Assembly (NCBI GenBank): GCA_000388065.2 | Contig: KB932201.1 | Direction: 5' to 3' (one strand) | DNA length: 46,305 bases | Source of the DNA: Fonticula alba ATCC 38817 | Taxonomy: Eukaryota; Protista; Nucleariida | In this document: piece after piece, positions 1 through 46,305 of the stretch | Layout: each line of letters opens with the position of its first letter | Position numbering within the stretch: the first letter of the stretch is position 1 | Translations under genes and position numbers: made by a program | The notes under the pieces: model-generated | Seen by the model: the letters and a program-made list of their open reading frames with translations, nothing else | Database searches by the model: none | What the model was told of the DNA's origin: nothing

Positions 1-1074
1 CCCCCCCCCCCCCGCTGGCCCCCGGCTGAAAGTGTCGCGTTGTTCGCCCGTCGGGGTGTGGCTGGCGCACAAAGTCGGCGGATGGGTCGGCGCGCATCGG
101 CTATGGGTGGCCACGCGCGTCCGCTCGAGGCCATCGTGGGACCGATCCGGTGCGAGCGAGAAGTCATCCTGCTCGGCCCCGGCGGCCTCGGCCCTCGGCT
201 ATTCCTTTATTGTTGGCCGCGGCACGGGAATGCGCGAGGCGAGGGCCGTCGTGTGGCCATTGCCCCAGCCCCCGGCGTCGGCTTTTCCGGCTGCGCCTCG
301 GCCACGGAAGGCGCCGGCCGTCGGGGGCGGCTCCGGTGGGGATCTTCCAGGGCGAGAAGGATGTTCATGCTGAGTTCGCACTCTGCAAGCGGCTGGGGAT
401 GATACCTACCCCCGCTCGTCCCCCCCCCCCCCCCCCCCCCCCCCAACCGTCGGCGAAATGAGGCAGTAATGCGTGTGAGCAAAGACGGGACACTTACGTG
501 TCCTCAGGCCGATTAAGCCGCGTCGGCGGTGACTGGCTCGACTTCGGGGAACGCGCACGAGGCTGAAGGATCCACAAATACAGAACTCGAATTTCGTGCG
601 TGTGCCACCGGAAGAACATCATTTGGAACACCATTTCCGGGCAACCACTGTTGTTGGCTCCCCCGGCTTGGGACCGCGGATTGGTGGGCGGCATCCAGGG
701 CGCGGGGCCCATCGGGCTCACACGGCAGTCGGCCGAAGGGCTCTCCAAGTCAGCCCGTGTGGAGGGGGAGACATGAGGGCCTGGGCGTTGTCTGGCTGCT
801 GGAGCCGGCCCCCGGGGTCTGGCCGGCGGCGGGGGAGGCACAACCGGCGAGCTCTCGCGTGTGTGGCGCTCTGGCGCGGCGCACCCGGACGGCGGAGGCG
901 GAAACCGCAGTGTGAGGCATGGCGTGTTCCCGCGTGTGTGGAGGCGCAGGTGTCCCCCCCCACCCCCTCGCCCGCACGTACACGCCCGGTTGTCCCCACC
1001 TCGGTCCGCACTCCTCCATTTCGCCAGAGCGCCGCCAGGACACAGAGGCCGCCCGGTGGGGGCCCGGGCGCCGG

Positions 1075-1081
1075 TATAAAA
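1075..1081 (+). promoter_or_regulatory. TATA box, probable RPS15A promoter
   Basis: TATAAAA at 1075-1081, followed by a short pyrimidine-rich stretch and a GTACGC donor at 1161 that matches the donors of other genes here. Confidence 0.55.
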
Positions 1082-1160
1082 GGCCGACTCCTGCGGTGCC
1101 AACTTCCCCGAGCGACGGACCTCTTCGATTGTTTTCCGTGTTTCTCCATCCGGTTCACCG

Positions 1161-2659
1161 GTACGCCCTCTTTTGCCCGGCTCCCTCCCCCAAATCTCCG
1201 CCCTCTCGGCGGCCGGTGGCACCGGCGGCGGATGCTTCTTCCTGAAGCTGCATCCGACCCCTGTCCGCTGTGCCCCTTCGTGACTCTGCCTCTCTCCCCC
1301 CCCCGAGCCTCGATGTGCCGTGCCTCCTCTCGGTCATCGCGCCGCTCCACCGCGCGTCAAGCACATGCCTTCCTCTTCCACTGGACACCTTCCTGGGAAA
1401 AACCGCCGACGGCGTGTCTGACCTCCTGGGGATCCCCTCGTATACACCAACGAGAGGGCCCAGGCAGACCGCCCGACGCCTCCGGGTAGATCCTCTCGCA
1501 CAGCTGTGCGCATGAGTGCAAGTGAGCAGATGGGGCAGTTGCGCGTGCGTGTGTGCTCGTCCGTGTGTCTCCTCGCGCGTCCATCCCGCGGCAAGGTCGG
1601 TCTCCTCTTTGTGTGCAGGCATCTTGTCGAAAGTATCCTCGCGCGCTGATCTCCCCTTTGCAGTCCACCTCCCTGGAGCATAGCCCACCCTCTGTGGCTG
1701 TGGCTTCCTTGGGTGTGTGTGTGTGCTCCCACTGCAAATGGTGTCGCGTGTCCGCTTGGTGCTTCGTCGAGTATGTGTATGCCCTCACGGATGAGATCTG
1801 TCTTCTCCTTGCGCGCGCTGGGTGCACGCGCGTGTGTGTTTGCACATGGTCGTGTATGCTCGCACTTGCTCCTGTCCTCGCTGTCTCTTTTGCCCTTGTG
1901 CACGCTTCTTGTGTTGGGTTGGTTTCTTTCCTGGGGCGGATGTCTGTCGGTGTGGTTTTCCCGGGGGGGTGGCTGTGGGGGCCGGGCGCGCCCGTGCCCC
2001 GGTCGGGTGGTGGTCGTGTAGTGTCCCTCGTGCGCCCCATGGTCCCCTCTCTCTCTCTCTTTCTCTGCTCCTCTGTATTCCGGTCTGAATGTGTGTGTGT
2101 GTGCTCCCTGCTCTGGTAGCAGGGGGCCGCGCATTTCCACCTCCGCCGGTTGTCATGTGTGAGTGGGGGAGCTTTCAAAGAGCGAGAGAGAGAGGCATGC
2201 GGGCGCTCGCGGTCCCACGAGCACTTCCTCCCCGTGGTCGAGTGATGGGGAAGGACGCGCGGGGCCGTGTGCGAGTGCCAGGGGGGTCGTGTCCCTCATG
2301 GCACCTGGCGGGGTTTACACTCCCCTGCCAGGGTGCAGCAGAGGGACGGGGCTGTGTAGAGTCCGGCTCCATTCGTGTCTTGCTGCATTGCTCTTCCTCT
2401 CTCCCCAGAGGGGCACGCGCGCATGGCACGGGTGTTCCGCCTCACTCCCCCGGCCTTTTGGCCTTTGTCCTTTCTTCTCGTGTGTGGCGGGTCCCATGCT
2501 CCGGAGGCACCCCTCAAAGCCTTGCTCCCTGGACGCATGGTCCCTCGCCTCTTTCCCCCCCCCTCCACACTTGGCGTGCTTTTCCCCTTCCACACACACA
2601 GGAGCCACTGACACCCCTTCTTCTCTTGCTCGTGTTCCTCCCTGTTCCCCCTTTTGCAG
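1161..2659 (+). other. Probable 1.5-kb 5'UTR intron of RPS15A
   Basis: Donor GTACGC at 1161; pyrimidine tract plus TTTTGCAG acceptor ending at 2659, 15 nt before the ATG at 2675. The acceptor is clear; the donor assignment is inferred. Confidence 0.55.
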
Positions 2660-2674
2660 TCGTAATCCGTCACA

Positions 2675-3067
2675 ATGGTCCGCATCTCCGTCCTCGCCGA
2701 TACCCTCAAGTCCATCAACAACGCCGAGAAGCGCGGCAAGCGCCAGGTCCTCGTCCGCCCCTCCTCCAAGGTCGTGGTCAAGTTCCTGACCGTCATGCAG
2801 AAGCACAACTACATTGGCGACTTCGAGGTTGTCGATGACCGCCGCGCCGGCAAGATCGTCATCAACCTCCTCGGCCGCATCAACAAGTGCGGTGCCATCT
2901 CCCCCCGCTACGACATCAAGCTCAACGAGATCGAGCGCTGGGTCTCCTACCTGCTGCCCGCCCGCCAGTTCGGTTTCTTCGTCATCACCTCTTCCGCTGG
3001 TATCATGGACCACGAGGAGGCCCGCCGCAAGAACGTTGGTGGCAAGATCCTCGGCTTCTTCTACTAA
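2675..3067 (+). CDS. RPS15A: 40S ribosomal protein S15A/S22 (uS8), 130 aa, no intron in CDS
   Basis: [38 protein letters not shown]...[22 protein letters not shown] is the recognisable uS8 sequence at full length, with strong C-ending codon bias. Confidence 0.99.
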
Positions 3068-4312
3068 GCAGCCCCGGTCTGTTGTGTGCCCGCCCGCCCG
3101 CGTGCGCGCGCATGCGCCGTGCTGCGTGAGCGCCGGATGAAAGCACCGTGCTCGCATGTGTGTGCTGCCCTCCCCCGCCACTTCTCATCGCGCTCGCCCG
3201 ACGACACGCGCCGCATGTGTGGCACCATCCGTCGTCAGAGACATCCCATATACATGAGCGCGTCCGTGCGCGCGCCCCCCGTCCGTGTTCCCCCTCCCGG
3301 ATATGGTGTGTGTGCGCATGCGTCCCCACAAAATATATACTGATGGCACTCGACACTACCCCCCCCCCGCACGCGCTCCGCCGCACCTGTGTGTCTCTCC
3401 CCTTCCCTCCTTCTGTGGAGGTGTCTGCCTCGCTGTTCTTGTTTCGGAGCATGTGGCCGATGTGGCCTTCGGATCGCGGGTGCTGGTGTTGAGCATGTCA
3501 CTCTTCCAGAATGCACACACTGCACCTCGCGAGGCCGAGATCGTGCCGCCCATCGGCCATGCTCGATCTGGAGAACGCGCGGTCTGAGCACACGGGGGGA
3601 GGGGCGGTGGGCGTCGTCTCGCGAGTTCCGCGCGTATGCACGCGCATTAGCCGCCGCTGCCCGGCGAGATCCGGTGCCTGCACTTGCGCGCGTGTCCCGC
3701 CTGGTGGCCCTGTGTGCCCTCTCCTCCCCAGCCCCCCCTTCCTGCCTTGTGAGGCCCCAGCCTTCCCCCTTCCTGTCCTTGTTCCTCGCCCTTTGTACCA
3801 TATTCCGCCTGATCTGCCGCTGCTGTGTACCACCCCTCCTGTGTGTGTGCGTGTGTGTCTGCGCATGCGCGTCGCAGTCGGTGTTCCTGGATGCGCGCCT
3901 GGTGTGTGTCCCCCTCTCTTCCCCCGATGATGAAATACAGCATCCTCTCTTCCGCGCTCCTCCTTGCTGCGTCCATCGTGGGGCATCCCACCTCCTGCCC
4001 GGGGGGGGGGGGTTGGGCGAAATTCGCCTGGCATGTCGAATGGGACACCGCCTGCACCCCCCCCCCTGCCGCCCTTCTTTCGGCAGAGTGGATGCCTGTC
4101 GCAGTGTGTTCCTGCAGGCCGGTCTCTCTCTCGGTCCGGCACTTGTGCTATGGATGCGGGGTCTATTGTACTTTTATTTGGAAGGGGAAAGTTCCACCGC
4201 GTGCCTGCATATGGTGGGAACACAAAAAGGAAGGGAGCCGCCTCTGGGCGCGTGCAATCCCTCGCACTGGTGCACGGCCTGTGCGAGGGCACACACACAC
4301 ACACACACTCGA

Positions 4313-7300
4313 TCACTTCTTCTCAGAGCGCCTGGAAAGTGAGCGGAACATCCCGCTGATGGATCGCCTGCTGGAGGAGGTGGAGGCCGTGCTCGGGGTG
4401 GGTGACGGGGCACGGTCGACACTCGGCGAGGATGGCGCATCCTGCGAAGCGCCCGGCAGGGTCAGCAACTCGGTGGCCGGGGCAGCGGCAGCAGGCGCCG
4501 GAGCGGTGGTCAAGGTCGCCGAGGACTGGCCCGGTGTCGCGGTCGCGGCAGGCGCCTGCTCCGTGGTTGGGGCCGGGACAGGCGCAGGCTCCTCAGCCGG
4601 GGGATCGGGCAGCTCAATGCGGATGGTGGGGCTAGCCACGAAGGGGGAGGAGGGTGCAGGGGCGGCGGCGGCGGCGACGGCCGGCGGAGCCGTCGTCTCA
4701 TCGGCGTCGATCACCAGCCGGAAGCTGCCCGACGCGGCGAAGGCCGTCTGGTCGGCCGCCGGGGCCGTCGCAGCAGCGGGGACCGGGGCGGCCACCGCCG
4801 GCACCGGCGGGAGCTGGTCACCGGCGTTCAGGACCGGCAGGTCCACGCTGAGCGGTGACCGAGCCATCGGCGGCGGGCTTGACGGCAGGGTCAGGCTGTC
4901 GCCATTGCTAGCCACTCGCATGGTGGCCCGGCGAGAAAGACTCCCGGCGATGGGGGAACTGGAGGAGGCTTCCACCTCGGCCAGTGGGGCCAGGGCCGCC
5001 TCCATGAGCTTGGAGATGTCGAACGGGGCGGCCGAAGGGGCCAGCTGCCGGGCAGGAGCAGGCCCGGGCATGGGAGCCGGCTCCGGCATCTCGGCCGGCT
5101 CGTCGTCCGGCTCGGCGACAATGGCCGCCGGGGCCTCAGCCACCGGGGCCACACACGTCACACCCCGCAGGAAGGTGGACATCGGCCGATCGGCCAGCGG
5201 CTCGAGGCTGATGTTGAGGACGAGACGCGGCGCATGGCCCGGGGCCGGGCGCCGGGAGGGGTCCGACAAAGACACACCGCCGAAGGGCAAATTCGTCGGG
5301 CGCAGGCGGACCGTGCGAGTGCCAGGCAGCAGATTGGCCACACAGATGGTAAATTCACCAAGTGTATCGGACGGGGCCGGGGCCGTGGCCGTGGCATTGT
5401 CGCTGTTGTTGCTGCTGCCGGTGCTGGTACTGCTGGACGCGGATGTCCCATGGACCGTGAACCGGAGGAGACTGTTCTCCGGCGCGACGGCCAGCGTCTC
5501 GAAAGACTGGTCAGCCCACTGTAGCCGGCGGGGAGCGAGTGGATGGGTGGGAGGAGGACGATTGCGCGTCCATGGGGGGGGGGGGGGGGACCAAAGGGGA
5601 GGAGGAGGAGGAACCAGATGGACATTGTACGTTAGAAGTGGCAAGAGGAGCGAGATGGCGGATGTAAATAAGGGCCAGTGGGGGGAGGCGCGCATCAGCA
5701 CCGGCGCACCATGTACGAGCCCAGCAGCCCGATCGAGCTGCCCGGGCTACTCAAGTGGCTGGATGTGTTGAGGCCGGCCATTTCCAGCTGCACGGCCGGG
5801 GCCCAGCGGCTGCTGCGGGATCTGGACCGACGCGCGGCGCGCGCATGCCGCGCAAACCCGTACGCGGCCAGGAGGCGGATGCGGACAACGGTCACGCCGA
5901 CCGGGCGCTCCAGCAGAGCATCCAGCGTCTCCGGCGCCAGAGGCCCAGTTAGGGGAACCTCCGGCCGGTACGCCAGAGGCTTGAGGACATACCCGCAGCC
6001 GCCATTGTCGGCGAACTTGCCCCGGTTCAGGTGGTTCGCCCGGTCCGGCCGCTGGGCATTCAGAGCCACCATCGGCACGCCGGTGGCCCACATGAGCGAC
6101 GGGTCGAAGTTGCTCGAATCGAAGCGCATGCCATCGGGATAGATGCGCGCGAAGCGATGCTGCGCGAAGCTGAACAGCAGGGGGAAGGAGAAGCGCGCCA
6201 TCTTGAAGGCCTTCTTTTCCGGGATGGACACCATCTCATAGCAGCGGCTGCCATCGCGCGCCTGCGTCAGTGAAGGGAAGTGAGAGGCCTTGGTGTAGAC
6301 CACGATGTCGCTAATCTCCCGGGAGGCCTTGTCAGTGGGCTGCGTCGGCTGCCCGCGCGACTCGTGTGCCTTGTTCTTGATGATGATCTTCCCACGCAGC
6401 TCTTCCGGCGAGGGGAGCTCCGCGGGGTTCTTCTCCCAGAAGCCAGCTATCAGGCACGCGACGCATTTTGTCAGTCTTGGCGGAGGAGGAAGAGGGGGGG
6501 AGGAGGAGGGGGAGGTGTGGCGAGGCGTGCGTGACGGATTGACGAGGGAAGGTCGAAGGAAAAAAAAGGAGCAGGGGAGAGGATTCACTTCTCTCCACCG
6601 CGCCCAACGCACTCGTGAAGTCCACCATCGAATCGCCGAACACCTCGCGGCAATACTTGACGAAGGTGCGCTGCTGCGAGTGGCCCAGATGGTTCTCCAG
6701 ACTCAAGATCAGGGGATAGTCCGTGGTTACGAAAGCCGACCGGGCGATCTCCTCCAGGACCAGACGTGCACGAATGCGTGACGTCAGGGTGTAGCCATGG
6801 TAGATGAGCGGCTCACCGCGCGGGCCTTCCCACAGATCCAGCTCGATACAGCGACAGCCGGAGATAAGCGACTTGCGGTAAGCCTCAGTGGTACTGTTGG
6901 ACTGATGGCCGGGGCAGTAGCAGCAGCAGTGGCAGCAGCAGCAGCAGCGGGGACAGCGACAGGAGTATGTGTAAGTACGCGCACGTGTGCATGCGGCTAT
7001 GGCAAGAGCGACGCAGGGCGAGGAGACATATAGGTGCATGCGCAAATCACAGCATACCTTCAGCTGATCGCCCTCCAGGTAGGTATTGTGCGAGGAATCG
7101 ATAAAGTAGTGTGACAGGGGCCGGGTCATGTCCTGGTAAACGGTGGTCGCGTGAACCGGGTTCATGATGGTGCTCTGACGACCAAGCAGAAGGTTGGCGA
7201 AGCTACGCGAGCATGGCAGGAGGAAGAGGAGGTAGGGAGAAAGGGAGGGAAAGGCGGGAAGTGCACGCCACTCCGGTTAGCATGCATGCTGACAGATGGG

Positions 7301-10300
7301 GACAGAGAAAGAGGGGGGCGAGGGAAAGGAGAAGAGAGACTAGGAGCCCCCCCTCCCCCCTCCCCCCCCCCCACTTGCCAATGGCAAGGTAACATACCCG
7401 AAGATGGTCAATAGGCCGTCGGCCGTGGTGGCACAGAATCGGCCGAATACGCGCTCGGCCGGAGTCCAGGTGCGCTCGCCATCCTGCAGCATATCGTCCT
7501 GGTCACTGCCAATACGAACCGGGTCGAAAGACCCATCGGCCGGCTGGTTCTTCTTCGACCGACCGGGCCAGCGCAGGGAAGAGCCCCGGCTTTCGGCCGG
7601 AGCACCGCCAGCAGCATTGGCACCACCCCGTGGCTTGGCCACCGACAGGGACCGCGACAGCGGCTCACCGCTGTGAACCCGCGCCGCGCGCCGGGCATTG
7701 ACCTCATTAACCTCATACAGCCAGAGAAGCACGGCGTCGATGTCCGCCGGCAGGGGCAGCTTCGTGTCCAGACCAAGCGACCGACTGAGTGCCTGCTCGG
7801 TATTGGCGGAGGCGGACGCGGCGGCCTGAGTGGTGCTCGGTCCCGAGGGCGCCTGGAAGATGGCAGGCGACCCGCCGCCAAGGGCCGTCAGGCCAACGGC
7901 CTGCTGCTCGCGGGCCAGGAAATTCCGCAGCTCCACAATGGTCATGGACTCGCTCTGCGGACAGGCCCGAGCATACCTCAAGAAGAGCGCGTAAATGGGC
8001 CCAAGCGCCGGACAGTAGAGAGCCTCCACCACGCGCAAGAACGCCTCAAAGTCCATGGTGACCGTGTTGGCAGCCACCGCCGCCGGAGCAGCAGTCACCA
8101 GGCTACGCAGATCCCGCCGCCGGTAGAGGGCCGCCTGCACGGAAGCCGCATCCGGCCCGGCCACCGCCGGCAATAGGCGTGCCACCAGCATGCAGAGTTC
8201 ATCACCATCGCGCGGGGGCTCGCGGCCACGCACGGTCTCCGCATCCCAGTAGGTTCGCAGGGCGGCCACTGTGGCCGGGCCCAGGCGCAGGGTTTCCGAC
8301 ACGAGGGTCTCGTCGCCGGTGGCATCGAAGATGGACACGGAGTCTTGCATCGACGAGACGGTCGAGATGGAGGAGATGGCCGACGCCGCGTCGTCGAAGT
8401 CCTCCTCCCCTGCCGGGGTTGCCGACGTCTCGCTGTCAAGGATCTTGAGTGCGACGTCGAAGATTTCCGGCACATGGAACTTGGTCCGCGAGCTGACAGC
8501 TACATATGATGCGCGCATCAGTCACATGTGCAGGGGCAGGAGCGACACCATTAGAACACGCGCCCGAGGGAGACAGCAGGGCGAGGGGGCAAAGCAAGTT
8601 GTCAGGGCCGAGGGCCGAGGGCCGAGGGCCAGGCCACTTATCCGCCTTGAAGGCACGCACCACCAGAGACACCGAGCTCCGAGGCGGCAACCACCACGCG
8701 GGCCAGGTCGCCCTCGGCTTCGGCACGGGCCAGCGTACGCTTGACCGCGGCCAAATCCTCATCCTGGGCATTCCCGGCAGCCGGAGCAGAGGCCCCAGCC
8801 GAGGCGGCAGCTGGGGAGGTGGGCTGCTTGTTGGAAGAGGGTCAGATAACCATACGAGAGGGCAAGCGGACCGGAAAGCCGCGGGGGGAGGAAACAGGAA
8901 AGACGCACCACCGCGCCTCCGGCCGGGGAAGTGGGACCGGACTCGCGGGCGGCCAATTCACCAAGCTGATTCAGATGCCAGCGTGTGGACTGGGCAATTT
9001 GCTCGAAGACCAACAGGCGACGGCGCCCATCGAGGTACTCCTCGGCACCGGCGTACGTCAAGTCGCTGGGGATGGACTCCGGCTGCTCCTTAACCTGTGG
9101 CGTCAGAGGAGGGCACAGTACGTGTGTGTATGTGTGTATGCGTGAAGGGAGGAGAGGAGGAGTTAGCAATGGGTCGTGCAAGTTGTGCAAGTCACGCACA
9201 TGGTGGTATGGAGCAAAGGAAAGCAGGCACGCAGGCCAGCAAGTGACGGACCTTCTCGAAGTTGATGAAATCCGCGGGCAGAGGCTGGCCATCGGGCGGA
9301 GGCGGGGAGGGCAGCGAATCGCCCCCTTGCTGGTAGGCCTCCACCAGCCCGCGAATGGTGGGGAACTTGCCAGAGACGGAGGCCGTGGCGGCCGGGTCGC
9401 CCGACTGCAGGCCGTACAGACGCCCCGTGGGTGAGGATTCGTCGTTGCTCGTGGTGATGGGCGCAATCCAATAGCCCGCAGGAACTTGCTTGGTGAAGGT
9501 CCGGCAGATGAGCTGGTACCCGTGCGAGTCGTCGTCGCGATCCCGGAAGACGAAGAACACCCGCGGGGTGTCGGCCGTGTCGGCAGCCGCCGGCGCCGTC
9601 GTCGAGGAGGGAGAGGTGGCCGAATTCTGGCCCCAATGCTTCAGCAGCAGGACCGCCTCGGCCCGGCTAAGGGGGACCTCATGCAGGAGCCAGGGGGCAT
9701 CCTGGTCGGGAACCACATCGCCGGCGATGGCCAGCGATGGCATGCCATCCTCTGCAGCCGCGGCCACCGTGGCCGCGACCTCGGTTGGGGCTTCGTGCGA
9801 TGCCGAGTGTCAGGGCAAGAGGACGATAAAAGGGCGAATGCACCGAGCATGAGCATGTGCGAGCAGAGATCCACGCGTACAAAGAGTTTCCCCGGCCGAG
9901 AGAAGCGCGGCCACGGCATTCAGCACGTTCTCCGAGGCACCCTCCAGAACCGAGGGCAAGGGCCGGTCAGTGGGAAGTTTGTGCTTCGGAGTCGGGGGCA
10001 TAGGCTCATCCAGGTCCGGGCCACCATCGAGGTACTCCAGGTTGTCATAGACTGTGTGTTGCCGGCGCGCAGGTGAGGGAGCGATGTCAATGGTGCCGCC
10101 AAAGGGAAAGGGAGATGGGGAGGGGAGACGGGGAGGGGGGAGAGGGAAACAGCAGGTGCAGCAAGGCGCGGGGCATGGGATGGGGAGATGGTCAAATCGC
10201 GGCAGATGCCAAGATGGCTGCGGTATACGCACTGTCATAGCCGAAGGAGGCTCGCAGGTCACGAAGACACCACACCCGGCGCTTGTAGTAGATGACACGC

Positions 10301-11267
10301 CCGTCTCGGGTGCAGGGCTGCCGGCAAACACTGCAGGCCAGGCAGCCTCGGTGGAAGGGAAGCAGGCCATGACGGCGGTCGTGCAGACTCAGCACATCCG
10401 GGTCATCCAGCGAGATGGGGGCCATGCAAGCAGCACAAGAGGAGGAAGTACAGGCAACACAGGTGGGCTGGCTGTGGAAGATCGAGCGAGCACCGTACGA
10501 GGGAAATGGTGACAATGGGATGCAGCAAACAGCAAAAGCAGACCACGGGCTCCGGGGATTAGTGGAACGACAAAGATGCGGTTCCCGACAGCGAGGGAAG
10601 GGGGGGGGGGGGAAAGGGCAGAAGGAAAGGAGCAGACGGGGAAGAGGAGAGGAAACATACCCGCGAGCGACCATGACCCGCTCACCGGAGTCGAAGAGCT
10701 TCCGGCAGCGGTAGCACCGGAAGCAGTCGGCATGGAAGTTAGCCGGCTTCCCGGCGCTGGAATCATCGGCGCCGACGTCGGAGCTGTGGGCATTCTCGGC
10801 CACGGAGTCCGGCGACCCCGGGGTCGCTCGAGCCAGCTTGGTGATGTCCACCGTCACAATCGACCCGGTGGTCACAAGGGCCCCGCAGGCGGAGCACCGT
10901 GTGCCGTGGTGCTCGAAAAAGTGGTCCCGACACAGGAGGGCCGGCTCGTCATCGGACATCGAAGCCATGGGATCCGGACTGTCGAGGTAGATGCCGGTGG
11001 TGGAGATGTCCAAGTGGCAAATGGAGCACACAACGCATGCCAAGTGGTACAGGTGCTTGCCCACGCGCAGGGCCCGCTCATTGCTGATGGCGAGCTCGCA
11101 CCCCGGGCAGATGGGGTCGGCTGCATGTGGGAGGTGAGGGTGAGGGCAGATAGGCAGGGGCAGAGGGGGAGGGGCCGGGGCATGGCAGAGGGGAATCGGC
11201 TGGCAAGCGGGAGACAGGGGGGGGGGGGGGGGGAGAGGAGAAAGGGCGTACAGCTGTCGGACGGCAT
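4313..11267 (-). CDS. Phosphoinositide-specific phospholipase C with N-terminal 3xLIM and SH2-like domains; 12 exons, 1751 aa predicted
   Basis: Exons in transcript order: 11252-11267, 10661-11120, 10233-10471, 9881-10051, 9252-9790, 8909-9094, 8661-8826, 7398-8499, 7058-7202, 6613-6901, 5710-6446, 4313-5518 (5256 nt). All are GT-AG with matching phases. X box: SSHNTYL, CRCIELDLWEG, IYHGYTLT, LSLENH, PSPEELRGKIIIKNK. Y box: ARIYPDGMRFDSSNF, VALNAQ, DNGGCGYVLKP. A C2 domain follows. PLC identity is certain; the N-terminal fusion is inferred from splicing. Confidence 0.85.
9325..9695 (-). other. SH2-like domain (exon 5 of the PLC model)
   Basis: PWLLHEVPLSRAEAVLLLK...RVFFVFRDRD...YQLIC...YWIAPI...LYGL...KFPTIRGLVEAYQ follows the SH2 pattern W..hsR.eAe.lL...FlvR.s...y.Ls...hy.I...y.l...F.sl.eLv.yY. 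Recognised by eye, not by HMM. Confidence 0.7.
10233..11111 (-). other. Three tandem LIM zinc-finger domains (exons 2-3 of the PLC model)
   Basis: Three C-x2-C...H-x2-C-x2-C-x2-C...C-x2-(H/C/D) arrays: CPGC..HLACVVCSIC..CRDH; CSAC..HADCFRCYRC..CVAC; CAAC..HRGCLACSVC..CLRD. Confidence 0.93.
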
Positions 11268-11551
11268 GGTGAAGAGAGGAGGGAGGGTTGCTCACGTGCG
11301 GGGGACACCGGCAGCGGGCGGCCAGCACATGAAGAGGCCTGTGCTCTTTCAGGCCAGGCACCAAGTCGGGAGCAGAGGAGTGAGGGGGGGTGTGGTGGGT
11401 GGACTGGGGGAGGGGGGGGTGATCCAGAGTAGTGCAGAGTGGGAAGGAGAGGAGGGAGTCGCAGAAGAAGGGTGGAGCTTCCAGTGTGAACACTGGCCAC
11501 ACCCACACCGCAGTGGCACTTAAGCCCGATGTGTGTGTGAGTTGGGGCGGG

Positions 11552-11767
11552 NNNNNNNNNNNNNNNNNNNNNNNNNNNNNNNNNNNNNNNNNNNNNNNNN
11601 NNNNNNNNNNNNNNNNNNNNNNNNNNNNNNNNNNNNNNNNNNNNNNNNNNNNNNNNNNNNNNNNNNNNNNNNNNNNNNNNNNNNNNNNNNNNNNNNNNNN
11701 NNNNNNNNNNNNNNNNNNNNNNNNNNNNNNNNNNNNNNNNNNNNNNNNNNNNNNNNNNNNNNNNNNN
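11552..11767. other. Assembly gap (N); further gaps at 25877-25961, 29315-30009, 31837-31887 and 43966-44196
   Basis: Runs of N, mostly flanked by G/C homopolymers or (GT)n. Confidence 1.
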
Positions 11768-11982
11768 CAAACTTGGAAGCCCGGGGTCCTCACGCCCCCC
11801 CGGGGGGCGGGAAGAGACTGAACATCATTGAATAGGAGGGAATCGGTGTACGGCTCGCCCTCAGGGCATCATGGGCAGTTGGGCCCGGGTCGTCGTTGAA
11901 GGAGGCCGCGGCGGCCCCACCGTGGGTTTCCCGGAAGTCGGGGAGGAGAAAAGGGGTACTAACAGGGCCGCGCCGGAGGACG

Positions 11983-12047
11983 ACAACAGCGACAACAGCG
12001 ACAACAGCGACAACAACAGCAGCGTCAGCAACAACAACAACAACAAC
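11983..12047. repeat. (GACAACAGC)3 / (CAA)n microsatellite
   Basis: Directly visible acaacagcg repeats grading into caa repeats. Confidence 0.9.
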
Positions 12048-14069
12048 ACGAACTATAGCCACAGTGCCCCCCTCCTCAAGCAAAAAGATTCCCTCGCTGT
12101 GGTGGGGCAGCACCACCTACCCCAGGGCCACCTTGGCGTGGCAGGCCGCGTCGCGGCTCGTCTTTTCGGCAGGCGTGCAGGCGCGATGGGACCTCGCCCC
12201 CTATCGGGAGGTCCCAGCTCCCGGCAAATAATGGCGATAGTTTTGGACATCTTTGACTCGTGCCTCGCCGGCAGCCTCCTTCCCCAGGACCGGGTTGGGG
12301 AAAACATGGTGCACATCCGCCCCGGGCGTGGTGTCCCCTGTGTCTGTGCTGTTGGAGGAGGGCGCGCCCCCGGGCACAGGGGATCTACGATCCCAGCACA
12401 TCCGCACCCGGCCCCGAGCGCACCGCCCGGTCCGGCCCGCGGCCGCCCAGCTTGGCGGGCGGGGGGGGGGGGGGGGGGGACATGTGGAGAAAAAGCGGTG
12501 GTCACATCCTGCATGTTCTTCGTCGTGCGCGCGGGCAACGGGGGAAACGATTGAGGGGCACAGGCGTGCCTCGTGTTCTTGAGGCCGAGTGAAAGGGAGG
12601 GCCGTGTGTCAGGGAGCGCCCAGGAGTCGCCCAATTTCCTGGAATCGCTCCAGGAAAGGGCATCTATGCTGGGACTCTAGCTGGCCCCACCTTGGGCATC
12701 CGGGTTTTTTTGCCGCCGCCCCCCCCCCCCTGCACATGCCCCTTGGGTGCCCACTAAGACGCAAGGAGGCTCGGACCGCACGCGGCTGCGGCGACCTCCG
12801 ACGAGCGCTGATTAGCGATGAAATGCAGTTTGGGCGAGCCCGAGCGCCGCACCTCCCAAGGCAGCCAGTGTGCCCCGTCCACGCACATCACTCTCCCCTA
12901 GACTGGGCGAAGGCATTCCGGCAGCGAACACCGCACCCACGGAAAATAGCATTGACCCCCCCGGTCTGCCCCTGTCGAGAATACGCCGCCCCAGGCCCGT
13001 CGCAGCACACGGAGTCCTGGGGAGGAGGACCACGGGTGGTGATGGGGGGGGGGGGGGGCTGGCCAGGCTGCCGGGGGCCGACGCCGGCAAGCGGTCGGCC
13101 CCGGAGTGGCGCACGCTTGGTCGGATCCCTGACACGCGGCTATCTCGTTAGCACGCACAGGCATGCTTGCATGCCTGCATCCTATATTTGCTGTCCCGGC
13201 CGGCGGTCGCCCTTCGCCCGGGGCGGCGGGCTTCCAGATCGGTGTTTACATTTCCCGTTAGCATCTAGCGATGGTCCTAATCACGTGTACTCATCTTTGA
13301 ACTGGCCGCCTTTTGCCTCGCTCCGGGCACCATCTCCCCCCCAGTATATGAGGCTCTCCTTTTCTGCTGCCTCGGTAGACGCTCTGTTTGACTGGGGGGG
13401 GGGGGGGGGAGGGCGCATGGTGTCGGCTCAACACTCGGCCTACTACCAGCCTCACGTTGGGTGAGAATGCCGGCGCCTCCGTGTCCCCCAGGTAGGGCGT
13501 ATGTACTTGTGATTGTCATGTCCGCGACGGTCGTTTCCCTTGCCTGGCCACCCGAATGCAGCGGTCTGGGAGGGGGGGGGGGGGCCGAGGCAGCCAGGTG
13601 GAGCAGGCACCCACTGCCAGTCGACATGGCGGCCTGGGAGCAATGGATGGTGGTGGCTAGCCACGGGTAATCAGGGGTAGTGTGTATTGGTGACAGCAGA
13701 CACACAGACCGGCATGCAGCGCGGGCACGTATACATCTGGGGATCCCCTGAGACAAGGGGCAAGGGGAGGAGGGAGAGAGGGAGGGAGAGAGAGGCAGAC
13801 ACATAAACCCAGGCTCCTTTGAGCTTATACGAAAAGCATGACCAACAAAAGGGGCAGGGAGACGCGGGGCGGGGGAGGAAAGACAGATGGAGTGCTTGCA
13901 CGCGAAGGACGGCACATCGCCGCGGGCACCGGGCCCGCAGACACCATCTTGTACTCGGGGGCCCGCGAAACACGGGAGGGGGAGCTGCGGGTTGACGGCT
14001 ACAGGCACCTGGCCCGTGGCCTGTGTGTTCCTCCTCAGCCTGGCCATGCACAATTAGGCGAAGGCGCAT

Positions 14070-14070
<1 letters not shown>

Positions 14071-14124
<54 letters not shown>
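14071..14124. repeat. (GT)n microsatellite, about 27 units
   Basis: Uninterrupted GT run downstream of the twinfilin stop codon. Confidence 0.97.
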
Positions 14125-14127
<3 letters not shown>

Positions 14128-14240
14128 GTTGACCTGCTCGGCCGCGCGGCGATGGCCTCCTGCCCGAGTGCACGCACATAGGTGAAACACAGGCACCTCA
14201 CCCCACCTTCCATTCCCCCCCCCCCCCATCACTTGCTCCC

Positions 14241-15722
14241 TTAGCGCCGGGCGCCCGGGCGCTGGGGGCGATCGAACTTGAGGCGCGCGATGCCGGCGGC
14301 ATTGGCGGCCTCAGTGCCGGTGACCGTCGGCTGGAGGGTCTCCTGGACAAAGGCGCTGTTCAGGTCGGCAATGTCGCCGATCTCCACCACACGAGCCAGG
14401 GCCAGACCGGAGTCCTTGGCCGCGCCGATGGCCGCAGCGCGGCAGGACGCATGGAGCATGCGCGCGCGCACCGGCGACCCCTGCGGGCAGCAGTAGACAA
14501 AGAGGGTGTCGCCCTCGGCCCCGCGGGCAGACGGCTCACGGACCAGATGGAAGCGCGGCACATTGGGCTCCGTCACCGACTGGACATTGTCCAGATTGAA
14601 GCCGGTCGCCGAGTGGACCAGCTCCACCTTCTCGGTCTGCATGTTGGCCGTGAGCTGGACATAGTTCAGGCGCCCGGCGGCCAGGCCCTGAAGGGCCTCA
14701 AGGGCCGCGGCGTCAGCCGGCAGGTCCACGCCATGGACGTGCGCCCGCCGAGTGGAGACACTCACATCACCAGTCGCCTCATCCAGGCGGATCTTCAGCA
14801 TCTCCTCCTCGCGGTAGGAGAGCGGCTTGTCGGCCGCATGCGACTTCAGGTAGGCATTGTAGCCGTCGGTGGTGAACTCAGCCTGTGAAGGGGGAGAGAG
14901 GGGAGGGAGGAGGGAGGGGGGGGGGGCGATGGGAGGCAGACACAGGGTGAGTGGCAAGGGGAGTCAGGAACAAAAAAAAAAGGGCGCGCGAGGCCTGGCA
15001 CCGCGCACCTTCTCCGAGCCGTAGAACTCATCAATGAACTGGCTCTGACCAAGGGACTTGGTCAGGGTCGCACGCGAAGAGGCGTACAGCATCTTCCGAC
15101 GAATGTGGGCATGGTCCGGCACATAGCAGAACAGGACCCAGCCGGCCTGATCCGGGTTCTGGGAACCCTCCTCCGAGGTGGCGGGGGCGGCCTCGTCGGT
15201 CTTCAGCAGGAAGAAGGACGGCTCCTTGTCGGCCAGCAGAGGGGCAATCATGGAGATATCTGTTGGGCAGGGGTATGAGGTGAGAACGGAGGAGGGAAAG
15301 GGAGGGAGAGAGGGAGGGGCTGAGGGCGGGCCGGCTCGCACCAGACTTCCAGTCGGAGATCTTGTTGTACTTCTCAACGGCCTCGATGGACTCTGCGTGT
15401 ATCGGTGGGGGTGGGGTGGGGTGGGGGGGGTGGGTCAGTTGGAGGGCACACGCCCGGGTGGGAGGCCGGCCGGCTGGCAGAGGCGGGAAACAGGAAAGGG
15501 GAGATACGGACCGTCGACGATCTCGGCCTTGATCAGACGGACCGGCGAGTTCAGCGAGGAGCTCGAGGTAAAAGCCTGGACAAGGCCGCTAGAGGCTGTG
15601 TAGGTGCACACGGGGGAAGGGGAGGCGAGGAGCATGCACGGAGTCAGCGGGACACGAAGAGGGCAACCACGAAAAGGAGGCGACAGGACGAACGCACGGG
15701 CGATACCACTGGAGTGGGACAT
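14241..15722 (-). CDS. TWF1: Twinfilin (two ADF-H domains), 5 exons, 350 aa predicted
   Basis: Exons 15698-15722, 15512-15595, 15342-15392, 15009-15259, 14241-14882. Motifs MSHSSGI, YVPDHAHIRRKMLYASSRATL, PLSYREEEM, LNYVQL, PVRARMLHASC and C-tail FDRPQRPGARR match twinfilin. Confidence 0.93.
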
Positions 15723-16516
15723 GGTGGACTGCTGGAATTCATGGGAGCCGGCGGTGGTTAGAGGGTCTGACACAGGGAAGCGGGGCAAAGGGCGGAGCGG
15801 AAAGGCCACAAGCCGGGAGATACGTGAGGAGGGGAGGGCAAAGAAGCGGGGCAGGGGGGAGAAAGCTGCAACTCAATAGGGACTAAGGAGAGCGGTTGCC
15901 CGATGAGCGTCGACGCCGGGCGATTGCAATGCCGCGCGAAGAGTGTATATCCCTCCCGAGGGCGACCCCGGAGGCCCAGACAAAATGCGGGGGGGGGGGG
16001 GCAGCTCGACCCTGGGGGGCGCATCGGGGCTCGAGTGGCTCCTCGCCCCTCCACATCATCCAGCTGGCTGGGGGAAAGGGGGTCGTGCTCGTGGAAATAC
16101 CGGACAAACTTGGAAGCCCGGGGTCCTCACGCCCCCCCCCCCCCCCCCCCCCCCCTGCCGCCCCCGTTTAGAAGCCCCGATGGAACAGGCGATGCCGCCC
16201 CAGGCCACCCGGCAGGGGGGGGGGGTAGCGCGAGAATGCACCCTTCCCCCTTCCCCCTCCCCCCCCCCCCAGACAGAAGAGACAATAACAAGGAGACCTT
16301 GGCATGTGGGAGAAGGATAGCCCCAGAGACCATCCACTCAGACCGCCGCCACGGCACCGGGCGCCGCACGCCAGCACATAATACGGGCGGGAATTTAGGA
16401 AAGAATGCCCCATCCAAGAGACGCAACAAAGGTTGGCAGTTGGGTGTATTGGGCACGCCTCGGCACTTTGCCGCGGGGGGGGGGGGAGGGGGGGAAAGAA
16501 ATAAGGCAGATCTCCG

Positions 16517-19500
16517 TCAGGCGCCGCCGCGTGCCGCCGACGTGGCGGCTGGCGTGGCGGCCGCGGCCGAGACCGCAGCCTTGGCCTTCTTGACTCGTGG
16601 AGCGGCGGGCTTTGCGGAGCCCGAGCCAGCGGTGGCCGACTTTTTGGCCGCCGCCCCGGCTGGGGCTGTCGCGCCGGTGGCCTTGGTGGCTGCCGTGGCC
16701 GTCGTGGCAGCGGGCTTGGTGGTGCCAGCAGCACCCGACCCGGCAGCGGCGCCAGCCCCACCCCCCGCCGAGGCAGCAGCACCGGAAGTCCCCCCGGCGG
16801 ACTTCGTCGAGGCGACGCCAGCAGCACTCGGGGCGCCGGGACGAGCAACACGACGCGCGCCCGTCCCAGCACCACTACCCGGGCGATTGGCCACACGCGC
16901 GGCGCCAGTACCCCCGGCGCCGGCCGCCCCGGCTGCAGAGGGATTACCACGCCCAGCAGCCGCGGGTCCGCCGCTCTTGGAAGAGGCCTTCGGAGCGGCG
17001 GCGGCGGCGGCGGCGGCGCCGGCACCAGACGCCGAGGCGGTGGGGGCCGGCGGGCCGGCAGCTGTGCCGCCAGCGGCCGCCGCGGCCGCGGCCGCCGCTG
17101 CCGCCGCTGCCGCCTTGACTCCCCCACTGGGAGTGGTGGCCCGGCGAGCGGCGCCGCTCTTGGTTCCAGAGGCCTTGGTGGCCTTCTTCTCGCCAGGCTG
17201 CCCGGTGCCAGCCTTGGAGGGCCGTGAGGCGCCGGTGGCACTGGCCTTCGGCGGCCGCGAAGCGCCAGAACCCGCACCACTCGGCCGAGGAGCGCGTGCA
17301 GCACCCTTGGTCCCGGCTGCTCCGGCGGCGGCCCCCCCGGCCGCGGAGGCCTTCTTGCGAGGGGGCGGCGGAGGGGCAATCGGGGCAATCGGCTCAGGCA
17401 GCCGGGGGATAATCTCGACTGGGCCTGGTCCACCAGCCAGGCGAACGAGCTCGCTCGGGGCAAAGTGCGGCACCGGCACCGAGAAGGGGTGTCGCCAGGA
17501 GTCATTGGCAATGCCCAGCCCGACGGCGGTGGCGTGATTCACCATCCCCGTGGCCGAGCCGAACATCTGCGACGCTCGAGACTGCAGCCGCGTGGGGTTG
17601 GTGAAGGGGTCGGTCGCGCGCCAGGACATGTCGCAAGTCATCGGCGTGGAGAAGCCATATGGCTGTGGCAAAGTGGAGCGCTGTTCCGTCGGCGGCAGGG
17701 GGGGGGGGGGGGGGGGGGAGGGAGGGAGGGAGGGCGAGAACAGATGGTGAGTGAAGCCCAACGGGTAAGGCGCAGGGGGGAGGGGAAAAAACAATGTCAC
17801 ATGACGGCCCAAAGACGAGCAAGGGGGAGGAGGAGCCGGGAAACACACCTGCGAAGTCTGGGACATCTGCCAGCCCCGGTCGATGATCATGCGGCCGCCG
17901 CGGCCGCGACGGACGCGCGCAAAGGACAAGGTCTCAACCTTGAAGGCTGGCTGATGCTGGGCCAGGAGCGCCTCGGTATCGGGCACACTGGCACTGCTGG
18001 CACTGCTGGCAGCAGGGTCTGAAGAGGAGGGAAGGGAAGGTCTGGCAAGTGGCTGGGTGATGTCACTTGGCAGGTTGGGCGAGGAAATGGGACAGGAGAC
18101 CTTTGCGAGATGTTGGCCAATCGAAGCAGAGGTGGCCACATCGGTGGCACCATGCATCGGGCCGGCCGCAGCCGGGGGCGGATTGTCAAAGGCCGCCGCC
18201 CAAGTGCGCTTTAAAGAGGCAGCCGCGGATGGGGCCGCCGGCGCTTCAGCTGGGGCCATCTCACTCCCGCCCGGGGGCGACGATGGCGGAGTCAGAGGGT
18301 GGTAGAGATAGACATTGCCGAAGGCGGTGACCGCCTCGGCACGCTCCAGCTCCAGTGACAGAGGATCCGGGAAAAGATTGACGCCCTGTGGAGGGGAGGG
18401 GGGGGGGGGCAGGCATGCGCGAAGGCCGGGCGGGAACCATCAGCATGTGGGAGGCGGCACGGCGAAAAGAAGGGGAAAAAAAAAGAAAAAGGACAAGGAG
18501 GCGAAGAGGCGATCCCCGGGAGAAGGGCGGAGGACGCACCGTGGTATAATCACACCAGAGCGGCAAACCAGCCGGATCCAGGGCGTTGGCGTTGGGCACC
18601 GGCAGCATGTCCCCAAAGCAGGGGCGTGAGTGTTGGTACTGCGGGTCGGTGCCCAATACAGGGGGATACTCCAGCGGTAGATGCAGCGAAACGCCCGTCG
18701 GCAAGCAAGAACCATCAGAGTCCACAGGGGCCGGGACAGGAACGGCCGGATCTTCGACGGCCGATCCCGGGCGACCCCCGGGAGCAGCCGCGGCCGGTGC
18801 CGATGCGCCAGTGGCATCACCGGAGACCGTGGGGCCGGGCTTGCCAGCGGCCGGGCCTCGCACGCCGGATCCCGCGGATCCAGTCCGACCAGCTGACACT
18901 TTGCCCGCGGCGGACACCGAGAGGGTGAGGCCATCGCGCGCGACGGCCGCCGGTGAGCCGGGAAGAGTGAGCGAGATCGGGCGATCGCCGAGGGCACCAT
19001 CGCCAGCGGCCACTGCGCCACCACGCCCAGTCTTGAGTAGCGACGCTTGCAGGGGGAGGGCAGCCCCGGCGGCACCGCCACTTGCAAGGGTCCCGGCCAC
19101 GAAGCTGCGCGCCACTTTGCTGGGAGGCGGTACGTCCGGGATGCCAACGGCCGCGGCGGCCGCGGCGGCCGCGGCTGCCGACGTGGCGGCCGCCATCGGC
19201 GACGTCTGGCTCAGGGACGAATACCTGGCCGCCAGGGCCAAAGCACGTGCACGCCCATCGGCCTCGAGGATTTCCACAAGCAAGCCCTCGCGCTTGATGC
19301 GATCTCGCCGAATGGTCAGATCGAGCGTCTCACGCGCGGCCACCAGATGCGTTCGCAGGGCCCGGAGCTGTTGATACATCTGCTGGTCCAGGCGTCGGGA
19401 CTTGCGGGTATGCTGGATGATACGCGGCCGGAAGCACACATATGGATCGGGATCATTGAGCTTGGTCTCGCCCTGCAAGTACCAATGAATGCGACCCCCA

Positions 19501-20528
19501 CGCTCGATGTTGATCTTGCGCCAGTATTCGAACACCCCGGCCACCGTGGCCGTCGGGACTCCGGTTACCTGGGGCTGAGTGGCGGTATTGGCATCGGGGA
19601 ACTGTGGGGCAAATGATCGGCATACATCCCACAAGCCGAATGGGCAGAAGGCGAGGACTAAGTAACCAGACAGGGAAAGTGCACAGCCAAAGGGGGGAGC
19701 GGAGGCGGAGGGGGAGGGGGGGCGAAGGAAAAAAGGGCAAATGGCTGCGCACCGTTTTCTCAAAGAGCACGAGCATCCTTTCCAGGAGGTCCTCATTGAG
19801 CAGGGCACGCGGACTGCGTCCGGGCGCAGAGTTCCACTTGTTCATCCACTCGATGTCCTCCTCGCGCAAGTCATACTCAGCCGTATCACGCAGGGCCAGC
19901 AGGTCCTTGGCTGATGCGCGCAGGGCTCCGAGTTGCGCCAGCTCCGGAAGCTGCGGGCGCTCATACCCGGCCCCCGGGAGGGCGTAAAATTGCTCGTAAT
20001 TGTCGATCTCCCGATTGGCATCAGGGATGGGGATAGATGGCAGGGGAACCACCGAGGAGGCACCGGCTTTGCCGTCGCCACCGAGAGTGGCAGATGCAGA
20101 GCCCGATGCGTCGGCCGACGTCCCGGACTCACCAGCCGCGTCACCGGGCGTGGAGTCAGCCACGGGGATCGCGTCATCATCCAATTGCGCGGCGGAGATG
20201 ACGGCTTGCAGATGGTGCTCCTGGGGGGGGGGGGGGGGGGACGGCATGGACACAGTTGGGGGCCAAATGAAAAACAGGTGAGTGTCGGCCGCCGGGTGAG
20301 AAGGGGAGGAGAGGGAATGATGCGCACGATTTCCTCCTCCTTGTCGACACCGGTCTCAATGTGCAAGGCACCGCGACCGGAGACGCTAGCCACGCCGCCG
20401 ATCGCACCTCCAGCAATGCCGGCCGCAGAGGAAACCGGGGGCGCGAGTTCTGCCGCCTCGGCCGCCGGCAGTTGATCGAGATGGACAACCGCCAGGCGCC
20501 GGGCAAAGTCAAGCCGCCGAGGCCTCAT
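16517..20528 (-). CDS. EPL1: Enhancer of polycomb-like protein (NuA4/Tip60 subunit), 5 exons, 1143 aa predicted
   Basis: Exons 20328-20528, 19753-20220, 18540-19601, 17849-18385, 16517-17680. EPC motifs: RPRRLD, TGVDKEEEIEHHLQAVISAAQ, EYDLREEDIEWM, VFEYWRK, DPYVCFRPR, TRKSRR, ARVRRGRGGRMIIDRG. A short upstream coding exon cannot be excluded (acceptor CAG just upstream of the ATG). Confidence 0.9.
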
Positions 20529-20595
20529 GCTTGGGTCTGCGGGGGGATGGGGGCAGGGACCGACAGGGGAGCGAAAAGGGCGGGAGAGAGGGGGG

Positions 20596-20712
<117 letters not shown>

Positions 20713-22980
20713 AGAGGGGGGAGGTGAGAGACGGAGGAAATGTGAGTTGGGGAAATTGCGGAAGGGGAGGGGATATTCGGTAAGGGTAGTGGGATAGGGT
20801 CCCGGAGCGGTATTTTAGGGAAATCGAGAAAATACCCTTGTCACAAAAATGGCCCTCAGCCGATTATGCACTTCCTGTTGCAAATTACACGGTGAACGCG
20901 CAGGACCAAGTGTGAGAATGATCGACCAGGACCACACACTTCGGGGGCGGGGGGGGGGGGCGGGAAGACACACGATGTGCGACGGCGGAGAGGCGACAAA
21001 TGACCGGGGAGGCGTGACGACGGGATGCCGAGAGGGGATGGAGCTCCAGCCGGGGGAGAAGACGTCGCCCGGGCCGACGGGATACGGGAGGAAGGAGGCG
21101 AGGGGAGGGAGGGAGAGGGGGCGAGCGGCGGGGGCACGCGCGGCGGGGCCCGGGCGGCCTGTCCGAGGACGAGCGACAGAGGCGGCGGCAGGGAGGAGAG
21201 TGGCAGGGAGGAGAGGCGAAACACCGACACAGTGGGCAGGGAAAGGGAGAGGGAGGGGAGAGGTGGCTTGTCTTCTGGGCGGGAAAATGCCCTCAAGTGC
21301 AAAGGCAGGTTCCTTTGAAAGGCCGGCGGGCAGTTTAGGTGTTGGGAGGCGCTTGCTGGCGAGCAAATAGCCCATCAAAAGGGGTGAGCTTGGCGCCTGG
21401 GAGCATGTGGTGACCGCGACTTCCCACCATTGCAGGCAACCCTAACGCCCTGCACAGGGCAGAGGCCATTGGAAGAGCCATCTCCGCCGACAGGACTCAC
21501 GCCACCCTGGGCATCTGGAAATCGGTCTGGAGGCTGGCCAAGAGCCCTCCGACCGACCGTTCAAAGGGGGCTATCGCCCTTCGAAGCCGAGACCGGCGTG
21601 GCGAGAGGGCAAGCCACGCTGGCAGGTGGTAATGTTTCACTGGGACCTACAGACAGCCCCCTTTTGTTCCACCACAGGAAGGTACTGGCCTGTGGTCAGT
21701 GCCTACTCGGCTTCCCCCCCCCCCCTCTCCACCTTCCTACACTGGTAGTCTTCTCCGGCGCGAAAACACCGCGGATACGCTGGCTCCGGTGTTTGGACTG
21801 CCTGCAGTGGAAAGGGCACACACACACTCGCATGCTCGCCCACACACACGCACATCAAGGACGGCGGACAGCAACTGGTCCGGTCGGACACTTGCCAGCT
21901 CTCGCCCCGCGGTTCCCCCCGCCCCCCCGCGCCCCGTGCTCCCGCCCCGCGCGCCCTGCGCCCCGGGGGGCCGAGTGTTAGCATGTCCGTTCTCAAGAGG
22001 GGGGCCGGGGGGAGGTCGTTTGACAACCCTAATTAGCGGGCGCAGAGCTTTTGGCCTCCGAACCCTTGTAGACCTCAGCATTTCCCCAGGGCGGGGTCCT
22101 TGGGGTGGCGGGAGGTGCTCTCGTCCAAGAGGCATTCGCACGATCACACTGACACACCTGCGCACCGCGCAAGGCTGCCCCTCTCCCCCCCCCCCCCCCC
22201 CTCCCAAGGCAAGGGAGCTAATACTGCTCCGACCTGGTCGTCTGTCCACGCCTGGAAATGCAGGGCCGGACGTGCATTTGAGCGGGAATAACGGTGGAAG
22301 CAGCCGCCCATTCCCGCGCGTTGCTTCGACAAAATCATGCAATCTGGTGTTGTAGATTCTTTGTATTTAGGTGTCAAGTCCCACCTGACGGTGCCGCCCC
22401 CGTTGGCAGATGGCCGATCGGCCGCCATGCCGCGCTCCGGGGACCCCTTCTGGTCGAGGCATGCACAAGCATGCTTGGCGGGACTTCCACCCGCAGGTAG
22501 TCTGTTCCGCCGCCATTGGCCTGGGCCTTGCTGCTCACCTTTCGATCGGGCCCCTGGCGCGACTGGGCATCAGTCAGGGAGGCGGTTGGTGTATTGGGGG
22601 GGGGGGATGCTTCCTGAGAGGGAGAGAAGGAGCAAAAAGGACAGGGCGCACGTGTGGTCGTGGAACAGGGCACGCAGCACGTATTGCACGAAAGGAGAGG
22701 GGTCACAAAAGGCCAGCCAATAAAACGAGTGGAAGATGGAAAGGAATAGAGGGAGAGAGAGAGAGAGAGGGGGGGGGAGGGAGATAGGGAGAGGGTAGGA
22801 GAGGGGGAAAGAAAGAAAGAAGGAGACAGGGAGCGACAGGGGGGAAGGAGCATGGGTAGACACAAAAGGGGAGCACGATGAGATTGTACGACATCGCACG
22901 AGGATGGTGGTGGAAAGGAGGATGCCTCCCCCCCCCCTTTCTCCCTCCCTGACGCTGCCGCTCTCCTTCCAGGCAGCTAC

Positions 22981-25900
22981 TCACAGACGGCGCTTCGACG
23001 CCTCCACAGCAGACAGACGGCGCTGGACTTCGGTCGTGCGCTTGTCCACCCACTGCAGGGTGTCCAGATGGTTGTTCAGGATGTCCAGAATGACGCTCAG
23101 GGAGTTGGCGCGACTGGCAACGGCCTGCCCGACGCCGGCGGCCCCGGAGGTGGCGGAGGCGGCCGCCGAAACCGGCGACGCCGCGTCGATGCCGGACGAC
23201 TGATCCTGGAACTGGTTAACGTCGGATACCAGGTCCTCGAGGCGCAGCTCCATCGAATCCAACTGGGAATTGAGCTTCTCCGCCAAGCTCAGACTGGGTT
23301 TGCGAGGGGAGAAGTTAGAAGCCGACTCGGGACACGGCATGGGGCGGAGACGGGGGGGGGGAGAAAGAAAGAGATGCAAGGGGGGTGCAACGCACTAGTT
23401 CAAGCGCTGCGCATCGGCTGAGGTGGTGTCGCCGGCCTGCTTCAGCATGATGGTGACCTCGGACTCCAGGGCATCGATGGCGCGCTCAAGATCGGTCTGC
23501 TGAGTGGTGATGTACTCGATGTTGCTCTACGACGAATGGGGAGGGGGGGGGGGATTAGCCATGGAGGAGGGGGAAGGGGCACAGGGAGGGCAGCAGGCAC
23601 GTAGCATGGCGGCAGGAGGAGTGGAAACGGATTCGGACGCACAGAAATCTCCTTCTGGAGGCGGTTGGTCAAGGCCACCTCATCGTGCAGAGCCAAAAGA
23701 CGGCTCTCATTGGCCAGAATGGACGCATCGCGGTCCGCCGCGCGAGAGGCCAGCTTCCGGAAAGTACCGACATATGAGTCCAGGTCGGTGGCCCACTCGG
23801 TCAGCAGCTCCTCGACGGTCTGCCAGGGGATGGAAGAAAGAAAGGGGGACAGCCATGGCGGGGATCTTAGTAACGGCCCGCAAGCATCAGCGACAGAGGC
23901 ACCGAGTGTGGTGGGGAAAAGGTGCGCACCTTGCAGGACATCCCGCGAGCGATGGCGCTCGAGTCCAGGGAAAGATCCTTCTCCGGGGCAGCACCCAGAG
24001 CCGAGGCGCTGAGGCCTTGCCCAGGGGCAGACTGGTCGGCAGCCGTCTTGCTGGAGTCCCCTCCCGGAGCCGGGGTAGTGGTGGCAGAAGCGCCGAAACC
24101 GCCGGTCGCGGGCTTGCCATCACCGGTTGCCGCCGGGGTAGTGGTGGTGCCGGTGGTGGTGATCGTGGTGGTGGGCTTGCCGCCCTCCGAGGGGCCGGCC
24201 GTGTCGGTGGTGGTGGTGGTGGTGCCGGTGCCGGTGCCGGTGCCGGTGCCGGTGGCAGTGGTGCTCGAAGATGACCCGCCAAAGCTGGGCATGGTGAATC
24301 CCGAGGTGATGCCGGCCGGAGCGGCCGCCCCAGTGCCAGCAGTGGCAGTCGGAGCTGCGGCGGTGGTGCCGGCGGTGCCGGTGGTCGTGCCGCTGGTGGC
24401 CTTGTTATTGAAGGAGAAAGCGCCAGCCGGCGTGGCCGGGGCACCGCCAGCCGAGTCGGCTGCCGGAGTGGAAGGAGCCCCCGCCACGATGCCAGCACCA
24501 AATCCGAAACCAGTTGAACCGGTCGGCTTGGTCTTCTTGGGCGAGGCATCACCAGTGGCCGTGGTGCTGGTGCTGGTGGTGGTGGTGGTGGTGGCAGGAT
24601 TGAAGCCGAATCCACCCGTGGCCGGCTTGGCAGTCTCGGTGGCGGTGCTCGAGGAGGTCATGCCAAACGTGGGCATGGTGAAACCCGAAGATGCAGCCGG
24701 CTTGGCTTCGGCAGTGGCGGCAGGAGCGGCGGCGGTCGTCGCGGCAGAAGTCGGACCGAAGGAGAAGCCCCCCGGGGCAGGAGCAGCGGTGGCAGGCTTG
24801 GCGTCAGCGGCGGCAGTGGTGGCCGGGGTGCTGCCAAAGCCGAAGTTAAAGCCAGAGGACGCGGGCTTGGTCTCAGTGGCACCGGTGGCGGTGGTGCCCG
24901 TCGCCGATGACGTCGTCGTCGCCGCTGAGGTGCTGCCGAAACTTGTGTCACCGAATTTGAAGGAGGGCGCAGCGGTGCCAGCAGTCGGCTTGGCATCGGC
25001 CGTCGGGGCGGTGGTGGTGGTGGTGCTCGGAGCAGCAGATGTCGAGCCGAAGCCACCTGCGCCAAAGCCGGAGGTGGTACTGGCACTGCCGAAACCGGTG
25101 GGCTTGGTGGCGGAATCGGTGGCCGCGGTGGGGGCCGAGGCAGGGGCTCCGAAGGTGGGCATGGTGAATCCCGTGGTAGCTGGCTTGTTGTCGGTAGTAG
25201 CACTGGTACCGAAGCCGCCAGTGGTACCGGTGCCGAAACCGGAGGCCGGAGTGGCAGCGGTGGAAGCTGTGGCTCCAAAACCGCCTGTGGCCGGGGTCGC
25301 GCCAGTGCCGAAGCTGATGGAAGCCGGAGCGGCAGCGGGGGCAGCTGTGCCAAAGCCACCGGCAGCCGGGGTGCTGGCGCCGGTGCCAAAGCCACCCGCA
25401 GCAGGGGCCGCAGCAGGAGCAGCGGCAGCAGCGCCAAAGCCGCCAGTGGCCGGGGCAGCGGCGCCAAAGCCGCCTGTACCCGTGGCGGAGGCACCGAATC
25501 CGGTGGTGCCTGAGCCGAAGCCGCCACCAGTGGCCGGAGCAGCGGCGGCACCACCGAAGCCGGCGGAGCCGAAGCCCCCAGCGGCCGGGGTAGCACCGCT
25601 GCCGAAGCCGGTGGCGCCGGAGCCGCCACTAGCGGGAGTCGCCCCGAAGCTGGTGGAGCCAAAGCCACCAGTGGCAGGAGCCGCGCCAAAGCCAGTGCCA
25701 GTGGTGCCAGTAGCTGCGGTGCCAAATCCACCTGATCCGAAAGTGCTGGTCCCGAAGCTAGTTCCACCGAAGCCAGTGGAGCCGGGGGTGCCGCTGGCGG
25801 CCTGGCCGCCAGGCTGCATGTTGGGGGAGAAGCTGAAACCTGCGAGGAAAGGGGCAAGAGGTGAGGAAGGGGGGGGNNNNNNNNNNNNNNNNNNNNNNNN

Positions 25901-26024
25901 NNNNNNNNNNNNNNNNNNNNNNNNNNNNNNNNNNNNNNNNNNNNNNNNNNNNNNNNNNNNNGGGGGCAAGAAAGAGGAGGACAAGCAGAGGCGTCGCACC
26001 GGTGCCAGCCGGCTGGTTGCTCAT
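22981..26024 (-). CDS. NUP62: FG-repeat nucleoporin NUP62/NSP1, 5 exons, 851 aa predicted
   Basis: Exons 26000-26024, 23930-25839, 23643-23819, 23396-23526, 22981-23293. Long FG-repeat region (GFG, FSFG, FKFG, FTMPTFG), then an Nsp1-type coiled coil: TVEELLTEWATDL, NIEYITTQQTDLE, LAEKLNSQLDSME, ILNNHLDTLQWVD. Confidence 0.93.
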
Positions 26025-27568
26025 TGCGAAGGGGGGCAAATGAGAGAAGGGGGGCGCAACAGTCGGCAATCGGATGGAGAAAGAGGGAGTGAAACTGAGG
26101 GTGGAGAGGAGGGAGAGAGAGGGGGGGGGAGGGGAGGGGGGCGGGAGAGGGGGACGGCGGGAGAGGGGAGGGAGTGGGTTCGGAACGGCAACGCGGCGGT
26201 CTGGCTGGTCGCGCGCTTTTGTCCCTTGCACAAGGCAAATTATGCAAAGAGGAACACAGATCGCCTGAGCGCCGACAGGGCCTGACGGGTGCCGGCCTTC
26301 GCACGCATGAGTTTGAAAGGGATACATCAAGCCCCCCGCCCCCCCCTGCCCGCCGCCCTCGGGTACCGGTTGCGGGCCTCGTCAGCTGGCACCGCCTCGT
26401 CCAACATGCACTCGCCTCCCTGACCATGTACCCGCGCCCCCGCCCCCCCCCCCTCCACGGACACTGCCCAGCGACACTTGGGCGCCTTGGGCCCAAGATG
26501 CAAGAACCCCGGAAGAATGACCATGCCCCGGTTCCCTCGCGGGAAAAGAGGAACGCGTCAGGGAGAGGAGCGAGCAAGGCGCGAGGGACGCAAGAAAATT
26601 GCGGAGAAACGAACAACACACGCATGCGTTAGATGAACTCTAGATCAGTCTCGTGACGTTTCCCAAACACATGACAATTCCCGCGTCGACCAAATATCGT
26701 GGCCCTAACCTCTGTTTGGGAAATCATTCGGGCACCTGTACCGCCTCGTGGGGGCCTGGCGCCTGCCTCCCTCCCTGCTGGCTGTTGTGTGAGAGTGTAT
26801 ATGTGTGCGGGGGGGGGGGGGGGGGGGGGGGCGGGGCGAAGGGGGGCAGCCCCTCGACGGGGAAGATGCCTGGGGCCGCTGCGGGTGCATGGGGGGCTAC
26901 GTGCTCGCGCGCGCGCGCGCGCGCACGCGGATGCATCGCCGAATGCTCCACGTCCGGCTCCGGCTGGGACCCATGGCCACATGCGTGAGTCGGCGGGTCG
27001 CCCTCCCTCCCTCCCGCGAGGAGGGGAACGGCACGCCGCTCTTTCTGAGCCCCCTGCCCAACTGTTCTTGGGATCCCAATTTGCGCCATCCACCTTCGAG
27101 CACCCTCTCCCCCCTCCCCCGCTCATCCTCCCCCTTGCACACCACGCGCGCGCACCCGCTCTGCATCCATCCCGCCTGTCGCCTCCCCTCCCCTGGCGCT
27201 CCATCTCCCTGTCCTTTCCCTCTTCTTTTTTTTTTCAGAGCCCCTGGATGTACATCTGGTCCCCCCGCCCTCGCCCTGCCCTCGCTCATTTGGTTCCTCC
27301 CCATCTTGTCCGCCATACCCCCTCGCTTCCCCCTCCCCTCCCTCCCCGGAACAGCATGCTCACGCTTTCCCCTCCCCCTGTCGCCTGTATCCCTCCAACC
27401 AACCATGTAGCTGCTGCAAGCAGAGCCACACACGACGTACGCTCTCCTCTACCCTCCTTTTCCCAGGGCGCATGCTCCCTCCCCCCCCCCTGCCCCTCCT
27501 TCACCTTGCCTCTTCTCGTAAGCACTGACATCCCTGCCTTCGCTGGCATTCTTCAGCGCTAGCGAACA

Positions 27569-28580
27569 ATGAGCTCCACCGAGTGGGCCTCCATGACCTC
27601 CGAGCAGAAGGAGCGCGAGTTCACCCGGCTCTGGCGCGTGCGCCGGACCGTGTTCCAGATGCTCAATGACCGTGGGTATTCTGTGACCAACGCCGATCTG
27701 AACATGACCCTGGACGCCTTCCGCAAGGAGCATCCCCGCGTCGATGACTTCGAGTGCGTGGCTCCAGGCCCCCGGAGTACTGCCATCACACCAGCCCGCG
27801 AGACTCACCCTCCCCCTTCTTTTGCGCACAAAGCCGGAGCTCGCTCAACATGATTGTCAAGCACCAGGACAAGGCTGACACCATTGTTGTTTTCTTCGTC
27901 GACCGCCTCCGCGCCGAGACCTTCAAGAAGTATGTCCCCTCCGGACGCCGGTGCCCAGTCCTGCTTGGCCGAATGTGCCCCCCGTGCTATCATGTGCCCG
28001 ATGCTGACCCCCTCCCCCCCCCCCCCCACCCGCACCCCCCGTCACATTGCCCCAGCTTCCATGAGAAGGTCATCATCAACAACACCAATCGTGCGATCAT
28101 CGTGCAGCGTGACTCGCCCACTAGCCCGGTTCTGCGCCAGGTGGAGGCCGAGGGGGATCGCTATGAGCTTTTTATGGAGGTGGACCTGGTCATCAACATC
28201 ATCCAGCACAAGCTCGTGCCGGAGCACAAGCCCCTTAATGAGGAGGAGAAGCGCCAGCTCCTGTCCCGCTAGTACGTGTGCTGCCCCCCTCCCCTTTGCC
28301 ACCCACTCCTGCCTGTGCCCTCTCGTCCTCTTTCTCCGTCATCCTTTTACTGACCGGGAAGGGGCAAAAAAAAACACGCACCCTCTCTCTCTCCCTCTCT
28401 CCTGGCGGCGGTGGCTCCCTGGAAAACACTCGCAGTGGCCTGAAGCAGGAGCAGCTCCCGCGCATTGTCCGCAACGATCCGGTTGCTCGTTACTTCGGCC
28501 TTCGTCGTGGCCAGGTCATCAAGATCACCCGCGCGTCGGAGACCGCCGGCCGCTACGTCACCTATCGCATTTGCTTCTAG
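27569..28580 (+). CDS. RPB5: RNA polymerase I/II/III shared subunit RPB5, 4 exons, 213 aa predicted
   Basis: Exons 27569-27753, 27834-27929, 28056-28271, 28436-28580. Motifs [70 protein letters not shown]. Confidence 0.97.
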
Positions 28581-30009
28581 GCAGGAGCTTGCGTGAATGG
28601 ATGAACTGCCTTTTTTTTTCCCCCCTTCACTTCGCCATCCCCTTTTCCTCCGCGCCTCCTCTTCGGGAGAGAAGAAAATAAGAAGCACCGCCCGCGCACC
28701 GCGTGCCGCGCGCGCGCGGCTTGTGCCCGATATGTGTATCATAATACCAACCCCGCCCTTGTGTGAGATCACCCCTCGACATCGTCCTTTTTTTTTTCCC
28801 CCATGTCTCCCTTTCTCCTCCCGGATGATAGGTGCCCAAGCTGACGTAGGGCGGGGGGTGGTCAATCGAGCTGGCGAAAGAGTCGACAAGGCGACGGCTG
28901 GGGCTCTTTTGGAGGCTGTGGCGACGTGCGGCGGAAACCAGCGAAATCGCCTCCGGCCCAAGAGCAGACGGGCATGAGGGAGGTGTGATCCAAATATCAC
29001 GGACCTCCCGGATCACCCGGATGAAACATCGTTGGCACTGGGGCCTCTTCCCGGGGCGGAGCGAATAAACGCGCGCACACACACCCACCCATCGGCCCGG
29101 GGCACGCCACACCGTCAGACCCCAGGATGTGTCTAGAATATTGTGGACTAGATCAGCATGTACGTGGATATGCTTGACCGGTAGACCAGAATGACATTGT
29201 CCATCCGCCCACAGCCGGCCGCGAAGGGGGGGCCCTTGGGCTGTGGCGGCCCGGCCCTCAACCATACCGGGGACGGGGGGGGGGGGGGGGAGGAGACCAT
29301 GTTGCAACCGAAAANNNNNNNNNNNNNNNNNNNNNNNNNNNNNNNNNNNNNNNNNNNNNNNNNNNNNNNNNNNNNNNNNNNNNNNNNNNNNNNNNNNNNN
29401 NNNNNNNNNNNNNNNNNNNNNNNNNNNNNNNNNNNNNNNNNNNNNNNNNNNNNNNNNNNNNNNNNNNNNNNNNNNNNNNNNNNNNNNNNNNNNNNNNNNN
29501 NNNNNNNNNNNNNNNNNNNNNNNNNNNNNNNNNNNNNNNNNNNNNNNNNNNNNNNNNNNNNNNNNNNNNNNNNNNNNNNNNNNNNNNNNNNNNNNNNNNN
29601 NNNNNNNNNNNNNNNNNNNNNNNNNNNNNNNNNNNNNNNNNNNNNNNNNNNNNNNNNNNNNNNNNNNNNNNNNNNNNNNNNNNNNNNNNNNNNNNNNNNN
29701 NNNNNNNNNNNNNNNNNNNNNNNNNNNNNNNNNNNNNNNNNNNNNNNNNNNNNNNNNNNNNNNNNNNNNNNNNNNNNNNNNNNNNNNNNNNNNNNNNNNN
29801 NNNNNNNNNNNNNNNNNNNNNNNNNNNNNNNNNNNNNNNNNNNNNNNNNNNNNNNNNNNNNNNNNNNNNNNNNNNNNNNNNNNNNNNNNNNNNNNNNNNN
29901 NNNNNNNNNNNNNNNNNNNNNNNNNNNNNNNNNNNNNNNNNNNNNNNNNNNNNNNNNNNNNNNNNNNNNNNNNNNNNNNNNNNNNNNNNNNNNNNNNNNN
30001 NNNNNNNNN

Positions 30010-30045
<36 letters not shown>
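30010..30045. repeat. (GT)n microsatellite at a gap edge
   Basis: GT run immediately after the 29315-30009 N gap. Confidence 0.95.
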
Positions 30046-30048
<3 letters not shown>

Positions 30049-31192
30049 CGCGTCTCTGTGTGGCGTGTGCAATTTAGGCCGCGAAGTGTGAGCCGAGCCC
30101 CCCGGCCACTGTTGGCTACTTCCTGGCTATGGGCTGGGACGGAGAGAAGCGGCCGGGGCCGGGGGCCACTGGACGAGAACGGACGGACGCGCGGACAGGT
30201 CCGCGGGGCGGTGCCGGGGGGGGGGAATGTTCTCGATCGCGGGGAAGATGGTGTCCACATCCGCACGCCCCCGGCGGGGCGCTGTCCGCCGAGGGCGGCT
30301 CGGCGTCACAGGGAGAAAGCCCTAGGCACTAGTCCGGGGACGGGCTCCAGAGAGGGGCGGTGCGGCTTGCACGACCAATCCAGGCGTCCTCCATTTTCGC
30401 CGGGCCAAGACAAGGGGGGGGGGGGGGGGCAGCACCCCAGGCTCCTGGCCGCCCCGGCCCCCGATGTCTCCCGGCGAGGTGTGTGGAATTGGCTGGATTT
30501 CCGCCCCCCCCCCCCCCCTCCCCCCCCCCCCCCTGTTTCCCACACGGGGGCTCATCCCGTTCCGCGGTGTGCCGCCCCGCGGGGGTGCCGGTCTGGCGGG
30601 GCCGTTGGGCGCCGTTCCGCTCCGGGCGGGGGGGGCGTCGGTGCCCCTTCCTCGTGCTTCCGTCCCGATGCGTACACTGTTGGCGGCGCTGTTTAGCTTG
30701 GTTGAGGTGTGTTTCTGGCTATGGGTGTGCCGTATTTCCGTTGCATACCGGCAATTTCTCCCCCCCCCCCCCCCCCCCCCCCCCCGCCCCCGGTATCCCC
30801 AAAGTGAGACCTCGAGTTTCGGGGGGGGTCCTGCGCGAAGGGCGATCCTCCGGCGGTAGTCTCGGGGGGACGTCCTCCGCAGGGCGGGGGGTTCCTTCTC
30901 TCCCTCGTCAAGTCCCAATATGCCGGCTGTATGTTGGTACGTGTATTTTTTCGAGCATTAGTCTTCGGACATGTCCACCGGGCGATGATGGACCGATCCT
31001 GCGTCCGGAAAGCGGGTCCCCGACGTGCGCACATCATTTGACCCCCGGGTCGCCCGGACGCAACTGTGTGCTCCGCACATGGGGCGTGATGCTTCTCGGT
31101 GGTTCCTGGTGTCCCCGGCGGGCGGTGCTCGGGTGATCTCTTTTCGAGATTACCCGCCGGCTTGAGCCTTCCTCGTCCCCAGGCGCGCCTGG

Positions 31193-31193
<1 letters not shown>

Positions 31194-31273
<80 letters not shown>

Positions 31274-31336
31274 GCCCGGGCCCCCTTTTTTTTTTGTGGG
31301 GTTTTTTTCCCCACTTTTCACACCCTTTTGGGTGTT

Positions 31337-31382
<46 letters not shown>
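31194..31382. repeat. Adjacent long G and C homopolymers (low-quality, low-complexity block)
   Basis: A G run directly abuts a C run (31194-31271), with further C runs to about 31382. Confidence 0.9.
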
Positions 31383-31383
<1 letters not shown>

Positions 31384-31727
31384 ACCGGGCGGGGGCGGCC
31401 CCACACGGCGAGGAGCGTGAGTGTGGGTGAGTGTAGGTGAAAGAGTCGGGCGGGATAGGGGATGTGGGGCGCCGGGGAACCGAAAGGATTTCCGCCCCCC
31501 CCCCGCGCGGGGCGGGGGGGGGGGGGGCGGGGGGGGGGGGGGCCGGCCCCCCCGCCAAACGGGGGGGGGGGGGGGGGGGGGGGAGGAGACCATGTTGCAA
31601 CCGAAAACAAAACCGCCCCCACGCAGGGCAGCGTGCCCTCCTGAGTCATCAGAAGAAAGGCTCGGACCCGCTCGCCGGGCATTGATCGGTGGTAGACCGA
31701 CGCGCACGAGAACGGGCCAACGCGCGC

Positions 31728-31763
<36 letters not shown>

Positions 31764-32938
31764 GTGTGTGCGTGGACGGGTGCCCCGGCGCCGGCGCTCG
31801 CACTCCTCCGGCCCATGGGCGCGTCGCTTTTCGTGCNNNNNNNNNNNNNNNNNNNNNNNNNNNNNNNNNNNNNNNNNNNNNNNNNNNGGCGCCTCGGGCG
31901 CTGGTCGTCATTGTTTGATGATGGGCTTTTCTGCCATCTTTTGAACACCTTTTGGGTGTTCCCGCCCCCCGGCCCCCGCCCCCGCGCCGGCTCCCCCTCC
32001 CTCCTGCCGCCCCTGCTGCCAGGGGGGGCAGTTTCCCCGGGGCGGGGCATTTTTCTGGAAGGTGCTATTTTTCTTCCAGAAAGTCCGTTGATACGGCTGC
32101 GCGAACAAGCCCCCCTCCCCCCTCCGGGGGGGGGGGGGGATGGGTGTCCCCCGACCGTGTCGTCTCTGAGCGGCGGAGGACATTGTGGGTGCGCACTCAC
32201 GCGCGCACATTGGCGCTGCGCCCCCATTTGGTGCTGTGCCATGTTTGTCTGAGTCTCTCGTTGGCTCCTCCGCCAAGCGGCCGGCAACGCCCTGAGTGGT
32301 GCGGGGGTGGGCCACGCGCTGTCTGCGCCTCGGGGGCTGTGGATTGAGGGGCCCCCCCCCCCCCCCCGGGGGAGGGGGGCGGATTACTCGGATCCCCGCC
32401 TTTTCGCGAATCCTCCTCCGGTCTGTGTGGCAATGCGGCGGTACCGACGCACAGGACCTGTTGCTGGGGGCACTCCCGTCGCAGAGTCTGTGCCAGGGCG
32501 CTCTCACCCTCGGGGCCCGTCTAGCATGTTCGAGCTCAGTTGGGAGCCCTGCGCGCCAGCTGCGGTCCTCTTGTCTCGTGCCTGCCCCAGGGAGCCGGCG
32601 GCCGGGGGAGGAGCGGACCGGGCACGCCTTGCTGCGGGCTGCCCCATGGCTCTTGTCTGGTGGATTGTCGAGTGCGAGGCCGTGCCCCGGTGCCAGGAGA
32701 GCCTGCCGGCCTGCGTATCCCGCGCGCCCCGCGGCCGCGGCCGCGGCCGCCCTCCCGCCTCGACACTCATGCGCATCACGGAGGTTGTCGTCTCCCGGGG
32801 CGGGGCGGATGGTGTGAGGCGGGTGTCGACCGTGTGCCGGGGCGCCTTCCGCCCGGTCCCCTCCTCTCCCCTCCGAGCGAGAGGGAGGCTTGGGGGTGGC
32901 GGGCGGCCTGCCCGGCCGGTGGGCACCCTCCGCAGGGG

Positions 32939-32946
32939 TATATAAA
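32939..32946 (+). promoter_or_regulatory. TATA box, probable HSP90 promoter
   Basis: TATATAAA about 285 nt upstream of the HSP90 ATG in otherwise GC-rich DNA. Confidence 0.65.
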
Positions 32947-33037
32947 TAATCATAGTTTGCCACCCTCTGGGCAGGAGAATTCTTCATCCGAATTTGTCAT
33001 TTGTGTTCTTCCCTGCTGACCTTTTCAGATACCCACC

Positions 33038-33217
33038 GTGCGTCTCCCTTCCTCCCCCCTTGCCTGCTCCTCCTTCCCTCCCCCCCCCTTGCCTGCTCCT
33101 CCTTCCCTTCCCCCTTGCCTGCTCCTCCTTCCCCCCTCCTTCCCCCCCTCCTTCCCCCCTCCCCCCACATCACCTCCTGCTGACCCCAATCCCCTCCCCT
33201 GTCCCTTCGGCACGCAG
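33038..33217 (+). other. Probable 5'UTR intron of HSP90 containing three copies of CCTTGCCTGCTCCTCCTTCCC
   Basis: GTGCGT donor at 33038, C-rich body, CACGCAG acceptor ending at 33217, 6 nt before the ATG. Confidence 0.65.
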
Positions 33218-33223
33218 TCCACC

Positions 33224-35326
33224 ATGTCCACCGAGACCTTTGCTTTCCAGGCTGAGATCAGCCAGCTGATGTCGCTGATCATCAACACTTTCTACTCCAA
33301 CAAGGATGTCTTCCTGCGTGAGCTGATCTCCAACGCCTCTGATGCTCTGGACAAGATCCGCTACCAGTCGCTGACCGACCCGTCCAAGCTGGACAGCGGC
33401 AAGGACCTGGAGATCTCCATCATCCCCAACAAGGAGGCTCGCACCCTGACCATCCGTGATACCGGTATCGGTATGACCAAGGCCGACCTGGTCAACAACC
33501 TCGGTACCATTGCCAAGTCCGGCACCAAGTCCTTCATGGAGGCCCTCCAGCAGGGTGCCGATATCTCCATGATCGGTCAGTTCGGTGTGGGCTTCTACTC
33601 CGCCTACCTGGTCGCCGAGAAGGTCCAGGTCACCTCCAAGCACAACGATGATGAGCAGTACACTTGGGAGTCCTCGGCCGGTGGCTCTTTCACCATCACC
33701 CAGGACGAGACCCCCACCCTCAACCGTGGTACCGCCATCACCCTCTTCATGAAGGACGACCAGCTGGCCTACCTTGAGGATGCCAAGATCAAGGAGATCG
33801 TCAAGACCCACTCCGAGTTCATCAGCTACCCGATCAAGCTCCAGGTCACCCGCGAGGTTGAGAAGGAGGTCGAGGACGACGAGGAGGAGGAGGTTGTCAA
33901 GCCCGCCGACGAGGAGGACGCCCAGGATGTCGAGTCCGACGACGAGGAGTCTGCCTCCAAGAAGAAGACCATCACCGAGGTGGAGACTTCCTTCGAGGAG
34001 CTCAACAAGACCAAGCCCCTGTGGACTCGCAACCCGGAGGGCATCACCAACGAGGAGTACGCCGCCTTCTACAAGTCCATCTCCAACGACTGGGAGGATC
34101 ACCTGGCCGTCAAGCACTTCTCCGTCGAGGGTCAGCTCGAGTTCCGTGCTATCCTCTTCGTTCCGGGCCGTGCTCCCTTCGACATGTTCGAGTCTCGCCG
34201 CAAGCGCAACAACATCAAGCTCTACGTGCGCCGTGTGTTCATCATGGACGACTGCGAGGAGCTCATGCCCGAGTGGCTGTCCTTCATCAAGGGTATCGTC
34301 GATTCCGAGGATCTGCCCCTGAACATTTCTCGTGAGACCCTGCAGCAGAACAAGATCCTCAAGGTCATCCGCAAGAATGTCGTCAAGAAGTGCGTCGAGC
34401 TCTTCCAGGAGATCGCCGAGGACAAGGAGCAGTACGCCAAGTTCTACGAGGCCTTCTCCAAGAACCTCAAGCTCGGTGTCCATGAGGACTCTCAGAACCG
34501 CGAGCGCCTGGCCCACCTCCTGCGCTACAAGTCCACCAAGTCCCTGGACGAGGCCACCTCCCTGGCCGACTACATCGAGCGCATGCCCGCCGAGCAGAAG
34601 GACATCTACTACATCACCGGCGAGTCTCAGGCCGCCGTCGAGAACTCTCCCTTCCTTGAGGCCCTCAAGAAGAAGAACCTCGAGGTCCTGTTCATGGTCG
34701 ACCCGATTGATGAGTACGCCGTTCAGCAGCTCCGCGAGTTCGAGGGCAAGAACCTGGTGTCCGTCACCAAGGAGGGCCTCGAGCTGCCCACCACCGAGGA
34801 GGAGACCGCCCGCTTCGAGAAGGTCAAGGCCGACTTCGAGCCCCTGTGCAAGCACCTGAAGGACATTCTCGGCGACAAGGTCGAGAAGGTCGTCGTGTCC
34901 AACCACATGGTGTCCTCCCCCTGCTCCCTGATCACCGGTGCCTATGGCTGGTCTGCCAACTTCGAGCGCATCATGAAGGCCCAGGCTCTGCGTGACACTG
35001 GCATGTCCTCGTACATGTCTTCCAAGAAGACCCTCGAGCTGAACCCCGACCACAAGATCATCACCACCATCAAGGAGAAGTTCGAGGAGGATGCCGGCTC
35101 CAAGACCGTCCACGATCTGACCATGCTCCTGTTCGACACTGCCCTCCTGTCTTCTGGCTTCTCCCTGGAGGACCCGAACAAGTTCGCTTCCCGCATCCAC
35201 CGCATGATCGCCCTGGGTCTGTCCCTGTCTGGCGACGACCACTCCGCCTCCGACATCGAGGACGGCCCGGCTTCCGATGATGATGCCCCCGAGCTCGAGT
35301 CCTCCACCATGGAGGAGGTCGACTAA
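33224..35326 (+). CDS. HSP90: Cytosolic heat shock protein 90, no intron in CDS, 700 aa
   Basis: [65 protein letters not shown] and C-terminal MEEVD. Confidence 0.99.
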
Positions 35327-35726
35327 GTGTGTGTGCGCATATGTCCTCTGCAGCGCGGGGCGCGCCTCTCCCCCTTTCTGTCCTCCTCCGGCTTCTCTCT
35401 CTCTCTCTCTCTCTTCCCATATCGGGGGGCGAGCGAGAGGCAGGGCAATATGGTGTGCGGAGAGAGAGATGCTGGCCGCCTCGCTGCGCGCGCTCCCCCC
35501 TCCCTCTTTTCTCCCCTCTCAGAGATCACTCTTCTCTCCTCGTCCTCTCCCTCTCTCAAGCGTGTGAGGGGAGGAGAGAAAAGGGCCTTCGGCGCAGCGT
35601 GTGCATGTGTGTGCATGCGCGCGCAAAGCGCAAAGCCTGCTTGATTATGCGGCGCTGTGCACCACGGCTCCCCTTGCCGCGCCGCCCCCCTTCAAATACA
35701 CAAACACCTATAGAAGCGTGCTTTTT

Positions 35727-35818
35727 CTTTCTCTTCTCCCTCTTCGTTCCTTTCTCTTCCCCCTCTTCGTTCCTTTCTCTTCTCCCTCTTCGTTCCTTTC
35801 TCTTCTCCCTCTTCTTCC
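35727..35818. repeat. Tandem 23-nt pyrimidine minisatellite (CTCTTCGTTCCTTTCTCTTCTCC), about 3.5 copies
   Basis: Copies begin at about 35740, 35763 and 35786, with partial flanks. Confidence 0.85.
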
Positions 35819-37551
35819 AACCGGTTGTGTGCGCACGCGGACGCGGGTGTCTGAAGCAGAGCTCTCCTGGTGGTGGACCTCCCTGTGCCGTGCTTTTTTC
35901 CTATGAAGTGCCTTTCATGCTCCTCATTCGGGATCGAGGCAGCAAAGGACCTGAGCAGAGGGGCTGTTTGAGACAGTCTGGCGGGTGGGCGGGGGGGGGG
36001 GGGGGGGCGGCGGGGGGGTCAAGAGAGCACGGAGAGACGACAGCGAAGATTCGGCCTCGAGATTCTCCTCCATTTTGGGCCCCCCCCGTCCGCCCCTCAT
36101 TCAGGACGGTGGCCCTGCTCCTCAAGTGTCACGTTCTGCCATTTCAAACCCGCATTTTTGAGATCACCACAATTCACGTGCTCAAGGGACCACAGGCCCG
36201 GCCCGAATTATGCGCCCCTGCCGTTCATGGCGCGTGCCCCGACCGCGAAAGAGGGAAGCTCTCCCGGCAGGTGGCCTTCCCCCACACACACGAGTGTGTT
36301 GCTTTCTTGGCCTCTCATGGGGGTGTGGGTCTCGGAAAAAGGCGCGTGTGGCCAGCGGCCGCCGTTGCGGGCCCCCACGCCGCGAAGCCGAAGGGCAAGA
36401 GGGTGCAATACAAGCTCGAGTGGCGGGAAGGAAAATGCGCCTGCAGGTGCGGGTGTGGGGCAGGGCAACAGCATGGGCGTTCCCCAGGAGATTCCCTCGC
36501 CGCCGTGCCCACGCACCGCGAGGGCCCGACCCATTTCTCGGGGCCGGGCCTGGCCCACGGGGGGGGGGGGGGTGAGGCACAGCCTTTGGTGTGTCGACAA
36601 CAGCGCCGGGCCCAGTGGAGGGAGGGCGGGGAGAGTTGGCCTCGACCATCCCCTGGGGACGATGGGGACGCTCCTTTGAAAACAATCCCCTGAGCCGGGA
36701 TATCCCCTTCTGCAGCTGCCCCTGGCCCTGCGGTGCACACCTCGCATCCCCGTCGTAGAATGTGCAAGGACACGCTCTTTTTTGAGATAGGCGCCCGGGG
36801 GGGCGGCACATCTGCGAGAGAGAGAAAGAGAGACCCCTCCCGGTCGAAACAAGTGTTCCCCTGACCCGGTGTGAGCATGCCCGCCTGCCTACCCGCCTGC
36901 CCGCCCGCTCGCCCGCCCCCGGAGAGTGGCCCATGCTTCCCCGCGCGCGCGCGCGCGCCACGGAGGGCGAGAACGCGCTGGCGAGATCCGTGCGGCCCTT
37001 GGGACGGTCAGATTCGGGCGTCCCGCCCGGCCTCCCGTTCTCCCGCCCGGCCTCTCGTGGCGCGGGGAGCCGATCGTCCGGGAGATCGACATGCCAGATC
37101 GCCCCGCTTCTTTTTGCTTAGAAACGGTCTCAGGTGGGACCGCCGCCCGGTAGCACTCGCGGGCATTTCCCCCAGCAGAGCCGGGCTCACGCGGCGAGTA
37201 GGTGCAAGAAAGGGAAAGAGAGCCCGCGGGAACGCATCAGGAAAAAAAACAATAATAAAGGGATTCACCCCGGGAAGCCCTTTGCGCGTGTGTAGCTCCC
37301 CCCCCCCTCTTCCATCCCTCGGCCCCTTTTGGCCCCTTTTCCATTCTTCCACCCCCTCCCATTCCCCCCCCCCTCCTCCTTTTGGTGATTGATGCCACCG
37401 CTGTCAATCCCCGCCTCGATTCGCTTGTCGTCGTCGTCGTCTCCCCTCTCCCACTTTCTGCGCCCTCCCTCGCGCTCTTGATGTAGACCACTCGCCCCCC
37501 CCCGGCTTCGACCAACTCCACTCCGGGCGGTCTCTCTCCCCCCCTTTTTCC

Positions 37552-37586
37552 TCCCGCCTCCCGCCTCCCGCCTCCCGCCTCCCGCC
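37552..37586. repeat. (TCCCGCC)5 heptamer repeat just upstream of the IPMK ATG
   Basis: Five perfect tandem copies ending 19 nt before the start codon. Confidence 0.9.
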
Positions 37587-37605
37587 TCCCCTACCCCTGT
37601 CCCAA

Positions 37606-39347
37606 ATGTCCCTCACCGCATCTGAGATCGCCTCCGCCTGGGAGGGCCTCTTCCAAGGGTCACTCGCGCCGCTGGGTCCGCAGGTAGGCGGACATTTCAC
37701 GGCCCCGGCTGTGACATCGACGAAGGCCTCCTCCAGCGTGGCCACGGCCAAGGTCACTTCCTCGGCCCTGGCAGGCAATCTCCTGTCACCGCCAGCCTCG
37801 CCACCAGCCTCGCCACCGCCTCCCCCGCCGATTGAGGGCGGCAAGCTGCCGGTGCTCGAGTGCGGCCCCCTCATCTTTAAGCCTCTGATCGCCGACACCC
37901 GTGCCCACCGGGAGAGACGCTTTTACCAGGTTCTCTTCCCCGACGTGCCGGACTTTTCCCCGAATGCCGGGGCCATCAGCCCGGGGAATAAGCCCCCCAC
38001 CAATCGCATCGACGCGCTTTCCCACCTGCGGCCCTTCATCCCCCGGTACTTCGGGTCTGGCCGCGCCAATGGGATTGGTACTGTCACCCCCCTCCTCCCT
38101 CCTCCCCCACTCGTTCCCTGGTCATTGCCCCCCCCCCCCCCGCCTTTCGATACTCCCTACAAGCCTGTTGTCGTCGGACTCCTTACTCCCCTCCCCCCCC
38201 CTCCTCCCCCTTCATCCGGGAGTAGATTACATCTGTCTCGAAAATCTGGCCTTCTCAGCCACGCGGCCGGCCGTGGTTGACCTGAAGGTGGGGCGGATCG
38301 CCTGCTCCCCGAACGCCTCGACCAAGCGCAAGCAAAAGGAACTGGAAAAGTACATCTGGCAAGAGCTCATTGGCTTCCGTGTCACCGGTATGAAGGTATG
38401 TCTTCCCCCTTTTGCCTCTCGCCTGCCGCGCCCTTCTGGCCCTCCCTTGCCGGGGCTGGTCACGGTTCTCATGCCCATCTCCTTCTTCATCCTCCCGCGA
38501 TCGCCAGTCCTACTCCTCGAGTGGGGAAATACTTGATGCCGATCGCATGTACGGGCGGACTCTGGGCCCGGATTCCGTGAGCCTGGCCTTTCGGCATTTC
38601 TTCCGCCTGGAAGAGCTGTATGTGGAGTTGGCACAGAGCGGCCATGCTGAACTCCTGCAATCCAAGCCTGGCTCCCCTCTACACCAAGCCCTTGCTCGCG
38701 AGCTTGCTGCCCGGTGGCGTGGAACTCCCGGCCATGCAGTCGGCCTGCCGCCTGCCTATCCCATCCCTTCAGACGTCTTCAGCGCCACTGGCTCCGGCCG
38801 AGGCCCGTCCGTCCTATCATGGAGTTCTGGCCTGCCTTTCTGTTCTCCACCAGCCCGAGGTCCGATCGAGGGTCCTGTGACATCCAAGCGCCGGACATCT
38901 GAAACCCTGGTTGCACGCCTGCTCGGGCGGCTGTTGCTCCTGCGCACAGCGCACTGGCAATTGTCCAACCTCGAGCGGGCTCTTCGCCTGCAGGGAGCCT
39001 TCCACATCTACAGCAGCTCGGTCTTGATCATCTATGACGATGCCTTCCTGGACCAGGAGCTCCCCTCCACCCGACCGGACGATTTGAGCATCTTCCCTCC
39101 GGTTGGACTTCCCCCTTCGGCAGCGACCATGGCAGGAGAACAGCTACCGCTGCCCGAGCAAATGCCCGCATGGGCTCAACATTGTCCAGTTACTGTGCGG
39201 CTGATTGACTTTGCCCACGCCCTGGATGCCACCCCGGCCGGCTCACCCGACCAAAGCACTCTCTATGGTGTTGGTTCGATCATGTCCTGTGTGGAGCAAC
39301 TCATCGCCGAGGTGGAGATCTTGCTGGACCACTTGATGCACCTGTAG
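37606..39347 (+). CDS. IPMK: Inositol polyphosphate kinase (IPMK/Arg82/IP6K family), 3 exons, 493 aa predicted
   Basis: Exons 37606-38077, 38226-38395, 38508-39347. Family motifs QVGGH, YICLENL, PAVVDLKVG (PxxxDxKxG), GFRVTGMK, YSSSVLIIYD, VRLIDFAH. IPMK versus IP6K subfamily is not resolved by eye. Confidence 0.88.
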
Positions 39348-39619
39348 AGGCAAAGGTGGTCCTCTTCTTGTCTTCGCCCCCCCCCCCCCCTCCCCCCCTG
39401 AATAGACCACTTTCCCCTATCTCTCTCTCTCTCCCCCCCCTCGCCTCCCTTCTCGATGTCTTTTGTGAGAGAGTGTCACCGGCTACTCGCACGAGGAATC
39501 TATTGCATGTGGGCGCACATGTCGCTTTCCAGGGGGGGGGGGGGGGGGAATATTTGCATGAAAGCTTGCCCATGCACATCCATACAATGTGCAGCGTCTC
39601 TTCAATGACAAGGGGACCT

Positions 39620-41040
39620 TTAGAACTGGGTTTTGAGCCAGCGATGCTTGGCCAGCTTCAGCAGGAGCGGCACGCTCGGATGCTTGGCCGATGGGATGAC
39701 TGATGCCCGATCACAGAAGGGATCAAACTGCACAGCCGGCAGGGCCAGCGTGTCCAGATAGTGCTGCAGGGGAATGGCCACGCCGGCCAAAACCGCCACC
39801 GAATCACTGGGCAGATGAGCCCCCGGCAGAAGGCCAAACATGCGCCGGCCGAAGGTCTTTCCGGCGGAGGGGTTTCCAGCGGCCGCAGCATTGGAGGAAC
39901 CATAGACCATGGTCCGAGCGGTGATTAGATGATCATTGGCGCGTGTGGCCAACTCGAAGACCGCGTCACACAGCTCCGTCGGGGTTTTGGCCCCGGGGGC
40001 CAATCGCAGGATGGCCTCCTCGCGAAGATTGTGCTACGCAGGGTCAAACGGGACGGGGCAGAAAGCGGCAGGGGTGGTGAGCATGCAGGCAATACAAGCA
40101 AGTACATCCAAAACCAGGACAGGGTGGAAAGGAGGGGCAACGGAAGGTGTGCATGTGCACGAGGGAGAGAGAGAGAGAGGGGGGGGGAGAGGTGATTCGG
40201 AGGAGGGGAGACGGGAGAGGAGGGCACCTTCATGACCAGATCCACCGGCAGCAAAAGCCGGCCCTGAGCCTTGTCGATTCTCATGGCCCGAATGACATTG
40301 ACAATGGCGGCCGCCTGGCCGACATGGGAGGCCGCATGCTCGGCCAGAGAGCCAGTCTCCTCGGTGCCACCAGCCCCCAGGCCAGCCGCCTGCAGACAGA
40401 GGCTAAGTACTGTGCCGGAGGTGTTTTCACCAAAGCGCTCCAGCTCATCCAGAGAGCCAAAAGCCCGATGCCCGGCGGCATGACGCTTCGACCGTTCATC
40501 CACCAGACGGGCGAGCCAGCGCCGAGACAGGGGGCGCACGCTGCGATGGAAGGCCCGCAGGGTGACGGCAATCGGATGCTGCTGCGCGGAGATCCCTCCG
40601 CCAGGAATATTGGCCGGATCTGTGTCCTTGCTTGGCGCCCGGGCATAGATGGCCCCGATGACCTCGCGCCAGTAGGCGTAGCGGATCTCCGCCAGGCGAG
40701 GGTCCGTGGCGGCCGAGGAGATGTGGCTGGCCTCGAGACTGAGGCAGCGGATGGCCATCCAGGCAATCTGGGTCGACGCGGGGGCCGGGAAAAAGTGCGT
40801 CGCCAGGAAGGCTTCATAGTCCCCGGTTCGCAAGCTTTCCCTGAGATGATTGACGCCTCGCTGGAGGGTCTTTGGGTCATTCGTGGAGTCGAGTCCGGTC
40901 GACTCGGGGCCACCCGGGGGGGGGGAGGTGGACAGGTGCCGATTCGGGGAGCTCAAAAAAGTAGAGGCAGCTGTGGCCCGGGCCAACTGCAGGCCCACCG
41001 GGGTGAGGCCCTGGCCCACGGGGGAGAGGAGACGAAGCAT
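39620..41040 (-). CDS. NDUFAF6: NADH dehydrogenase assembly factor 6 (squalene/phytoene synthase-like fold), 2 exons, 408 aa predicted
   Basis: Exons 40228-41040 and 39620-40033. Mitochondrial presequence-like N-terminus; DYEAFL, RLAEIRYAYWREVI, HPIAVTL, HAASHVGQAAAI, GRLLLPVDL, DAVFELATRANDHL. Confidence 0.88.
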
Positions 41041-41908
41041 GAACAAAGAGACGAGGATGGGGAACGCAAGCGGGGGGATGCAGAGGGAAAGGCGAAGGGC
41101 AGCGGCTGGGGGGGGGGGGGAATCTGTGCTTGTGAAGCCTGAAGACCATGCCTCAGCGTCACCCACAGGGCACATGGTCTTGAGGGGGAGTTTAAGAGGG
41201 ATCAAGATGTCGAAGGCGATAACCGGCATCTGTGAGTCAGCAAGAGGGAGGGCGAGAGAGGAAAGGAGACAGAGCCGACAGAGGGAGGATCCTGCTCTCG
41301 GCCCCCTGCCCCCCTCCCCTCCCCCCCGCTGAGGATGGGCAGATTGAAGAAGAAAGGCGGGCCAGCTCGACACGTGATACGACATGACGAGTGTGTCCCG
41401 GCCCAGGGGGGGGAGGGACCTGCTGCCATCCCTCGCCGTGGCCCTCTCAACACGTTCGGGCGAAGGGGAGGAGGAAAGGAAGAGGAAGAGGCCCTCTCTG
41501 GCAGGCGTAAACTCTTTGGTGGTATATTTCGAGGGTACAAGGACACAAGCGTGCATTTAGGGGCGGGTGCGTGCGCGCATGACCGAGCTAGCTCGGTCCG
41601 GGGACATGTGCGCCCCCAAGCCTATCCTGCGTAAGTGTGCGGGAACAGGAGGGCAAAGTGAGAGGTCACACAGGGGAGGAAGGGTGCGCGCTGGGGGCCC
41701 GAGAGGGTGTCCTGCCATGCGTGCGCACATGCCGGTGCATGTGCAAACGTGTACACTTGTGCATGCATATAAATGTTTTGATGTATGGAAATACATGTAA
41801 TGGGGGCGGGGGAGCAGCAAGAGGAAAAGGAGGGAGGCGGGGGGGGGGGGGGGAAGATTGTACAGAGATGCATGCGCATACATAAATCTAAGGCACACAG
41901 GCGCGAGC

Positions 41909-44533
41909 TTAGTCCTGGGCCTCGGTGAGCTTGTTCATGTTCGGCACGATGTGGGTGCGGAAGTAGTCCAGGGCCTTGCTCTGCACCTCAAGGTTGTGGC
42001 GGGCGGTCAGGACATGGATCATCTCGGCACGGAGGCGCACGCAGTCCAGAGCCTGGTTGTAGTAGCCGATGGCACGGCTGATGTCCTCAGGGTTGCCGGA
42101 GGTCGAGGAAGAGTAGTGCTGCGCGAGCAGGAGCATGGCCATGTCGTTGCGCGGGTCCAGCTCGAGGGCCTTCTCCAGGAGACCGACGACGGTGGCGCGG
42201 TCCTCGGCCGGGAAAGCACCAACATCAGGCTGGCCACCGTTGCTGTTGGCACTGGCGGTGATGAAGCGGCTGAAGATGAGGTTGGCCTCGGCGATGTAGA
42301 ACAGCGGGAAGTCCTTGAAGCGCTTCTGGCCTGCGGAGGGAGAAGGCAGCGAGGAGGGTCAGCAATCATACGTCAGGTGTGGGACAGGAGAGAGGGGAGA
42401 GAGAGAGAGAGAAAGAGGGGGGGGGGGAGCAATGAGGCGACAGCAGCGCGGAATCCCAAATGCGTACCCTCCCGGAGGAACTTCTCAGCCTCATCGAAGC
42501 GCTGCATGTTGGCAAGGCTCTCCACGAAGTGGAAGACCAGGTCCGGAACGTGGGGGAACTTGGCCTGGACAGACTCGAACTGATTCTGCAGGGAGATGAT
42601 CTCATCCATGCTGCTGGCCATAGCCTGCATGGCGGTGAAGCGCTGGAGGTAGGCCACGTAGGAGGCCTCGCCCTTGGCGATGATCATGTCGAAGTCCTCG
42701 AGAGCCTTGTCCAGGGAGTTGCGCAGGAGGTTCAGCTGGGCCGTGTGCAGGTAGAGATCCGAGTCGGTGGGATCCAGCTGCTTGCCCTTGTCCAGGTCGA
42801 GGAAGGCCACATCGTGGCCGTCGATCTCCGAGTTGATGGAGGCACGGCGGATGTAGGCGCTGGAGGTGGGCTCCAGCTCGATGGAGCGGTCGATGTCGGC
42901 CAGGGCCTCCGGGGCCAGGCCGGCCAGGAAGTAGAAGGTACCACGCAGGTTGTAGGCCTTGCCCAGGTGCTGGGTGTTGTTGGCGATGGCCAGGTGGATG
43001 GTGTCGAAGCTCTCATCATACTCGCCCTGGTGCAGCAGGTGGATGGCCGTGCGGAAGAGGTGGTCGCCATCGGTGGAGTCGGCCGAGGCGGGCTCCTCGC
43101 CGTCGGCAAGGGTGGGGTAGGTGGCGTAGATGTTGTTGTGGAAGCTGTCCAGGTAGTTGCGCACGGTGAAGTAGGAGGGGACCCGGGCCTTGCGAGAGGC
43201 GATGATGTCATCGACCTCGGAGGCGGCCATGCGCTGGCAGAGGGCCTCACACTGCTGGATGATGCTGTCCATGTTGGCGGGCTCCATGTGCGAGAGGATC
43301 AGGCAGTCGACGGCGGCCAGGTTGAACTTCTTCAGCTCGGTGTAGGCGGTCATGCGGCGACGCAGAGCGCGGATGTACAGAGGGCTGAGAGTGAGAGCTG
43401 GGTAGGTGGCAGCCAAGGGACGGAGTCGAAGGGAGGAGTTAGCCAGCGAGCCGGGGAGGGGGGGGGGGGGGGGCGGGGGGAGTCTACACACACGCATACA
43501 CGCGAAGCAGAGTAGGGCGGAGGGATGATTGAGGGAGCGCACCCATGGAGGTATCAGCGACACACTGCTCCAGGTCACCGAGGTAGAAATGGGAGGTGCC
43601 ACGGTTGTGGTAGAGGAAGGACAGGGTCTTCTCCGAGGCGTCGGGGGACTCGATGCCGGAGGTGTAGAAGGCAATGGCATCAGCATACTTGCCAGCCTTG
43701 AAGGCGGCGTTGCCCTTGACACGGAAGCCATCGGAGACGGTTTGCGAGCTGGCGCTGGCGTCGGTAGCCTTGGAGCTCTTGACCTGGTGGGGTGAATGAA
43801 AGTGGGGGCAAGGGTGTAAGCAAAGAGGGTGGGGGGGGGGGGAGGGCGGCCAGTTGGTTGGCTGGGGAGGGAAATGGCCGGTTGCGCGCACCTTGGCAAC
43901 AAGCTCGTCGGTCTTGACACCGTTCTCAGTGGTGCGGGCTGCTCGGATGGGGGAGGGGGGGGGGGNNNNNNNNNNNNNNNNNNNNNNNNNNNNNNNNNNN
44001 NNNNNNNNNNNNNNNNNNNNNNNNNNNNNNNNNNNNNNNNNNNNNNNNNNNNNNNNNNNNNNNNNNNNNNNNNNNNNNNNNNNNNNNNNNNNNNNNNNNN
44101 NNNNNNNNNNNNNNNNNNNNNNNNNNNNNNNNNNNNNNNNNNNNNNNNNNNNNNNNNNNNNNNNNNNNNNNNNNNNNNNNNNNNNNNNNNNNNNNNGGGG
44201 GGGGGGCGACAGAAACATACCGGAGCTGGCAGTCATGGGAGGAGTGTTGAGCTTCTCGGAAGCGATGCGGCGGCGAGAGTTGTTCAGCCAGAAGGTCGTC
44301 CCGATGATGGCAGCGATAGAGGCCAGAATGCCACCAGTGAGCAGGGGGTTGGCGCGGATCCAGTGGACCAGACGATCGAGGATCATGCTCGACTGATCAA
44401 CAACCTTGGTGACGAAGCTGGACACCGAGGTGGTGGTGGCCACGGTGCCGGCAGCGCCAGCGGTGGCCAGAGCAGCCGCGGTGGCCGGGGTGACGTTAGG
44501 AGGGAGGGAGGTGAAGGTGGGATTGGCAGACAT
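41909..44533 (-). CDS. TOM70: Mitochondrial import receptor TOM70, 5 exons, 651 aa predicted (intron 1 spans an N gap)
   Basis: Exons 44221-44533, 43892-43941, 43543-43783, 42468-43397, 41909-42330. N-terminal TM segment (LLTGGILASIAAIIGTTFWL) followed by basic residues; clamp TPR FRVKGNAAFKAGKYADAIAFYT, YHNR; AYNLRGTFYFL, YIRRAS, ALEDF. Confidence 0.9.
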
Positions 44534-44964
44534 GGCGATGTGTGCGAGGGGAGGGGGGGGGAAGGGGGAGAGGCTTCGACTGTGCCGGCAACGGGGAGAG
44601 GCGGCGGGCGGGGGATGCTCAGTCGGGGTGCTGTCTGGAGGGCGCGGGAGAGGGGCCGGGCGCAGTGTGGGCCGGGAAAAAGTACTCCCCACTGCCTGGG
44701 ACTAGGAGCGGCCGGAGGGGGGAACAGCTGGGGCCCACATGCGTGTGTCTCCGAATCCCAGCATCCCCGTCTGGCCGAGGGGGGGGGGTGGGCTGAAGAT
44801 ACTGAACATCACGCGGTTGCGGGTGTTGGTGCGGTAGCATGGGGGGCGGGAGGCAACGCCGAGCCGGCCTTCCAGTGCACACTGCCCGGGCATTGGGGGT
44901 CGGCGCGCTCTTGGCCCAGCAGCTCCGGGGGCTGGAGAGCGTGGGCTCGGCCTCCAGCAGGCCA

Positions 44965-45010
44965 GGGGGGGGGGGGGGGGGGGGCCCAACCCGCCCCCCG
45001 GCCCCCCCCC

Positions 45011-45042
<32 letters not shown>

Positions 45043-45051
45043 CGGGGGGAG

Positions 45052-45091
<40 letters not shown>

Positions 45092-45120
45092 CGGGGGGGG
45101 GGGGGGGGGGGGGGGGGGGG
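44965..45120. repeat. G/C homopolymer block upstream of TOM70
   Basis: Several G runs of 15-40 nt interleaved with C runs. Confidence 0.9.
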
Positions 45121-45903
45121 GAGTGCCCAATCCGTCTCTCGGCCGCTCCCCCCGGGGGGAGGGGGGGGGAGGTGTGTGGGTACGAAGAGAGAAAGAGAGA
45201 GACAGAGACCGGATTCACCGAGGAGACACTCCCCCGAGGACCACTCCCTCGCGTTATTTGCCTTTACCCCACCCCCGGGGGGCTGGGGCGGAGAGGGCGA
45301 TCTCCGTGCTCGAAATGCCCCCTTGAACGGGCGACCGTTTGTGCGGCTCTCCAGGCCGGCGAGGCTGAGAGCCCCAGCCAACAACTGATTGTGCAAGCGG
45401 CTCCCCGAGCGCGCCGGGGGCGGTGCTATCAGCCCGCGTCCCGCCAGCACAGGCGGGTGAGGCGTTCTCGAGTCTGGTCCCCCCTCGGGGGGGTTGAACT
45501 CCAGCGTGACAGGGTTTTTTTTTTGCCACCCGATTGTTCATCACTCAGAAGCACTCCCCCCGGTGTGGAAACTCACCGCCGATCTCCAATGGGAGACCTC
45601 TCATACTATCATTGGATAACAGGGCACCGAACACCATTTCCACCGGGGAAGGGTGAGTACTCATTTTCACGCTCCGAGATCGCGTGATGGCATCACGCCG
45701 CACGTCGATCGATCGTCCGGCCAACAAGCGGACGCACTTCTCCAAGAGCCCACTGATTTTAGACTGCGGAATCCAACCAGTCCACCCACCTCACACACCC
45801 ACCAGCAACAGCCCTTCCGCACCGCCCATCTCGAAGTCTCCTCCTTTCCCCCCCCCCCCCTCGGCCTTTGGCTTCCGCTCCGACCGCGCCTCTCCACCAA
45901 AAC

Positions 45904-46233
45904 ATGGATGACCCGCCAGGTCGGTCCTTTCGCCTTGATGGGCGAAACTCCTTCTACTCGCGGATGGCTCACCAGCTGGGGCCGTCCTTTTTTCTGATCG
46001 GTGGCTTTTGGGCCCTCGGATGGGCCGTCTTTGTGCATCTGGATTTCGGTGCCCCCTATTTTGCCCTCTCATTGATCCTGCTGCTCATTCTTTTCGGGGG
46101 GAGACGGCGCTCCGAGCAGGGCCCCCGCCGCCCGGGGGAACTCAGCGCCTATGCTGCCTTCAATCCCGGCGGCGAGCGGATCCTCGGTGACCGCAGGCCG
46201 GAGGAAATGGTGCGACAGCTGGTTGTCGGGTAG
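45904..46233 (+). CDS. SAYSD1: SAYSvFN domain-containing membrane protein, at least 109 aa (true N-terminus uncertain)
   Basis: Hydrophobic hairpin (FWALGWAVFVHLDFGAPYFALSLILLLILF) followed by ELSAYAAFNPGGERILG, a variant of the SAYSVFN motif. Confidence 0.85.
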   Translation: MDDPPGRSFRLDGRNSFYSRMAHQLGPSFFLIGGFWALGWAVFVHLDFGAPYFALSLILLLILFGGRRRSEQGPRRPGELSAYAAFNPGGERILGDRRPEEMVRQLVVG

Positions 46234-46305
46234 GCCAACCGGCCTGCCGCCTGGTCTCCCGCTGTCATCCTCATTCTTTCCTTTTGCCTCCCCCCCTCTC
46301 TCTCT

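What the first reader, a model, noticed from the sequence alone, without database searches (positions are those of the whole stretch)
4313..11267. Candidate new PLC class: one gene joining 3xLIM, SH2, EF-hand-like, PLC X/Y and C2 domains
Seen in sequence: the LIM ORF appears to stop at 10192, but a GTGCGT donor at 10232 precedes that stop. It splices in phase (GAC A|TC TAT) to exon 9881-10051. That exon joins the SH2 exon via GTACGC...GAAG (phase 1), and the chain continues in frame to the PLC catalytic core. All 11 junctions have matching phases and donors typical of this locus; total 1751 aa. Catalytic residues equivalent to PLC-delta1 H311/N312/E341/D343/H356/E390/K438/K440/S522/R549/Y551 are all present. 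Established: the only SH2-bearing PLCs I know (PLC-gamma) carry SH2s inside the X-Y linker, and I know of no PLC with LIM domains. Inference: an enzyme that couples LIM-mediated recruitment to actin or adhesion sites and a phospho-ligand input to PIP2 hydrolysis, built independently of PLC-gamma.
Basis: partly seen in the sequence, partly recalled or inferred. Interest (0 to 1): 0.92.

Follow-up and report, generated by a model that had tools for sequence, protein, structure and literature searches.

The report
LIM-SH2 phospholipase C of Fonticula
This is a real, expressed gene of the amoeba Fonticula alba for a phospholipase C with three LIM domains and an SH2-like domain in front of an intact catalytic core; the layout is shared with Capsaspora, sits unremarked in public databases, and I found no paper describing it.

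Summary
Confirmed. The 12-exon minus-strand model (11267 to 4313) holds. Assembled RNA contigs show all 11 GT..AG junctions, including 10051/10233, 9790/9881 and 9094/9252. One 4852-nt contig runs from the end of exon 2 (second LIM domain) to the last exon.

The product is 1750 aa, not 1751. It is identical to the public protein H696_00232 of Fonticula alba, so the model is not new.

Domains:
- Three complete LIM zinc-ligand sets.
- PI-PLC X and Y domains, with all 11 PLC-delta1 catalytic residues kept.
- A divergent EF-hand-like region and a divergent C2.
- An SH2 that Pfam misses. It is supported by collinearity with orthologues whose SH2 reaches or nearly reaches Pfam's threshold, a weak targeted profile hit, and an AlphaFold model (pLDDT 78) that matches only SH2 structures.

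The same LIMx3-SH2-EF-X-Y-C2 layout occurs in Capsaspora owczarzaki, in one transcriptome, and on two metagenome contigs. Capsaspora also has a paralogue with CH-SH2-HR1-C1 ahead of the core. The catalytic cores form their own clade (100/100), apart from the gamma and delta/eta/zeta groups.

Independence from PLC-gamma is likely from domain position but not proven (AU p 0.34). The LIM and SH2 functions are inference; Fonticula is reported to have no tyrosine kinases. I found no paper describing this class.

The parts
4313..11267 (-). Whole coding region of Fonticula alba H696_00232. It has 12 exons: 11252-11267, 10661-11120, 10233-10471, 9881-10051, 9252-9790, 8909-9094, 8661-8823, 7398-8499, 7058-7202, 6613-6901, 5710-6446 and 4313-5518. 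The product is 1750 aa plus a TGA stop.
   Evidence: All 11 junctions are seen in RNA contigs. The spliced translation has a single terminal stop and is identical to P0001, which is H696_00232.
10921..11109 (-). LIM1 (aa 10-72). Ligand pattern C-x2-C...H-x2-C-x2-C-x2-C...C-x2-H, with a long insert in the second finger.
   Evidence: Pfam LIM. Ligand pattern search. Ligands invariant in the alignment with Capsaspora and P0003.
10450..10896 (-). LIM2 (aa 81-166). It carries a roughly 30-residue insert in the first finger and is interrupted by intron 2 (10472-10660).
10258..10437 (-). LIM3 (aa 171-230).
10052..10232 (-). Intron 3 (181 nt, GTGCGT...CAG). It holds the stop at 10192 that appears to end the LIM ORF.
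   Evidence: Joint 10051/10233 is present in all four runs, and depth inside the intron is about 1.
9321..9701 (-). Divergent SH2 domain (aa 326-452). It has a roughly 19-residue low-complexity insert between helix A and strand B. Arg338 (alphaA) and Arg378 (FLVR position) are kept. The betaD His is not.
   Evidence: Pfam and PDB sequence searches found nothing. ESM features point to SH2 at 0.86. An SH2 profile gives 12.2 bits in 3 colinear pieces, E 8e-6 for one target. Alignment A3. AF2 pLDDT 78 / pTM 0.71. The top 50 Foldseek PDB hits are all SH2.
9035..9037 (-). Tyr495 in the motif AEEYLDG. An acidic-Tyr motif sits about 40 residues after the SH2 in Fonticula (about 30 in the orthologues) and is conserved in all five LIM-SH2 PLCs. 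It is a candidate regulatory phosphosite; that role is inferred.
   Evidence: E493/E494/Y495 are invariant in A1. The Tyr is invariant in A4. Motifs are listed.
7130..8041 (-). EF-hand-like region (aa ~745-983). A roughly 155-residue Fonticula-specific insert lies between the two conserved halves. Intron 8 lies within it.
   Evidence: A profile of PLC EF-hand-like domains gives 22.2 bits in two colinear pieces, against 57 bits in the orthologues. Colinear BLASTP HSP 6-791 vs 2-603 of the Capsaspora protein, E 4e-29.
6370..7129 (-). PI-PLC X domain (aa 984-1129), interrupted by introns 9 and 10. It holds H997, N998, E1027, D1029, H1042, E1076, K1127 and K1129.
   Evidence: Pfam PF00388, 176.6 bits. 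Residue mapping to 1djg_A.
5977..6312 (-). PI-PLC Y domain (aa 1149-1260). It holds S1177, R1204 and Y1206. The X-Y linker is only about 20 residues.
   Evidence: Pfam PF00387, 115.8 bits..
5291..5904 (-). Divergent C2 domain (aa ~1285-1425) with a Ser/Thr-rich insert. It is interrupted by intron 11.
   Evidence: No Pfam hit. A C2 profile built from orthologues and delta/eta PLCs gives 33.8 bits, E 2e-12 for one target.
4316..5218 (-). Ala/Pro/Ser-rich C-terminal tail of about 300 residues with no recognisable domain.
   Evidence: Composition A 21%, P 17%, S 12%. No Pfam hit.

Best explanation
Shown:
- Window 4313-11267 (minus strand) is one expressed 12-exon gene of Fonticula alba, H696_00232.
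- Its 1750-aa product reads, in order: three LIM zinc fingers, a divergent SH2 domain, a conserved acidic-tyrosine motif and helical linker, an EF-hand-like region, a PI-PLC X/Y barrel with a short X-Y linker, a C2 domain, and a long Ala/Pro-rich tail.
- All residues that bind calcium and PIP2 and carry out catalysis in PLC-delta1 are present.
- The protein belongs to a small conserved clade of opisthokont PLCs with an SH2 domain ahead of the EF hands. The clade has a LIMx3-SH2 form in Fonticula, Capsaspora and three uncultured or unidentified eukaryotes. A paralogue with CH-SH2-HR1-C1 ahead of the core occurs in Capsaspora.
- This clade is separate from the delta/eta/zeta and gamma groups.

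Inferred:
- The enzyme most likely cleaves PI(4,5)P2 to IP3 and diacylglycerol.
- It has no PH domain. Membrane or complex targeting would therefore come from protein contacts of the LIM and SH2 modules, plus the C2.
- The conserved [ED][ED]Y motif next to the SH2 could act as a phospho-switch, either an intramolecular latch or a docking site, by analogy with the Tyr783-cSH2 contact in PLC-gamma.
- In Fonticula, which is reported to lack conventional tyrosine kinases, the writer would have to be a dual-specificity kinase. Otherwise the SH2 has a non-phosphotyrosine or structural role.
For: - RNA contigs show every junction, and one contig runs from exon 2 to exon 12.
- The spliced ORF is intact and identical to the public protein.
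- Pfam finds LIM, X and Y.
- 11 of 11 catalytic residues are kept, by alignment to rat PLC-delta1 1djg_A.
- Three complete LIM ligand sets.
- SH2 evidence: a colinear alignment with orthologues whose SH2 reaches Pfam's cut-off (24.2 bits in Capsaspora and in the L003 ORF, 21.0 in P0003); a targeted profile hit; an AF2 model with pLDDT 78 whose best 50 PDB matches are all SH2.
- C2 and EF-like profiles hit.
- Orthologues occur as uninterrupted ORFs in a transcript (L001/L002) and in genomic DNA (L004).
- The catalytic-core clade has 100/100 support and 99 SH2-aLRT-style support (SH-aLRT) in the larger quick tree.
- The acidic-Tyr motif is conserved in all five LIM-SH2 proteins.
Against: - No enzyme activity, localisation or binding has been tested for any member.
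- The Fonticula SH2 fails Pfam and PDB sequence searches.
- The first AF2 model, from 6 sequences, was poor (pLDDT 42).
- The good model used an alignment made of SH2 domains, which leans towards that fold.
- The betaD histidine is missing.
- The FLVR arginine is replaced in two clade members: Gln in the L003 ORF and Pro in the Capsaspora CH-SH2 paralogue. Phosphotyrosine binding is therefore not a fixed property of the clade.
- Fonticula is reported to have 0 tyrosine kinases, 1 PTP and only 3 SH2 domains (PMC4342544).
- The LIM domains fall in no functional LIM class.
- Two clade members (P0007, P0005) appear to lack the LIM-SH2 part.
- The RNA evidence is assembled contigs, not reads, so minor isoforms such as retention of intron 3, which would give a LIM-only protein, cannot be excluded.
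Confidence: 0.8

Rival explanations
1. The fusion is a gene-model artefact. Two neighbouring genes, a LIM-only gene ending at 10192 and a PLC gene starting downstream, were joined by read-through or by the annotator.
For: The LIM ORF has an in-frame stop at 10192 in the genome. Contigs across two genes do not by themselves prove one transcript, as the caveat says.
Against: Intron 3 is spliced out in all four runs with canonical GT..AG ends and correct phase. The spliced frame stays open for 1750 codons. Capsaspora, a transcript contig and a metagenome contig all encode the same order of domains in single uninterrupted ORFs. The N-terminal 790 residues align colinearly with the Capsaspora protein at E 4e-29.
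Confidence: 0.03
2. The gene is real, but in Fonticula the SH2-like segment is a degenerate relic. It no longer reads phosphotyrosine and serves as a structural spacer or binds some other ligand. The enzyme then behaves as a delta/zeta-like, calcium-driven PLC with a LIM scaffold.
For: The segment is below detection for Pfam and PDB sequence searches. It has large low-complexity inserts and lacks the betaD His. The FLVR Arg is already lost in two clade members. Fonticula has no tyrosine kinases and one PTP (PMC4342544). Spt6-type SH2 domains, which bind phosphoserine and phosphothreonine, are among the structural matches.
Against: Both phosphate-binding arginines (R338, R378) are kept in Fonticula. 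The neighbouring acidic-Tyr motif is conserved from Fonticula to Capsaspora. From my own knowledge, not tested here: Dictyostelium also lacks conventional tyrosine kinases yet uses SH2-phosphotyrosine signalling through dual-specificity kinases.
Confidence: 0.35
3. The clade is an offshoot or sister of PLC-gamma, so SH2-PLC coupling arose once. In this reading the N-terminal SH2 is a relocated gamma SH2, not an independent acquisition.
For: The AU test does not reject a tree that holds the N-terminal-SH2 clade and the gamma clade together (p 0.338). The backbone of the PLC tree is weakly resolved.
Against: The SH2 sits before the EF hands, not inside the X-Y linker, and the linker is about 20 residues. 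There is no split PH, second SH2 or SH3. In the free trees gamma groups elsewhere. The Capsaspora orthologue's SH2 is closest in sequence to RasGAP, GRB2 and VAV SH2 domains, and no PLC-gamma chain is among the best 60 PDB hits.
Confidence: 0.15

Closest known systems
PLC-delta / PLC-zeta / PLC-eta type PI-PLCs (for example rat PLC-delta1, PDB 1DJG/1DJX)
   Same: Both have the EF-hand-like, X, short X-Y linker, Y and C2 order. All 11 active-site and substrate-binding residues are identical. The delta1 chains are the second-best PDB match to residues 975-1270 (235 bits), just behind PLC-beta3 (240 bits). Outside the clade, most high-scoring hits to the Capsaspora orthologue's core are delta, eta and zeta types.
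   Different: It has no N-terminal PH domain; LIMx3 and SH2 take its place. The catalytic core falls outside the delta/eta/zeta/PLCL group, in its own 100/100 clade. It has large low-complexity inserts and a 300-residue tail.
PLC-gamma
   Same: Both are PI-PLCs that carry an SH2 domain. Both have a tyrosine next to an SH2 that could act as a phospho-switch. For this clade that role is inference.
   Different: Gamma has PH-EF-X-[split PH, nSH2, cSH2, SH3]-Y-C2, with the SH2s inside the X-Y linker. Here a single SH2 lies N-terminal to the EF hands and the linker is about 20 residues. The catalytic clade is separate, although a sister relationship is not rejected.
Capsaspora owczarzaki 'phospholipase C' XP_004348382.2 / A0A0D2VPS8 (P0155)
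   Same: It is the orthologue, with LIMx3-SH2-acidic Tyr-helical linker-EF-X-Y-C2 in the same order. The N-terminal HSP is colinear at E 4e-29. The catalytic region is 47% identical. It is in the same clade.
   Different: It is more compact (1426 aa), without Fonticula's inserts. Its SH2 and C2 pass Pfam thresholds. It lives in an organism reported to have 103 tyrosine-kinase domains (PMC4342544).
Capsaspora 'PLCH2 protein' XP_004364930.2 (P0153/P0006)
   Same: It branches first within the same catalytic clade, and it also has an SH2 ahead of the EF hands.
   Different: Its N-terminal modules are CH, SH2, HR1 and C1 instead of three LIMs. The FLVR arginine is replaced by Pro.

Membership tests
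Eukaryotic PI-PLC (EC 3.1.4.11) | PI-PLC X and Y halves of the catalytic TIM barrel | tested here: met
   PF00388 at 176.6 bits and PF00387 at 115.8 bits on P0001.
Eukaryotic PI-PLC (EC 3.1.4.11) | Catalytic, calcium-binding and substrate-binding residues (rat delta1 H311, N312, E341, D343, H356, E390, K438, K440, S522, R549, Y551) | tested here: met
   All 11 are identical: H997, N998, E1027, D1029, H1042, E1076, K1127, K1129, S1177, R1204, Y1206.
Eukaryotic PI-PLC (EC 3.1.4.11) | PIP2 hydrolysis activity | not testable with these tools
   Needs an enzyme assay.
Eukaryotic PI-PLC core (EF-X-Y-C2) | EF-hand-like domain before X and C2 after Y | tested here: met
   There are no Pfam hits in Fonticula. 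Targeted profiles hit colinearly: EF-like 22.2 bits and C2 33.8 bits. The orthologues hit strongly.
PLC-delta | N-terminal PH domain | tested here: not met
   No PH family hit on P0001 or on the exon pieces. The N-terminus is LIMx3-SH2.
PLC-gamma | Split PH, nSH2, cSH2 and SH3 array inserted between X and Y | tested here: not met
   X ends at residue 1129 and Y starts at 1149. The gamma-type proteins in the same search show SH2x2+SH3 between X and Y.
LIM domain | Two zinc fingers with eight ligands, C-x2-C...H-x2-C-x2-C-x2-C...C-x2-(C/H/D) | tested here: met
   Three complete ligand sets at aa 10-72, 81-166 and 171-230. Pfam LIM at 60.7 bits with 3 stretches. The ligands are invariant against the orthologues.
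SH2 domain | Sequence match to the SH2 family at a curated threshold | tested here: not met
   No Pfam or PDB sequence hit for the Fonticula segment even at E 10. An in-house SH2 profile gives only 12.2 bits. The aligned orthologue segments score 24.2, 24.2, 21.0 and 20.7 bits against a cut-off of 21.
SH2 domain | SH2 fold (alphaA, central beta sheet, alphaB) | tested here: inconclusive
   The AF2 model from the 38-sequence SH2 alignment has pLDDT 78 and pTM 0.71, with the expected order of elements. The top 50 Foldseek PDB hits are all SH2, with TM by target of 0.5-0.72. However, the alignment consisted of SH2 domains, and the 6-sequence model was poor.
SH2 domain | Phosphotyrosine-binding residues (alphaA Arg, betaB5 FLVR Arg, betaD His) | tested here: inconclusive
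   R338 and R378 align with the two arginines. The betaD His column holds Gly/Tyr. Binding itself was not tested.
N-terminal-SH2 PLC clade (LIM-SH2 PLC), defined here | Colinear LIMx3-SH2-[ED][ED]Y-helical linker-EF-X-Y-C2, and a catalytic core inside the clade | tested here: met
   for collinearity. for the clade (100/100), and 99/95 for the subclade that holds the LIM forms.

The most novel reading that the evidence does not exclude
The LIM-SH2 PLCs and their CH-SH2-HR1-C1 paralogue are survivors of an ancestral opisthokont PLC class. In that class a single N-terminal SH2 and an adjacent acidic-tyrosine switch gate PIP2 hydrolysis, assembled independently of PLC-gamma. The class is retained in tyrosine-kinase-less Fonticula. 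If so, SH2-controlled phosphoinositide and calcium signalling predates the holozoan tyrosine-kinase expansion and was lost in animals and fungi.
Probability: 0.3. Interest if true: 0.7.

Novelty: new variant of a known kind. Interest (0 to 1): 0.5.

Why it matters
PLC classes are defined by their regulatory modules, and the textbook list (beta, gamma, delta, epsilon, zeta, eta) comes from animals. This is a further, conserved way of wiring the same catalytic core. The PH domain is replaced by protein-interaction modules: LIMx3 or CH/HR1/C1, plus one SH2.

The clade occurs in Fonticula, which is on the fungal side of the opisthokonts, and in Capsaspora, which is on the animal side. It therefore likely dates to the opisthokont ancestor.

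It bears on how SH2 'reader' domains were used before, or without, dedicated tyrosine kinases. It also offers a tractable test system, because genome editing has been reported in Capsaspora (paper listed; I did not read it).

The practical novelty is limited. The sequences and their automatic domain hits are already public. What is new is recognising them as a family, the conserved tyrosine motif, and the hidden SH2 in the Fonticula protein.

Tried and rejected
- Pfam at E up to 10 on single exons found no SH2, EF or C2.
- phmmer of the SH2 exon against PDB found nothing.
- The first AlphaFold job, on a 6-sequence alignment, gave pLDDT 41.8 and was discarded.
- A word-indexed search with the N-terminal 660 residues of P0003 found only itself and the Capsaspora orthologue. 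The profile search with the four-protein alignment A4 was swamped by LIM word matches and added nothing. The taxonomic range of the family is therefore under-sampled.
- BLASTP between P0001 and P0155 did not report the catalytic HSP. I used for that region (47% identity, 427 bits).
- The helical linker after the SH2 was tested for HR1 or other Pfam families. There were no hits in the LIM forms. Only the Capsaspora paralogue shows a sub-threshold HR1.
- The LIM class could not be assigned.
- No supplementary files of Suga et al. 2014 are held, so I could not see whether their SH2 tables list these proteins.
- Searches for the accession numbers in papers gave nothing.
- The organisms behind SRR19044629/30 and the two metagenome contigs were not identified.
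- The tree contains no proteins known to be beta or epsilon PLCs.

Full report
**What is in the sequence.** The region lies in a GC-rich (about 65%) eukaryotic window with assembly gaps. On the minus strand there is a chain of ORFs. Pfam recognises LIM domains (10195-11139), PI-PLC-X (6335-7165) and PI-PLC-Y (5698-6612) in them.

**Transcript evidence.**
- Four small 2012 runs hold about 65% of the sampled words of 5400-11300, roughly the share that the exons make up.
- I laid their assembled contigs on 5450-11440. They show eleven joints with CT..AC ends on the + strand, which are GT..AG on the gene's strand.
- The joints are 11120/11252, 10471/10661, 10051/10233, 9790/9881, 9092(+2)/9250, 8823/8909, 8499/8661, 7202/7398, 6901/7058 (in the pieces table), 6446/6613 and 5518/5710.
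- One contig (X2 record 3, 4852 nt) is colinear with exon 12 (about 1.19 kb of it), exons 11 to 3, and 93 nt of exon 2. Its piece lengths add up exactly.
- Other contigs (for example X3 record 6) run from exon 7 to 30 nt into exon 1, across the ATG.
- Depth in the bin holding intron 3 is about 1, against 8-12 in exons.
- Loose ends at 5589, 7347/7372 and 11234 coincide with homopolymer tracts in introns. I read them as assembly chimeras.

**The gene model.**
- Joining the twelve exons gives 5253 nt with a single terminal stop, so 1750 residues.
- All introns start GT(A/G/C)(C/T)G and end AG.
- The ATG at 11267 is preceded by an in-frame TGA at 11294-11292.
- The orthologues begin at the equivalent position.
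- A 216-N gap lies 285 nt upstream.

**Identity.** An exhaustive HMMER search with the Y-domain exon returned a 1750-aa protein, 100% identical, with the exon at residues 1105-1349. It equals my spliced translation exactly. It is Fonticula alba H696_00232 (KCV72651.1, XP_009492352.1, UniProt A0A058ZFC0). NCBI names it 'hypothetical protein' and UniProt names it 'Phosphoinositide phospholipase C'. The gene model is therefore already public.

**Domains with direct support.**
- LIM: three complete eight-ligand sets at aa 10-72, 81-166 and 171-230. All ligands are conserved against the orthologues.
- Catalytic core: X scores 176.6 bits and Y 115.8 bits.
- Active site: the alignment to rat PLC-delta1 chain 1djg_A (chain index + 132 = native number; H311 lands in SSHNTYL) maps H311, N312, E341, D343, H356, E390, K438, K440, S522, R549 and Y551. 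They fall on H997, N998, E1027, D1029, H1042, E1076, K1127, K1129, S1177, R1204 and Y1206, all identical.
- X-Y linker: about 20 residues.

**Domains that needed indirect support.**
- C2: no Pfam hit. A profile from orthologues and delta/eta C2 domains gives 33.8 bits over aa ~1285-1425.
- EF-hand-like region: a PLC EF-like profile gives 22.2 bits in two colinear pieces separated by a roughly 155-residue insert. The orthologues score 57 bits.
- C-terminal tail: the last 300 residues are Ala/Pro/Ser-rich with no domain.

**The SH2.** This is the weakest domain call in Fonticula.
- Pfam and PDB sequence searches find nothing.
- Language-model features point to SH2 clusters at 0.86, which is a lead only.
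- The segment lies at exactly the position where the orthologues have an SH2 at or around Pfam's cut-off of 21 bits. Capsaspora scores 24.2, the L003 ORF 24.2, P0003 21.0 and P0156 20.7.
- An SH2 profile built from those orthologues and PLC-gamma SH2s hits three colinear pieces of Fonticula: helix A, strands B-C with FVFR, and helix B. The total is 12.2 bits, E 8e-6 for a single target.
- In a 38-sequence alignment the two phosphate-binding arginines (R338, R378) are in register. The betaD His is not kept. A 19-residue low-complexity insert follows helix A.
- AlphaFold on that alignment gives pLDDT 78 and pTM 0.71 with the SH2 order of elements. The 50 best Foldseek PDB matches are all SH2 domains.
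- Caveat: the alignment was made of SH2 domains, and the earlier shallow job failed.
- My reading is a divergent SH2 fold, very likely. Its ligand is unknown.

**Relatives with the same layout.** Five independent sources share it.
- Fonticula alba (this gene).
- Capsaspora owczarzaki XP_004348382.2, 1426 aa, with LIMx3, SH2, X, Y and C2 by Pfam.
- P0003/P0152, complete ORFs on transcript contigs of SRR19044629/30.
- P0156, one uninterrupted 1118-aa ORF on a metagenome contig, L004.
- The bioreactor metagenome contig L003. There, LIM ORFs, an SH2 ORF and the PLC ORF P0004 follow one another.

Fonticula residues 6-791 align colinearly with Capsaspora residues 2-603 at E 4e-29. The catalytic regions are 47% identical.

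A tyrosine preceded by acidic residues lies about 30-40 residues after the SH2 in all five. The motifs are AEEYLDG, HEEYAST, IEEYISA, LDDYIDQ and ASDYYDY. A conserved helical stretch follows it.

A Capsaspora paralogue (XP_004364930.2) has CH-SH2-HR1-C1 in place of LIMx3-SH2.

**Phylogeny.**
- On X+Y+C2 (386 columns), the eight proteins form a clade with 100/100 support in a careful 44-row tree and 99 SH-aLRT in a 67-row quick tree. The eight are the five LIM forms, the CH paralogue and two shorter proteins, P0005 and P0007.
- The clade is separate from a gamma-type clade (97/98) and from the delta/eta/zeta/PLCL assemblage.
- P0007's transcripts show no LIM or SH2 upstream of its start, so not every member carries the N-terminal modules.
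- The backbone is weak. Holding this clade together with gamma costs 10.4 log-likelihood units and is not rejected (AU p 0.338).
- The Capsaspora SH2 is closest to RasGAP, GRB2 and VAV SH2s, and not to gamma, among PDB chains.
- No proteins known to be beta or epsilon PLCs were in the tree.

**Literature.**
- Suga et al. 2014 (PMC4342544) report for Fonticula 0 tyrosine kinases, 1 PTP, 3 SH2 domains and 0 PTB. They do not mention a LIM-PLC in the text. Their supplements are not held.
- The LIM-superclass survey that included Capsaspora (PMC3305314) never mentions phospholipase, PLC or SH2.
- Searches combining LIM, SH2, phospholipase C, Capsaspora, Fonticula, opisthokont and the accession numbers found nothing relevant.
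- The library does not cover subscription journals, so this absence is not proof.

**How it probably works.**
- Shown: an intact PI-PLC active site in a delta-like core, no PH domain, and three LIMs plus an SH2-fold module at the N-terminus.
- Inferred: the enzyme hydrolyses PI(4,5)P2.
- Inferred: targeting and regulation come from LIM and SH2 protein contacts and the C2.
- Inferred: the conserved acidic tyrosine beside the SH2 is a phospho-switch or docking site. The comparison with PLC-gamma Tyr783 and its cSH2 rests on my own knowledge, not a test here.
- In kinase-rich Capsaspora this is straightforward. In Fonticula it needs a dual-specificity kinase, or else the SH2 has another role. I put about 35% on the relic or alternative-ligand reading.
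- The LIMs match no particular LIM class.

**Verdict.**
- The gene model and its Capsaspora orthologue are already in public databases.
- Independence from gamma and the proposed inputs are not demonstrated.
- I class it as a new variant of a known kind. It is a conserved PLC subfamily that I could not find described.
- Interest is moderate.

Noticed in passing
window 10032-10034 and 9035-9037 (minus strand): Fonticula has two copies of EYLDG, at Y245 and Y495, flanking the SH2. Only the second lies in a motif conserved in the orthologues. The first sits in a Fonticula-specific insert between LIM3 and the SH2.
   Followed up: partly
window 11217-11233, 10600-10612, 7362-7372, 5574-5589: Homopolymer runs of 11-17 G/C bases (C on the coding strand at 11217-11233, 10600-10612 and 5574-5589; G at 7362-7372) lie in introns 1, 2, 8 and 11. 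They coincide with chimeric loose ends and inflated depth in the RNA contigs.
   Followed up: partly
window 4291-4308: An (AC)9 microsatellite, (GT)n on the gene's strand, begins 5 nt after the stop codon, in the 3' UTR.
   Followed up: no
window 11552-11767, 25877-25961, 29315-30009, 31837-31887, 43966-44196: There are five assembly gaps (runs of N). The first lies 285 nt upstream of the ATG, so the promoter and 5' UTR of this gene cannot be read fully. The apparent GC dip at 29-30 kb is the 695-N gap.
   Followed up: yes
P0153/P0006 (Capsaspora XP_004364930.2): This paralogous PLC has CH, SH2, HR1-like and C1 modules ahead of the EF hands. NCBI names it 'PLCH2 protein', although it is not in the eta group in the tree. 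Its FLVR arginine is replaced by proline.
   Followed up: partly
P0002 (Rigifila ramosa), P0040 (Clydaea vesicula), P0158 (EukProt PhF_6): Each of these proteins has two X and two Y domain hits in one polypeptide. P0002 and P0040 also have two C2 hits; P0158 has one. The Rigifila one is a complete ORF from a transcriptome assembly. I did not check whether these are real tandem PLCs or fused gene models.
   Followed up: no
P0018 (Creolimax), P0021 (Sphaeroforma): These ichthyosporean PLCs have X and Y separated by about 540 and 970 residues, with no SH2 or SH3 detected by Pfam in between. Yet they group inside the gamma-type clade in the careful tree.
   Followed up: no
L005 (SRR24111721) 1-730: P0007 is a member of the same catalytic clade. 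Its transcript has an AT-rich, ORF-poor 5' region and starts at the EF region. At least one relative therefore lacks the LIM-SH2 part, or the contig is incomplete.
   Followed up: partly
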